Assembly (NCBI GenBank): GCA_963765765.1
Contig: CAVXYC010000020.1
Location: 32,001 to 96,000, forward strand
DNA length: 64,000 nt
DNA from: an uncultured Chloroflexia bacterium
Lineage (GTDB): Bacteria > Chloroflexota > UBA6077 > JACCZL01
Direction of reading: 5' to 3'
Part shown: positions 1-64,000 of the stretch, one piece after another
How the letters are laid out: every line of letters starts with the position of its first letter
How positions within the stretch are numbered: position 1 is the stretch's first letter
Made by a program: the position numbers and the translations under genes
Notes under the pieces: model-generated
Databases searched by the model: none
Told to the model about the DNA's origin: nothing
What the model saw: only the letters and a program-made list of their open reading frames with translations

Positions 1-409
1 TAAACGGTAGTCCATGCTCGGCCACACCCTGGAGGCCGGTCAGGTTCACCGACGACCCGAGCGCTACCACCAGTGTGTCGAAGGAAAGCGTATGCGATTC
101 AGTTGTCGCCGCGTCACGCGTCTCGACAGTGTGCGAGTCGAGGTCGATCGACTGAACCGTCTCGACTCGAATCGAAGTCCTGGGAAGCATCGAGCGGAGC
201 GGACTAAGGATATGTGTCAGCTCGACGCTACCCGCCGCGGCTTCAGCGAGCATGGGTAGAAACAGCAAGTAGTTCGTCTGGCTGACCAGCGTGACCCGGA
301 TTCTTGGGCCACGTTTTCGCGCGAGCTTCTGGAGGGTCTGGGCCACCGTCACGCCACCGAATCCACCACCAAGGATGAGGACGCGGTGAGGTGCAAGGTG
401 GTTGGCCAT
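1..409 (-). CDS. NAD(P)/FAD-dependent oxidoreductase (type II NADH dehydrogenase-like), 5' part; runs off the window
   Basis: Manual translation from ATG 409 (upstream GAGG): MANHLAPHRVLILGGGFGG, an indel near 300, then TLVSQTNYLLFLPMLAEAAAG...FDTLVVALGS, typical NDH-2 motifs. Confidence 0.8.
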   Translation of the reverse strand, partial: MANHLAPHRVLILGGGFGGVTVAQTLQKLARKRGPRIRVTLVSQTNYLLFLPMLAEAAAGSVELTHILSPLRSMLPRTSIRVETVQSIDLDSHTVETRDAATTESHTLSFDTLVVALGSSVNLTGLQGVAEHGLPF

Positions 410-660
410 GTATCAACCTCCAAAGGTAACACCGAAAAGAAGCACTCGGGGCGCTTATGGGAATTTCCACCGGGACGTTCTAGGCGGTGCGCCGGGGAGC
501 TTTCTTCGTCATACACAGCCTCCCCGGCTGGGTGCAGGCGCCCCGTGTGGGAGGACTCGCCATGCTAGCCAGCGATGGATTGGCGGTGAAGCTTGCGTAT
601 GGCATTGTTGCGGTTCGAACGTTTCAGGCAGTTTCGCGTCGCGCCAAAGACTGCCAGTCG

Positions 661-1602
661 CTAGATCAATACATCCAGCGACTCAGAGAGCTCGTCCGCG
701 GTGGCGATGCCTTCAAATCGATCTCGAATGATCCCGTTGCGATCCACGATAAAGATCCACGGCTCCGTGAGAAGCTGCCATTCCGCGACGGCATCCGCAA
801 GCACGCGATCGCGTGGCTCTTTAAAAATCTCAATGTGCACGAATGAGGCTCGGCCCACGTAGCGCGGCGCCATCTCGAGCACGACGCTGAGCTGCGGCGC
901 GCACGTCAGCGTCGTGCAGAACCCGGGCGTCGCAAAAGCCAGTAATGAGGGTTGCCCGGACTGCACCGCCGACGCAATGGTCTGGTCATGCAATGAGCAC
1001 GGGGGAGCGGCGGAGCAGATCGTCGAGAGGTCAGTGACGTCCCTTGACGTCAGCGATTGGGTGGCTCGAGCCTTGTCGCCGATCATAGGTGATTGGCCGC
1101 GCTCTTTGACATCCACGGCGATGCGCGCCGAGACCGGCGCGGCGTCAGGCGTTGGTCGCGCCACTACCTCAAGCCCCCACTGACCTGGCCGATCAAACGT
1201 AGCGCGACTTGCGTAGACGCCCCGCTGACGGTACTCCACCCACCGATAGATTGTTTCCGTCTCTGAGACTTTCGTCCCCTGCGTCCCCTGGATCTGGTAA
1301 AGACTGACCGTGGCTTGAGCGTCAACGATGGGCTGATTATCCGGGCCAATCAGACCCATCGCGAGGCGATTTGGTCCTACCACCAATTCGGACGTGGCCA
1401 TCGCAATCGTGAGTGGAGGGGCCGTCTTAGCCACCGGTGTTGGAATCGCCGGAGCTGGAGCCGAGCATGCCGCGGCCAGCATTGCCAGACTACTAGCACT
1501 CAGCGCGCCAAGCATTTCACGCCGAGTGAGAGTCCGCCGGAATTGACCTCGTGACCTACCAATAAACCGAGCCGCTCCGGCCGTTGCTCCGTTGTTATAC
1601 AT
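661..1602 (-). CDS. Tat-exported lipoprotein with C-terminal thioredoxin-like domain
   Basis: TRREMLG twin-arginine motif, LAAAC lipobox, FATPGFCTTLTC, EPWIFIVDRNG; start uncertain. Confidence 0.7.
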   Translation of the reverse strand: MYNNGATAGAARFIGRSRGQFRRTLTRREMLGALSASSLAMLAAACSAPAPAIPTPVAKTAPPLTIAMATSELVVGPNRLAMGLIGPDNQPIVDAQATVSLYQIQGTQGTKVSETETIYRWVEYRQRGVYASRATFDRPGQWGLEVVARPTPDAAPVSARIAVDVKERGQSPMIGDKARATQSLTSRDVTDLSTICSAAPPCSLHDQTIASAVQSGQPSLLAFATPGFCTTLTCAPQLSVVLEMAPRYVGRASFVHIEIFKEPRDRVLADAVAEWQLLTEPWIFIVDRNGIIRDRFEGIATADELSESLDVLI

Positions 1603-1882
1603 ACCGATGAGGATAAGAACGAGCGAGATCGGCGGGCAACCTCAACGCCCCAGGGGAGACGCTCGTCACGCCTCTGAGACCTTGATCACGATCCTGTGAC
1701 AATCCTGATGTCTTATTGCCATTTTCAACATACACCTCTCTATAATGCCTCGCGCCAGGATGAACACGTAGCGGACATCCGAGAACGGCGCGCTTCCGCG
1801 CAAGACCACGATCCCCCCATTGTGAGTCGCGCTCACGGACGCTCGGCACTAATCGAGTGGACCTGACCTCAAGGAGGATCGA

Positions 1883-3188
1883 TTGGGACGACTTGCGAAT
1901 ATGGCTGGGGCGCTTGGGCTCGCGACACTTGTGAGTGTTGGAAACCTATCCAGTGCGCACGCGCAGCCGACAGTTCCGCCAGGGCCGACACAAACCCCCG
2001 GGCCGATGCAAACCCCCGGGCCGACACAAACCCCCAGGGCCGACGCAAACCCCCGGGCCGACACAAAGCCCAGAGCCGACGCAAACGCCCGGGGTGGTGC
2101 AAAGCCCAGGGCCGACGCAAACCCCGGGGCCGACGCAAAGCCCAGAGCGATCGAAGAGCCCCGAGTACGGGATGAACATTTTCATCTGGGGCAATCCGAA
2201 CACCACAGAACGTGATCTTGGCCTTATGCGCAACGCGGGATTTAGCTGGCAGAAGACCCTCTTCAAATGGCGCGAGATCGAGGGGGAGGGCAAGGGCCAG
2301 TTCAATTGGACCGAAGCGGATCGCGTGGTGGCGGCGTCCAAGGCTAACGGCGTGAAGATCATTGCCCGAGTGGATTTCAACCCCTATTGGGCACGAGCTG
2401 ATGGCGCACACAACGGCCCACCGGACAATCCGCAGGATTTCGCCGACTTCATAACCGCGCTCATCAGCCGCTACGGCAGCCAGTCGACGATTGGTCGAAT
2501 TCAAGCGATTCAAATGTGGAACGAGCCCAACATCGATAAGGAATGGGGCCTCCAGCCGATCAATCAAGCATCCGCCGCGGACTACGTGACGCTGCTGAAG
2601 GCCGGTTACACCGCCGCGAAAGCCGCAGATCCAAGCGTCATTGTCCTTACCGGCGGTCTGTCACCGACCTGCACCGATAATTCGAACGCTCGTCCGGATG
2701 ACGTCTTCCTCCAGTGGATGTACGATGCCGGCGCGGCAAGCTACTTTGACGTTCTGGGCGCACATGGCGCGGGCTACGACAAGCCGCCGACAGCATCACC
2801 TCAGGAATCGGCTGATAAGCACAGTGGTTGCCGGGCGTTCACCTTCCGCCGAGTGGAAGATCTTCGTGACGTGATGGTTGCTAACAAGGATGCTGACAAG
2901 CAGGTGTGGCTGCTCGAGTTTGGTTGGACCACCGATCAGGTGAATCCTGCCTATGCATGGCATGCGGTATCGCCAGAACTTCAAGGCGAATACCTCGTTG
3001 GCGCGTATCGATGGGCGAATCAGAACTGGGCACCGTGGATCGGTGTCATGACCTTGTGGACCTTCCCCGATCCGGCGTGGAGCCCGGCGCGAGAAGAGTA
3101 CTGGTGGGCCATTACCGATCCCGACGGTTCCACTCGCCCCGCGTATCAACGCCTTGCAGCGGCTCGCGCCACGGGTGAGCTTCCTTAG
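1883..3188 (+). CDS. Secreted clan GH-A glycoside hydrolase (GH5/GH39-like) with Pro/Thr linker; +1 indel at ~2033
   Basis: AAGGAGG RBS at 1871 and TTG 1883 give a signal peptide (AHA-QP); catalytic WNEPN and WLLEFGW motifs lie in ORF 1935-3188. Confidence 0.8.
1979..2147 (+). repeat. 18-bp tandem repeat (~9 copies) encoding PGPTQ(T/S)
   Basis: Units such as CCAGGGCCGACACAAACC and CCCGGGCCGATGCAAACC seen directly. Confidence 0.95.
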
Positions 3189-3220
3189 CTCGCCACTACT
3201 TCAATCATCGAGTATGAAAA

Positions 3221-3253
3221 GCACGGCGCCTGACGGCGCCGTGCCTTCGTTTT
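3221..3253 (+). terminator. Intrinsic terminator
   Basis: GCACGGCGCC-TGAC-GGCGCCGTGC hairpin followed by CTTCGTTTT. Confidence 0.7.
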
Positions 3254-3280
3254 AGATAATCGGGTAGGCTTGTCGCGCCA

Positions 3281-3907
3281 TTGACGCTCGCTCAAAGGCG
3301 GTGGTACAACGCCACATCCAGACCGCTCTCGGAGTTCGCATTGCGTCGCTGGCGGGATACCAGTCCCAATCAACACGGCGACAATGCGCGAGGCCACGCC
3401 GATGGCCCGCCAACAGGTCGCAGACGGGCTCGCCCTCAGGCCATCAACGTCCGCAGGGGCGAGACTCGTGGCTCGGACACTGACGAAGATGAAGCACGTC
3501 CCCGAATTCGTCGCCGGGCCGGTGGCGTCAGAAGCGCGGCCCCCACACTCGGACTCCCAATGGAGCCACGAGCGCTCGCCATTGTTGGCGCCGCGGCGAC
3601 TGTCCTGCTGGTGCTGGCAGTGTTGCTAACTCGCGCTATCTCACCATCCTCGCCGGAGCCAACACCCGCCCCAGCAGCGGCGGTAGAGTCACCAACGCCC
3701 GCCGGCCCAACGGTCGTTCCTACGCAGGGGCCAATCCAGGCGACCATCGTGCCGCTCGAACCGAGCTATACGGTGCAGGCGGGTGATAACCTGGCCATCA
3801 TAGCGAGACGATTCAACACCACCGTTGACGGGATTGTGTCAATCAACAACCTCACCGATCGAAACGCGCTTCGAGTTGGACAACGCCTGATTATTCCCAC
3901 GCAGTGA
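3281..3907 (+). CDS. Membrane-anchored LysM peptidoglycan-binding protein
   Basis: TM helix, Pro/Thr linker, C-terminal YTVQAGDNLAIIARRFNTT...LRVGQRLIIP LysM domain; start uncertain. Confidence 0.85.
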   Translation: MTLAQRRWYNATSRPLSEFALRRWRDTSPNQHGDNARGHADGPPTGRRRARPQAINVRRGETRGSDTDEDEARPRIRRRAGGVRSAAPTLGLPMEPRALAIVGAAATVLLVLAVLLTRAISPSSPEPTPAPAAAVESPTPAGPTVVPTQGPIQATIVPLEPSYTVQAGDNLAIIARRFNTTVDGIVSINNLTDRNALRVGQRLIIPTQ

Positions 3908-3965
3908 TGTACTTGCTATTGATCCGTTAGGGAATTGATAACCCTGTCTACCTGCCGTCTCTGTA

Positions 3966-5021
3966 ATGGAGACCTACAATCAGGCCGACCCAGTCACATT
4001 TGACCACGGAGTGTCGTTGCCCCGTTCCAATCCAGGCGACCGACGGCCAACCCGGCCAGCTCGACCGCCACGCCGAGCGCCTCAGCAATCAACCGCACCA
4101 TTCAATTTTCTCGGCTTCCTGGCTCGATCGCTCATCGTCTTTTTGACAGTGGTACTGGTTTGGAAGCTTCTCAGCTTTGGTCTCACTACCTACGAAGAGG
4201 CGAAGTTTCAGCGCACCGACATCACGACGCTGATTCAGCCCGCAACGCCGCAGCCGTACCTGGACCCCGCCCTGGAAGCACAGATACGGCGCGCTGCCAT
4301 CGCCCCAGGAACCGTATCGGTCTCCATTCGCAACATCACCACTGGGGCGCAGGCGGAGATCAACGGGCAAGAAGTGTTTCCTGCCGCTAGCCTGTTCAAG
4401 CTGCCGGTCCTTGTGGAAGTGATCAAACAGTACCGATCGGGGCGAATCTCGCTGGACGATCCGATACAGATTCGCCAGGATCAATGGACCGATGGCTCGG
4501 GCGTGCTCCAGGCAAGAATTGGTGAGCGAATCCCAGTGCGCGAGCTTTTGCGGCTCATGATCGCCGAGAGTGACAACATCGCGGCGCTCGCGCTGATCGA
4601 TCTGGTTGGTGTCGACAACATCAATCGAACGATGCAAAGCATCGGCCTCGAGTGGACGAAGGTCCAGGATCGACGAGCCAATAACCTGCTGCATGTCACT
4701 ACGGCGCGAGACATGGGCATGCTCATGGATGTGTTGGCCACCGGCCAGCTCGTGGATCGAGAGACGTCAGAAGAGACAATCCGCCTATTGGAGCTGAAGC
4801 AAGCTCAGAACTGGCTGGACGATCGTCTTCCGTGGTTCACCCGCGTCGCCCACAAGTGGGGCGAGCTTCCCAGCGTGCGTCACGACGCCGGTATCCTCTT
4901 CACGCCACGCTCCACCTTCGTCGTCGTAGTCATGACCCAGGGAGCCGACGTCGCCAGGTCCGGCGACGTCATCAGCAGCGTATCAAGGGTGGCATTCGAT
5001 TATTTTGAGCGGGTGCCGTAA
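3966..5021 (+). CDS. Membrane-anchored class A beta-lactamase-related serine hydrolase
   Basis: ASLFK (SxxK), SDN, HKWG (KTG-like), HDAG; N-terminal TM helix. Confidence 0.85.
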   Translation: METYNQADPVTFDHGVSLPRSNPGDRRPTRPARPPRRAPQQSTAPFNFLGFLARSLIVFLTVVLVWKLLSFGLTTYEEAKFQRTDITTLIQPATPQPYLDPALEAQIRRAAIAPGTVSVSIRNITTGAQAEINGQEVFPAASLFKLPVLVEVIKQYRSGRISLDDPIQIRQDQWTDGSGVLQARIGERIPVRELLRLMIAESDNIAALALIDLVGVDNINRTMQSIGLEWTKVQDRRANNLLHVTTARDMGMLMDVLATGQLVDRETSEETIRLLELKQAQNWLDDRLPWFTRVAHKWGELPSVRHDAGILFTPRSTFVVVVMTQGADVARSGDVISSVSRVAFDYFERVP

Positions 5022-5135
5022 GGGCGAGCTTCTGCGCGCACTCCAAAGCCTTCGCCCGCGGCGTAGTGCAGATCGTCCCTTGACCACCATCCCTTCCGCA
5101 GCGCAAGGTTAGGTCGCCTTGCGGAGGGTTATCGA

Positions 5136-6127
5136 ATGCTTGTGTGTTTTCTGGACGCGCTCGAGGGGCGTATCAGTGAGTTTCCGAACGAGTATCTCGC
5201 CGCGCACGATGTGACGCTGGCTGGCGGTGATACAACGGCAGTACCGCGTGACACAGAGGCGCTCATCACCTGGGGCGATGCGTTGGACGACGCGCTCGTC
5301 GGTCGACTTCCGAATTTGAAGCTGGTGCAGCGAATCGGCTACTTCAATGGGGTAAGCCTGACGCCGGCGCAGGCCGCTGGCGCTCACGTGGCCGTATGGC
5401 CGAAGGGCGTGTCCAATCGGGTTGCCATGCATGCCACCACTTTTCTCCTGGCACTAAGCAGGCAGCTTCTGGCGAGCCATCGAGCAACGATTGCAGCGGA
5501 GAACGAGGCGGGTTTCGAGCCGGCGATCACCGATAACCGCGCCGCGGCAATGAACTGGCCGCTCATTCGAGATGTGGATCACACCATCCAACAAGACACT
5601 TGGGATCATCGGGTTCGGTGAGATCGGTGCGTGCTTCTCGCGACAGGCACACGCCTTTGACATGGATATCCTGTACTTCAAACGCACGCGGATGTCCCCC
5701 GAGCGGGAGGAGTTCTTCGGCGTGACGTATACGCCGCTTGATGAGCTATTGAGCATCTCGGACTACGTCGCGTCCTTTGTCCCTTTCTCGGCTGAGAGCG
5801 AAAAAATGCTCGGCGCGCGTGAAATCGGACTCCTGAAACCGTCCGCGTACTTCATCAACTGCGGGCGTGGGAAACACTGTCGACGAGCCGGCGCTGATAG
5901 ACGCACTCGGGAACCACGCCTTCCGTGGAGCGGCTCTGGACGTTTACTCCATTGAGCCCGTTCCAGCCGGGCATCCAGTTCTGAGTCTGGACAACGTCAT
6001 CTACACGCCACACAACGCTGGCGGAATCGGCGGATGGCACGACGTGTTTGCTCGAATCTCGCGTAACCTGGACCTTGTGACTGAGGGCCGATCTCCTGTG
6101 TCCTGGGAGGTTCCACCGACGGAATAG
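5136..6127 (+). CDS. D-2-hydroxyacid dehydrogenase family protein (indels at ~5580 and ~5870)
   Basis: GIIGFGEIG, INCGRG, AALDVYSIEP and TPHNAG spread over three consecutive ORFs. Confidence 0.85.
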
Positions 6128-6180
6128 AATCTCATTCGGGCCCCCTACCAGGCGAACGCGGTCACGATTGTCGGAGTCTT

Positions 6181-6210
6181 TGTCATCCTTCGCCGCGGCT
6201 CAGGATGACA
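6181..6210. repeat. Collapsed copy of the GTCATCCTGAG REP-like palindrome
   Basis: TGTCATCCTTCGCCGCGGCTCAGGATGACA matches the arms at 9793-9883. Confidence 0.65.
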
Positions 6211-6305
6211 GGGCGACCGGATTGCACTGATCGCTTCGCACTAAGACAGACGCTAGGGAGACCGCCGCAAACGGAACCTTTAACACCTCAAAGGACTAGC
6301 CTACG

Positions 6306-6770
6306 ATGAACGATATCGAAGCGATGCAACGGTGCATCGAGCTCGCCCGGCTCTCCGTGGCTCAGGGCGATCATCCCTTTGGTTCACTGGTTACTCGCGA
6401 CGGCGAGCTCCTCTCGGAAGGTTTAAACCTGGTGGTGACCGAGCTCAATCCGACCTCGCATGCCGAGACGGTGGCAATGCGCAATGCCTGCCGTACCGTT
6501 GATGCGCTCAACCTGCAAGGGACAACGCTTTACACGAGCTGCGAGCCATGTTGGATCTGCTCCTGCGCCATTCGAGAGCTCCGCATCGGCCGCGTGGTAT
6601 TTGCGCTGACGTCACCGAAGGGCGGGGGATACTCGTCCCAGAACTATCCAATCCTGACTGATGCAACCATTGATCGCTACGGACCACCGCCGATCGTGGA
6701 GACCGGCTTGCTGGCAGATCTCTCTCAAGCGCTCTGGACGGAGGTCGGTTGGCCGAAACAACGAGACTAG
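6306..6770 (+). CDS. Nucleoside deaminase (TadA/guanine deaminase-like)
   Basis: HAE and SCEPCWIC zinc motifs. Confidence 0.9.
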   Translation: MNDIEAMQRCIELARLSVAQGDHPFGSLVTRDGELLSEGLNLVVTELNPTSHAETVAMRNACRTVDALNLQGTTLYTSCEPCWICSCAIRELRIGRVVFALTSPKGGGYSSQNYPILTDATIDRYGPPPIVETGLLADLSQALWTEVGWPKQRD

Positions 6771-6901
6771 CCGCGCAGCCTGGGCATCCTTTGCTCGGAA
6801 CTTATCAGTCCAACCCATCGTCTCATTAGTGTGGGCGCGTTCGTTCGCCAGCGTGCATACTGACCGAGCCTGGCTGTGCGCCGTTGCCCCGAACTGAATC
6901 T

Positions 6902-7762
6902 ATGACACATCACGTCCGACTCATCTTCATCGTCACGTTACTACTGGCGCTTCTGCCTGCGTGCAGCCAACCTTCGGGGCCGGGTGTCGTCTCAGGGCAA
7001 ATCAAGTTCCTTGCCCCGGACGGCAGCGTGCGGAACCTTCCTGGGGCTCAAATCATTCTGCGGGGCGCGCAAGACACATACACTGCGATTTCAACCAACG
7101 GAGAAGGCGACAATCCTGACGCCGGTTACAACTACCGCATCGAATCGGTTTCGCCAGGGCGCTACGTCATGGCCGTGACTCCACCGGCGGGTCTCAGTCT
7201 TCAGCCAGAAGAAGGGATCACTCTGGAAGTCGAGCCGAGCGAGACCTACGCCCAGAGCGCGCTTCTGCTCCCCGAAGGTGTCGCCAAGCCGCGTCCTCTC
7301 ACCGGCGACGAGGCAGGAAACGGTCAGGTTGGGTACAGCCAGAATGGCCAGCGCACAACCTATTCCAGTGGCGGGCTGGATCTTACTGACTATCTGTTGA
7401 TGTACATGCTTTTCCGGAATCCCGGCGGCTACGGATTCGGGGCGCCACCCGTGATCGTCAGCAATCCTGGATCGACCGGCCCTAACGGCTCGCGTTACCG
7501 GGTGGAGCCGCCGCCCACCCAAACGTCGCGTGGCGAGCCGATAACCAAAGCTCCGCAAGGCGTTCCCGGACAGGGCGCAACGCGACCGGGCTCTTCCTCA
7601 TCGAACAGCTCGAGCCAGCCAAGTACCTCAAACGGCAGCTCGAGCCAGCCGACCACGAAGGCACCGTCGCAGGGTGCCAGTCGCCCATCCGCTCCAGCTC
7701 CCAGTCGACCATCGGGCTCGTCCAGCCGGTCGAGTGGCGGTAGCGGCGGTGGTAGAAAGTAA
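6902..7762 (+). CDS. Lipoprotein with carboxypeptidase-regulatory-like beta-sandwich and Ser/Gly/Pro-rich tail
   Basis: LLPAC lipobox; hydrophobic DYLLMYMLF segment; low-complexity tail ending SSRSSGGSGGGRK. Confidence 0.65.
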   Translation: MTHHVRLIFIVTLLLALLPACSQPSGPGVVSGQIKFLAPDGSVRNLPGAQIILRGAQDTYTAISTNGEGDNPDAGYNYRIESVSPGRYVMAVTPPAGLSLQPEEGITLEVEPSETYAQSALLLPEGVAKPRPLTGDEAGNGQVGYSQNGQRTTYSSGGLDLTDYLLMYMLFRNPGGYGFGAPPVIVSNPGSTGPNGSRYRVEPPPTQTSRGEPITKAPQGVPGQGATRPGSSSSNSSSQPSTSNGSSSQPTTKAPSQGASRPSAPAPSRPSGSSSRSSGGSGGGRK

Positions 7763-7805
7763 GCATCACCATGATGCTGACCCCAACGGAGTGTGAGCCA
7801 CTGAT

Positions 7806-8633
7806 ATGGATATTGGCCCGATTATCACCGTCGCCATCATTCTCGGAATCATCGCCATTGGGGTGTACGTCGCAATGAGCCAATCACCACTACCCCGGCG
7901 CATTCGTCGATTAATCACATCCTGGCGTACGCCCGAAAAAACGGAAGAAGCACCAGCGCCGCGACCGAACGCACGGTGGGGAGAAGACCCCGATCACGTC
8001 AATGAGGCCCGCGAAGTCGAGCGAATCACGGGAGTCATCCGTCTCGGTGACGCGCTTACAGTGGTCACCAACGATCCATCGCATTGGGGCGCAAAAAGCT
8101 TCGAGATTCAGGGCAACGTCACGAGCGTCGCGGAAGTGCAGACGCTGGACGTAAGCGGGAACTTCCAATTTCGATTTCTCACCGTTGACATGGTGGGATC
8201 CGACGCCAACACCATCATCATTGAAGGCGACTCACCGCAGAGCTCGATCGTTTATTTCGGCCGAGCGTACACATCCGAAGATCGCATCGACGACGTCGCG
8301 GCGGGCACCATCACAACTCGTCTGGCCGAGGAGCGGGATCGATATCGAAATGCCGGAGCGCCCGAGATGGCCACAACACTGCCCGTCTATGAAGCCGGCG
8401 CGCTCATGGCGGGTCGCTACGATGGCCGCCTGGCGGTGCTCGAGTCTGACGCCGCCAAGGGATACCTCCCGGCCAGTGCCCGGAGCGACGAAGGTCAGCC
8501 ATACACAGATGCCACCGTCCGGCTCGATGGCAGTGGCTGGTACGTACGACTCGTTGAAGTGGGCGCATATAGGTTCCTGCTGGAGCTGGAACCGCTCAAG
8601 CTTTCGGATATCACCATTCATCATCGTGCGTAA
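7806..8633 (+). CDS. Hypothetical single-pass membrane protein
   Basis: 275-aa ORF with N-terminal TM helix, in an operon. Confidence 0.65.
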   Translation: MDIGPIITVAIILGIIAIGVYVAMSQSPLPRRIRRLITSWRTPEKTEEAPAPRPNARWGEDPDHVNEAREVERITGVIRLGDALTVVTNDPSHWGAKSFEIQGNVTSVAEVQTLDVSGNFQFRFLTVDMVGSDANTIIIEGDSPQSSIVYFGRAYTSEDRIDDVAAGTITTRLAEERDRYRNAGAPEMATTLPVYEAGALMAGRYDGRLAVLESDAAKGYLPASARSDEGQPYTDATVRLDGSGWYVRLVEVGAYRFLLELEPLKLSDITIHHRA

Positions 8634-9282
8634 CGCCACGGCCCTTGGCCGATTCGCCGGGCCTACCCGGCGGCTCGTATCAGCGATTCCCGTTCTCTAT
8701 CTGGCATACCTCCTGGTCACCCAGGTACGCGCAGACTGGCCCGCGCTCTCTGACCCACAGTGGGATGCGGATACACTCCTAGCACTCGCCGCCAGCGGAT
8801 ACCTGGCCCTGCTAATTGCCAGCTATTGGGGCAAGCCGGCATTCGTCGCACAGCGGCGCGACGCCTTCGCGATGCTCACAACGGTAATAGCAATAGACGC
8901 ATTCGGAGTCATCTCTCGGCAGCCGGTCACGCAACCGGACGCGTGGCCGCCCGCCGCGGCCTTGATGATCATTGGCACGATCGTCGCCGCCTGGAGCCTG
9001 CGAAGCCTCGGTACGTCGTTCAGTCTGCTACCGCAGGCGCGCAATGTTGTGGCTGACGGACCGTACGCGTACCTGCGTCACCCCATGTACGCCGGGGGTA
9101 TTTTGATCACGCTGGGCGAGCTCTGGCTGCGCTGGTCCCCTCTCGCCATTCTGGTCTGCGCCGTCGCAGTGCTCGCGCAGCTTGTGAGAATTCAAATGGA
9201 GGAGCGCCTCCTCGAGAACCAGTTTCCCAGCTACCGCTCATACCGAGCTCGGACCTCCGCCCTGATACCTGGCATTTATTGA
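8626..9282 (+). CDS. Isoprenylcysteine carboxyl methyltransferase (ICMT/PEMT) family protein
   Basis: GPYAYLRHPMY, EERLL, YRSY; the GTG start overlaps the upstream stop. Confidence 0.85.
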   Translation: MRNATALGRFAGPTRRLVSAIPVLYLAYLLVTQVRADWPALSDPQWDADTLLALAASGYLALLIASYWGKPAFVAQRRDAFAMLTTVIAIDAFGVISRQPVTQPDAWPPAAALMIIGTIVAAWSLRSLGTSFSLLPQARNVVADGPYAYLRHPMYAGGILITLGELWLRWSPLAILVCAVAVLAQLVRIQMEERLLENQFPSYRSYRARTSALIPGIY

Positions 9283-9291
9283 GAGGCTTGC

Positions 9292-9750
9292 ATGGACATT
9301 GTTAATGACCTGGCTTATACGACCGGTATGGTCCTGTTCGGCGCGTTGATCGCGCTCGTTCTGGCCGCGGCCACGTCCATGCTCCTACTTCGGCAGAGCT
9401 GGCCGGCCATCAGGCAGGAAGTAGTGCAGCGTAATAGCACCGGCTATGGCGTCCTCACCGGTTCGGTATTCGTTGCCGTTTGCGCCCTCGTCGGAGTGGC
9501 GAACCGCCAGAGCATCTCGCCGGTGTGGGACCCAACGTTTTCGGAGCGGGTGAGCTTTCTGCTCCTGTGGGTCATCTTCGGCCAGGTGCTGTCATTCATC
9601 CTCTGCTACCTTGTGAACTTGATTCTCTTCGGGCTCTCACCATCACGTGTTACGAAGGAGTTACGCGACGACAAGAACGCCAGCGTAGCCGCGATCACCG
9701 GTATGACCTATCTGGGCGTGTCGATGTTGGTCGTATTTCGGATTTTCTGA
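9292..9750 (+). CDS. DUF350-like four-TM membrane protein
   Basis: Two repeats of 'EV/EL...N..(vg/va)' before TM helices (QEVVQRNSTGYG; KELRDDKNASVAAI). Confidence 0.6.
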   Translation: MDIVNDLAYTTGMVLFGALIALVLAAATSMLLLRQSWPAIRQEVVQRNSTGYGVLTGSVFVAVCALVGVANRQSISPVWDPTFSERVSFLLLWVIFGQVLSFILCYLVNLILFGLSPSRVTKELRDDKNASVAAITGMTYLGVSMLVVFRIF

Positions 9751-9792
9751 GCCCGGGACTATCTGGGGTTCACTTGGATGAATGACCAGGTG

Positions 9793-9883
9793 TCCCCGTC
9801 ATCCTGAGTGCAGCGAAGGATCTTCGCCACCGGCGTCCGAATCACTGCGGAAAGATCCTTCGCTGCACTCAGGATGACGGGGA
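9793..9883. repeat. REP-like doublet, perfect 32-bp inverted repeat
   Basis: TCCCCGTCATCCTGAGTGCAGCGAAGGATCTT (9793-9824) and its reverse complement (9852-9883). Confidence 0.9.
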
Positions 9884-9953
9884 AGCTGGGGTCTGGATCG
9901 TTGGCTCGTATCCGCACGGAGTCTCGATCTATGGCGTTCGATTTACAAGAAGC

Positions 9954-9997
9954 AGCGAAAAGCCCTGGTCTCAAGACGAGAACCAGGGCCTTTCGCT
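9954..9997. terminator. Probable bidirectional terminator between convergent genes
   Basis: AGCGAAAAGCCCTGGT...ACCAGGGCCTTTCGCT hairpin. Confidence 0.65.
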
Positions 9998-10014
9998 AGT
10001 TGTCGGTGAAGAAT

Positions 10015-10947
10015 CTAGCTCTTCACCGTGCTCGGAACAAAGATCTCCTCAGGACTCACAGATCCGGAGATGATCTTCTGGTCGGCAGCGAACTTGATGA
10101 TCGCCTCGAGTGCCTTGCGGTTCGCTTCCACGCCGTAGGGCACGGGATCCGCGCCAACCAGGTCGCGTGAGGCGGCAAGCGTCTGCGCCTCAGGAGCGAG
10201 CTCGCCACTCGAATTCAGCGTGCCAAGGAATGCTTCTTTGGAGGCCTTGAAGGCGTTGTAGATCTCGTCAGCAACGCCCGGGTTCGCCTGAAGAACGGAG
10301 TTCTTGATTACGATCATGTGGTTGATCGGATAGATCCCCGTCTTCTTGTACCAGTCCGCGGCGGCCTGCTGAGCATTGGGAATCAATGGTTTCACATCCG
10401 GTGAATCAATCTTCCCGAGGCCGATACCCGCGGCGAGCTCGCCATTGGCCACCATGTCGGCCAGATTAGCTCCCTCGGGAGCCTTCTCCACGTTGCTGGG
10501 CGCTTTGTACTCGGCGACGTGCTCTTCGTCCGCGATAACGAGGGTGGTCTTGTCCCAGTCCACTCCGTACTCGCTGGCCAGGATGCCACGAGCCCACACG
10601 CCGGTGGTGACAGTGTATGCACGTACGCCTACCCTCTTGCCCGATAAATCCGACGGCTTCTCGACACCGGATTTCGTGTTGTACGACGTAGCGCCATGGT
10701 GCCAGGCCCGCACTGGGAACACTGGGATAGCCGTGAACTCCTTACCGTTTGCGCGTGCACAGAGATAGGTCGTGATCGCCATCTCGCAAACGTCGAACTC
10801 GAGCGTTCGAACCATGCGGCGGAACGCACCGATGATCGGTGCCACTTCGACAAAGTCCAGATCGATCCCGCTCGGCTTGACCGAGCCGTCTTTGAGAGCC
10901 GCGGTGTGCGGATACGTGGCGATTGCCGTTTTCAACGAGAGTGCCAT
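10015..10947 (-). CDS. 4,5-dihydroxyphthalate decarboxylase-like protein (periplasmic-binding-protein fold)
   Basis: FDVCEMAITTY, IPVFPVR, GVRAYTVTTGVWARGIL, GIYPINH. Confidence 0.8.
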   Translation of the reverse strand: MALSLKTAIATYPHTAALKDGSVKPSGIDLDFVEVAPIIGAFRRMVRTLEFDVCEMAITTYLCARANGKEFTAIPVFPVRAWHHGATSYNTKSGVEKPSDLSGKRVGVRAYTVTTGVWARGILASEYGVDWDKTTLVIADEEHVAEYKAPSNVEKAPEGANLADMVANGELAAGIGLGKIDSPDVKPLIPNAQQAAADWYKKTGIYPINHMIVIKNSVLQANPGVADEIYNAFKASKEAFLGTLNSSGELAPEAQTLAASRDLVGADPVPYGVEANRKALEAIIKFAADQKIISGSVSPEEIFVPSTVKS

Positions 10948-11034
10948 TGAAGCATGCCTCCAGAAAGTTCGCTGTTTAATCGGGGTCGGAGTCTAGGCGA
11001 ATCCAGGTAAGCCGTCAATCTACGCGGTAAGCCG

Positions 11035-12051
11035 TCAGCTGGGCGCGACCGTGATGCTGAGGACACCAGGCAGACCGCCCAATAACTGGTGGAACGATTC
11101 GGCACCGTCCTGACTCTGCCAGACGGCACCGTCAATCATCCCCGCGTAATAAGTGTCCGTCGACTCAACATCGCCAGTGAGCGCGCGTGGCACTCCAAAG
11201 TAGCCTTCGGGCAGACCCTCGCGCATCATCGTCCAGCTCTGGCCTTGATCTTCGCTGCGGATGAAGAACACGCCAGGATCCATTGGCTTCGACCACATAG
11301 CCGGCCCTAGCTTGGAGACGGCGCTTACGATGACCTGAGGGCGCGAGGGGTGAATCGCGATATCGGCAGGCGTGTAGCGGCAATCCACGATGCCGCCGTT
11401 CGACAGCGTCCAGCTATCACCGCGGTTCGTCGAGCGATACATTCCTTTTCCACCGGACGCGATGATCGTGGACTCGTTGTCCGGCATGATGGCCACGGCG
11501 TGACCATCGTGATCGAATCCTTCTGCGATCTGCTCCCAAGTTTCACCGCCATCCAGCGTCCGAACTGCCCAGCCTTCCTCGATTGCGCCGTAAATCAACT
11601 TCGGGTTGCCTGCGTGCAAGCTAATGGATTTCATGCGGCTGATGTGCGGCGGAACCGGCCCGGTCCACTCGCGAGTCGTGGGCAGGAAGTCGAGCTTGCG
11701 GAACTGCGTCCAGGTCTCACCATGGTCATCGCTGGCAAAGATAGCTGCCGGGCTGGTGCCTACGAACAACGTGCGGGTCACCGGGTGCTGCGCGATGCTC
11801 CAGACATCCTTATAGACGAGGCCGTTATTCAGCTCCTTCCAGCTCTTCCCGCGATCGTCGCTGCGAAAGAATCCTGCGCGCGTCGTGCCTGCATAGATCC
11901 GATTGGGATCGTCAATGTCGACAACCACGTTCGAGCGCATGGGCCCGGCGCCCTGGAAAGCCAGGAGTTCGGCCGAGTGGCCACTTCCGTTCGATGAGCC
12001 GACGAACAAGCCGTCGGTAGTTCCAATCAAGAGAGTGCTCGAGCTTGCCAT
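11035..12051 (-). CDS. BNR/Asp-box beta-propeller protein
   Basis: Repeated SxDxGxxW motifs; GAGGAGG RBS before ATG 12051. Confidence 0.85.
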   Translation of the reverse strand: MASSSTLLIGTTDGLFVGSSNGSGHSAELLAFQGAGPMRSNVVVDIDDPNRIYAGTTRAGFFRSDDRGKSWKELNNGLVYKDVWSIAQHPVTRTLFVGTSPAAIFASDDHGETWTQFRKLDFLPTTREWTGPVPPHISRMKSISLHAGNPKLIYGAIEEGWAVRTLDGGETWEQIAEGFDHDGHAVAIMPDNESTIIASGGKGMYRSTNRGDSWTLSNGGIVDCRYTPADIAIHPSRPQVIVSAVSKLGPAMWSKPMDPGVFFIRSEDQGQSWTMMREGLPEGYFGVPRALTGDVESTDTYYAGMIDGAVWQSQDGAESFHQLLGGLPGVLSITVAPS

Positions 12052-12420
12052 AGCGACCTCCTCAGGAGTTCGGGTTATTCGGACGGCGTGTACCAGCACG
12101 GCGCATAGGCCGAAGACTTCCGGAAGCAACTATGGTCCGCGGAGGCCCGAGTGTCAAGCGATGCCGATTGACTTTCTACGACGTCCGCACCTTCTTAAAG
12201 TCTCGGCTTGTCGAGGAGTTTGCCATCCCCACGTTCGCGGTACGGGACGATTTTTCCGAGAACTGGCTTGTTCGCGCGGGCCAATTGCTTTACGAAGCGA
12301 AACGATGGGGCCGCGACCGCGAGACAGGCTCGCTGCCTTCAGTCACTACCGCGGCCGCCTGCTGAGGCCGCGCACTCCTGACTGACTGCCAGAATAGCGG
12401 GCTGGTACCATGCTGGCACT

Positions 12421-13155
12421 ATGCTCGAAATATCATCGCGCCGGCCCCGTCAGTTCCTTTTCGCATTCAATACAGCGCTCGCAAGCGCGGCGCTTTTTGT
12501 CGCAACGATCGCTCATGCTCAGCCAACAGTCCCAGTCGCTGAGGACGAAGTCAGCGAGGGGGACACATCAAAGCCAAACGTCGCGCTTGTGCTCAATGTA
12601 GGAGCCGGATTTGAGCCTGGCCTCTCTATGCTCCAGGCGCTGTCCGATCGCAACCAGAAGCTCACATTCTTTGTGATGGGCTGGTGGGCCGAGCGACATC
12701 AGGACCAGCTTCAGCTCATCGCAGACGGCGGTCACGAAATAGCGAGCCACGGCCACTCCGTGTTTGAATTGACGAAAGTCTCCGACGCCGCGATACGAAA
12801 CGATCTGCAGGCCGCGGACGCCGCCATCAGCGCCGTGACTGGCAAGTCGACAAAGCCGCTCTGGTCACCATCTGCCGGCGACCGAAATGCGCGCGTGCGA
12901 GCCGTCGCCGCCTCCGAGGGCTATCGGCCGATCCTCTGGACGCTGGACAGCCTGGATTGGACATCCGATGCAACAGAGCAGAGTGTGTACACGCGGGTCA
13001 TGGAGCGCACCGGTAACGGCAGCATCGTGGTGATGCACTTCGATAGCCCCACCACCGTCCGTTCAACCGCGCTGGCTCTCCCAAGGATCATCGACGACCT
13101 GCGCGCGGGCGGGTACAAGATCATGACAGTGACGGAGCTGATGACTCAGCCTTGA
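12421..13155 (+). CDS. Secreted polysaccharide deacetylase (NodB/CE4) family protein with degenerate motifs
   Basis: TFFVMGWW, GHEIASHG, WTLDSLDW, GSIVVMH; signal peptide. Confidence 0.8.
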   Translation: MLEISSRRPRQFLFAFNTALASAALFVATIAHAQPTVPVAEDEVSEGDTSKPNVALVLNVGAGFEPGLSMLQALSDRNQKLTFFVMGWWAERHQDQLQLIADGGHEIASHGHSVFELTKVSDAAIRNDLQAADAAISAVTGKSTKPLWSPSAGDRNARVRAVAASEGYRPILWTLDSLDWTSDATEQSVYTRVMERTGNGSIVVMHFDSPTTVRSTALALPRIIDDLRAGGYKIMTVTELMTQP

Positions 13156-13185
13156 TTCTCGGGGTTGCGGGAGATCGGGAGGAAC

Positions 13186-13278
13186 CCCACCCCAGCCCTC
13201 CCCGCTGCGGCAGGCAGGGAGCGTGTTTAGGAAAACGAGAACCTGCCCTCCCTGCCGCAGCGGGGAGGGCTGGGTGGG
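13186..13278. repeat. REP-like doublet (CCCAGCCCTCCCC family)
   Basis: 24-bp perfect inverted repeat, 13191-13214 and 13251-13274. Confidence 0.85.
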
Positions 13279-13345
13279 TCGTCCTCTCGAACACCAGAAC
13301 CGCCTCTATCCTGAAACTTAGCCTTCCGTCGTATCATTTACTCTG

Positions 13346-14344
13346 ATGCTCAAGCTCTCTGTCCTGGACCAGTCGCCCATTGCGCGCGGCAAGACACCGG
13401 CCGAGGGTATCCAGGACACGCTCAGGCTCGCCGAAGCCGCGGATAAGCTTGGTTACCAACGGTACTGGCTAGCAGAGCATCACTCCAGCAAGCGACTGGC
13501 CAGCCCTTCGCCGGAGATCCTCATTGGTCAGGTCGCCGCGCGAACGTCCCGCCTGCGGGTGGGCTCCGGCGGTGTCATGCTCTCTCACTACAGCGCGCTG
13601 AAAGTCGCCGAATCGTTCCGCACGCTGGAGGCACTGTTCCCCGGCCGCATCGATCTTGGGATTGGGCGCGCGCCTGGCAGCGATCGACTCACCGCTCAGG
13701 CGCTGGCATCCGGTCCCGGCGCAATGAGCATCGAGTACTTCCCGAATCGGATTGCCGACCTGGTGCGCTTCATCCACGATGAGGTGGAACCAGAGCATCC
13801 CTTCGCCAATGTGCACGCCATGCCCACGGGTGAAACGTCCCCGGAGCTATGGCTGCTGGGCTCGAGCGCCGAAAGCGCCTCGTTCGCCGCGCATTTCGGG
13901 ACGGCATTCTCGTTCGCCCAGTTCATCACCGCCGAGGGTGGCCCCGCGGTAACCAGGGCCTATGCCCGCGCCTTCAAACCCTCCCAATATCTTGCTCAGC
14001 CCCTCGCCAACGTGGGCGTATTCGTCCTCTGCGCTGAGACTGAAGAGGAGGCCGCCGGATCTGAGCGCGCGCGCCAGCTTGCCCTGATCCGCCGATATAC
14101 CGGCCAGGACGGCGGCCCATATCCCAGTGTTGAAGAAGCCCTGAGCTATCAGCTCTCGGCACATGAGCTGGCGATACTGGAGCACGTGCGAAGCCGCACC
14201 ATTGCCGGAGTGCCCGAGGTGGTGCGAGCGAAACTCGAGGAGCTCGCCGCCGATTTCGAGGTCGATGAAGCAGTTGTCGTGACCGTGACAGCGGACTTTG
14301 AATCCCGCTTGCGCTCATATGAGCTTCTGGCAGCAAGCGTTTGA
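13346..14344 (+). CDS. LLM-class flavin-dependent oxidoreductase (luciferase-like)
   Basis: LSVLDQSP, WLAEHH, RVGSGGVML, RIDLGIGRAPG. Confidence 0.92.
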   Translation: MLKLSVLDQSPIARGKTPAEGIQDTLRLAEAADKLGYQRYWLAEHHSSKRLASPSPEILIGQVAARTSRLRVGSGGVMLSHYSALKVAESFRTLEALFPGRIDLGIGRAPGSDRLTAQALASGPGAMSIEYFPNRIADLVRFIHDEVEPEHPFANVHAMPTGETSPELWLLGSSAESASFAAHFGTAFSFAQFITAEGGPAVTRAYARAFKPSQYLAQPLANVGVFVLCAETEEEAAGSERARQLALIRRYTGQDGGPYPSVEEALSYQLSAHELAILEHVRSRTIAGVPEVVRAKLEELAADFEVDEAVVVTVTADFESRLRSYELLAASV

Positions 14345-14367
14345 GATGGTGTGAGGCGCAACCGATT

Positions 14368-15261
14368 ATGAAAGTTCGCATTGGCATTGGACTGGGCACG
14401 CAGAGCTTTCCCGTCGGACGGCTCTTTCCTGGAGCTGTGTCAGGAGATGGAGCGCATCGGCATCGATTCCATCTGGCTTTCGGAGCGCCTCACCGGACCG
14501 GCGTACGATCCGATCGTCAGCCTTTCATTTGTAGCGGGCGGGACGAAGAAGCTGAAGCTCGGCACCAGCGTGCTCGTTCTGCCGGGTCGGAACCCCGCGA
14601 TTCTCGCCAAAGAGCTCGCAACGCTCGATCGTCTCTCGAATGGTCGCATCATCCCAGCCATGGGTCTGGGCGTGGTGGATCCGATTGAGCACCAGGCCTT
14701 CCGTGTACAGCGAACCGAGAGATCTTCGATCTTCGACGAATCGCTACCGCTCCTACGTCGATTCTGGTCCGAAGATCACGTTACGCACCACGGGCAACAT
14801 TTCGACTTTGAGGACGTACCATCCAGCCGAAGCCGATTCAGCAGCTTCCAGACGTCTGGCTGGGCGGCATGGCTCCGAGCGAGCTACGCCGAACGGGCCG
14901 ATTGGGTGACGGCTGGCTGCCCAGCACGTGCACGCCCGCTGAAGCAGCCGCCGGTCGCGCGGCGATCGAGGAAGCCGCTGCCAACGCAGGCAGATCAATC
15001 GAACCGGAGCATTACGGCGCGAGCATCACTTATGTCGAAGATGAGATTCCAGACTACCTGGCCAAGCGCATCACCCGTCGACGCCCCGGAATCGATCCTC
15101 GGGAGCTCGTACCGATCGGGCTCAAGGAAACTCATGCGCTGATGGAGCGCTTCATCGACGTGGGCTTCACCAAGTTCGTGGTGCGACCTGCGAAGGAGCC
15201 GGAAAGCTGGACGCCTGAGCTCGAGCGCATCGCCGACCACCTCCTTACGCTGGAGAACTGA
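14368..15261 (+). CDS. LLM-class (possibly F420-dependent) oxidoreductase, split by two indels
   Basis: MKVRIG, DSIWLSER, LATLDRLSNGR, RRTGRLGDGWLP. Confidence 0.8.
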
Positions 15262-15386
15262 GGACAGGCACATGGCAGACGAATCACCGTCACAGGATGA
15301 ACTCCTCGGAAGTGGAATGCCAAGCTCCGCTGGGCGGGAAAGCGGCGCAGACCGCCGCAGTCCACAGCGCTTCACGCTGCCGCGAT

Positions 15387-16688
15387 CTAGCTCGACGCTC
15401 CCGGCACATGGTCCTCGAGCCTCGGACTCTCAACTCTCGGCGCACGCACGAACGGGATCAGGGCAATAGCAATGGCAACCATCACCGCCAGGAGTCCGAA
15501 TATCGCGCGTGGTCCATAGAGATCGGCGAGCCGCCCGGCCAGAATACTCGCCACCGGAGCCGCGATCGCGCCGCTCGCCGCTAGTGCTCCAGTTGCCGTG
15601 CCCATGTGTTGTCTCGGCACCAGATCGGCGAGGAGCGGCAGCGTCATTACCATGATGGCGGCGTTGCCGAACCCAGCGAACATGAATAGTGCTGCGCCCT
15701 CCGGAACAGTGGTGATGCCCAAACCGCCGAGTGCCACGCAGCCCATCACTGCGTAGCCAGCGCTCAGCACCCTGCGCTTGCCGAACCGATTCCCAAGCGC
15801 AGCCGCGGGGATGGCCAACGCCGTGGTCATGATGAGCATCAACGCCGGCAGCAGTTGTGCCTGTCCGACCGATGCCCCAAGGATATCCCGCGTATACACC
15901 GACACCAGCGGCAGCACCGCGTTCAGGCCCGACCAATACGCAAACTGCACGACGCAAAGCATTACGGCCCCGCTGTACCGCCGGGCCCCTTCGATGAGTC
16001 CGAGCCCCGTTTCCGATTCAACAACTGCGGACAGGCGGTCTGCTCGCCAGGCTTCAGGGTCAGGCTCCCGCACTCCGAAGACGGTCAGCAGCATGCCGAT
16101 AGACATCAGGACGCCGGCCAGCAAGAACGCCTCGTCGGGTACGCGGTCGGTCCAGAGCACGAAGCCCAGGAGCAGAATGGCCACCTGCCCAGACATGTCC
16201 ACGACCACGTTGAAACCTGAGAGCGTATTGCGATCTTCCGGGCTGGTGATGTCGGCCAGAAGCGCCTTATGCAGGTCGTCCATACTGTTGAAAGTGATGG
16301 TGAAGAGGAAGATGCTCGTGATCGCCGCGACCAATCCCGGTGCGGCATCTGGAAAGAGCCCAACCCCGATCGGAAGCCGCGAAATGTACGGTGTGGCAGC
16401 CAGCAGCACCGCGGAGCTCAATCCGCCTACCAGGATGAACGGTCGGCGCCTTCCGAGCCACCCAAGCCACAATCGATCAGACCACGTTCCCACCAGGGGA
16501 GAAACGAGCGCTCCTTCGAACGAACGCGTGTTCCCCATGAGCCCAAGGACCAGATACGAGCTCGTCAATCCGCTCAACCAGAGGGTGAGCGTGAAGTTAT
16601 TGAACGCACTGAATACCCCGATGCTGAAACTGGCGCCAAGATATGCGAGCCAGAGACGGCGACGGGCCGAATCTGTATCAGTCGTCAT
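15387..16688 (-). CDS. MFS transporter (MalT/SLC45-like)
   Basis: About 12 TM helices, GTWSDR...GRRRPFI, GRLADLYG. Confidence 0.9.
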   Translation of the reverse strand: MTTDTDSARRRLWLAYLGASFSIGVFSAFNNFTLTLWLSGLTSSYLVLGLMGNTRSFEGALVSPLVGTWSDRLWLGWLGRRRPFILVGGLSSAVLLAATPYISRLPIGVGLFPDAAPGLVAAITSIFLFTITFNSMDDLHKALLADITSPEDRNTLSGFNVVVDMSGQVAILLLGFVLWTDRVPDEAFLLAGVLMSIGMLLTVFGVREPDPEAWRADRLSAVVESETGLGLIEGARRYSGAVMLCVVQFAYWSGLNAVLPLVSVYTRDILGASVGQAQLLPALMLIMTTALAIPAAALGNRFGKRRVLSAGYAVMGCVALGGLGITTVPEGAALFMFAGFGNAAIMVMTLPLLADLVPRQHMGTATGALAASGAIAAPVASILAGRLADLYGPRAIFGLLAVMVAIAIALIPFVRAPRVESPRLEDHVPGASS

Positions 16689-16842
16689 CCGTCACCTTTC
16701 CGCCCAAGTTACTCGGAGCCAGATCGCGACCTCAGTTAGCAAGCTAATGACTGCTTCGACCCGAGTACAGCAATCAACGGCACAAGCATACTCAACGGAA
16801 GCCGCCCACATGATCGGGAGAATCGACATCCCGCCGGCGGCG

Positions 16843-16966
16843 CGACTGGGACCGCCGACATCCTGTCGGCTCGGGCCGGCCGGTGGACGGCACTGCCCGC
16901 TTAAATGTGAAGTTCTGAGGCGGCCCATTAGGGCCCGAGCCGACAGGATGTCGGCGGTCCCAGTCG
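16843..16966. repeat. REP-like doublet, perfect 35-bp inverted repeat
   Basis: CGACTGGGACCGCCGACATCCTGTCGGCTCGGGCC (16843-16877) and its reverse complement (16932-16966). Confidence 0.9.
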
Positions 16967-17194
16967 AACGGAGCCGTCAAGATCGGTCCATGCCACGATC
17001 CTCAACCGCATGTTCGTGCAGGCTTCGCCGTCCGATGTCCGTTGACGCTGAGTTGTCAGGGTGCTACTGTGCCGCCTGTCTGGCCACACGCGGTCGTCAT
17101 GTCACTCTCGTTTGACGCACCTATGTCCCTTGCAGTGAAAGTCTGGGTGATCGTCCAAGTGCTGGCGGAGCTATCCGTCGAGATTTGAGCTCCA

Positions 17195-18621
17195 ATGATC
17201 ACGAACACAAGCAAACAACGGCTCGAGCGGGCCATGCTCGATGGCTTGACGGGCACATCCCGAAAGTCCGAGCCGGCTCGGGGAAAGTCCGCGGCCGGAG
17301 GATGGATTTGGGGGGAGCCTGAGCATTACGACAGAGCTCTCGCGATGGACCCCATGCAGCTCACGGCGTTTCTGCAAAAGACGCAGCCGGAGATCCCTGA
17401 CCTTGAGATCGGAAGTCCATCGCTGCAATCGTTTCTCACGCTCCTCCAGGATGAGATCATCCGGCGCGGCGTGGTGGATGTCCTTCGACGCGGAGTGAAG
17501 GATGGCGCCCATCATCGGGACTTGTTCTTCGGCGTGCGCACATCCGCGGATCCACCATCGCCCCGACGCTTTACACAGAATCGGTTCAGCGTCATACCTG
17601 GGCTTCGCTACAGTGAGGACGAGTCCCGGCCCACCGTGGATGTCTGCCTTTTTGTGAATGGCCTGCCCATCGCCACGATCGAGCTCTCAGAACGATCCGC
17701 AGACGATGCGATTGAGCGATACAAGAACATTCCCGCAGCTCAGGAGCCGCTCTTCCAGCCCGGTCGTTGCATGGCTCATTTCGCCGTGGACGAGAAGCAG
17801 GCATACGTTTGCTCCGAGCTTCGCGGGGCCGATTCGAGATTCCAGACATTTAATCAGGGTTCAAGTGAAGGAGCTGGAAATTCTCCCAATCTCTTTGGGA
17901 TCGCCACAGAGTATCTCTGGCGAGACATCCTCACGCGACCGAGCATGGTTGACATGATCGAGAACTACGCGCAGATGTTCGAACCAGATGACGGGCTCAC
18001 TGTTGACTCGCGTGCGGCACCGATCTTCCCGCGATATCACCAGCTCGATGTCCTTCGCCGACTTCTCGCGGATGTAGAGAATCGCAACGTCGGTCAACGC
18101 TACCTGTTAGAACACTCGGACACCAATGGCACGTCGCATTCCATAGCCTGGCTCACCGGTCAGCTTATTGACGCACAGCAAGATAGCGTTCGCATCTTCG
18201 ACACTGTCTTCGTGCTGACGGATCGACCGTCCCTCGTCCGTCACGTCGGGGAATCGGTCCGTGGATTCTCTAGAGTCGGTGCTCAGGTACGGCCCGAGAT
18301 AGACGCATCGACGCAGATCCAGGCAGCCATCGAGAGCGGCGCGAGAATCATCATCGCCAACGTCGACCAGCTCCCAGCGATTCTGGATGAGATCGAGGCA
18401 CACCAGCGCGGTCGCAGATTCGCATTTGTCTTTGATGAGGCCTCACAGATGGGACTGAGGAGCAGATTAACGGGGCGTTAAGCGGACGTACGCCCCTACC
18501 GAATACGAGCACCTTTGTTTTCGCTCCGACCGCCAACGCCACTACGCTGGAGCTCTTTGGCCGGCCGTTCAACGATCGCGGCACCACAAAGTATTCCCCC
18601 TTCCACTCGTACATCGGATAG
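17195..18621 (+). CDS. Truncated, catalytically degenerate type I restriction HsdR-like protein, copy 1 (indel at ~18455)
   Basis: NRFSV, VNGLPIATIEL, AHFAVD, FPRYHQLDV; after the indel it reads EQINGALSGRTPLPNTSTFVFAPT...LELFG...PFHSYIG*. Confidence 0.8.
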
Positions 18622-18657
18622 TGTCGGCTAGCGAGTTGCGGATGTCGCCGGCAGCCA

Positions 18658-18786
18658 GGGCGGCCGATCATCTTGTCGGCCGGGCCCCTGAGGGCCGCCA
18701 TCGGGCACCACAGCTACGGTACGTTAATGGTACTTAGCCGGCGGCCCTTCGGAAGGGCCGGGCCGACAAGATATCGGCGGTCGCAG
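18658..18786. repeat. Degenerate second copy of the 16843-16966 doublet
   Basis: GGCCGATCATCTTGTCGGCCGGGCCC ... GGGCCGGGCCGACAAGATATCGGCGGTCGCAG. Confidence 0.7.
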
Positions 18787-18834
18787 TTCAGTCGGGTCGA
18801 CAGCACGTCGGCGGTCCAGCGCTATGATCTCCGA

Positions 18835-20371
18835 ATGACTACGTACGCCGGCGGGCCTCGATTAGAGCGCACCATCCTGCAAGCACTTACGGGCAAGCGG
18901 GTCGACGTGACGCGCGCCTCGCGCGACCGCATGGAGACATCGGGCGGATGGCGCTGGGGGCAACCCGAGGACTACGACCCGGAATTCGTACTGGATCCGA
19001 TCCAATTATGGGAGTTCCTGTCCACCACCCAGGTCACAAGCGAGCAGGAGCGACAGATCGTGGACCTCAGTCCAGGTAGCCCAACTCGTCAGGCGTTTCT
19101 CTCAGCGCTTCGCTGGGAGGTCTCCTACCGGGGCATTGCGGACGTGATGCGGCGCGGTATGTCCTACGGCCCGCTCAGCCTGACGTTGTTCTACGGTCTC
19201 TCCGGACCACCACCTCATGGATCGATGCGGCTGTTCCGCATGAACCGATTCAGCGTGACGCCGCGGCTCCCATATGGCCGGAGATGAGACTGGCGACCGC
19301 GTGGACCTTTGCTTCTTCCTCAACGGGCTGCCCCTCTTCACTGTCAAACTGGCGGACGGCTTAGAGATTGCAAATGAAGAGGCGGCGATCGACTGGTACA
19401 GAGAGATATCGCCAGGCTCGGCGAAACTCTTCGAGACAGGCCGTTGCCTGGCTCATTTCGCGGTTGATGATCAGCGAGTCTCCTACTGTGCCAATCTCGA
19501 TGAATCGGACTCGGTGTTTCATCCGTTCAACCAGGGGCTGAGTCAGCGCGCGGCCAACCGTCGGAAGCTCTTCGGTGTCCCAACAGAGTATCTCTGGCGG
19601 ACCATTCTTACTCGCCGAAGCGTGGTGGATCTCATTGAGAACTACGCTCTGATCGTGGCAACGGAGGATGCAACGACCGGCGCCGCGGGTCGAGCCGCGA
19701 TCTTCCCACGCTACCATCAGTTAGATGTTGTGCGTCGCCTTCTAGCGGACATCGACTACTACGGGGTTGGCCGCCGCTACCTGATTCAGCACTCGCAAGG
19801 AAGCGGGAAATCTCAGTCGATGATCTGGCTCATCAGTCAGATAATCGCGCTCGAGCTAGTTGATATGGCGATGTTCGGTACAGTCGTCATCGTGACAGAT
19901 CGGCCCTCATCAGATCATTGGCTTCTGGACTCGGTTCGACAATTCTCGCGAGTGAGCGCGATTGTCGACGCCAGAGAAATGAACACCGCGCACATTGAGG
20001 AGAATCTGGAAAGTCCCAACCGGATCATTCTCGTGAACGTGAAGGACTTCGCGTTTGTCCTGGACGAAATCAAGGTGCACTTTCACGGCTACGGCTACGC
20101 CATCGTCATTGATGAGACACAATCATCGACGCCCGAGAGCTCAACCTCTGATTCTGCTCACAATGATTCATCAATGGTCGCTCAGGGTCCCGACACCCTC
20201 GAAGACCAGGTCAACCGTGCCATGGCCGACCGCGACTATCTCCCGAACGCGAGCTACTTCGTCTTCAGCTCCACGCCAAACGGAAAAACGCTTGAGCTGT
20301 TCGGCAAGTCCTACAACGATCGCGGAACGATTAAATACCGGCCCTTCCACCAGTTCGGCCTCTCCGAGTAG
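18835..20371 (+). CDS. Truncated, catalytically degenerate HsdR-like protein, copy 2 (indel at ~19280)
   Basis: NRFSV, LNGLPLFTVKL, FPRYHQLDVV, HSQGSGKS, IDETQ, KTLELFG, PFHQFGLSE*. Confidence 0.8.
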
Positions 20372-20460
20372 CGGAACCGAGCCTTGAAGCTCCGAATTGA
20401 TTCCGCCTAGCCACCCGATGGCTAACAGCCCCGGAATGCGTTCGTGCTTCAACCCCCTCG

Positions 20461-20547
20461 TTGTCATCCTGAAGCGCAACGAGGATCACCCCCGCCGGAT
20501 TCCAGGACCCCGCGGAATAGATCCTTCGCTGCGCTTCAGGATGACAA
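20461..20547. repeat. GTCATCCTGA-family REP-like doublet
   Basis: TTGTCATCCTGAAGCGCAACGAGGATC ... GATCCTTCGCTGCGCTTCAGGATGACAA. Confidence 0.85.
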
Positions 20548-20692
20548 GATTCCGGATTCGTTCTTGCCATCACAATCATTGACACTACTAAGGGATGAGC
20601 GCCTCGGTCGATTCTTCTGACCTCCAAGCGCCGCCCGCAAAGGCGTTAAGTCAGGTCATTTGCCAGGCGTGATCCCGCGATAAGGTGAAGCC

Positions 20693-21298
20693 GTGAAAAC
20701 GGTACTCGGTGTTGCTCTTGGGGTCGGATTCGGCGTCATCGGTCTCGGGCTGCTGGCATGGTTCGTCCTGCGGGACCCCATCGCGTCAATATTCGGGCCT
20801 CCGAAGACCACGACCTCCGTGAACCTCAACCAGACACAACTCGTCAAGAAATACATCTACGCCGAGAAGGACATTACGGTTCGCGTACCGGGTAAGGAGC
20901 CACGGTTGTTCGGCCTGCTCGAGGCAGAGCGGCTCTACCTGAACACTGGACGCTGCAGCGCCGGCATCGATTACAGCCATCAGAATTTTGAAGTGGTAGA
21001 GCGTCAGGAACGGTCGATCTTCATCCGCATTCCGCCGCCAGAGCTCTTTCTCTGCGCATTTATCGAGGCTGGCCAGCTATGGGACGGCAGCGGACTTGTC
21101 GTCGCCTCAACCGACCTATCAAACCGCCTGGCGTCGGTCGCCTTCGACGAGCTGCAAGCGCAAGCGCCCAAAACCGACCTCCTGGACAAAGCCCGAATCG
21201 AAGCGTTGGATCAAGCCGAGCTCGACATGTATCGACTCGGGTTTGAAAAAGTTCGAGTTGAGTTTCAACAGACCCGCGATGATGCCGTACCGCGCTGA
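20693..21298 (+). CDS. DUF4230-like membrane-anchored protein
   Basis: N-terminal TM helix, G..SAGIDY, IRIPPPE, LLDKARIEA, LGFEKVRVEF. Confidence 0.7.
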   Translation: MKTVLGVALGVGFGVIGLGLLAWFVLRDPIASIFGPPKTTTSVNLNQTQLVKKYIYAEKDITVRVPGKEPRLFGLLEAERLYLNTGRCSAGIDYSHQNFEVVERQERSIFIRIPPPELFLCAFIEAGQLWDGSGLVVASTDLSNRLASVAFDELQAQAPKTDLLDKARIEALDQAELDMYRLGFEKVRVEFQQTRDDAVPR

Positions 21299-21463
21299 AC
21301 GGTGCTGGTCAAGGTCCGCTGGAGCTCTCATGCTCACAAATCGCGTGAATCTGGTCTGAACGGCTCGACGTCTAGATGCACGTCAACAGGGTTCGGGCGC
21401 ACCACACCTGCTCGTCTAAAGCCCTGCAAGGGCGAGTCTTCGGATAGTGGCGCTCAAAGCCGA

Positions 21464-21514
21464 TGGTAGTTGCTGACAACCAAGTCTTTGAATCTCAGGT
21501 GTCAGCAACCACCA
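21464..21514. terminator. 15-bp inverted repeat between convergent genes (terminator or REP-like)
   Basis: TGGTAGTTGCTGACA and TGTCAGCAACCACCA, one mismatch. Confidence 0.5.
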
Positions 21515-21523
21515 CGTGATCGG

Positions 21524-22372
21524 CTATGCCGCACCCATCCTCAGTCCCTCAATAGTGTGGGCCTGGACGATTGGCTCGAGCTGGTCGACGATCCGTCCGG
21601 CGAGGTGCCGGCGTCCCTCCTCGGGCACCGTTTCAGCAAAGTCCCGAGTCAGCTGCAGATCATGTCGTTCGGCATTGCGAGCATCCGGTGCGTCCACACC
21701 GAGCACCAGCACTGGGCGCGATTGGTCGGAGCGGTTCGGCGTGCCCCGATGGATGGTAAGTGCTGATCGTGCCGAAATATCCCCCATCTGAGGCATCTTC
21801 CGCTGGACTCGCTCCTCATAGCGACCGAACAGTGACTCGGGCGGGAACATGCCGTCCGCGAATTCGGAGGGGTCGTCCCACTGCGTCCCGGGCGCAATTT
21901 CCAGCGGACCCATCGCCTCCGTCACGTCGACGGCGGTGATATTGAAGGCCAATGAGTTCAACCGGCGACCGACAAGTGTCGCCTCGGGAGCGGGAAAGTC
22001 GCGGTGCCACGGCTGGAAGGCGGCACCCGGCAAGGGCACGTCATAACCAATCTCAACGATTCGATAGTCAGGCCCCAGGATCGCCTCGCAAACGGTAGTG
22101 ACCCACGGATGGGTAACGAGGTCTACAAAGCCGCGGATGTCCTCCGGGTGGATCTCTGAGTAGTAGCGTTGCGGACCCCGGCCGACTGTGCCGCCAGGGC
22201 GCTGCACGGCCTGTGCAAAATGGCGCTCAATGTCCTCGCGAAGCGCGTGAACCCACTCCCGTCTAAAAGCGCCCGTGCAGCTAATGATGCCGTCCCCGTA
22301 AAGGCCGCTCATCACACGGGCGATGTCAAATTGCGCTGCCTGCTGCCGCTGCGGCGAAGCGACCGTGCGCAT
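21524..22372 (-). CDS. Phytanoyl-CoA dioxygenase (PhyH) family Fe(II)/2OG dioxygenase
   Basis: QPWHRD, GPLEIAPGT, TIHRGTPN; AGGAG RBS before ATG 22372. Confidence 0.88.
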   Translation of the reverse strand: MRTVASPQRQQAAQFDIARVMSGLYGDGIISCTGAFRREWVHALREDIERHFAQAVQRPGGTVGRGPQRYYSEIHPEDIRGFVDLVTHPWVTTVCEAILGPDYRIVEIGYDVPLPGAAFQPWHRDFPAPEATLVGRRLNSLAFNITAVDVTEAMGPLEIAPGTQWDDPSEFADGMFPPESLFGRYEERVQRKMPQMGDISARSALTIHRGTPNRSDQSRPVLVLGVDAPDARNAERHDLQLTRDFAETVPEEGRRHLAGRIVDQLEPIVQAHTIEGLRMGAA

Positions 22373-22841
22373 GGTATGTCTCCTGGTGTCTCGTTGTCCG
22401 CTGTACACGATCGGGAGACCATCGACGGGGCACACCGACTCCCGTTTAGGGAGCGCCACCGAACATTGATCGCTCCCGGCCGCACATCGTGGAGAGTACA
22501 CGTGCCCTGGCATCACGGACAAGAGTGCGTTGGCCCTAGCTGGTGGCCGCCAGACATGGATCCAACTGTGTTGGATCGACGGCATGTGATCGAACCGAAA
22601 ATAACCAACGTGAATCACGAAAGCTTGAAGCCATGGTAGCGACGACTAATTCTGCGCCCTGAAAATGCCAGAAGCGCCCGAATGGTGACCCCGATGCCTG
22701 TATGGCGCTGGGTTACGCGGTAGCGAGCGCGGCAAGGCAATGCCGATGTGACCGGGATGTCAATGCGCCACAGACATTCGCAGCCACTTCTCCACCGCGC
22801 TCAAACATGTTACCGTGCGCCTGGCGGGAGGACCATCCAGC

Positions 22842-23765
22842 ATGCGTGTGGCCGTTCCAGATTTGATCTCGAATTCTTACTTTCCCGCGGTGGCGGCGGT
22901 TGAGCTGGGATTCTTCCGGGATGAGGGCCTGGACGCGGGGCTCGAGCTGCTGTTCCCGGTCACCAGTACCATGCAGGCACTGCGGAATGGCGAGCTTGCA
23001 TTCGTTGCCGGTGCCGCGCACGCCACGTTGGCGGCCTTTCCCGAATGGCAGGGGGCAAAGCTTCTGGTGGCTCTGGCGCAGAACATGTACTGGATGCTGG
23101 TCCTCCGATCTGACCTGCAGGCATCTCGGGGCGACATCAACGCGGTGAAGGGACTGCGAATCGGCGCCGCGCCCGGGCCCGACGCCGGCTTGCGCCGGAT
23201 GCTAATCGAGGCGGGTATCGATTCCGAGCGTGACCAGGTGGAGGTCGGCCCGATCCCTGGAACCAGCGAGCCGGGCGTGTCGTTTGGGGTGACAGCTGCC
23301 AGGGCGCTCGAAGAAGGACGGCTGGACGGCTTCTGGGCCAACGCCATGGGTGCTGAAGTGGCGGTCCGCCGCGGAATCGGGACGATCGTGCTGGACGTTC
23401 GACGCGGCGATGGCCCTCCGGCCGCTCAGCGATACACCTTCCCGGCGCTGGTCACCACGGACGAGCGGATTCAGAAAGAGCCAGAGAGCGTGGCCGCGGC
23501 GATTCGAGCGATCCGTCGGGCTCAGAAGGTCCTGCGCGAGGATCCCTCACGGGCCACCGCGGTTGGTGAGCGGCTATTTCCCGCCACCGAGGCGAGACTC
23601 ATCGCTCAGCTCATCGAACGAGATCTGCCGTACTACGAGCCAGAGATCTCGGAAGACACGGTGACGAGCTTGAACCAATTTGCTCAGGACGCCGGTTTCC
23701 TCAGGGCACCTGTGCCCTACGATCGGGTGGTCGCCACTCAATTTAGCCACTTATGGAGAGAGTAG
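22842..23765 (+). CDS. NMT1/SsuA-like substrate-binding protein
   Basis: YFPAVAAVELGFF..EGL, KGLRIG; GGAGG RBS. Confidence 0.8.
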   Translation: MRVAVPDLISNSYFPAVAAVELGFFRDEGLDAGLELLFPVTSTMQALRNGELAFVAGAAHATLAAFPEWQGAKLLVALAQNMYWMLVLRSDLQASRGDINAVKGLRIGAAPGPDAGLRRMLIEAGIDSERDQVEVGPIPGTSEPGVSFGVTAARALEEGRLDGFWANAMGAEVAVRRGIGTIVLDVRRGDGPPAAQRYTFPALVTTDERIQKEPESVAAAIRAIRRAQKVLREDPSRATAVGERLFPATEARLIAQLIERDLPYYEPEISEDTVTSLNQFAQDAGFLRAPVPYDRVVATQFSHLWRE

Positions 23766-23797
23766 CCTGCTCCCTCAAGCGAAACGGAGTAAATCGC

Positions 23798-24163
23798 ATG
23801 CCCAAGCCTGAACGGGAGTTCTTCCCGGTGACTGATGTTGAGTGGACCCCGGCGCTGGGCGGCGTCGTACCCGGGCTGTACGAGCGAATCCTTGCGGCAG
23901 ACTCAAGCACGGGTGTTGCGACTCGGATCCTGCGCTTCGATCCAGGCACCGATACAAGTGCTGCCGGCGTTCAGATCCACACCTTCTGGGAAGAGGTCTA
24001 CGTGCTCGAAGGCTCGCTCCACGATCTGACCCTGAAGGAGACATTTCCGAAAGGCACCTACGCCTGCCGACCACCGGGTATGCCGCACGGTCCGTGGGTG
24101 GCGCCTGAAGGATGCTTCACGTTCGAGGTCCGCTATGTGACGTATGGTTCGGATCGACCTTGA
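23798..24163 (+). CDS. Cupin domain protein (ChrR-like)
   Basis: HTFWEEVYVLEG, YACRPPGMPHGP. Confidence 0.88.
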   Translation: MPKPEREFFPVTDVEWTPALGGVVPGLYERILAADSSTGVATRILRFDPGTDTSAAGVQIHTFWEEVYVLEGSLHDLTLKETFPKGTYACRPPGMPHGPWVAPEGCFTFEVRYVTYGSDRP

Positions 24164-24581
24164 AGATCACCTCGCCGAAAATGTGGTGGCCGCGGTAGGG
24201 GCAGCCGGGGGCGGTAGCATGCGGTCGTCGGATACCGGTCGGGCCGCCCTGGTCGTCGGTGGCACACTGCCCACCCAGGCGGCATGAACTACGCGCGGCG
24301 ATTCGAGGCTGAACTGCGCGATCCTGTGCTGGGCCGCGTTATCACACATCGCCTACAAGATCGCGATGCCGTCGACCCCAGCCAACCCTCGTCCGGAGAT
24401 TTAGACGCTGCTGCCCCTCACGATCGGCATCGTTGTCATCTGAATGCAGTGAAGGATTTTTCGAGCAGTCTCTCCGTCCGAGGCCGGGGATCCGCTGGGC
24501 AAGAACCCTCATTGTGTTCGAGATGACACGGAGACGGGGTCGTTCAACTGGCCGGTAGCACAACGCCTGACAGCTGCCTTA

Positions 24582-25784
24582 CTAGCGAGCCTCGTGGTGA
24601 GCCAACGCCGCTGGATCCTGCCCCCAGCCCGCGCCGCCCGCGCCCCAGCCCGAGGTCGGATCGATCGCTTGCGCATACGCGTCGGGGTCGCGGAAGAGGT
24701 CGCTCTGCCAGATGCGCATGGCCTGCGCGTGATTCGAGGCGACGGCAGTGACCGCCGCGGGTCGTCGCTCGGCATCATACGCTTCGAGGGCCGCATCGAT
24801 GTCTTCGTCCGAGCCATCATTGAGCAGCACCGGGGCGATCTGCTCCGTCAGTCTTGCCGCGGCGGTAATGGCCAGGCTCATGCCGGTGGCACCGGCCGGG
24901 TGTGTGGCGTGAGCGGCGTCGCCGACGATCGCCGCGCCGGGGGCCCAGAACCGATCGGCAACGTGACGCGATAGGCGGTACATGTGCGCGTCAGCCTTGG
25001 AGAACTGAAGTGCTTCTAGCATTGGAAACCGACGCATCACATGGTCGCGCAATGCTGGGTCCGGTTGCCTGAGCAAATCTCCGCGCTGGCCGAGTCGGAA
25101 CACTAAGAGAATTCGGAACGCCTGCCGTGGCCGTGAGGTGACGGCGAGTGCGCCGAAATCGTCCAGGTACCAGTGCAGCGCGGCCGGCAGCTCAGTGGGC
25201 CCGTGGCCGCCGATGATCACCTGCTCGTGATCGTACGGCTCCGGATCCACCACAATGCCGGCCTGTCGCCGGACGAGTGACTGCGAACCGTCACAGCCAA
25301 CCACGACCCGAGACGTCAGCACGATCTCGTCGCGAGTGTCTTGTGGTCGGAATCGAACTCCGACGATGCGGCCATCCTCGCACCGCTCCAGGCCAGTCAC
25401 GGTCCCCGGCTCGGCACGCACACTCGGCCAACGCGATGCGCACTCGTGCAGAATCGCCTCGATCCTATCGTGCGGTACGGAGATCGTTCTGCCGGCCGGG
25501 CCTTCGCCGGCGGCCGTGAGCGGAAAGCGCGCGATCAATCCGCGTGCGGCATGACTGACACCTAGCTCAGTGATCGGCAGCGCCCCGTCGGCGTGAAGGG
25601 CTGCCAGCACGCCCCATTGGTCCAGCATGCGAAGCGTGGGTGGGTGAAGATTGTCGCCGCGAGTGCTGTTGACCTCGCGGGTGACTTTTTCCAGCAAAAG
25701 CGTGGGTACGCCGGCGCTGCCCAGTGCATTCGCCAGCGCCCCGCCGGCAACGGCTCCTCCGACGACGATGACGTCAGCGTCCAT
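24582..25784 (-). CDS. FAD-dependent monooxygenase (UbiH-like)
   Basis: VVGGAVAG, GCDGSQSLVR, VGDAAHATHPAGATGMS. Confidence 0.9.
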   Translation of the reverse strand: MDADVIVVGGAVAGGALANALGSAGVPTLLLEKVTREVNSTRGDNLHPPTLRMLDQWGVLAALHADGALPITELGVSHAARGLIARFPLTAAGEGPAGRTISVPHDRIEAILHECASRWPSVRAEPGTVTGLERCEDGRIVGVRFRPQDTRDEIVLTSRVVVGCDGSQSLVRRQAGIVVDPEPYDHEQVIIGGHGPTELPAALHWYLDDFGALAVTSRPRQAFRILLVFRLGQRGDLLRQPDPALRDHVMRRFPMLEALQFSKADAHMYRLSRHVADRFWAPGAAIVGDAAHATHPAGATGMSLAITAAARLTEQIAPVLLNDGSDEDIDAALEAYDAERRPAAVTAVASNHAQAMRIWQSDLFRDPDAYAQAIDPTSGWGAGGAGWGQDPAALAHHEAR

Positions 25785-25898
25785 GGGCTCCTCCGTTGCG
25801 TGCTCAGCTTAAAATGGGAATCACTATGTCAGGCGGCATGGTATCGCAATTATGGCTACGCAGTGTTGGTGCCGATAAAGCCACCATGAGCGGCGATG

Positions 25899-26429
25899 CT
25901 AGCGCGGCTCGGTGTCTCTGTCCAGTGTGTTGACAAGCACGTGGTAGGAGACAGTGTCCCAGGCATTGTGAATGCCGATAAAGAGCAACAGTAGCGTCGC
26001 GGTTGCAACGCCAAACAGGGCCTCGAGCGTACGGAATAGAGCCGCGAGTGCCGACACCGCGAGGATTGCGCAGCCGCCAGAGGCAGCAGAACATGACACG
26101 ACCAGTCCTCGAAATCGGGCTGATATATTGTTTGGCGTCGCATGCGGCGTGCAGCGAGCCCGGCGTACACCCCTCCACTGATGCCGATAAAGCCCCAGAG
26201 CATAGCAATGGGAATAATTGTTGGCCAGGGAGCGCGAAGAATCGCTGACAGCAGCAAGGCCGCGGCGAATGGACAATCGTCGGCGATAAAGGCGGCGCCG
26301 GCGGGCCACCGCGCGTAGGAGCGGCCTCTCAGCGATGAGCGTCGTCACGGCGAACTGCAGGCCGATCAGGGTGCCCGCGGTCGATCCGACGATGACGTAG
26401 AAGCTCTCCCATTCGGCAAACTCTGCCAT
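25899..26429 (-). CDS. Conserved hypothetical membrane protein (frameshifted)
   Basis: WESFYVIVGSTAGTLIGLQF ... LFIGIHNAWDTV; the middle part is in another frame. Confidence 0.6.
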   Translation of the reverse strand: MAEFAEWESFYVIVGSTAGTLIGLQFAVTTLIAERPLLRAVARRRRLYRRRLSIRRGLAAVSDSSRSLANNYSHCYALGLYRHQWRGVRRARCTPHATPNNISARFRGLVVSCSAASGGCAILAVSALAALFRTLEALFGVATATLLLLFIGIHNAWDTVSYHVLVNTLDRDTEPR

Positions 26430-26699
26430 GCGATCACCTGCGTCACCTCTGAGCCTCGCGAACCCCCTGAGTCTGAGCCATGCCTCAGATGCAAGCGGCA
26501 TTTGGGAACCAGCGTACTATTTCCTATGGCATGAGAACGGGCACAGGAGCTGCCGGATGTCGCTACGAATTACAACCGGGCGTTCCAGATTATGTCGATG
26601 CGGTCGACGGCCGCTAGCTTCGCTTGACTGGCACTTGTACACTGCAAAATAGGTCATTTGGCCGATGTGCGGATTGGCCTGCACTTCTATCATGCCCGC

Positions 26700-26927
26700 A
26701 TGACGGTCGATGAGGAGCGTAGCCAACTGTCTTGCCGCGAGCACGACGTCGCGGCGCTCGTCGCCCGCGGCCTCACCAACGCGGAGATAGGTGAATGGCT
26801 TGCGGTGGACCGAGAAATCGTTGCGAACGATGTCGAGCGAATCCTGACAACGCGGGGCTTCAATCGCCGAACGCAGATCGCCGTCTGGGTCCTGGAGAAT
26901 GGTCTTCTGCCCCCCGAGCCCGCCTAG
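26700..26927 (+). CDS. Stand-alone LuxR-family HTH protein
   Basis: LSCREHDVAALVARGLTNAEIG...RRTQIAVW. Confidence 0.75.
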   Translation: MTVDEERSQLSCREHDVAALVARGLTNAEIGEWLAVDREIVANDVERILTTRGFNRRTQIAVWVLENGLLPPEPA

Positions 26928-27419
26928 GCAGCACCGTTGTGCACCGTACGGTGACGCTCGAACAGCCGATCCTGCCCTTCAGGCCTCGTCGGCGGAGTAC
27001 GCGCTCGGGTCCAGCAACCGCTTGATGTCGAGTGTGATCGCGTGCCGGCGCTTGGCACGCACCGCGTCGTCCAACGAATCCCACGCCGACCACACAGATC
27101 ATCGAGGTCCGCGCGGGTTAGGCGGGCAAACAGCGATGGTGCCAGTGGCGGCAAGCCCGGTGCCTCGAGATCATCAGAAGGCACTACTATTGAGAGCGCG
27201 GCGCTGCAGCTGGGCAAGCGCAAATGGCCTGCTCGATTGCATCCGCAACCACGATCGAAGTCGAAGATGCGCGCCCTTTGGGTGCAGTGTAAGCCAGGTG
27301 CCCGTGTGCGGAACGCATGGAGGCGCGAGCGTTCGGCCTAATTCCTCAGCTCTTACGCCGCCTCAACCTCTTCGAAACTGTCCATATAACAGCATCTGGA
27401 TTGCGGGCACCTTGACTCG

Positions 27420-28256
27420 TTAGCGGTGCTCCTTATCGGCTCCGCTCGCTTCGATATGGTAAGCCAAGCGCGCTTCTCTGCTTACCCGGCGCAACGTCAT
27501 CGAATGGCGGAAACGGTTCGCCGGGTGTGTGTTCAAAGCCACCAAAGCAGTCTTGCCGGAGCCCAACTGATAGGTGCGCTGCACCTCCACCGCGACTGAG
27601 CCAGCCAGAATCTCCAGCTTCGCCGCGATCGCACTTGCAACGGTGCATGCTGTGATCTCCTGGTGTACCTCGCTGACCCGCTCACCGAAGAGGTCCTCGA
27701 TCAACTGGAATATAGGGCCACGATTCCCTCGCAGCAATCGACCAACCGCTGCGAATTCGGCATTGATGAAGATCTCTGTCCAGCAATACGGCGACTCACT
27801 CTGGCGGACGGTACGCCGACCGCATACCTTGAGCCAGCGATCGCCCACGGCGCCCCCGATACGCTCCACAAGCAGAGCATCCGCCGTAACGGTAGCCGTC
27901 GTCTCGATATCGAACCGCATGTCTTTCACGAAGGTGCTTAAATCAGTGATGGACGTGACTTCGTGGACATACGAGTGGGATGTGCTGTCCGGGATAACCG
28001 TCGTCCCGGAGCCCTGGCGTGACACCACCAGGCCGCTCTGCCGCAGCTGGCGCAGAGCTTCTCGCACGGTGTAGCGACTCACAGAGAACCGCTGGCACAG
28101 CTCCCCCTCAGTGGGCAGGGTCGATCCGATGGCGTAGGTCCCGCTGACGATCTCGTCTTTCAGGACATTAGCCACCTGCAGGTAGAGCGCCTCGCCCGGT
28201 GCGCTCTCGAAGCGGTCGGGCGAAGTCACCGTTCTCTTCCTCTTAATCAAAATCAT
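27420..28256 (-). CDS. GntR/HutC-family regulator with UTRA domain
   Basis: LPTEGELCQRFSVSRYTVREAL, QGSGT; C-terminal UTRA domain. Confidence 0.9.
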   Translation of the reverse strand: MILIKRKRTVTSPDRFESAPGEALYLQVANVLKDEIVSGTYAIGSTLPTEGELCQRFSVSRYTVREALRQLRQSGLVVSRQGSGTTVIPDSTSHSYVHEVTSITDLSTFVKDMRFDIETTATVTADALLVERIGGAVGDRWLKVCGRRTVRQSESPYCWTEIFINAEFAAVGRLLRGNRGPIFQLIEDLFGERVSEVHQEITACTVASAIAAKLEILAGSVAVEVQRTYQLGSGKTALVALNTHPANRFRHSMTLRRVSREARLAYHIEASGADKEHR

Positions 28257-28717
28257 GATGCGGCATCCGTGGGATAGCCCCTCGAATGATCATGACTTCA
28301 CAATGGAGAAGACAAGCTTCATGCATGGATCAGCAACGGCCGATGTCCGCGCGCCACGGCAGAAGGTCGGGCGCCACCGGACGCCGCTCCTCGGCGCACT
28401 TGGGCTCGTAAAAGGCAAAGACCGTCCGGTCATCGTTCTCATAGTCCATCTGCAGGCCACCTTCTTCACGCTCTTGTCCTTATTCTCGCAGGTGTGCTGC
28501 CCGGTGCTGGAGAGATAGTAGGCGCTGTTATTGGGCTACTGAGACCAACTTTTCCGTCATATGCGTCGATCCAAGAACGTGATGGTGCGGTCAGACAGCG
28601 ATGACGGTAGCTGCGACGGCATCCTGCAACCTCGGCCCGAAGCTTTCGTTGCTCGTCGTGCGGGGCATCGGCGCAGCGTGAATGTCGTTGACGTCAGGAG
28701 GATAAATCAACTAGGCT

Positions 28718-28809
28718 CATGATCCGGACAAGTCCGTATCCATTGACTTAGCGAATTGGATGCACGGATACCTCGTGCATAACAACTACTCCGATTTATC
28801 CGGACAAGT
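28718..28809. promoter_or_regulatory. Two copies of ATCCGGACAAGT (imperfect palindrome), candidate GntR operators
   Basis: Copies at 28722-28733 and 28798-28809 flank an ATGCACG-N7-CGTGCAT inverted repeat. Confidence 0.4.
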
Positions 28810-28908
28810 TTGAGGATTCCGCTTAGTGCGCTGTACATGCGCCCACGCCCGATTGCACCCGAAGAAAGAGGCCGAGATGCTGTCGATCACCGGCATGCGG
28901 AGTTGGCG

Positions 28909-29196
28909 ATGGATTGGCCCGAACTAGACGCGCACGGCGCGGAGTTGAATGCCAGACTGCAACGCGGCGCGTTTCACGGACTACCGCCGGTGACGCTCGA
29001 GGGCGGACATGTGATAGAAGCGGAGCTCATGGCGCGGATTGTGCTCGCCGATATCGAGCATATCCGCGAGTGGGACCATACTTATCCGATGAATCCGACC
29101 AGTGAGAGGCGGCTCCAGGCAGTTGGATCGGAAGCCCAGCGGTTACTCCGGCCAGACTCGGTCCGGCGCGACGGTGCCGCGGATCAATCTCGGTAA
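28909..29196 (+). CDS. Hypothetical protein
   Basis: GGAG before ATG; protein-like composition. Confidence 0.45.
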   Translation: MDWPELDAHGAELNARLQRGAFHGLPPVTLEGGHVIEAELMARIVLADIEHIREWDHTYPMNPTSERRLQAVGSEAQRLLRPDSVRRDGAADQSR

Positions 29197-29300
29197 ACTC
29201 TTGCAGGCATAAACCTGCCGTTTGAAATTCTCGCCCTGCTCGGAATTCTCGGCCGCTTGCCTGGTCTCTCGATTTGCTCGGTCATCCACGAGCTGCCCGA

Positions 29301-29543
29301 CTATGCCTGGGTCGGACCACCTGGCTCGGGCCGCGGACTGTCATATTCGACCTCATAAGCGTCCGGATAATGCTCTACACTCCGCACCAATTCAGTGAGC
29401 GCGGTCGTTGCGAGCTCCATCTGCTCGAGTACCCGAATGGAAATGGGCGAAAGCTCGGGCATTTCCCGAAGGAACTGAAGCCCGACCCGAATGGCCGTGA
29501 CGTGTCCAAGGACTCTGTGGGTGATGTCGGCATTCAAAGGCAC
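29301..29543 (-). CDS. Small protein resembling an isolated HisKA (DHp) helical hairpin
   Basis: ITHRVLGHVTAIRVGLQFL...LEQMELATTALTELV. Confidence 0.45.
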   Translation of the reverse strand: MPLNADITHRVLGHVTAIRVGLQFLREMPELSPISIRVLEQMELATTALTELVRSVEHYPDAYEVEYDSPRPEPGGPTQA

Positions 29544-29781
29544 GCTGCATAACCTCGGCCGCCCGTGGTCTTACACCCCAATTCGGGCAAGTAGGGCGTT
29601 GAGTGAACAGGGTGCAGCAATCATGCCGCAGGTGTACAGGATGATGCGGCGCCATGCCGCTTGTGTGGCTTCAGTAGCTCCCACGGGACGCTGGGCATCT
29701 CTTGATCGCTTACCCGCTTCTCGGACCCGCCGTGCGCTTGTCACGATCAGGGCGAGCGGTCATGCAGCGTGCCCACCCGAC

Positions 29782-30407
29782 TCACGGCATAACGGGTGCC
29801 GCGAGCCGGGTGGGCGTCACGCCGCTGAGGATAAGCTCCACCGCGACGGCGGCGATCCGGAAGCCGAACAACTTCTCGGTGACCAGCATGCGCTCTTCGT
29901 TGAGCGTGGGGCCCAGCCGATTGGCCCAGTGGAAGACCGCCCAGTCGAGGGCGAGAACGGCCCCGAGGCTAACGATCGCCCCCGCCAGGTCTCTCAGCGT
30001 CTGGGCCTCGGCTTATAGCGTCACCAGCCCGACGAAGCCGACCGGATTGAGCAGCTACGGTACGGCCAGTGGGACCTGCGCGAGCTGCATTGGGTCCTTT
30101 CATCGACGAGCATTCGGATGGACTCGGCATCCTCGAGCACCATGCGAATCGGAAGGACAAGCAGGATGACGCCACCCACGATAGACGGCGCCGCCACCGT
30201 AAAGTGGAATATGATGCGCAACAGCTCGCCCAGCAGGATCAGTGTGAGAGCCGCCGTAGCCGCCGTTGTGAGCATCTTCCACTGCACCCGTCTCCTGGTT
30301 GCCGCGTCGAGTGAAGCCGTGAGTTGCAGAAGCCGGACAAGCGCGATCTTTGGCCCGATACCGATGAGAAGGACGAGAAAGGTTTCGAGAAATCTGGTGC
30401 GGGCCAC
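29782..30407 (-). CDS. MarC family membrane protein (frameshifted or decayed)
   Basis: LLIGIGPKIAL, IVGGVILL, PLAVPxLLNPVG, TEKLFGF. Confidence 0.7.
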
Positions 30408-30524
30408 GACATCGATTCCATTCGCTACAGGTCAGGAGAGTCGTGAACTGAGCGTCTCGAGCGGCTGACGCCGACTGTCGAGTGTCGGGGGCACCTCGCG
30501 GTATTGATCAGTTCCGGTCCGAGA

Positions 30525-30980
30525 TCACAGATCCAGGATCACGTGCTTCCCGTAGTGATGCATTTCCCACGCGCCATGTTCGGCCAATACCGCTCGAACA
30601 CGGTCGACGTGGTCTTGATTTGGGGCGTGGACGGCAATGATGACGTGCATCTGGTCCGCTTCCTCCACGTATCGCGTAACCAGGAGGCTTTCGTCGGTTT
30701 CCAACATATGCGTGAGGCGCGCGATCCTGCCACGGCGCTGTACGGTGGAGCGCGCGGCCTGGGCGAACCAGGCTCCGTCCGCCAGGTCCACGTCGCCGTC
30801 CGACACGCCAGCGTCCCTCAGTGCCTGAATGGCGCGCTCGGCGGTGGACCGGTCGTCGATTACGGCCACGATGTCCTCCAGTGGGTAGAACCGGTCCATC
30901 ATGGTCGGAACTGATTGCCAGGCCCGCGAGGGGTCCTCGTCGACGGGCCATCGATGCTCCGCGTGGGAGTGCTCGGTCAT
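30525..30980 (-). CDS. Hypothetical general-stress-type protein
   Basis: GGAGGT RBS; AERAIQALRDAG ... VRAVLAEHGA. Confidence 0.65.
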   Translation of the reverse strand: MTEHSHAEHRWPVDEDPSRAWQSVPTMMDRFYPLEDIVAVIDDRSTAERAIQALRDAGVSDGDVDLADGAWFAQAARSTVQRRGRIARLTHMLETDESLLVTRYVEEADQMHVIIAVHAPNQDHVDRVRAVLAEHGAWEMHHYGKHVILDL

Positions 30981-31314
30981 GGCGTACCTCCTGGCGACGG
31001 GCGTCCGCGCCCGGCGGACGGCGTCACCGCCCGCGGCAGCGGATCTCCCTATCACCAACCAGCATAGGCAAGGTGCCGTCGGCAGCAGAGGCCGGTTGAC
31101 ACTACGCGGGGCGGACACTCGGCACGGTTCTACGGTGCCGCGCCGCTGAGCAAGCTGCCTCGGCGCGGGCTACTTGCGCTCTCGCGAAAGACGATCTACT
31201 CATAATCGAGCAGATTCGGGAGCCATGGAATTGAGATCTCCGAGCTGCCCAGAGCAAGTGTGACCACAATGAGATTCGGCGCTGCTGTTTCTTCCGTGGC
31301 AAGTCGATCTACCC

Positions 31315-31653
31315 TTGTTCATGCTTCTGTTTCCCTCCATGTCGGCCGCGAACCGCGATCGCAAATGGCGGATGGTGCTTCATGCGGCGGTACTGGGATC
31401 CATCGCTCTGCTCTCTCTGGTGCACCTGTCGCACGCTCAAACCAAGGGCAATGACTCGGCCACATTTGTGAACGTTGTTGGCGCAGCCACCCTCGATGTC
31501 GAGACGTTCGACGGTCAACTGGAGCGAGTCCGGTTGACAGGGATCGGCGGTCCAAGCATGGCCGACGTCGGTCGGAGTCAGGTCCGCTTTGCCGAATATC
31601 GTCCCAGCGATGTTTTGCGGACACCAGAAGAAAGTATGGCAATGTGGGGCTGA
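31315..31653 (+). pseudogene. Thermonuclease (SNase)-like fragment
   Basis: Signal peptide plus VNVVGAATLDV...ERVRLTGIGGP (cf. VIDGDT...VRLIGIDAP); truncated. Confidence 0.45.
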
Positions 31654-31823
31654 TCTGGTTGTCGATTCGGATAGCTCCAGATCGAGTGCCGCGAGAGATC
31701 GACTGACGCGCCGCTTGCTCTCTTTGCGGCTAACAATCGCTGTAGCGGTCACCACGTACCTTCGCACTGATCTCTAATTGCCGGTAGCATTGACCGAGAA
31801 TTTCGCCAGTCGGAGACGCCGTA

Positions 31824-32591
31824 GTGAGCGCAAGTGCCTTATTCGACCTCAGCGGGAAGACCGCCATTGTGACTGGAGGAGCGTCAGGCATCGGTCAGGC
31901 GGTTGCTCTGGGATTGGCCGTAAGTGGCGCCAATGTCGTCATAGCCGATCTCAACAAGGCCAATGCCGAAGCAATGGTGCCTCGTATTGTGGGGCTCGGA
32001 CGCCGCGCCCATTCCATCTCCATGGACGTCACGCGGCCCAAACAGGTGGCGGATCTGCTCGAAGAATCCAGGGCCCAATTCGGCGACATTGACATTCTGG
32101 TCAATGCGGCCGGAATCAACGTTCGTGGGGATTCCGTCGATATTAGCGACGATGCGATCAACCAGGTCCTTCAGGTCAATCTGATGGGGGTGCTCCACTG
32201 CTGCCGCGTCATTGGCGCACACATGGTGGAACGAGGCAGCGGCAGTATCGTTAATATCAGCTCCATCATGGGAAGCCTTGCCGGTCCAAGGATTCTGGCC
32301 TACGTGACGTCGAAGGGCGGCGTGACCCAGCTTACCCGGGCGCTGGGCGTAGAGTGGGCAACTAGCGGTGTCCGTGTAAACGCTGTCGGGCCGGGATATT
32401 GCCGCACTCCGCTGATCAACCAGGTCATGGACGATCCCGCCTGGCTTGCTCGCGTGGAGCAGCGCACACCAATGGGCAGGCTTGCCGAGCCACAGGAGAT
32501 CGTTGGCCCCGTGCTCTTCCTGGTTTCCGATGCCGCGAGCTACGTCACCGGCACGGTCCTGTTCGTCGATGGGGGTTACACGGCCTCCTAA
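31824..32591 (+). CDS. SDR family oxidoreductase
   Basis: TGGASGIG, NAAG, YVTSK, VDGG. Confidence 0.92.
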   Translation: MSASALFDLSGKTAIVTGGASGIGQAVALGLAVSGANVVIADLNKANAEAMVPRIVGLGRRAHSISMDVTRPKQVADLLEESRAQFGDIDILVNAAGINVRGDSVDISDDAINQVLQVNLMGVLHCCRVIGAHMVERGSGSIVNISSIMGSLAGPRILAYVTSKGGVTQLTRALGVEWATSGVRVNAVGPGYCRTPLINQVMDDPAWLARVEQRTPMGRLAEPQEIVGPVLFLVSDAASYVTGTVLFVDGGYTAS

Positions 32592-32689
32592 ACGAGCTAG
32601 TCAGTATTGCCTGACACAGGAGGGCCTTCGGTCGTAGAATGCGCAGGGCACACAGTCGTGCTGATTCTGGGAAAGGAGCCAAGAACCAG

Positions 32690-32881
32690 ATGGAAAAAAC
32701 CCTTGTTGCCACACTCGAAGGGCCACTGGGAAAAGCAGAGATTTACGAAGTGCCGCAGGCAAATGCCGATGGTGGCCTACAGCTGCAATACGAAGTGCTC
32801 TTCAATGGTCAAACGGAGACGTACCGCGCCTTGGGGGAAGCGTACCTCGAGGCCGGGGAGAAGTCAGGCGCTCCTGCCTGA
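32690..32881 (+). CDS. Small hypothetical protein (63 aa)
   Basis: AAGGAG RBS; MEKTLVATLEGPLGKAEIYEV. Confidence 0.65.
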   Translation: MEKTLVATLEGPLGKAEIYEVPQANADGGLQLQYEVLFNGQTETYRALGEAYLEAGEKSGAPA

Positions 32882-33008
32882 GCCCGCGATCCACTAAATC
32901 GGCGTCAGTCCAGTGGCGTTCAGCCGTGGATTGGCCTGAGTGAGCGGCCCAATCAACTTCCGATGGCAGTTGATTGGGCCGCTTCTGGTGGATATACTTC
33001 ACAGGCAC

Positions 33009-33083
33009 GCGGAAGTGGCGCAGTGGTAGCGCGTCTCCTTGCCAAGGAGAAGGTCGCGGGTTCGAATCCCGTCTTCCGCTCCA
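33009..33083 (+). tRNA. tRNA-Gly(GCC)
   Basis: Cloverleaf GCGGAAG...CTTCCGC-TCCA, anticodon loop TTGCCAA, GTTCGAATC T-loop. Confidence 0.96.
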
Positions 33084-33096
33084 GATTGCGAGATTT

Positions 33097-33120
33097 AGGG
33101 TCCCGAAGGGACCCTTTATT
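33097..33120 (+). terminator. Terminator after tRNA-Gly
   Basis: AGGGTCCC-GAA-GGGACCCT followed by TTATT. Confidence 0.7.
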
Positions 33121-33255
33121 GTTGACTTGCGTCGCGTGAGGTCGACTCTACCGAGGCCGCTGATCAGACGCCGACCGGTTTCCGGGTCCGTCCCAAGACT
33201 GTGTTAATATTTTCCGCACGACATTTAGCGAGGCGAAGCTTCACTATAGAAAGGA

Positions 33256-33283
33256 CGGGTATGATTCCCGTCTTCCGCCTCAA
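33256..33283 (+). repeat. Degenerate duplicate of the tRNA-Gly 3' end (att-like relic)
   Basis: CGGGTATGATTCCCGTCTTCCGC vs CGGGTTCGAATCCCGTCTTCCGC; 13-bp identical core. Confidence 0.7.
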
Positions 33284-33286
33284 TCC

Positions 33287-33361
<75 letters not shown>

Positions 33362-33370
33362 AGTTTTTGA

Positions 33371-33418
33371 TCTCAAAAGCACCCCGCTCGGTGAATTCGA
33401 GCGGGACGTTTTGAGACC
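33371..33418. terminator. Hairpin/terminator after tRNA-Cys
   Basis: TCTCAAAA...CCCGCTCG...CGAGCGGG...TTTTGAGA. Confidence 0.6.
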
Positions 33419-33918
33419 TTGAGCCCAACAATTAGCCACGGTGGGGTCGAACGCTCCCGCGGATAGACTGACACTACGGCGTTGAAAGCATCACGGGTCT
33501 TTCGATCGCTGAGCGTTGCCAGGGGATGATCCGCCTGCGCGGCAGTAGGACGCATCTGGTGAACCCGATGTGCGACCGACTCATCGATTGGCTCGCTCAC
33601 CAGTGGAGCGTGACGGAGCTGTCGCTCATCTGGCCGCGGCTGAGCGACAAGCGGCTCGAATGCTGACGTTCGCGGACTACCTCAGTTCGGTTTAGAGAAA
33701 CTGCCGATCATAACGTTCAATGACCAACCGGTACGAATTCTGCAAAAATTGTGTGTAACCTTGCACCCCAGTTGAGGGCCATCGAAGTGTAGAGCGGGTC
33801 CCGGTGCCTGGATAAGAAGTCGGAATTTGCGCCCGCGGCGACTCAGATACAGCTAAGGGACTCTCCCTAAGCGGCACTAAATGGCTCTCCTCTGGAGATC
33901 GAAGGCCTGAGGAGGCTT

Positions 33919-34170
33919 ATGATGGCCAAGGATGGTCGATCGCCACGGCGGTGTCCAGAGTGTCACGAGTCCGCGCCCAATGTCACCGCGATAGGTGATG
34001 CCGAACAGACCTGGGTCTGTGGCCAGGATGATTGCTCGGTGCGCGAGTTCACACGCGATGGTGTCAAGACGCGCATGCTGCCGCGTGAACGAGCAAGAAT
34101 GGGCTCAACGAGTCCGTCGGTTCCCGAGCAAGCACGGCGCCAATACGGAGCTCGCTGGCATAACGCTTAG
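33919..34170 (+). CDS. Small Cys-containing (zinc-ribbon-like) protein
   Basis: GAGGAGG RBS; CPEC...WVCGQDDC. Confidence 0.55.
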   Translation: MMAKDGRSPRRCPECHESAPNVTAIGDAEQTWVCGQDDCSVREFTRDGVKTRMLPRERARMGSTSPSVPEQARRQYGARWHNA

Positions 34171-34606
34171 TATTCCCGCGGTAACCACGGAATACTGTCC
34201 CAAGCGTCTCGTCACTGTACGGCCTTCCGTCGCAGGTCCCCGATTGGGACCGATCGCGCTCCGGTTCATGCCGTCGCTGCAAACGTTAGTGTCGGACCAA
34301 TTTCCAATTCACGAGGACACTAGGAGCAATAGTCGACCCTGCTGGAGCCTGTGGCAGAACTGCAATAACTCCGTTCAGGTCCGCGACTCTGCTTGTCGCC
34401 GGCGCTCGATCTCACGAGCGGCCCATGGGTCGGCTGAGAAACGCCAGGAGCACTGACCAACTACGATGGCTTGCCACGTGACGAGTGAATCGGTCTGAAA
34501 TATGTTCGCGCGCACCTTCGTTGCCGATTGCAGAGATTCGCCCGCGGCATCCATACTCTGCACGGGCCGCTACGGCCTATTCACATGACACCTAGCGGGA
34601 GCACCA

Positions 34607-35185
34607 GTGAAGATAACCCCTCTCGAGATTGGCGGACTTCAGCTTGTTGAGCTGGACATCCATGGCGACGCAAGGGGCTTCTTCGTCGAGCGATTCCATG
34701 CTGAGCTCTTCCGACCTTGCATTTCCACCCAGTTCGTTCAGGACAATCACTCCAGATCCGCTCCAGGTGTCCTGCGTGGACTGCACTTCCAATATGGTCC
34801 CCCACAAGGAAAGCTTGTGGGGGTGGTCCACGGTGCCATCTTCGACGTTGCCGTCGACATCCGTCCCGAATCACCGACGTTTGGCCGAAGTTATGGTGTG
34901 GAGCTGAGCGACCTCAACGGACGTTTGCTGTGGGTGCCGCCAGGCTTCGCGCACGGGTTCTGTGTAATCGGTGACGGGCCGGCAGATGTTCTCTATAAGG
35001 TGGACGCCGCCTATGCTCCCACTGGCGAAGGCGGGATTCGCTGGAACGATCCGGAGCTATCGGTGAAGTGGCCCGTGGAGGATCCCACGGTCTCAGCGCG
35101 TGATATGGTGCTGCCCACGTTTGCCGAATATCAGGTAGCCCCGCCTGCATGGTCACAGATCCTGAACGGGGCAGCTAGAACCTAG
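34607..35185 (+). CDS. rfbC: dTDP-4-dehydrorhamnose 3,5-epimerase
   Basis: DARGFF, FVQDNHSRS, VLRGLHFQ, QGKLV, GFAHGF, IRWNDP. Confidence 0.95.
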   Translation: MKITPLEIGGLQLVELDIHGDARGFFVERFHAELFRPCISTQFVQDNHSRSAPGVLRGLHFQYGPPQGKLVGVVHGAIFDVAVDIRPESPTFGRSYGVELSDLNGRLLWVPPGFAHGFCVIGDGPADVLYKVDAAYAPTGEGGIRWNDPELSVKWPVEDPTVSARDMVLPTFAEYQVAPPAWSQILNGAART

Positions 35186-35305
35186 GAAAACCAAGATTAA
35201 ATCGTTGAGCGGAAATTAATGGCCTCGACTATTGAAGTCGGGGCCATTTCCATGTGCGGGGCCTGATGACCGGGCTTGATGACCCGCGGGCGGTCTGGCG
35301 GATTG

Positions 35306-35848
35306 CTATCCGTGCATGCCCCGGCTGGCCCCGGGGCGATGGCCGGGACCAAAGCCTTCGGGACCACTGACGATGACGGCTCGAGGCTGATCGCCGTCGA
35401 TAGCAACCACCATGACCTTGTCACCAACTGCGATCTGGGTTGACGTTTGCCCACCGGTCCATGGCTGCGCGGCCCGGCGAATCACGGTGTCGGCGTTCAG
35501 GCCGTATGTCTTGCTCGAGCCCAATGAGGTGTCGTTGGGGGCGATGGTCAGAGAGTCCGCAGAGACGCTCTGGGCGGTACCCGGGACAACCGTTAGAGTG
35601 TGCGAAACGTTGTTCACATCGCTGAAGCGCGCCTGCACACCCGCAAAATGACTAAAGCGCTCGGCGGGTGAAAGCTGCGCCAGCCCACGCACCTCTGGCG
35701 GAAGCTGTGCAGAGAACATCTCGTGCGGAATTATCTGCCCGGCTGCTGAGGCCACCGCAACTCCGGTGAGATGAGAACCCAGGCCGGATAAAAAGAACGC
35801 GGCGGTAGCCAGCGAGCTAAGGCCTGCAATTGCGATCGTACGTATCAT
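35306..35848 (-). CDS. Secreted hypothetical protein
   Basis: GGAGG RBS, signal peptide, OB-fold-like beta segments. Confidence 0.65.
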   Translation of the reverse strand: MIRTIAIAGLSSLATAAFFLSGLGSHLTGVAVASAAGQIIPHEMFSAQLPPEVRGLAQLSPAERFSHFAGVQARFSDVNNVSHTLTVVPGTAQSVSADSLTIAPNDTSLGSSKTYGLNADTVIRRAAQPWTGGQTSTQIAVGDKVMVVAIDGDQPRAVIVSGPEGFGPGHRPGASRGMHG

Positions 35849-36173
35849 CGTTGTTCCTCCCTTGGCGGGCGTCGTTGTCTCGCATTGCCAGCTGGTCTTC
35901 TTAGAAGCGCTTCACTCAATTGCTGATACGCGTATGGCAGGCCAGAGGTTGCAGCTCGCACTCGAGCTAGTATTGATGTCTTTACGAGGCATGTACTGAT
36001 CGCTTCAGCGATGTTTCACGGCGAGAATTAGCAAGCGAAGCGATGCGGTCCTAGATTGCTAGTGGAGAACGGAAAGCTACCGATTCGCCGCGGCATCGCT
36101 TCCGCTCGTCGTCTTTAGGAGACGCGCTGGAGTACCCACGACGTTCGCCTGGCGAGCGGCATAAGGCGAGCTC

Positions 36174-39100
36174 CTAGCGCGGGTCCACGGTGATCTTGGC
36201 AACCTCGAAGAAGTTCTCGCCGTTTGGCTGCGTAAGGCGCTGGCTGGTAACGGGATCGTACATGCCAGTGATGAGCCGGTATTCGCCCGCGGGGAGGTTG
36301 CGATCGATCGAGATCGCATGCTCGTCCACCACGTGATCGCCCGCCACCCATCCGGATGTCGGTTGGGCGCCGCCATCCGGCTGACCATCGTGCTGGGCAG
36401 CCACTCGTCCATCCGGTCCAAGAAGTTGAGTAAATACGGTGAGCGCCTGTCCGGGCGGCGCATTCGCCTTCCAGAAGAGCGTAAGCAGAAGCTGCTGATC
36501 CCGGCCCGGGCGTACGGTCTGACCGGGATCGAGGGTGTAACCGATCAAAGCAATGGCTGAGCCGAGCTGCGTGTCCAGCTCCACGGTGGGCTTCTGATTG
36601 GAAGACGACTGTCCCTCGCGTCCGCGAATAGTGACACGCTGCACCTCGCGCTTCACCTCTGTGCGGCCGGTCGCGGCGTCGCGCAATTCCAGGACAAGCT
36701 GCGCCTCGCCCGCGGCGGTGCCAGGTCTTGGGATGAGTCGGTACTGGCCTCGGAAGATCTCCCGCTCCTCCCAGCGATTGGTGGGATTCGCATCACCGGT
36801 AGGTCGAGTGATCTGCTCAGCCAGCGTTCGGCCTCCGTCTCGGCTCTCGAGCGCTACGCGTACCTGGTAGTCACGCTTCACATCACGCAGCGCGCGCCAG
36901 ATGAATTGCAGATCCAGCGACTCGCCCGGCGCCAGCTCATTCCGACCGTACTCACCGCCCATGATGTCAACGTCATCATTCAGCCGAACTCGCTCGCGAT
37001 TGGTGACCTGCACCTCACGTTCGCGCGGCGGCGACGGTGCCTTATTGATCAGTACCTCGCCCAGCATTGCCTGCACACCCGAAGGGTTCCCGTTCTGATC
37101 GAGGACGTTCAGCGCTCGCTCGCCGTCCAGTACACGCATGGCCAGTCGGTACCTGCCCGGCGGCGTTTCGGGAGGAACGGCCATGCGGAGCTGATCGCGG
37201 ATGAGCTGCCCGTCCACCCAGGTCCAGGTCGGCGCCATTCGATCCACCGGCTCAGACTCGCGCACGGCCCAGGTGAATCCTTGCTCGTCCACCAGACTGG
37301 CGCTCATGTGATAGATGCCGGGTGACGTGGCAAGTGCTCTCCAGGCAATGTCAACCTGGAGAGTCTCCCCCGCCGCCACGTTTGCTGTTTCCGATTCGCT
37401 CGCCAGCGACACTGGCTCCGGTACCGGTTGTCGATCAGAAAGACCGCGGGTAAGCTGGAAACCCTCAATACCGACTTTGTCCGCGAACAACGCCTTTGCC
37501 GGGTAGCGCAATCCGGCGGATGCCGTGCCACCCTCGGTAACGTGCAGAGGACCGAGTCGGATGGAGCCCTGGGTGGGGAGCAGCTCAACCAGCTCCATGT
37601 TCCGAACCCCAATATTTCGTCCCTGGGAGAGCGCGCCTACGTCAAGCTGATAGACGCCAGGAGCCAGTCCCGCAGGAACCTCCAGTGGAACGGAGGTACG
37701 GTAAGATCCGTCTGTTCCAATGGACTCCCGAGCGGTCTCGGTGGCAAACGACCAGTTCTGCTCGTCGATGTTCGTCAGTCGAACAAAGGCTTCGGATCGT
37801 GCCGCGCGGTCGGCCTGCCCCGGCTCCGGTTTCCAATACAGGTTGACCATCAGACTCGTACCCGGCTCAACCAGCTCACCGCGCTTGAGCTGAGTACCAG
37901 ACCGCAGAAGGTCGTACCCTGTGAGCGTTGCCACATCACCGAGTGTGATCTTGACTGGCACCTGCGCAGGCGACACAGCGTAATATGACTGGAAGAAGCG
38001 CATAGAACCCAACGGCACAAGCATGACAGCAGCGGCGATCAAGCCGCCTCGAATGGCGAGCTCTCGGCCGGTGGGGCGCTCGAGCACAAGCTTGCCACGT
38101 GGGCGAAATGCCCAGATCGCAGTGGCCAGAGCGAACACGACCGCGACGACGGTAATCGCATCGGACATACTGCGGAGTGGCGTGTTTTCAAACGAAACGC
38201 GCAGACTGTGCTCTCCGGCAGGCACTTGTATGGCAAGCATGCCCTCGGGCTCTGACGGGGTCACGTCTACGGGTTGATCGTCGAGCCAGCCCTTCCAACC
38301 GGGGAAATACGCCAGGTTCAGCACAACGCGGGACGGTCTATCCGTACTCACGTGATAGCTTGCCCGCCCCGCTTTCGAGTCAAGCAAGATCACTCGGGCC
38401 CAAGGGTCAGATGCCATCGGGTGCACTGCCTCGTCGTAACGTGCGCCGACCACCCGGCCCAGCGCCTCTGGCGAAACCCAGGGATAGTCGGTGACCCATC
38501 GCGGCACGTACTCGCCTGCCACGGTAGTACCGACGAGGTGGTAGAGCAGCTCAAACTCGATCGTCTCGCGCACGCCAACTTCTGGGTCTTTCTGGTTGGC
38601 CATGATCGGCTTGAGATTCCAGAGGTTTGTAGCCAGGCAGAACACCACCAGCGCTGCAGCCGCGGCAGTTCGCCAGCGCGGGGCCAGGATGTCCACCAGG
38701 TAGCCGGTGGCAATGCTGGTAGGCAGCGCCATGAGAAGCAAGAATCGCCAGGGGAACTGCGTCAGCGGCAGCAACGGGATCGTTTCCCACAGCGGCAACG
38801 AGGGCGGCTGAGAGAAGAAGAATGCAATGCCGAAGATCAGTACGGACATGATCAGCTCGGTACGCGCCCGTGGCAGGAAGCGCTTGAACACGATCAGGCC
38901 AGCGATTGCGCCGATTCCGCCCAGGACCACCTGAACCAGGCCCATCTTGTACGCGTACACCGGCGAGTCGGGAAAGATGATCCCGTAGGTGTGGAATACC
39001 GTGTTCGGCAGAATGTCCTTGAGCGCAGGGAAGTGGTCATTATGCGAGACATAGAGAAGTCCCTTTAGCTGGACGAGCTCCTTCTCCACCAGCGCCGGAA

Positions 39101-39831
39101 ATGCAAGGTAAGCGCACAGGCCACCTGCGAGCAGCGGCCGCGGCGACCAACCGGGCGCCCACAAACGAGAAGGTCTTCACTCCACCGCCGTTCTCCAGAA
39201 CGGCGCGAATCATGAGCCACAGGCAGTAAATCACCAGAATGGGCGTAAAGATGAAGGCGGAGAGGTTGTGCGTCAGCACGATCAGCGCATAGAAGCCCGC
39301 CGCGGCAATGAAGTACCGCCCGAGTTTCCAACGACTGTGCGGCTCGGAGAGTCGGCTGAACGCCCAGAGAATCGTTGGGAAAAGCGCCATCGCCGCGAAT
39401 TCCGGAATGTCGCCGCGGTAATAGGCGTTGACCAGGTGGTACGGAACGTAGACGAACACCACCGACGCCACGGTGGCGGCGTTGAGCGACAGAAACGTGG
39501 AGCTATAGAGGAACGCTCCCACCGCTGAGAGGACCATGAAAACCGCGATGACAGCCTTCGTGGCAGCAAGCCAACCGAGGCCAACCGCGTGGAATGCCGC
39601 CGCCAGGTAGTAGGTGAACGGCGAATAGAAATTAAAGAGCGGTGTGCCGTAACCCAGGAACTGATCCGGCGCCCAGCGACACACGAGACTTCCGTCACGC
39701 AAGCACTGATCGATCTCGATGGCTCGATGAACGTGGTACAGCCCATCACTCGAGGCAAAGAAATGCTCGGTAGTAAGGGGGATGAGCGCCGGAAGCGAGA
39801 GGGCGCTAACGAGGAGCAGGCGAAAGAGCAA
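36174..39831 (-). CDS. Large GT-C-like membrane protein (6-pyruvoyl-tetrahydropterin-synthase-related/YfhO-like) with repeated C-terminal Ig-like domains; indel at ~39130
   Basis: DGLYH, GYGTPLFNFYSP, YYRGDIPE, QFPWRF, YFPGW, and repeated 'L.L.W.A...P...W..G' domains. Confidence 0.8.
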
Positions 39832-40126
39832 GTCGTCTGTCTTAGGAGAGAGATATCGCCGAGCGCAGCCCGGCCGATGTCACGCTACCTTATAGCCGTC
39901 TAGGCCAGGTGCGATCAACCGCGAGCAAGCTATTACTACGGTGGTGCGGGTCTCTGTACCCGCCAGTTGGCTCAGATGCCCCAGTGATGGAAGAAGAGAC
40001 CCATACTCCAGGGGCAAACAAGTCCACGCACCTAACAACGGTCAGGCCAGTGCTCGGGCTCGCAAGTCCGAATCGCTTCAGGCCATCCAGTAGAATCCAA
40101 ACGGTGACGCGCCAGGCGCGTCTCCA

Positions 40127-40211
40127 GCCGGGGTGGCGGAATGGCAGACGCGGCGGACTTAAACTCCGCTGTCCGCGAGGACGTACGGGTTCGAATCCCG
40201 TCCCCGGCACC
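40127..40211 (+). tRNA. tRNA-Leu(TAA)
   Basis: GCCGGGG...CCCCGGC-A, anticodon loop CTTAAAC, long variable arm. Confidence 0.93.
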
Positions 40212-40226
40212 GGTGATTGAACTCGA

Positions 40227-41436
40227 TTATGACGAGTGCGCGATTTTCACGGCGCCCACAACGGTTACTTGACGACCAAACTGAGGACCAAGGCGTTCAG
40301 GAGATTGCGCTAGGACTTGATCCATCCGAGCTGCGGCCTGTTCCTGCATCGTCGGCAGAACGTGACTGTAGACATCCAGCTTAAGGCTGATAGTGCTGTG
40401 TCCGAGCGTCTCCTGGACAACCTTCGGATGTTCACCCATTGCCAGCAGCAAGGTCGCGGCGGTATGGCGCAGGTCATGGAATCGGATTGCAGGTAGCTCC
40501 GCACGCTGAAGAAGTGGTTTGAATTCGCGGCTAGAAATGTTCCGTCCGTCGAAATCCTCACCGATTTCGTTACAGATGACGAGGTCGTGAGCGGCCCAAT
40601 GCGGGCCTGCGCTTAGTCGCGTCTCAAGCTGTCGAGTTCAATGGGCGGAGTGCATTTACTGCCGTACTCGAGAGGCGTATCTGACGACGACGGTGCCCGG
40701 TCTTCGGCTCTTCGAAACTCCACTCGCCTGGGAGACGTTGCAGCGTGTGGCGCACCTCTAGCCGTGCGGCGTCGAGATCAAGGTTCGGCCAGCGAAGCGC
40801 GAGCAACTCGCCTTGCCGCATCCCGGTGGTGACCGCCAAGACATACAGCGCTTCCAGATGATCGCCTGATGATGTCTGCAAGAGCTTTCTTGCCTGCTCA
40901 AGGGTTAGGGGGCGAATCTCTTGATGTTTCGGTGTTGGCACATCAACGGCGTCCGAGGGATTCCGTCCAATCAATTTCCACTTCACCGCCTGACGCAGGG
41001 CTCGATGCAGCACGGAGTGAAGGAATTGGACAGTCCGTGCCAGAAGTCCCTCCGAGAGCTTCTTGCTGTAGAGCCGACTCAAATGCTGTGGGGTAAGCTT
41101 CGAAAGAGTCACCCGCCCGAGCGTCGGGAGTGCATGCAGTTCCACGAGCTGCTGGTAGCGTACGTACCTTCGAGGCCGTAGTGTGGGCCGAGCGGTATCT
41201 TCAAGCCATCGGCGTAGGTAATGCTTTAGTAACTGCTCGGGCGCGGTAACCAGCGTTCCATCGCGCAGTTGCTGCCGCGCTCCGGCAAGCATGTTTTGAA
41301 CTTCTCGCTGCGTTCTGCCGTAGAACGGCTTGCGCTTCCGCTTCCCATGCACCCAGCCTAGATCGACCTTCGCTTCCCAGCGACCGTCTTTGCGCTTCGT
41401 GATCGTGCCTTCACCGTGTCCGCGTCGTCAGGCCAT
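40227..41436 (-). pseudogene. Tyrosine recombinase/phage integrase pseudogene at tRNA-Leu
   Basis: RGHGEGTI, TTGMRQGELL, FHDLRH, LGHS, DVYSH; TGA at codon 3 and TGA plus indel at ~40640. Confidence 0.9.
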
Positions 41437-41624
41437 CAGTCCGACTCCTTCGCCCGCTGCTCGCGCTTCCGCTTCGTATAGGCAGCCACACGGCATCGGT
41501 TGGAGCATTACTGCCGCCTCACCGTGCCCGTCATGCTGGTCCCGCAGATCACACAGGGGCGCTCGACGATACGCGGGCGCGCCACCAACTCTCGCCCGAG
41601 GACCCTCCCACGTTCATCAGTCAT
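41436..41624 (-). pseudogene. Small zinc-finger gene (CGNR-like) coupled to the integrase, with an internal TAA
   Basis: Manual translation MTDE...CVICG...RRQ*CSNRCRVAAYTKRKR...D*; TGATG overlap with the integrase start. Confidence 0.65.
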
Positions 41625-41971
41625 GGGTTCATCCCATCACATTTAAACGTTTCCGTGTGACTTGAAAACGCGACAACAGATTTCGTTGACTCGCTGGGGA
41701 AAAGCGACATATGCGACATATCTCGCTGACTGGCGGCCTGCGGTCACGATCAAAAGGTAATGCGTCGGCTGGCGTCCCTGCCCTTCATTGATGTTGCTAA
41801 GAGGCGATGCTACCGATCAGTGACCTCGCCAGGACGCTGGCGTAATGAACTGAATAGTCCACTCGAACTACATCCATGACCGAAGGTCCCGCGTTAATGT
41901 GTCTGTCAGCAAGTTAACTGGGCGGGTTCGCCCACTCGCATGCAATCGCGCCGATGATGAACCACTAACTA

Positions 41972-42001
41972 TTTGTGTAGCGCTCGTTTGTGTAGCGCTC
42001 G
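41972..42001 (+). repeat. 15-bp tandem duplication
   Basis: (TTTGTGTAGCGCTCG)x2. Confidence 0.9.
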
Positions 42002-42051
42002 GTCTCCGATGGGGCGGCAGGGAGCACAGCAGGGGAGAAAGAGGCCAGTCC

Positions 42052-42488
42052 ATGCTCGTTCATGAAGCGCGCCTGCTCAGATCGATCGCCCGCGCCACCC
42101 ACGGCCGGTTCCCGCCGACCGCGTTCCCCCGGCTGGTGGAGCTCCTCCAGCGCCGCGCGGCGCGCGACGGGGCCGCGGCCGGGTACGAGTCCATGTATGA
42201 CGACCTCGGAGCTGCGGGGAGCATCCGGGGGACTCCGTGGGCGGCGTCCGGGTGGACGCCGTCACCATCGCACCCGACGTGCAGGCGCGGGTGCTCGGGT
42301 ATCTGCACGCGCACCGCGCCGACTGGATCGAGGCCTTGCGCCGGGATGGCAAGCGGCTGGGCGACGTGCGGGTGGTCCGCGACAGCATCGAGGTGGTGGT
42401 CGAGCGGGATCCAGATACGGCCCCCGGAGTGCCCGAGCATCGACGAGCTCCGCGCCACGGCGCACGCGAGCATCGCGACCGCGTCTAG
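42052..42488 (+). CDS. Hypothetical protein (frameshifted, very GC-rich)
   Basis: GAGG before ATG; continues into ORF 42237-42488. Confidence 0.35.
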
Positions 42489-42553
42489 CCGCGCCCCCTC
42501 ACCGGGCGGCACCGCGCCCGATGGCCTCCCTGGTGGACGACACTAGGAGCGTC

Positions 42554-43095
42554 ATGCCCGACCCGTCGCACCCTCCTGGGCCGCCGCCGCTGGACGGTCG
42601 GATCGCGGCAAACCCGGAGGGCGTACTCGTTGACCCGAACGATGCCTGCACCGTCTATGAAATCAACTACCTGTCGAACATCGCTCCCCAATACGATGAT
42701 CGATTCAACGGCGGGCGTGGACTCTGGTATCAGCTTGAGACTCGAATCCGTCAGGATATTGTCGGAACGGGGACGCCGATCCACGTTATCAGTGGCACCG
42801 TGTTCGGGAATGCTCCGATCCAGACAGTGGGCGCGCGTCTCATCCCCATCCCGCACATGGACTTTCAGATCCTCATCACTCCGTATGGAGTCGTGCGCTT
42901 GCTATTTGTCCACTCGCCCCAGATCGGTGCCCATGGCTGCGCCCTCCGTGCGACTCTGGAAGACTGGATCGTCGCCATGGCGGATATCGGAGCCGTCTCT
43001 GGGCTCGGCTTCTTTGCAGGCGCCAGCGATGAATTGGAGGCGAGCCTCCAACACCGGACGGTCGCGCGGTGTGGAAGGTACTCACGGGGAAGTAG
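42554..43095 (+). pseudogene. DNA/RNA non-specific endonuclease (NucA/EndoG) C-terminal remnant
   Basis: YLSNIAPQ...FNGG.GLWYQLE..IR, VISGTVF, IPIP; the DRGH motif is replaced by DGRI. Confidence 0.65.
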
Positions 43096-43731
43096 GGTGA
43101 ACGTTCGCCCCCGCAACAAGGCTGAGCTCCAGCTTAATCGTGAGAGACTCGGAAGCTCTCGGCGCCGTGATCGAGCAATGGGTCGAATACGAGGCCGAAG
43201 GGCTGTTACCAGCCGAAACTTAGCAACGACGGGTCAATCGACCCGAGACGTCGCGGGAAGCCACGTCGCCGGCACTCGTGCTGCTCGACCTCCGTACGCG
43301 CGTGCCCTGTCAACCAATTTAATCGACATTTGGGGCCAGACTGGTTGGGCTCTCGGTACGGCGGCCGCACTGTGCTGAGCCGATTCGGACGATCACCTAC
43401 GGTTAGACGCTCGGTGCGTGCGGCACAGCCAGTGCCGCCCCAACTTGCCGGCGACAGCGGCTCGGGATCGACGCGTAACTATCGTTCCGATTACTGACCT
43501 TTACTAGACGTAAGACCGGGCTACCGGGGTCCTCATTGGCCATCGGTCTTTCGCGGACCTGACGCAAGAAGGAGAACTGCTAGGGCGAGGCCGGGCGGGC
43601 CAGGAGCATCGCGGATGCGCCGCGCGTCGCGATGGATCCTGCGACCAGGCGCGGCCGAACGGGTATCGACCCATCACCGGCGCGTTTACCGAAGAATGCC
43701 CCCTGGTGGTTGCAAGAGAAGGGGTTCGCAC

Positions 43732-44370
43732 ATGACCTTGATCGTCACGATCCTAACCATCGCGCTGCTCGGTCTCGTTGGAGTTGTAGCCATGGCCGAG
43801 GGGCTGATTCTGTTCTACCAGCAGCAGCGCAAAGGGTCCCGGCCGGCTAGGTCCGACGGCAAAGTTCTAGAAGTTACTCTCCCCGTCGTCGGAAGCCTTA
43901 GCACTACGAATGCGGCGATCGGGCTTATCGCACTCGGATTTGTCTGTCTCGTGAGTGCAACTCAACTGATTCAGCGGCAGCAAGAATTAGAAACGACTCA
44001 GAGGAAGTTGGAGCAATTCGAGCTGGCTGGTGCCGTAACGTCTGATGAATCATTATCGGTCTCCAATAGTGGGGTGCGGCTTGTACGGATAGTGGGCCAG
44101 TTTCTCGTGAGCGATGATGGGCAATACGGTGGCACCGTGACCCCCGATTCGGAGCGCTGGGCCCTATTGGTGCAGTCGCCGGGTCGAATGAGAGGGATGG
44201 CGCTCCAGAGCCTAGAGACTTTGCCAAGGACTAGTCCCATAAATTTGGACGAGCCACTTGACCTGGATGGATTACTGGGACCAGTGGTAACTAGCGAAAA
44301 GCCACCGCCGATAGCACGACCGGAAGTCGCGAGTAAATTCCCCAAGCTTCAAAATTCAGGGGGTGTATAG
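43732..44370 (+). CDS. Hypothetical membrane protein (2 TM helices plus short coiled coil)
   Basis: ORF from ATG 43732. Confidence 0.6.
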   Translation: MTLIVTILTIALLGLVGVVAMAEGLILFYQQQRKGSRPARSDGKVLEVTLPVVGSLSTTNAAIGLIALGFVCLVSATQLIQRQQELETTQRKLEQFELAGAVTSDESLSVSNSGVRLVRIVGQFLVSDDGQYGGTVTPDSERWALLVQSPGRMRGMALQSLETLPRTSPINLDEPLDLDGLLGPVVTSEKPPPIARPEVASKFPKLQNSGGV

Positions 44371-44372
44371 CC

Positions 44373-44708
44373 ATGAGCAAAGTGATCTTGATGCCGTTAG
44401 CATGCTTCCTCGTCATACTCGTAGCTCTGATCTATCCACCAAACGCTTCAGCCGAATCACTGGAAGGAACCATCGTCTCAAGGTCCGGAGTGCCGGTGGC
44501 GGGTCTCACTGTGCAACTAGTCCATCCAGTTTTTGGTCGACGTGTGGATGCGATTACCGACTCATCAGGGCGTTTTCGGTTTATTCAGATACCAGAGACG
44601 GACCAACCATACTCCCTGGAAGTGTATTGGGGTAGCGATCTGGTCTATTGGCAGCCCGCAAGCATTCAGGGTGATGCAGTCATAGTCCAGCCTATTCGAC
44701 TGCCGTAG
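44373..44708 (+). CDS. Secreted carboxypeptidase-regulatory-like domain protein
   Basis: Signal peptide, GVPVAGLTV, TDSSGRFRF. Confidence 0.7.
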   Translation: MSKVILMPLACFLVILVALIYPPNASAESLEGTIVSRSGVPVAGLTVQLVHPVFGRRVDAITDSSGRFRFIQIPETDQPYSLEVYWGSDLVYWQPASIQGDAVIVQPIRLP

Positions 44709-45235
44709 GTTCGGGACGCTCCGGATCTTCGAGTTGAAGGACCCCGCCCGTCTGCGGATCCAGCAGCACCTGGGCTTCGCCAAACTGGCTGTAGGTGATG
44801 CGGGCCGGGGTGTCGACGAAGTTGATAAATCGAGCGTTCGGGATGTCTACGACTCTGGGCCTCCTTGGGTTTCATGCTCGTCGGCGACGGGTGTCTCGGA
44901 CGCTGGACAGACTAGACGGAGTTCGAGGCCCACGGTCCGCCTAATGATGGACCGTAGTAGGTCCCGCCTGTCAGCCGTGATCTCAGGAGTCAGGTGATAC
45001 CTCTGTGCGTGGCCTCACCCGCTCGATGCGCGCGGATCAGCCACCCCGCACCGAACGACGCCAGCCGACTATCCCGACTGATGAGCTGGAGCGGGCGGAG
45101 TGGTGTATCAACGATGTCGAGTACAACGGTGCGACTGCTTCACGGCGTAGCCGGAGATGCCACCGTGCCACGTCAGGCAACGGAGAAGGCTGCGGGATTC
45201 CCGCGGCCTTCGGTCTGTGGGAGATGTCCCGATCG

Positions 45236-45676
45236 CTAGCAGCGCGTCGTGCTGGTGTATCGGTAGCAGGTCGTCGAGCCGCTGAATGACGACGAGCTGG
45301 AGCCGGAGTTCACGGTGCCACTATAGGAGCCGACGTCCATACTGCCGATCCGGGTGCTGCTGGTGCTCGCATTGAAGGAGTCGCCGCCGATGGTTCCGCC
45401 ATAGGAGCCCGATGTGTAGCTGCCGATCCGAGTGGAACTGCCTGAGCCGTAAATTAACTCACCTGATGTCGTGATCCCCGAGAAGCTGTCCGAGGTGTAG
45501 TTGCTGCCGATGCGCGTCTGGCTCCCCGTCACATATGTCCCCGATGGGCTGGAGCAGGAATAGGACGTGTAGCTACTCCCGATCTGGATCTCCGAGCAGC
45601 TCGACTGGGCGAGCGCCGCGGTGGGGGTGACCAGGATCCCGACGAGCAGGAACAAACCGAAGAGCGGGCGTCGCAT
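45236..45676 (-). CDS. Secreted Ser/Gly/Thr-rich repeat protein
   Basis: GGAG RBS, signal peptide (ALA-Q), four (T/I)(R/Q)IGS repeats. Confidence 0.7.
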   Translation of the reverse strand: MRRPLFGLFLLVGILVTPTAALAQSSCSEIQIGSSYTSYSCSSPSGTYVTGSQTRIGSNYTSDSFSGITTSGELIYGSGSSTRIGSYTSGSYGGTIGGDSFNASTSSTRIGSMDVGSYSGTVNSGSSSSSFSGSTTCYRYTSTTRC

Positions 45677-46108
45677 TCTGTCTCCAGCTCCGCGGGCTCG
45701 CGCGCGCACGTAATCCGGGCCAACTGGATGAACTTCCGTGCATCGCAGACGCGCCCTCAGGCCCTCGCACGCACGCGTTATCTGTCTGTAAGCCAGCATT
45801 TGTGCACGACTCTTATGTCTCCCACAGCTCCGCTCCGTGAGTCGATCGTCAGAGAACTGGACCGGGCTGTACCGACTATACTCGTCCGCCACGAGTAACT
45901 CTCTTATGACAACGCGCACCAAATCGACGTCCCGTTCGGATGCGTCGTCGCACCGACCGAGTATTAGTCGGAGCCGGCGCAGCGAGGCAGCGCGTTGCTC
46001 GACTCGGTGACGTGTCGTTGATCGATTGGCCGCACACGACGCCAATCAACCCGGAAGGCTGGAAAGATTAACCAGAGCGCTACGCTGGCCACGGCCGCAC
46101 TGTTCACC

Positions 46109-47668
46109 TTGACGTTGTACTGCGCCAGTGGAATTGGCCGGCTGCTGCTCGGCTCCGCGTCCGTGGGGGGGCCATTTCGTACCACCATCGCCCACTACGT
46201 CGTCGGATCCCTCGCCTATTCGGCACTGTTCGGCCTTGCTTTCCAGTTGAGCATCGGGTTCACTGCCTTCTCCATCCTGGCCGTGTTGACAGGGCTCGTT
46301 GGCCTGGCCACCTGCCTGGTGATAGCGCGGCAGGGCGCCAATCTGGCCACATACCGCTTGGCGCTCGCAGCCGGCGCGGGCCTGGTATTCCTGGTGTGTG
46401 GAGTCACGCCCGCCAATTTGGGCGCAGCCGACTCGTTGCACTACGCGTACATCGTGGCGCGGGTGTTTCATGATGACTGGTTCGCGAGTCGCGTCCCCGT
46501 TATCCCGGACCGCGCCTGGCTCACCGGACTCCTCGAGGAAGGGGCCGTGACGCGCGGGCCAACGGTGGCGCTCCTCTGGCCCTCCGCCGCCCTGGGCGGG
46601 GGGCTCGGCGCCGAGACGGTGACCCAGCTTGGCATGTGGTTCCTGGTTCTGGGGTTCCTTCTCTCGGCGGACGTTCTGGCGGGTAGGGCCCCGTTACTGG
46701 TTTGCTTCATCCTCGCGCTTGGAGGGTTGGGGGCGTTCAATGCGACCTCGATCGTGACCGGGGGACAGCTCAACCAGGCGTTCGCGCTGGCCGCGGCGCT
46801 GGCCGCGGTCTGGATCTGCCGCCACGCATCGGACCGGCGAGCCGGCTCGTGACATTGTTTCTGGCCGGCAATGTCATCGCCGGTGGCTACCCCGAATTTC
46901 TGCTGGCCGTGCCCGTCTATCTCGCCTGCGCCGCGCTCGTCAAACCGGGACCATTCCGTGCCCGAATCGCGGACATCGCCATCTTCGCGCTGGGCGCCGC
47001 GGTCGTGCTAGGTACCACGAGGCTGGGGATCATTCGATACCTCCTCTATCAGCGCTCCGCCGCTCCCGGCTGGTCACCCCTGCCCAACGCCCCCGCGGAC
47101 GCGACGGACGCATGGAGGATTATGCTTTTCCAAAATATCCAGACTCTGGTGGATGCTACCTGCCGCGCTGGTCGCGGGCCTGTTCGTAATGCACGCCATG
47201 CGTCGCCGGGTGACTCCTGCAGCCGGGTGGCCCCTGGCGTGCCTGGTGAGTGTTGGTGTGACAGTGATGCTCGGGATCTGGTCCTGGGCGCTCATGGGCG
47301 CCGGCAACGGCAACTATGCGACCTTCAAACTCGGTGGCTGGCTCGGGCCTGGCCTGGTTCTGTTTGGGTGGCTGCTTGTGGGATACACTCGTCGGCCCGT
47401 GCAACCCCTTCTCGCAGCGCTCATTCTCACGGCCGCACTCGTCCGCGGCGCTGACCTCGCGATATCCGTTCAGGAGCAGGCCGCGACGTTCAGCTCGCGC
47501 GACCGCGAACGGCCAACCTGGCGGGTCCGCGACGCAACCGCGGCAGGCGTGCCGTGCACGCTGGAGCTTCGTTCCGATCGCGCCCAGGATCTCATGCGCG
47601 CCGCATCGCAGTCGGCAGCGCCCGTGCGCGGGTGTGAGGTGATCGTCCGGGCCACGCCGGCTGGGTGA
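46109..47668 (+). CDS. Polytopic membrane protein (GT-C-like?), split by indels
   Basis: Three consecutive hydrophobic ORFs; AADSLHY loop, GYPEF, YATFK. Confidence 0.5.
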
Positions 47669-48002
47669 AGCGCGCGGACGCGCGCGGCGCGACCAGCGCA
47701 CCGAGCCGCAGACTGTGACTACCTGCCGGGCCGCCAGCGATCGATTGGGCCAGTCCACAGGCCGGACAACAGCGCGGGTGATCCCGCTGCAGGTCGGGCT
47801 CGAAAGCTGCGCTGGGTGGCCGTCACCAGGCCGCTCAGGACCGCCGGTACCACCGCGTGCCTGACGGGTTTCTGCTAACGAACGGTCCGAATCGCTCCTA
47901 TGCCAGATCGCGGGTTGATGGCGTAGTTGCTTCCCGTCACTTTACTCACGAAGCGAGCACGTTGAAGCCGCCGTTCTGGAAGGCTTCTAACTCGGACCGG
48001 GC

Positions 48003-48326
48003 CTATGCACGGCCGAGCGCATGCGTAGTGCGCGCGCAAACTGCCCCAATGATCACCCGGGCTGGGAGCGTCGCCAGGCGGAGAGCGGATCGTCCGAGTC
48101 TCCTTGGCCACTCCGACCACGGGAAAGCCGCTGGGCGAACCGTTGGAGCCTGCGGACGTTGTCGGGTTAACAACGGCACGAGATCATCCAGGCTTCTCGA
48201 CGCGCTCGTCAAAAGAAGCGAGCGCCGCGGCTGAGTCAGGGAATTTCGACTGGCACACTGTACCGCCAGCCGTGCGGCGGTCAGGCGCGTGAGGACCGTA
48301 TTGAGCTCATCGTCAGTGAGGTTCAT
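48003..48326 (-). CDS. Hypothetical small helical protein
   Basis: GGAGG RBS before ATG 48326. Confidence 0.5.
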   Translation of the reverse strand: MNLTDDELNTVLTRLTAARLAVQCASRNSLTQPRRSLLLTSASRSLDDLVPLLTRQRPQAPTVRPAAFPWSEWPRRLGRSALRLATLPARVIIGAVCARTTHALGRA

Positions 48327-48632
48327 TGAAACATCCTCCGCGTCATTCCAGTTCTACAGTGATTAGTGCACTGTCTGTGCCGAACACCACTGATTTAGAC
48401 ACCCCCCGCGCATGCGAAACGGAGCAGCGCGGCTCAATCCAACTGGACATTGAAACGGTCTGTGAGCCTGACAGCACGGAACGTGAGACGGCACGAACGG
48501 TGACCGGGCAGCTCAAGCGACACTCCCAAGTACGCAGCGAACATCACGCCGTAAGCTGCTTCAGGTGTACAGAGCTGTGGCTCGCGGAAGGGTCAGCCAA
48601 CTGGCTTGAGCCTCGGAAGAGACCCTTGTCTG

Positions 48633-48703
48633 GTAGGACAGGCCTCTCTACCTGTCCAGTGAATGCGGAGTCCATCCTGAGCAGGCAGAGAGGCCTGCCC
48701 CAC
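48633..48703. repeat. GTAG-type REP doublet
   Basis: GTAGGACAGGCCTCTCTACCTGTCC and inverted GAGCAGGCAGAGAGGCCTGCCCCAC. Confidence 0.65.
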
Positions 48704-48889
48704 TGCCCCCGAAGACTTGACTGAACCTATTTCAGCTCACCTTTTGTCAATCGTCTTGCCGGGGAATGGCAATTGAGACTGCTTGACATCCTCGGTTGCC
48801 CATGTGAGCCCAGCCCCTGTTGCCACACCATCACCGTTCCTCATGATGCAAGTCAGCACGCTCCAGAGCTGGCGAAGTAGGAGGACTAT

Positions 48890-49683
48890 ATGAAACTCGT
48901 CAGCCTTGTGCTGTCCATTCTGATCACCGCCGGAGCACTTGTACCGGCCGACAAAGTACTTGGCCAGCCGGGCGTTTCCCAGTTCTGGTCAGGGAGAATC
49001 GGTTCGAAGGCGAGCCGCCACCTGCCGATGCCGAGATCATCAATCTGGTGCTCGATTTCGCGCCCGGAGTGTGGCTTCCGCTTCACATCCATAGCGGGCT
49101 GGGCTACGCCAGCGTCCTTCAGGGAACAATGACACGGCGCGTGGACGGAGCAGCTCGCACGTTCGGCGTTGGCGAAGGCTGGGTGGATAGAGCGGACGTT
49201 CCTCACCAGGCCGGCAATGACGCCACCGTACCGGCGCGCATCCTGGCCACGTTCGTCATACCTAGAGGAACGACACTCACAAAGATACTCGAGAATGATG
49301 CCACGGCTCCCGGCGCCACGACGTTCGCCGAGCTCCGAATGGATGCTACCGACCTGCCGTCGCCGCTCGACCTTGTCCATCGGGTCGTGAAGCTCGGTGC
49401 GGGCCTCGAGGTGCCCGCCCACAGCCATGAGGGCATCACCGTGGTGAGCGTTCTCAACGGCAATGGAAATTTCGAAGAGAATGGCACCTCGCGGGAGGTG
49501 GCCACAGGGGTGAGTTGGGCGGACTCGGCCAATACCGCAGACACCGAGACGCTCGTGACCAGTGCACCGGTCGAGCTCGCGACCACGCATCTTTTGCCAC
49601 ATGGGGCAGCGCTTATGGCCCCGGTGGCGGTAGCTGTGCCCGCACGCTTCCCGGCGCCGGTGCAGCTTCCCGGGACGCGGTAA
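48890..49683 (+). CDS. Secreted tandem-cupin protein (indel at ~49000)
   Basis: GGAGG RBS and signal peptide; PLHIHSG...H and PAHSHEG cupin motifs. Confidence 0.75.
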
Positions 49684-49832
49684 ACCGCTCGGAGTGTCGT
49701 TGCCCACGGTGTGTAAAGCAAGCCGAACATCGGCTGAGGATGGGTGTTGTCGCCGCGAGGACCCTCGCGGCGACGGATTTGAAGCTGCTACCGCATCGAT
49801 CTGATGCTGATCCTACCTGGCCTTGATGGCGG

Positions 49833-49988
49833 CTAACCCTTTGAGCTACTGCCTTCAGATTGCGGTTTTGACCGCGTCTGGTTCTGCGAGCCTCCTTTCC
49901 GTTTGATCTTGTCGGCCTTGGGATCACGCGGTGCGCCCTGCTTGGGGGAGTCCATCTTGCTCACTTCAAGCTGTCCTTTTTTGACCAT
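49833..49988 (-). CDS. 51-aa basic hydrophilic small protein (below the ORF-track cutoff)
   Basis: AAGGA RBS; MVKKGQLEVSKMDSPKQGAPRDPKADKIKRKGGSQNQTRSKPQSEGSSSKG*. Confidence 0.5.
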   Translation of the reverse strand: MVKKGQLEVSKMDSPKQGAPRDPKADKIKRKGGSQNQTRSKPQSEGSSSKG

Positions 49989-50024
49989 GAGACCGTTCCT
50001 TGTGGGAAAGAGTAGTGCTAGTGA

Positions 50025-50342
50025 TCAAACTCTGTTTTGACCGGATGGGGCTGCGCCTGGAGCGGGCTCGGGCGTCCTGGCGCAGTTCCCGCAGCAGTAC
50101 GCTCGGTTTTCGACGGTTGTCATTGTCGATTGATCCACGATCGGCACTCCGCAACGAGCACAATTGGGATCTTCGTCATGAGACAATGTGCGCGGATCAG
50201 AGCCCGATCCGTGCTGCTCCATCGCCTCGGCGCAATTCGTGCAGCAGTAGACGAGATCACTGTGGATGACCCGAGTGGTGGGATCATGAATGAGCGCTCC
50301 GCAATGAGCGCATTCTGTATCAGTGCTGGTAGTCATAGGCAT
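50025..50342 (-). CDS. Tandem metal-binding (TRASH/metallothionein-like) protein
   Basis: Two repeats of CxxC-x18-CCxxC. Confidence 0.75.
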   Translation of the reverse strand: MPMTTSTDTECAHCGALIHDPTTRVIHSDLVYCCTNCAEAMEQHGSGSDPRTLSHDEDPNCARCGVPIVDQSTMTTVENRAYCCGNCARTPEPAPGAAPSGQNRV

Positions 50343-50486
50343 CACCGTTGGGAGCGTGTGGGCTTTATCGCCTCGCAGGTGACGTGCAGGTGTCATGCCA
50401 GGTCACCAAAGGGGGTGCACCGCCACAAGCTCTGCATTGCTTACCCGCGCAAGGTATGCGGGCTGCTCAACGGTACCCCAGCTCAG

Positions 50487-51053
50487 CTACTCCCTCGAGG
50501 GCTGATAGGTCTGGCTCACGACGCCGTTGGCAAACGATCGGGTGTCCGTTAGCTGCAAGACGGTCTTGTTTGGCGACTCCGGGAACACTCGAAGGCCACT
50601 GCCAAGAATGACCGGGAAAATCATGAATCGATACTCGTCCACTAGGTCGTTGTGCATGAGTGTATGAACGAGGGTCCGGCTGCCTGCCACGAGAATCGAC
50701 CCACCATCCGATCGCTTCACTCGTTTGATCTCATCAATGACGTCGCCGCTGATGACGGTGGAGTTATTCCACTCAGGGTTCTTCAACGTGGTTGAGACAA
50801 CCTGCTTCGGCATGAAGTTCATCTTGTCAGCGAACTCACCCGTTTGCTCCGACCACCCTTCGAGGAATGATTCGTAGGTGATCCTGCCAATGAGCAACGA
50901 TTCCGCCTCGAGCGTCTCATGCATCTTGAAGTCGATCTGCTCGGGCCCCATGTAATCAATCGCCCAGCCCGTGTGTGGATAATTCGGTTCGCCGCCGGGT
51001 GCTTCCATCACGCCGTCCACCGAGACGAGCTCGGTCACGATAAGTTTTCTCAT
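50487..51053 (-). CDS. Dihydrofolate reductase-like (RibD C-terminal) protein
   Basis: SVDGVMEAP, LIGRITY, GSRTL, PVILGSG. Confidence 0.9.
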   Translation of the reverse strand: MRKLIVTELVSVDGVMEAPGGEPNYPHTGWAIDYMGPEQIDFKMHETLEAESLLIGRITYESFLEGWSEQTGEFADKMNFMPKQVVSTTLKNPEWNNSTVISGDVIDEIKRVKRSDGGSILVAGSRTLVHTLMHNDLVDEYRFMIFPVILGSGLRVFPESPNKTVLQLTDTRSFANGVVSQTYQPSRE

Positions 51054-51538
51054 TGATTCCCCTCTGTCTGCATCTCGGCCACAAGGTCGGCAAGCTGATC
51101 GAGACCTGAGCCAGTGCCCTCCTCGAATCCTCCGCCAACATGCGCATTCTTCATGGCGATGGAGTCAAATATCGTCTGGATAACCAGCGTCGTCTGGTCA
51201 CCGTACTCATCAAAGGTGACCGTTACGATCATCCGTCCCGCGCCGGGAGACTCGAATCCGTTGTCGTACACAATCTTTCGGTCGGGAACGATCTCGAGAT
51301 ACTGGCCGCCAAACGGCGTGTTCGTCTGCCCCTCCGGTCCGGTCATCTGAAACCGAAATTTCCCGCCCACCCGGAAGTCCATCTCACACATCGTCACGGG
51401 CCAGCCACGCGGACCGAACCACCTCATGATGTGCTCGGGCGTGCTGTAAGCCTTGAACAGGAGCCGAGCCGGCGCATCGAACACCCGAGTGATAATGATC
51501 TCCCGTTGCGCCTCGGGCTCGGTCGCGTTCCTACTCAT
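51050..51538 (-). CDS. SRPBCC (AHSA1-like) protein
   Basis: ITRVFDAP, RWFGP, MDFRVGG. Confidence 0.9.
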   Translation of the reverse strand: MSRNATEPEAQREIIITRVFDAPARLLFKAYSTPEHIMRWFGPRGWPVTMCEMDFRVGGKFRFQMTGPEGQTNTPFGGQYLEIVPDRKIVYDNGFESPGAGRMIVTVTFDEYGDQTTLVIQTIFDSIAMKNAHVGGGFEEGTGSGLDQLADLVAEMQTEGNQ

Positions 51539-51875
51539 TGGCAGCCCCTTGCTCATTCCGCCGCAGCTCCTGCACATACACTTCGAGCTGGTCCAGGCTC
51601 TCCTCCCAGAAGCGTCGGTAGTCATCGATCCATTGAGCGGCGCCCGCGAGTGGCGCCGCGTTCAGGTGCACCGGCCGGGATTGAGCGATGCGGCCACGTG
51701 AAACCAAGCCGGCGGCTTCGAGCACTTTCAGGTGCTTCGAAATCGCCGGCTGACTCAGGCCAAACGGCGCCACAAGCTCATTCACCGTCGCATCCCCGAT
51801 CGTTAGGCGCTCGAGGATCGCTCGCCTGGTGGGATCGGCCAGTGCCGCGAAGACGTGATCGAGCTCTACGGTCAT
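51531..51875 (-). CDS. ArsR/SmtB family regulator
   Basis: FAALADPTRRAIL, SQPAISKHLKVLE. Confidence 0.93.
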   Translation of the reverse strand: MTVELDHVFAALADPTRRAILERLTIGDATVNELVAPFGLSQPAISKHLKVLEAAGLVSRGRIAQSRPVHLNAAPLAGAAQWIDDYRRFWEESLDQLEVYVQELRRNEQGAANE

Positions 51876-52141
51876 TATTCATCACCAAATATTTATATAA
51901 CCAACTAGAGATTAACAGGCTCTGGCAATCGGCGCAAGGGAAACATACAGAAGCCCCCTGCGATCAGTCGCTTTGGCTTCTACCGGCCGGCCCTGGCCCA
52001 GGCCCTGCGGCATTCGTACCTGTCATTTCACTCGTAGCTGGTCGGTGCGATCCTGCGGCTGATTCGAGGCCAGTAGCGATCTGGAGGGTCGGCGGAGTCG
52101 CCAGATCGGTAGTACGATAGTGAGCGTTCGGGAGTAGAGCG

Positions 52142-53215
52142 ATGCCCATTGTCGACGCCGATACGCACATTGATGAAACCGAGCGAACCTGGATGTTTGC
52201 GCGGCCCGAGGAAGCGCCGCTCATGCCCATCACGGTGACGCCGCCGGAGACCCAGTCGTTCGTGCCGGGCGATGCGCGCGCCCATCGTCTGTGGATGTAC
52301 TCAGGAGAATTCCGACTGCGTCGCTTTCGAGATGACGCTCGGACAGGGACAACCCAAGCGACGCGCGAGCTACTGGACGTGCCGGCGAGGCTTCGCCAGA
52401 TGGACGAGCTAGGCGTGGATATTCAGGTCATCTATCCCACGCTCTTCCTGTCCGCGCCCAGCGCGAGGCCTGAGGTGGAGCTGGCGTTGTTTCGGAGCTA
52501 CAACCGCTGGCTCGCCGAGGTGACGAAGGAATCAGGCGGCCGTCTTCGCTGGGTGGCCATGGTGCCTCAACTGAGTATGGACGCGGCCATCGATGAGATC
52601 CGATTTGCCAAAGACAACGGCGCCTGTGGACTGCTCAAGAAAGGCATTGAGTGTGGCGACCGCGTGGCCAGCGACCCGTACTTTCATCCTGTGTACGAGG
52701 AGGCCGAGCGCCTCGAACTGCCGATCTGTATTCACACCGGCAACGGCGATCCAAGCAAGCCCGATACCTCGGCCACGTTTCGGACAGCACCCCAACGCGT
52801 GTCACTTCCGGTACTCGCCGCATTTAGCTCGCTGATCATCGATCGAGTTCCGGAGAAATTTCCTGCGCTCCGCTTCGGCTTCATCGAGGCAGGCGCGTCG
52901 TGGATCCCCTACCTCATCCATGATCTTCAGGCAAAAGCTTCACGGCAGGGCTCCATCAACCTGAGTCTGCGAGACGATCTCCTGCGAGCGAGTCGCTTTT
53001 ATGTCACGTGCGACACGATGGATGATTTGCCTTACATCTTGAGTTACGGCGCCGAAGACAGCCTCATGGTTGGCTCAGACTACGGCCACGCCGACCAATC
53101 AGCCGAAATCGACGCACCGAAGAACATCTTACGCATGGCTGATGCGGGTCGCTTCAGCCATGATGTGGCATCGAAGATCGTGGACACTAACGCGCGGCGG
53201 TTCTACGGACTGTAA
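52142..53215 (+). CDS. Amidohydrolase_2 family protein
   Basis: DADTH, ICIHTG, IEAG, GSDYGH. Confidence 0.9.
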   Translation: MPIVDADTHIDETERTWMFARPEEAPLMPITVTPPETQSFVPGDARAHRLWMYSGEFRLRRFRDDARTGTTQATRELLDVPARLRQMDELGVDIQVIYPTLFLSAPSARPEVELALFRSYNRWLAEVTKESGGRLRWVAMVPQLSMDAAIDEIRFAKDNGACGLLKKGIECGDRVASDPYFHPVYEEAERLELPICIHTGNGDPSKPDTSATFRTAPQRVSLPVLAAFSSLIIDRVPEKFPALRFGFIEAGASWIPYLIHDLQAKASRQGSINLSLRDDLLRASRFYVTCDTMDDLPYILSYGAEDSLMVGSDYGHADQSAEIDAPKNILRMADAGRFSHDVASKIVDTNARRFYGL

Positions 53216-53370
53216 TCTGGGTATCCACCCGGCGCGATATCTCATTGACGATTAGGCCGCTGAACAGTGGGACTTGGGACTGTGGGCCCGCGGTTGGTAC
53301 CCGTCAAGGATCCTTGGGGAGCTTTCATTCAGAAGGTTATGGATCTTCGCTTCTAGAGTCGGGCGTGTAG

Positions 53371-54030
53371 GTGACTTGTCCCGACGGCGCTGGTGTCGAA
53401 ATCGTTGCGCAAACGCCGCCGAGGCGCGGGCGCTCACAGGCGCGGACGTATACTCCGCCCGTGACAACCGCAGGCTTCCCGGACCCGGGCCGCCCCGACT
53501 TCTGCGCCCGATGCGCGTCCAGGCTGGCTGAGGTGGAGCGAGGCGGACGACTCCGGCCTACCTGTCCCGCGTGTGGCTGGGTCTACTACGCAAAGCCAGC
53601 GATGGGCGCAGCGGTGCTCGTGATGCGCGGTGACCAGGTCCTTATGGTCCAACGAGCGCATCAGCCATTTCGCGGCCAGTGGATGCTTCCGGCCGGCTTC
53701 GTCGAATATGGCGAGTTCGCGGAGGACACCGCCGTTCGGGAGTCGCTCGAGGAAACAGGACTGATTGTTCGCCTTGATGGATTCTTCGGCCTGTATTTCG
53801 GTACTGACGATCCGCGCAACGTCTCGCACCTGGCCGTGTACCACGCCATCGTTGAAGGCGGTGCGCTGAACGCGGGCGACGATGCCGCCGACGCGCGCTT
53901 TTTCAGCCTGGATGGACCTACCGGAAAAATCGCCTTCAAGACGCATCGTCGAGCGCTGGCCGATTTACTGCGGCTGCGCCAGAACGAGCATGCATCGGGC
54001 TCGATCGACGTTGATCGGAGGTCAGAATAA
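53371..54030 (+). CDS. NUDIX hydrolase with N-terminal zinc ribbon
   Basis: FCARC...CPACG; GFVEYGE...AVRESLEETG; start uncertain. Confidence 0.88.
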   Translation: MTCPDGAGVEIVAQTPPRRGRSQARTYTPPVTTAGFPDPGRPDFCARCASRLAEVERGGRLRPTCPACGWVYYAKPAMGAAVLVMRGDQVLMVQRAHQPFRGQWMLPAGFVEYGEFAEDTAVRESLEETGLIVRLDGFFGLYFGTDDPRNVSHLAVYHAIVEGGALNAGDDAADARFFSLDGPTGKIAFKTHRRALADLLRLRQNEHASGSIDVDRRSE

Positions 54031-54039
54031 CTGGGAGCA

Positions 54040-55172
54040 ATGATGTTCTATCGATGCGAGAGCTGCGGAGCGGAGTATCCGCGTAACACTGATCGATGGC
54101 GCTGTTCGTGCGGCGCCCCCTTTGAGCTGGCGGCGCAACCATCCTTTCAGCGCGCATCCATCGACTCGCGCGAACACTCGCTGTGGCGCTACGCTGCGGT
54201 GCTGCCCGCCGGCCTGGCCGACCACCGCGTCAGTTATCGCGAGGGGTGGACACCCCTTCTACCTGCACCCGCGCTCGGGGACGGCGTGCATCTCAAGCTA
54301 GAGTTCATGTTTCCCAGTGGGTCGTTCAAGGATCGTGGCACCACGGTGCTGGTCAGCGAGATGCGCCGCCTCGGACGGTCGTCGCTGATGGAGGATTCGT
54401 CGGGTAACGCGGGCGCATCGCTGGCGATGTACGCCGCCCGAGCCGGGAATGTCCTGCCAGATCTTCGCGCCATCCGGCACGTCGGCGGGCAAGCTGGTTC
54501 AAATCGAGATTGCGGGATCGCGGCTTAGGAGTATCCCGGGCACGCGAGAAGACACTGCCGCGGCGGCTCTCGCAGCCGCGGATGACCCCAGTCAGCCGTT
54601 TTACGCCAGTCACAACTGGCATCCCCTGTTCGTGGAAGGCGTGAAAACAGTCGGGTTTGAGATCTGGGAGCAGCTCGGTTTCATTGCTCCTGACGTTGTG
54701 GTAGCACCGGCCGGGAATGGCAGCATGATTCTGGGGCTCTTCGAGGCATTCCGTCGCGCTGCAACGGGCTGGGGAGATCAGACCGCATCCCGAAAATCAT
54801 CGCAGTCCAGGCAGAGGCGTGCGCGCCGCTCGTGCACGCCTTCGAGAACGGCATGGACGATGTCGCAGCCGTTCGCAGAAGCTCCCGACGCTGGCTGAAG
54901 GTATCGCATCGGCTCGCCCTATCCGTGCTCGCCAGGTGCTTGCTGCCATTCATGCCTCTGGCGGCGCAGCGGTCTCCGTCCCAGAAGACCGGCTACTTCC
55001 TAGTGTTCGACGATTGGCAACTCTTGGCTTCTTCGTGGAGCCAACATCCGCCGTGGTGGCTGCCGCGGCTCCAATACTTGTCGATCGAGGTATCCTGAGT
55101 GTAGGCGATTGCTGCGTGCTTCTCCTGAGCGGCAGCGGACTCAAGGCAACTGAGAAGCTCGTTAGTGTGTAA
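54040..55172 (+). CDS. Threonine synthase-like PLP enzyme (several indels)
   Basis: EGWTPL, PSGSFKDRG, SSGNAG, PAGNGS, VEPTSA, SGSGLK. Confidence 0.85.
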
Positions 55173-55303
55173 GAAGCTCGGGAGCTAGAACGGAATCATC
55201 GGTCGCCAGACGGATATGGAACCATTCGGATCCTTATACGTTCTTAACACTTTGAGTGGGTGTCTCAGCGGAGGCTCCTGCAAAGGAAGCGTTCGGAGGA
55301 TTC

Positions 55304-55585
55304 ATGGAAGAGAACAGGCCGTTTCGGTCCCGTCCAGCATCGGCGGGTCGCTACGCCCGCCGGCGTCTACGGGCGCTGTTTCTCACTCGACTAGCCCGCC
55401 TCGTTCGCCTGCGTAGCCGTGTTCCAACCACGGAAAGCCGACGTCGAAAGTTTCTCGACCAGGCAATCTGCTCCACGATAAGCGATCTCAATCGCCTCGG
55501 TTCGAGCAGCAAAGCGTTATCGATCCTTGCGGTCGATCCCGGACAATCGTCGACGACAAGGCCAGGGAATCAGGAAGCCGCCTGA
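55304..55585 (+). CDS. Hypothetical basic protein
   Basis: GGAGG RBS; followed by a terminator. Confidence 0.55.
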   Translation: MEENRPFRSRPASAGRYARRRLRALFLTRLARLVRLRSRVPTTESRRRKFLDQAICSTISDLNRLGSSSKALSILAVDPGQSSTTRPGNQEAA

Positions 55586-55609
55586 TCGCCAGTTCTTGTC
55601 TTAGCTCAC

Positions 55610-55645
55610 CCGAAGGCCCCAGCGCTGACGCGCTGGGGCCTTCGG
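55610..55645 (+). terminator. Terminator hairpin
   Basis: CCGAAGGCCCCAGCGC-TGAC-GCGCTGGGGCCTTCGG. Confidence 0.7.
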
Positions 55646-55889
55646 CGTTCACCGGGCGCTTCCGCTGATCGAGCAGCGCCAGGTGGTGTGGGGCATCTTG
55701 CCAGACACTGCACCGTTTCCGGGGAGCGGCGCGTGACGATGTTCTCTAGGAACTCCACCGCGAGATGCTCGTGGATGGCATGCCGATATCGACTGTGAGA
55801 AGACAGGCGTTCCGCGGACGTGCAGGATGCCCGCAGCTACGGAGTCAGAGGACCCAAAGTCGGTGACCCTAGAGCCGACTGGTGCGCCG

Positions 55890-57333
55890 CTAAGCGCCTT
55901 CGCTCGCTGCGCGGGGCATGCCCTCGCGCCAGCCTGCTTCGCTCATGCGGACGAAGCGTGCGTTCTGGCGTAGCTCAGGGAGGGTGCGGGCATTGCAATA
56001 GCTCATGCCGGAGCGTAAGCCGCCGACGAGCTGGAAGAGGACATCAGACAGTGTGCCTTTGTATTGCACAACGGCTTCAACGCCTTCGGGCACCACACCT
56101 GCTGCCAGCTCATCCAGATCTGCCTCGGGTTGATCCAGGCGCTGACGCTCCACCGCGGCTGCCGTGGAAGCCATGCCTCGATAGACCTTGTAGCGACCGC
56201 CACCGCGAGTGACAGTTGACCCAGGGCTCTCCTCAGTGCCTGCCAGCAAATTGCCAATCATCACCGTTGCAGCCCCCGCGGCAATCGCCTTGGTGATATC
56301 GCCGGCGTACTTAATGCCGCCATCCGCAACGATTGGAATGTCGTACCGATCGGCGACCTCAGAGCACTCTATGATGGCGGTAAGCTGCGGAACTCCCACA
56401 CCCGCCACCAGACGTGTCGTACACGCGGCACCGGGCCCAACTCCGACTTTGATCGCATCAGCCCCGGCATCGATCAGATCCTGCGTGCCTTCAGCGGTGG
56501 CGACGTTACCGGGAATGAGCTCCACATCTGGAAACTCTGACTTCACTTCGCGCGTGGCTTTGATGGCGTGCTCGGAATGCCCGTGTGCGATGTCCACCAC
56601 CAGCACATCCACACCGGCGTTGACCAGCGCGGCAGCCCGCTCCATGTAATCACCGACCGCGCCGATTGCCGCGCCAACCAGTAGCCTGCCTCGAGCATCG
56701 ATCGCAGCCGACGGCTGGGAAGCGTAGCGGAGAATATTTCGAGCGGTGATCAGCCCCTGGAGTCGGCCCTCTGGATCCACGAGTGGCAGCTTCTTCAACC
56801 GATGCCGATGAAGAATTCGGCGTGCCTCGTCGATCGTGGTGCCAACGGGCGCCGTCACAAGCTCTGTACTCGGCGTCATCGCGTCGGCCACTCGACGAGT
56901 GCCGTCATCTTCGAAGAGCAGATCGCGCGTCGTAAGGATCCCCAGGACCTTCTGATCGTTGTCCACGACCAACAGACTTCCGGTGTTGTACCGCTCTAAC
57001 AATTGTGACGCATCAGCCAGAGTCTGATCGGGCCGGGCAGTGAAGACTTCTCGCAGAACGTATTCCTCGGGCCGCTTCACGCGCGCCACTTCGGCCACTT
57101 CTTCATCGATGGTCATGAAGCGGTGGATGATGCCGATGCCGCCCTCACGCGCCATCGCCGCGGCCAGGCGCCACTCCGTGACGGTATCCATATTGGCGCT
57201 TACAACCGGGACCTTGACCTTGAGGCGCCTAGTGAGCCGGCCAGTCGTGTCGACGTCGCGACGCGAACGAACGCCTGAGCGGCGCGGGACGATCAAACGT
57301 CGTCGTAGGTGAGACCAGAGGGATTTCGATCAT
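55890..57333 (-). CDS. guaB: IMP dehydrogenase with CBS pair (indels near the 5' end)
   Basis: [46 protein letters not shown]. Confidence 0.92.
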
Positions 57334-57579
57334 AAAGAAGGCGCCTGGCGAGGCGCGGCGAGATTATACCAGCCGTGCAGGGGAGTCACTTCCCGGTTGG
57401 TTCACTTCGAGCCCAGAGTACTCTACGTCGTCGGTCGCCGCAGTCCGCCCCGGCTGAGCATTCTCGGTCCGTTATGCTTTTAGTGCATCCGTTCGGTTCT
57501 GCGTTTCGTTGATTGTCTGCGGCATACGCACCCCACGCTGTGTCATTCAGCGTGATCCCCCTGAATATTGGAGACTTCC

Positions 57580-58518
57580 ATGGACCAAACGAAGGAGTAC
57601 CTGGTTAACGAGTTCCTGGACGAGTACCGGGCAAGCGCATGAATCGTCGGAGCATGCTCCGACGCATCACGCTCATGCTGGGTGGCGCGGTAACGGCCAG
57701 CGCGTGGCTCCAGACTCAGGGCGAAAGTGTGAGTGCCGCTGAGGCCGGCCGAGTCGTACAACTATCTCATTCCCACGAGACCACTCTGGGGATCTACCAT
57801 AGTTGAAGAAACGGACCCAGCTATTGCCGCGGCGGGCACGGTTCAATTCACCGCTCGGGATGGAGCCACACTTTCGGGCTATGCAGCCAAACCGGCGACG
57901 CAGTCGGCGCCCGCGGATCCTGGTGATCCCGAGAACCGTGCGCTGACGACCATCCTGAGGACGTTGCTCGTCGATTCGCCAAGGAAGGCTACCTGGCCCT
58001 GGCGATCGATCTCGTGTCTCGCGGAGGGCGGATCTGACAGTTTTCCTGATCCCGCCGCGATCTCCGCAGCGCTTACGAGCGCGGGAACAGAGAGACATGT
58101 AGGGGATTTTAGTGCTGGCATCGACTACCTGCTGAGCCAGCCGAGGCTGTGCAAAGTCGGCGTCGGGGTGACCGGGTACTGCTTCGGCGGTGGCCAGGCA
58201 TGGCGCATCGCGGTTGAGGACGAGCGGGTGGCCGCTGCTGTTCCGTACTACGGAACCGCACCTCCACTTGAAAAGGTTCCGACCATGCGCGCCGCGGCGT
58301 TCGGCGTCTACGCGGCCGATGACGAGCGCATCAATCAATCGGCGATTGCCCTTGAAGAGGCTCTTAAAGCAAACGGCAAGACTTACGCGATGAAGCAGTA
58401 TCCCGGGCACTGGCCACGCGTTTTTCAACGACACCGGCTCCGGTATTCCGCTGACCAGGCTCGCGAGGCCTGGTCGGACACAATCGCCTGGTTCAGACAG
58501 CATTTGCCAACGGCGTAG
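57580..58518 (+). CDS. Dienelactone hydrolase family protein with Tat-like leader (indels)
   Basis: NRRSMLRR, ENRALT, GYCFGG, AVPYYG, AREAW. Confidence 0.8.
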
Positions 58519-58693
58519 CGACAGTGGTGAGTGCTCGATACGACTCTGTTGTCGTGGCGCACCTCATTCACGCCGAGACAATTCGAGTCGCCCGCCACGG
58601 GCGACTCGGTTTTCATCGAATAGACGCGAGTCTGGGAAGGTCGGCGATCCGCGAGCGATGCCTGAATCACTGCTAAGGCACCGGGTGATCTAG

Positions 58694-59441
58694 TCAGGAG
58701 CCGCTCAGCAGCAGCCCGGCGTCCACGACGATCGTTTCGCCGGTAACGCTTTCGTTGCGAATGAGCTCGACGGCGGCTCGGGCAGCATCCTCGGCGGGCA
58801 CGAGGCGCTGCAGGGGTGAGGACTGCGGCGATTGAGTCCAACGCATCGCCGAATCGCATTCCCCAACGCGTGGGCATGAAACCTGGCGCGATGGCGTTCA
58901 CTCGAACATCCGGCGCCATTGCCACCGCGAGGCAGCGCGTCAGGTGTAACAAGGCCGCCTTGGAGACGCAATAGGCCAGACTGCTACCCGCCGGCCGCAA
59001 TCCAGAGATTGAGGACACGTTGACAATCGAACCGCGGCTTGCCCGCAGGGCATTGGCCGAGGCGCGAGCGAGAACCCACGGCGATTTCACATTGAGCCCC
59101 ATGATCGCGTCCCAATCGTCGTCGCTGACGCCTTCAAGATCGCTCATCGGAACGATCGCTGTGCGTCCCGCGTTGTTCACAAGGGCATCCAGGCGTCCGA
59201 ATGCATCCAGACAGTCACTCACCAGGCGGCGAGCCTCCTCAGGAGCAGAGACGTCCGCCCGTATGGCCTGGGCAGAAACACCAAGTGACTCGAGGTCCGC
59301 TACTGTTGCCAGTGCATCGTCGCGGGAGCGCGAGTAATTTACGACGACGCTCATCCTCTCGCGTGCAAGACCCAGGGCAATCTCACGGCCAAGTCCGGTC
59401 CCTCCGCCGGTGACGAGCGCAACGCGATTCGACAGCGTCAT
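58694..59441 (-). CDS. SDR family oxidoreductase (indel at ~58815)
   Basis: TGGGTGLG, NNAG, YCVSK, then VTGETIVVDAG in a shifted frame. Confidence 0.88.
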
Positions 59442-59457
59442 TGATGGTCCGGTCGAT

Positions 59458-60564
59458 TCACGGAATGACGGCAATGCGCGCCACGCTACCTCGTCCCGCG
59501 GACCACTCAGCCTCGGCAAATGCGTCATTGATGTTTTCCAATGAGTAGCGCGAGCCTACGAGCTCCTCGAAGGGGTACCGGTCCTTCGCCCGCACCAGCC
59601 AGTCGAGCGCGCGTGGTATCACCCACCGGTCGTATGCCAGCACGCCCTTGATTTGCTTGGGACGGCGAACAGCATCATGGGGAACGATGTCCGCGTGCGC
59701 ACCGGGGACGATGTTGCCCATCCAGAGATATCGTCCACCGACGCGCAGCATCTCCAGCCCCTCCTGAACCACGCCCGCTACACCGGCCACCTCGACGCAC
59801 ACGTCCGCGCCGACATCCGAAGTCACGTCCAGCACACGCGCGACACGATCGGCGGCCGAAGGATAGTCAGCCAGGCTAATCGTCTCATCAGCGCCGAATC
59901 GCCTGGCCAGGGCAAGCCTCTCAGGGACCGCGTCGATCGCCATTACACGATCTGCGCCCATGTCCTTGGCCAGCGCACACGCGTAGAGACCGAGGGCGCC
60001 CGCCCCCTGAACGACCACCGTATCGCTGAGCCAGATGCCGATCTGATTGAGACCATAGACTACCTGAGCCAGCGCGCAGTTGACCGGAGCCACCAGCTCA
60101 TCCGAAAGCTCGTCTGGCACCTTGAAGATCCACTGGCCGCTTTTCACCATGTAGTACTCAGCGTATGCACCCAGGAAGTGCGGCGCGTCGTCTGCCGTGA
60201 TTGTGTTCCGAGTTCGATAGCGGTTGGGGCAACCGGTGGTTCCACTCATGCACGCCCAGCACTCGCCGCAGGGGATGAAGTAGGCATAGGCAACGCGGTC
60301 GCCCTCGCTCAACGGTCGTCCGAGACTATCCGCCTTTCGGTTCGAGCCCAGCTTGGCGATCGTTCCCGTCATTTCATGCCCCTGCAGACCGGGAGCCGGC
60401 TGGAACCAGGGGACTTCACCGCGCCACATGTGGAGATCCGACCCGCAAATGCCGGCCATTGTGATCTTGACCAGAATCTCCTCAGCACCGGGCTCGGGCA
60501 CCGGGTATTCTCGAACCTCCATCGCCTTAGCGCCCGGGACCGTAACCGCAGCGCGTCCGTTCAT
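59458..60564 (-). CDS. Zinc-binding alcohol dehydrogenase family protein
   Basis: ICGSD, GHE, CGECWAC...C, GAGALG. Confidence 0.92.
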   Translation of the reverse strand: MNGRAAVTVPGAKAMEVREYPVPEPGAEEILVKITMAGICGSDLHMWRGEVPWFQPAPGLQGHEMTGTIAKLGSNRKADSLGRPLSEGDRVAYAYFIPCGECWACMSGTTGCPNRYRTRNTITADDAPHFLGAYAEYYMVKSGQWIFKVPDELSDELVAPVNCALAQVVYGLNQIGIWLSDTVVVQGAGALGLYACALAKDMGADRVMAIDAVPERLALARRFGADETISLADYPSAADRVARVLDVTSDVGADVCVEVAGVAGVVQEGLEMLRVGGRYLWMGNIVPGAHADIVPHDAVRRPKQIKGVLAYDRWVIPRALDWLVRAKDRYPFEELVGSRYSLENINDAFAEAEWSAGRGSVARIAVIP

Positions 60565-60582
60565 TCAGTCCTCCCGTGTTCC

Positions 60583-61750
60583 CTAAGCGTCCGACTTCAG
60601 CTCTTCGGTTCTGCGACTCTGGCGTCGACCGAGAATTCCCGCGGCGATCGTGTTGCGCTGAATCTCCAGCGTTCCGCCAGCAATCATCCAACCGCGCGTG
60701 CGGCGAAAGATATAGGAAAGAGGGGAATCCTGCGTGTAGCCTAACGCGCCGTGGATCTGCAGCGCCTCATTGGCCACCCAGAACCCCGTTTCATTGGCAT
60801 AGCACTTCGCGATCGCCGTCTCCGTAGGATCGATTCGTCCCGTATCAATGCTGCTGGCCGCGCGATAGAGGAGAAGCCGAGAGGCATCCAATCGCATGCG
60901 CATGTCCGCCAGCTTCCATTGGATACCCTGCATCTCCGCCAGGCGTTGACCAAACTGTCGGCGTTGCTGGACATGCTCCAGGCACAGGTCGTAGGCGGCC
61001 TGCCCAAGCGTGAGCGCACGCGTGGCATTGCCGATCCGTTCCAGATTGAACACGGGGAACATGTGACGAAACGCGTCGCGCTCGATGAGCATATTGCCGA
61101 TCGGGACGCGGCATTCGTCGAAATAGAGCGCGCAGTGCTGCTCGCCGCTAGTGAATCGCTCAGGCGGTCCCTTGGAGAAGCCGGGCGCCGTGCAGGGAAC
61201 CAGTACGACGCCGACATTGGAGTTTCCCGGACCAAAGCGTACCCATGCGGCCACGCACGTCGCGTGCGGACCGTTGGAATTCCAGAGCTTCGAGCCGTTG
61301 ATGACGATCTCATCGCCCTCGATGCGCGCCGTAGTCTGAAGCTCCGTCGCGGCGGAGCCCGCTTCCGGCTCCGACATTCCGATGGAGATGAGCCCTTCGA
61401 CTTTGAGCAATGGCTTCAAGTACTGCTCTTTCAGCTCTGTGCTACCGAAGATCGCAAGCTGCCAGGATCGGCCCAAAATTTGTAGCCTGGATCACGTCAC
61501 CAGCCACGGGGTTCACGCCGGCGATTTGCTCCATGACGATCACGGAGTCCATCATGGTGCCGCCCTGGCCGCCATCCTCCACAGGCAAGTTGATTCCTGT
61601 GAGACCCGCTTCAGCCATGATTTTCCCGTATCCCCACGGGTAAGAATCGTGCATGTCGGATCGGTAGGCATCAGCAGAGAATTGATCTCGAGCGAGCTGA
61701 CGAACGGTTTGCCGCAGCATCTCCTGCTCCGGCGAAAACGTGAAGTCCAT
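60583..61750 (-). CDS. Acyl-CoA dehydrogenase (indel at ~61470)
   Basis: MSEPEAGS, INGSKLW, RRQFG, ALQIHGALGY, GGTLEIQR. Confidence 0.9.
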
Positions 61751-61792
61751 TACCGGCCCCTCAATGTTCTAGCTTCCTCGTCACCTGACCGA

Positions 61793-61889
61793 GCTCCCTC
61801 GCCCTCTGGGAGAGGGTTGGGGCGAGGGGCCCGCGAGAGGGGATTTCGAACGCCACTCACGCCAACCCTCTCCCAGAGGGCGAGGGAGC
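61793..61889. repeat. REP-like doublet (CCCTCTCCC family)
   Basis: 28-bp perfect inverted repeat, 61793-61820 and 61862-61889. Confidence 0.88.
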
Positions 61890-63957
61890 CCCCAACGCCC
61901 GCGATGCCGCGGCCAGCGCGGATAGTGTGCGCACGCCCCGCTCTGCCGTGGGAAAGAGCGGGATGCCCGCCTCTCGATACACAGCCAGGCCCTGCGGAGC
62001 AAGTGCTTCGGCACCCATGCGTGACACGATGACCGGCTTCTCAGTGTTCATCAAAGAGACAACCGACTCGGCAACTTTGATGGCCGGCGGGTCCGCATTG
62101 GTCGTCAGTGCCAGCAGCAGCATGTCGATATTGGGCGAATCCATCACAAGTTGCAGGACTTGAGTGAACATTTCTGGCTGGGCGGTGTACTGCATGGTGA
62201 CGTCGACCGGGTTCTCCGGGGCGCCAAACGGCGGTACGACAGCCGAGATTGCTTGAAGCACGTCGCTGGGTAACGGGGGAATCTCGAGCCCATGACTGGC
62301 ACACTCATCGGCAACCATGCTGCAGGCGCCGCCCGATGCCGAAATCACTCCAACGCGAGGGCCGCGCGGGAGCGGCTGCGTCTTGAGAGCCGTGGCAATG
62401 TCCAGAAGATCGAATAGCTCTGACACGCGGATTACACCGGCCTGTCGCAGGGCGACATCGGCGAGCTGCTCGTCACCGAGCATTGCGCCCGTGTGCGACT
62501 CCACGGCTCGCCGTCCGAGCGCCGTGCGCCCCGTCTTGTAGGCGAACACAGGCTTCCCGTTCTCGAGCGCGCGTCTGGCGGCACGTTGAAATCGATCCCA
62601 ATCTCTGATCGTCTCCAGGAATAGCAAGAAATGGCCGGTCTCCGGATCATCGGCCATTGCTTCGAGAACGTCGGAGACAGTCAGGTCTGCCTCATTGCCA
62701 GTGGCGGCCCAGAAACTGAATCCTAGCCCTTGCTCCCACCCGCGACTGATGAGCGATCCACCGAGCGCACCACTCTGAGTGATAAGACCCGAGGGCCCAG
62801 CGGGCGTTCGCTCCAGCTCCAGCGCCATGCCGAACGCGGTAAACGTGCGCGACGGCGGCCGAACGACGCCAGACGTGTTTGGGCCGATCAGACGAATGCC
62901 ACTGTCACGGGCCGTCCGAACCATCTCGTCCTGGAGCCGGCGGCCCTCGGTCACCAACCTCGGCAAATCCAGATGCATGGATGACCGCGGCGGGAACGCC
63001 TCGCGAGCCGGCGTCTGCGACCGCAGCCGCGACAGCCGTGGCGGGCGTCAGTATGTGCACCACATCCACAGTCTCGGGAAGCGAGGCAACGTCGGGATAA
63101 CACGGCAGACCATCGATCTCCGATTCACGCGGATTGACGAGATACACGCGTCCCGAGTACTCGTGCCGCTGGAGATATCGACGAAGTCGAGTAGACATGG
63201 CGGTTGGGGATCGCGACGCGCCGACCACGGCAAGCGACGCCGGATTCAGCATGCGTCGAACTGCCTCGCCAGCATCGCCAGAATCTTCCTTGACCTGCGC
63301 TTCCTCGGCTCGAACAATGAGCGCGTCGAGTACAACGGCGCCTTGCTCTCGAAGTCCCAGAGGATTCACTTCTACTTCGATAAACCGCTTGTCACGCTCA
63401 ACAAGCTCGGCAATCGACATCATGGCGCCGGTGATTGCGTCAACATCGACCGGCCTTCGACCGCGCGCTCCGCTAAGCAGTGGCCACGCCTTCAGCTCTT
63501 CTAGCATCGAGCGAGCACTGGCTTCGGTGAGTGGAAGAAGTCGAATGGCCCGATCGTCCAAAGCCTCTACCCATATCCCGCCGAGCCCAACCGAAATGGC
63601 AGGACCGTAGGTGGCATCTCGAAGCACACCGATGATCAGCTCGAGATCGTGCTCGACATGCTCCTCGATAAGCACACCGTCAGTGACAAGACCTCGTTGG
63701 GCGGCAAACTCCAGTAGCTCACCGACAGCGCTCCGAATCCGCTCCACGCTTGAGAGGTGCGTGTGAACAGCGCCGAGCTCGCTCTTGTGGCTGAGGCCGC
63801 GGGCGACGAGCTTGGCTACGGCGGGTAGCGACACACCGGACGGGACGTCGGCCACGCTCGACACAACGATGCTCGGCGGAATTGTCAGACCCAGCTCGGA
63901 CAATATCGCCTTGGATTCAGGCTCAGAAAGTGACACGGTAACGGGATCGCGAGACAC
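61857..63957 (-). CDS. ADP-forming acyl-CoA synthetase (ATP-grasp plus CoA-binding domains, beta-alpha order), indel at ~62970
   Basis: HKSELG, EVEVNPL, VVGAS, IGPNT, QSGALG, GNEAD, SHTGA, NPVD. Confidence 0.88.
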
Positions 63958-64000
63958 GGGCGTAGGCTAGCAGATTTTGACTGGAACGGTTCGACTCCAG

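Follow-up and report, generated by a model that had tools for sequence, protein, structure and literature searches.

Does a pair of adjacent genes that each encode only the first half of the type I restriction subunit HsdR represent the remnant of a decayed restriction–modification (R-M) locus, or a gene family that has been retained for a purpose of its own? This question is raised by two genes, here called c1 and c2, which lie in a 64-kb stretch of DNA (the window; all positions given below are those of this stretch) from the assembly of an uncultured Chloroflexia bacterium (G000). An earlier note, made from the sequence of the window alone, had interpreted them as a maintained pseudo-enzyme rather than a decaying R-M locus. 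We analysed their frames, domains, catalytic motifs, relatives and genomic surroundings, and compared them with known systems.

Structure of the two genes

Six-frame translation, Pfam searches and alignment defined the following two features:

17195..18621, + strand: c1, half-length HsdR paralogue (nuclease fold and RecA1 lobe)
18835..20371, + strand: c2, half-length HsdR paralogue (nuclease fold and RecA1 lobe)

In the six-frame translation, c1 starts with an ATG at 17195, is read in one frame up to about 18448 and from there in the -1 frame until its stop codon at 18619-18621. The c2 gene starts with an ATG at 18835, keeps one frame up to about 19275 and is read from there in the +1 frame until its stop codon at 20369-20371. 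Each gene contains one frame change (at about 18445-18450 in c1 and at about 19276-19285 in c2) and no nonsense codon, exactly as had been noted before. Pfam domains HSDR_N (1.8e-10) and SWI2_SNF2 were detected in c1, and SWI2_SNF2 (1.1e-12) and ResIII in c2. Matches to TIGR00348 (hsdR) are weak, with 40.7 bits for the c1 piece and 60.5 bits for the c2 piece against a curated cut-off of 284.55, and the intact orthologues described below likewise remain under this cut-off.

When c1 and c2 were aligned with three full-length relatives of 994–1012 aa, both were found to end at the point where the second RecA lobe begins in the full-length proteins. The C-terminus is PFHSYIG* in c1 and PFHQFGLSE* in c2, with the stop codon located 2–4 residues past PFHxY/F, and PF22679 (T1R_D3-like), found in the three full-length relatives, is absent from both. 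The frames, Pfam domains and alignment thus bear out the earlier description of two adjacent, divergent HsdR paralogues, each consisting of the nuclease and the first RecA domain and sharing an end point.

Frame changes in the assembly

Sequence comparisons suggest that both frame changes in the window are probably assembly errors. In the G000 assembly, a 155-aa stretch of rpoB is out of frame, and the reading frame is likewise broken in the canonical hsdR on contig C1, in an N6_Mtase gene on contig C14 and in six or more further genes of the window. We further compared the pair with contigs assembled from short reads, which originate from other soils and from related strains and are mostly 95–99% alike to the window; parts of the stretch that they leave uncovered are evidence of nothing. 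At the c1 site, frame-restoring indels are located at 18445-18448 (+1 in contigs of runs X20 and X3, the latter as a loose end, and -2 in a contig of run X1). At the c2 site, the crossing contigs of runs X3 (at 19282), X1 and X2 each lack one base relative to the window, which restores the frame. The earlier suggestion that the indels match a window-wide error background is supported both by the shifted rpoB and other genes and by these contigs. They came from soil metagenome runs, and no sequencing run contained more than 0.15 of the sampled words. The sole hint of expression comes from contigs of one metatranscriptome run, which may hold DNA; they match the pair at 90–99% likeness.

Catalytic motifs

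The alignment and a motif table reproduced all of the motifs that had been quoted for the pair. The E-x-K position reads ELS in c1 and KLA in c2, the latter having lost both catalytic residues. Walker A is HSDTNGTS in c1, where the lysine is gone, and HSQGSGKS in c2, where it is kept, and Walker B (DEAH) has become DEAS in c1 and DETQ in c2. The TAT motif is replaced by APT and SST, respectively. NRFSV, NGLP, AHFAVD, FPRYHQLD and LELFG are still present. The catalytic D...E-x-K of a functional HsdR is therefore missing from c1 and c2, although the nuclease fold is present, and neither contains the complete SF2 motor (GxGKS/T, DEAH and RecA2), RecA1 being present as judged from SWI2_SNF2.

The same comparison was extended to 8 c1-type, 7 c2-type and 12 full-length proteins. 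D, ELK, GSGKS, DEAH and TATP are present in all 12 full-length proteins. Walker A lysine is absent from all of the c1-type proteins (8/8), which retain the DE of Walker B (8/8) and, in three of the eight, E-x-K. The c2-type proteins have all lost the E-x-K lysine (7/7), while Walker A lysine is present in 6/7 and the DE of Walker B in 7/7. Taken across the groups, the E-x-K lysine is absent in 5/8 c1-type, 7/7 c2-type and 0/12 full-length proteins, and the histidine of DEAH is absent in 15/15 half-length proteins. The c1 and c2 subfamilies have decayed in a complementary fashion, and this pattern of losses predicts a heteromer. The previous designation of the pair as catalytically dead holds with respect to the degenerate motifs; however, it goes too far in that c2 has the Walker A lysine and DE, and that three of the eight c1-type relatives have E-x-K.

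Missing C-terminal half and missing partner genes

All of the 15 half-length sequences examined are open and end 2–6 residues past PFHx[Y/H/F], although identity between the subfamilies falls to as low as 45%; therefore, RecA2 is absent from the half-length proteins. In neither G000 nor the same-genus genome G001 did we find a gene encoding the C-terminal half by itself; the searches gave only weak matches to unrelated resident hsdR genes, and no relic of this half was found downstream of the pair.

We scanned 88 of the 94 selected ORFs in the window, those overlapping the pair being left out and two being exchanged, and none of the 88 matched N6_Mtase or Methylase_S at E ≤ 1e-5. This agrees with the earlier statement that no methyltransferase or specificity gene is present in the 64 kb. 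A whole-genome scan of G000 likewise detected neither domain on the window's contig; N6_Mtase matches were found on contigs C30, C14 and C9 only, Methylase_S had no match in the entire genome, and a canonical hsdR is located on contig C1. G001 possesses a complete hsdM/S/R set on contig C20, and among the scanned ORFs of its 14.9-kb contig that bears the pair there is no match to N6_Mtase or Methylase_S. With c2 as the query, no other match was obtained within its own genome, and the resident type I genes fall into a different HsdR clade.

Orthologues, phylogeny and selection

The same tandem pair is present in G001 as two open ORFs:

L014:9550-11016: c1 orthologue, intact, 488 aa
L014:11138-12637: c2 orthologue, intact, 499 aa

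The NCBI protein set for this congener records the c1 protein and apparently omits the c2 protein.

Approximately 15 further half-length relatives with the common end site were obtained from metagenomes, so that the homologues ending at PFHxY which the earlier note had proposed to look for do exist, with Y, H or F at the last position. The lengths within the family are 484–510 aa, and at 90% identity it comprises 6 c2-type and 11 c1-type clusters, the window's own included. In a maximum-likelihood tree of 27 rows, the 15 half-length proteins form one clade (100/99), which is divided into a c1 clade of 8 rows and a c2 clade of 7 rows (each 100/100), with the c1 and c2 of the window inside their own clades. 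The 12 full-length proteins fall outside, and the stem branches are long. In a library of 1.84 billion representatives, the half-length family corresponds to two 50% clusters (854 and 796 bits), and the next match, at 584 bits, is a longer HsdR. We found no other half-length form among 39 genomes of the order, 66 of the class and a sample of 401 from the phylum, only G000 and G001 possessing it; the remaining strong matches in these genomes are open frames of approximately 900–1100 aa, except for one 532-aa frame in G066. A scan of the genome collection detected the half-length pair on the G001 contig only. In a metagenome scan with the pattern FPRYHQL, the 80 matches listed are all ordinary full-length HsdR (37–45% identity), with no half-length locus among them.

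Between G000 and G001, dN/dS amounts to 0.21 and 0.07 (c1) and to 0.15 and 0.12 (c2), compared with 0.07, 0.07 and 0.12 for three flanking control genes, values that are only rough because dS is near saturation (1.4–2.7). Differences at third-codon positions of the pair are two to three times as frequent as those at first and second positions. The dN of the pair (0.20–0.28) is two to three times that of the control genes (0.08–0.11); relaxed constraint, rapid evolution or a lack of orthology caused by transfer could account for this. A dN/dS near 1 and orthologues that are full-length or randomly truncated had been named beforehand as signs of simple pseudogenes; neither was seen, the ratios being 0.07–0.21 and the copies in the congener being intact and half-length.

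These relationships show that one ancestral HsdR lost everything past RecA1 and was then duplicated, and that the copies persist as two subfamilies in soil Chloroflexota. With intact orthologues in the congener, some 15 relatives with the same end and low dN/dS, the proposal of a maintained pseudo-enzyme is upheld. We conclude that c1 and c2 represent a small new gene family of HsdR descent that is maintained by selection, and not decaying junk.

Genomic context

The region that contains the pair also carries three palindromic repeats and a conserved leader:

16843..16966: palindromic repeat I1, upstream of c1 (35-nt arms at 16843-16877 and 16932-16966, 100% complementary, 54 nt apart)
17145..17191, + strand: conserved leader of 47 nt, immediately preceding the c1 start codon (83% identity to G001 L014 9495-9541)
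18670..18772: palindromic repeat I3 in the c1–c2 spacer, REP-like (18-nt arms)
20461..20547: palindromic repeat I2, downstream of c2 (22-nt arms, 95% complementary)

The arms of I1 match approximately 43 places in the genome, and this repeat is thus a dispersed REP-like element that is not specific to the pair; those of I2 match approximately 23 places, again indicating a dispersed element. Positions 16843 and 20547, between which the locus had been delimited in the earlier note, are the outer arms of these flanking palindromes and not gene ends. The short-read contigs break at or skip I3 (loose ends at 18634-18786, and one X2 contig omits 18702-18811). Beyond the 47-nt leader, no other part of the flanks aligns between G000 and G001, and this leader accompanies the pair and may serve as a promoter, operator or 5′ UTR. 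A scan for promoter and terminator consensus sequences yielded nothing above shuffled expectation.

Synteny around the pair is not conserved, the flanking genes differing between the two genomes. The flank genes of G001 have 77–89% orthologues on another G000 contig, and the flank genes of G000 are without a close orthologue in G001. The pair in G001 adjoins a putative transposase, which was recognized by helix-turn-helix matches only. No conserved effector gene was found beside the pair in the flanks of either genome. Tandem linkage of c1 and c2 was observed only in G000, in G001 and in two nearly identical strains, represented by contigs of runs X1 and X2 that span the spacer. Among the database members, no c1-type and c2-type entries are found on contigs of the same size, except for the window's own, and in one NCBI MAG series the c1-type and c2-type proteins are located on contigs of 11.7 and 22.9 kb. 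Elsewhere, the two genes may therefore occur singly, or the spacer repeat may interrupt the assemblies.

Proposed role and alternative explanations

Because c1 and c2 each have a single RecA lobe and lack the part that docks on the methylase, they should be unable to translocate DNA or to act as type I subunits. In our preferred interpretation, to which we assign a probability of roughly 0.6, they belong to a maintained HsdR-derived half-length family, and the pair is a putative non-translocating heteromer that binds nucleotide and DNA. Most likely, the pair would form an independent module of two proteins that has a conserved leader of its own and is located in the flexible genome. Within this module, c2 would be the putative nucleotide binder, both nuclease-fold/RecA1 bodies may bind DNA as a heteromer without translocation, and no DNA cleavage would be expected in G000. 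A more specific version, which we put forward tentatively and hold to be much less probable, is an obligate heteromeric pseudo-enzyme, in which duplication would have provided a second RecA1-like lobe in trans once the second RecA lobe was gone, and the pair would act as a new stand-alone ATP-gated DNA-sensing or DNA-nicking module of the flexible genome. In such an arrangement, c2 would keep nucleotide binding, and c1 would keep the nuclease pocket and, in some lineages, the catalytic residues.

That the two genes are simple pseudogenes, left over from the decay of a type I R-M locus and still open by chance, is suggested by their degenerate catalytic motifs, the missing half of the protein, the frame change in each copy and the lack of hsdM and hsdS nearby. 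However, the intact orthologues in G001, the common end of all 15 open half-length sequences at such low identity, the dN/dS values with their excess of third-codon differences and the lack of a C-terminal relic downstream make this explanation highly improbable. It is also conceivable that the family is functional elsewhere and that both copies in the window strain carry real frameshifts and were recently inactivated. The pair has two frame changes per 3.2 kb versus about one per 8 kb elsewhere in the window, the latter count, based on Pfam, being a lower bound, and the frame-restoring contigs stem from related strains and not from the assembled one. Nevertheless, the essential rpoB, the C1 hsdR and the C14 methylase gene are shifted too, and every contig across either site restores the frame there (X1, X20 and X3 for c1; X3, X1 and X2 for c2), and recent inactivation is accordingly unlikely in our estimation.

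Two further explanations would assign the pair a role in defence or its control; both, like a DNA-binding heterodimer, had been raised as possible roles in the earlier note. Its HsdR descent, together with the hsdM/S/R genes on C20 in G001 and the C1 hsdR and N6_Mtase genes in G000, would be compatible with a regulator of a type I system encoded elsewhere, which would compete with or cap a full-length HsdR or its methylase, as a dominant negative or in restriction alleviation, or would complete a split HsdR. The C-terminal helical domain of EcoR124I HsdR contacts the methylase, and the absence of the whole C-terminal half from c1 and c2 thus weakens the dominant-negative idea in particular. 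Furthermore, the resident type I genes belong to another clade and are unlinked to the pair, G000 has no Methylase_S, and neither genome has a separate gene for the C-terminal half. We therefore regard a regulator as doubtful, slightly more so than recent inactivation. A defence sensor or decoy, in which dead HsdR bodies that mimic a restriction subunit would bind foreign DNA or the anti-restriction factors of phages or plasmids, either by themselves or together with an effector encoded at another site, would fit the flexible-genome location in both species, the adjoining putative transposase in G001, and the long stem branches and faster evolution of the pair relative to its neighbours. However, a conserved neighbouring effector gene is lacking, the searches described below gave no PADLOC family beyond weak type I REase matches and no close relative on phages or plasmids, and the known DNA-mimic anti-restriction proteins act on the methylase core instead of on HsdR. 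This role seems to us as improbable as recent inactivation.

Truncated hsdR genes are usually dismissed as pseudogenes. Here, a truncated HsdR with degenerate motifs was retained and duplicated, and purifying selection has acted on it across species. One half of a restriction motor has thus been put to another use, and the pair offers a concrete and testable example of how a bacterial conflict protein can evolve into a pseudo-enzyme. If the obligate heteromer were real, it would be the first system derived from a restriction subunit that works without a methylase or specificity subunit. The reach of these findings is limited to a small family, seen so far in a narrow group of soil Chloroflexota.

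Comparison with known systems

Searches of phage and plasmid collections returned only ordinary HsdR below 60% identity. PADLOC gave only weak type I REase matches to the pair, and one PbeA match at E 0.005 was taken as noise. At ≥60% identity, none of the 3 matching records in the phage collection and none of the 752 in the plasmid collection is a close relative. On inspection, one plasmid match annotated as 'type I restriction endonuclease' was a gene of full length lying within an M-S-R operon. A literature search, with most subscription journals lying outside it, found no conserved truncated HsdR family.

The full-length relatives, at 35–43% identity, are located in hsdM-hsdS-hsdR operons. 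A 994-aa protein of the same clade (genome G010, L015:516-3500), encoded in such an operon, shows 43–46% identity across the half-length protein and shares with c1 and c2 the N-terminal region, nuclease fold, RecA1, FPRYHQL and TDR motif. Full-length HsdR of this clade differs in approximately 490 more residues (RecA2, T1R_D3-like and C-terminal domains), in intact catalytic motifs (12/12) and in adjoining hsdM and hsdS, none of which holds for the half-length proteins.

An AlphaFold2 model of the G001 c2 orthologue (pLDDT 85.8, pTM 0.86) has its best fold matches in EcoR124I HsdR chains (PDB 2W00, 4BEB, 6H2J and 7BST; E 6e-13, TM 0.52–0.55 by query), with approximately 500 aligned columns. 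However, identity to c2 is only 12–14%, and EcoR124I HsdR is a complete motor-nuclease. A c2-subfamily profile had no match among PDB sequences at E ≤ 0.001. When a full-length relative was aligned to EcoR124I by sequence, ELK fell on IELKK. In 1000-aa HsdR clusters, the N-terminal half is matched by an ESM Atlas model at a TM of 0.89. PDB 3H1T, which we take to be a laboratory fragment of a longer protein, ranks 27 among the fold matches of the c2 model. According to its published description (PMC2777439), it is an N-terminal fragment of a putative HsdR subunit of Vibrio vulnificus and is thus also an HsdR piece without the C-terminal part, unlike the naturally truncated c1 and c2 genes.

By description, and not by sequence relation, c1 and c2 also resemble RecC, AddB and XPF-ERCC1, which work in known repair machines. 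RecC of RecBCD, AddB of AddAB and XPF-ERCC1 contain helicase or nuclease folds without catalysis that are kept for DNA or partner binding, and scaffolds of this type frequently form a pair with a partly competent relative.

Structure of the paired genes

Six-frame translation of positions 16800-20700 identified two adjacent half-length paralogues of the type I restriction subunit HsdR, c1 and c2, and Pfam searches and alignment confirmed this observation of the earlier note. The span that it gave, 16843-20547, contains both genes, but its two limits are the outer arms of flanking palindromic repeats. The features of the locus are as follows.

16843-16966, REP-like palindrome
17145-17191, 47-nt leader directly upstream of c1
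17195 (ATG) to 18619-18621 (stop), plus strand, c1, C-terminus PFHSYIG
18670-18772, REP-like palindrome in the spacer
18835 (ATG) to 20369-20371 (stop), plus strand, c2, C-terminus PFHQFGLSE
20461-20547, REP-like palindrome

The c1 product matches HSDR_N and SWI2_SNF2 and the c2 product SWI2_SNF2 and ResIII, and matches to the hsdR model TIGR00348 are weak (40.7 and 60.5 bits, respectively, versus a cut-off of 284.55). Both proteins end directly behind PFHxY/F, whereas the three aligned full-length relatives (994-1012 aa) continue into the second RecA lobe. The frame is open until ~18448 in c1 and ~19275 in c2 and continues from there to the stop in a neighbouring frame; each gene has a single frame change and lacks nonsense codons.

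All of the motif changes quoted in the earlier note were present in the alignment with these three relatives and in the wider motif comparison below, in which the window c1 has ELS at E-x-K. None of the half-length and full-length proteins compared has lost FPRYHQL or the TDR of motif Ia. The degeneration is complementary: c2 keeps the nucleotide pocket, and c1 keeps the nuclease pocket, which is intact in some lineages.

Table. Motif conservation in full-length and half-length HsdR proteins
Full-length (12): nuclease D 12/12; ELK 12/12; Walker A GSGKS 12/12; Walker B DE 12/12; H of DEAH 12/12; motif III TATP 12/12
c1 (8): nuclease D 8/8; E-x-K kept 3/8 (EMK, ELK, ELK); Walker A lysine lost 8/8 (T, S or A); Walker B DE 8/8; H of DEAH lost 8/8; motif III APT 7/8
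c2 (7): nuclease D 5/7; E-x-K lysine lost 7/7, glutamate lost 6/7; Walker A lysine kept 6/7 (R in one); Walker B DE 7/7; H of DEAH lost 7/7; motif III variable

The AlphaFold2 model of c2 from the same-genus relative G001 (69-row alignment) was confident (pLDDT 85.8, pTM 0.86), and its best fold matches were EcoR124I HsdR chains (E 6e-13 to 1e-10, ~500 aligned columns). The ESM Atlas's own model matched the N-terminal half of 1000-aa HsdR clusters (TM 0.89). By these models, the fold is intact and the chain ends where the first RecA lobe ends.

Frame changes and probable assembly errors

The assembly of the window's genome (G000; 6.49 Mb, 33 contigs) contains indel errors or, at the least, frame changes in genes that must be intact. 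In rpoB (G000:C20:326017-329370, outside the window), a ~360-nt stretch corresponding to model positions 599-724 lies in another frame of 155 aa, which represents two indels in an essential gene; the adjoining rpoC is intact. The canonical resident hsdR on contig C1 and an N6_Mtase gene on contig C14 are each in three frame pieces. Within the window, at least six genes besides the pair are split across frames, as indicated by Pfam coordinates that run on into the next ORF or by overlapping neighbouring ORFs:

5067-5952, probable 2-hydroxyacid dehydrogenase
14372-15258, luciferase-like oxidoreductase
36177-39879, minus strand, PTPS-related membrane protein
40230-41427, minus strand, phage-type integrase
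54031-54895, PLP-dependent enzyme
61860-63966, minus strand, ADP-forming acyl-CoA synthetase

A 1000-aa open frame at 36177-39176 (minus strand), without a Pfam match at E <= 1e-5, probably continues the PTPS-related membrane protein, whose start is at 39879. Indels are a general problem of this assembly, and the statement that the indels of the pair match a window-wide error background is borne out.

More direct evidence comes from soil metagenome contigs (three DNA runs, one RNA run) that were aligned to the pair. Most pieces are 95-99% alike and represent related strains, not the assembled strain. At the c1 site, where one added base or two removed bases restore the frame, the X20 contig has a T inserted behind 18445, the X3 contig has the same insertion as a loose end, and the X1 contig lacks two bases, at 18446 and 18448. 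At the c2 site, where the removal of one base suffices, the X3 contig lacks one base at 19282, and the X1 and X2 contigs crossing the site are each one letter shorter than the window. The frame is kept in every related-strain contig that crosses either site. A real lesion of c1 or c2 in the assembled strain is an improbable explanation.

Relatives and origin of the pair

G001, the only other same-genus genome among the genomes searched, has the pair in the same tandem arrangement on a contig of 14.9 kb, with both ORFs intact (c1, 488 aa, ending in PFHAYSTERRS; c2, 499 aa, ending in PFHQYGKA). The window c1 is 58-72% identical to the first gene and the window c2 63-68% identical to the second, versus 43-46% in cross comparisons; therefore, the duplication predates the split of the two species.

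A large protein collection, which is incomplete in that it includes c1 but not the intact c2 of G001, contains six c2-type clusters (complete members 484-510 aa) and eleven c1-type clusters (complete members 484-490 aa, plus pieces) at 90% identity, counts that take in the window's own pieces. The HsdR homologues of ~470-510 aa ending at PFHxY that the earlier note had suggested searching for thus exist: the stop lies 2-6 residues past PFHx[Y/H/F] in all 15 half-length sequences examined. A 13-member profile searched against 1.84 billion representatives (50% identity) detected two representatives of the family, at 854 and 796 bits; the next match, at 584 bits, was a piece of a longer HsdR. The half-length family is real but small.

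In a maximum-likelihood tree of 27 rows (the 15 half-length proteins and, from 12 full-length same-phylum proteins, the corresponding N-terminal halves), rooted on the two most distant full-length proteins, the half-length proteins form one clade (support 100/99) with a long stem (0.41), outside which all 12 full-length proteins fall. This clade divides into c1 (8 rows, 100/100) and c2 (7 rows, 100/100). The simplest history is a single truncation followed by a single duplication, after which both copies persisted for a long time. The full-length relatives in three genomes (G007, G009 and G010) are ordinary HsdR genes adjoining hsdM and hsdS, and the plasmid relative checked is likewise an ordinary HsdR gene.

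The tandem order was observed in both genomes, G000 and G001, and in two strains that are very closely related to G000, whose contigs (X1 and X2) bridge the spacer. In protein tables, no c1-type and c2-type entries apart from the window's own have equal-sized contigs, and one NCBI accession series has one protein of each type, on contigs of 11.7 and 22.9 kb. These apparent singles can be read as short-read assemblies broken at the spacer repeat or as genes that also occur singly. Such breaks do happen: the aligned short-read contigs break at, or skip, the palindrome 18670-18772, leaving loose ends.

Selection

The dN/dS ratios between G000 and G001 were estimated by the Nei-Gojobori method, with c1 and c2 each taken as two frame pieces.

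Table. Substitution rates between G000 and G001; the controls are three genes flanking the pair in G001, whose orthologues lie elsewhere in G000
c1, first piece: 413 codons; dN/dS 0.21; dN 0.28; dS 1.36
c1, second piece: 55 codons; dN/dS 0.07; dN 0.20; dS 2.71
c2, first piece: 145 codons; dN/dS 0.15; dN 0.23; dS 1.58
c2, second piece: 345 codons; dN/dS 0.12; dN 0.25; dS 2.02
Three control genes: 130-358 codons; dN/dS 0.07, 0.07 and 0.12; dN 0.08-0.11; dS 0.9-1.5

Differences in the pair are ~2-3 times as frequent at third as at first and second codon positions. Together with dN/dS values of 0.07-0.21, which are rough because dS is close to saturation but are not near 1, this indicates that c1 and c2 are under purifying selection. 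With the intact G001 orthologues and the common end site, these ratios support the view of the earlier note that the pair is maintained rather than decaying. At the protein level, c1 and c2 changed 2-3 times faster than their neighbours, a pattern compatible with relaxed constraint, rapid evolution or exchange among lineages.

Genomic context

Profile scans detected neither hsdM nor hsdS on the 893-kb contig of the window, extending the claim that the 64 kb lack methyltransferase and specificity genes. N6_Mtase matches in G000 lie on three other contigs, and a whole-genome scan of G000 yielded no Methylase_S match. Type I related loci in G000 include the canonical hsdR at C1:45875-48058 (three frame pieces), whose contig has no N6_Mtase match, and N6_Mtase loci at C30:126090-129047 and C14:380205-381064. 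The type I complement of this 92% complete genome looks incomplete or scattered. In G001, a different contig from that of the pair encodes a complete type I system, which belongs to another clade. A split HsdR was ruled out, because no separate gene for the missing C-terminal half is present in G000 or G001.

In G000, the pair lies between an MFS transporter gene (upstream, other strand) and genes for a DUF4230 protein and a PhyH dioxygenase; in G001, its upstream neighbour encodes a Lon_C-domain protein and its downstream neighbour a putative transposase (helix-turn-helix matches only). The G001 flanking genes have orthologues (77-89%) away from the pair, on contig C23 of G000, and none of the G000 flanking genes has a close orthologue in G001. 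Only c1, c2 and the 47-nt leader (L014 9495-9541 on the G001 contig; 83% identical) are common to both loci, with no alignment in the flanks around them. The pair behaves like an autonomous cassette within the flexible genome, and the leader may be its promoter, operator or leader sequence. Both genomes have TTGACG ~85-95 nt ahead of the c1 start codon.

The palindromes bracketing both genes recur at dozens of sites across the genome (arms of 16843-16966 at ~43, those of 20461-20547 at ~23), and the same repeat family is represented downstream of the G001 pair as well. The G001 stretch that separates c2 from the putative transposase (L014 12616-13516) contains low-complexity repeats, with tandem short peptide repeats in two overlapping minus-strand frames and no Pfam match. 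Some 20 kb past the pair in the window, on its downstream side, the phage-type integrase adjoins a 460-aa protein carrying a DNA/RNA non-specific endonuclease domain (40230-43375).

Comparison with known systems

This pseudo-enzyme pair derived from HsdR is real, selected and narrowly distributed. Its members are cut after RecA1, their degeneration is complementary, selection has maintained them, and neither methylase nor specificity genes are linked to them. The flanks in G000 and G001 have no partner or effector gene in common, PADLOC assigned the pair to no known defence family, and the phage and plasmid collections searched yielded no close relative. In the parts of the full-text literature accessible to our search, no description of a conserved truncated HsdR family was found.

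We propose that c1 and c2 together form a heteromer that would bind DNA without translocating, with c2 as the nucleotide-binding partner; the purpose of the heteromer may be sensing or regulation tied to foreign DNA. In SF2 motors, a single RecA lobe cannot translocate, and in EcoR124I, docking on the methylase requires the C-terminal domain. Having one RecA lobe and no methylase-docking domain, neither c1 nor c2 can therefore serve as a restriction subunit.
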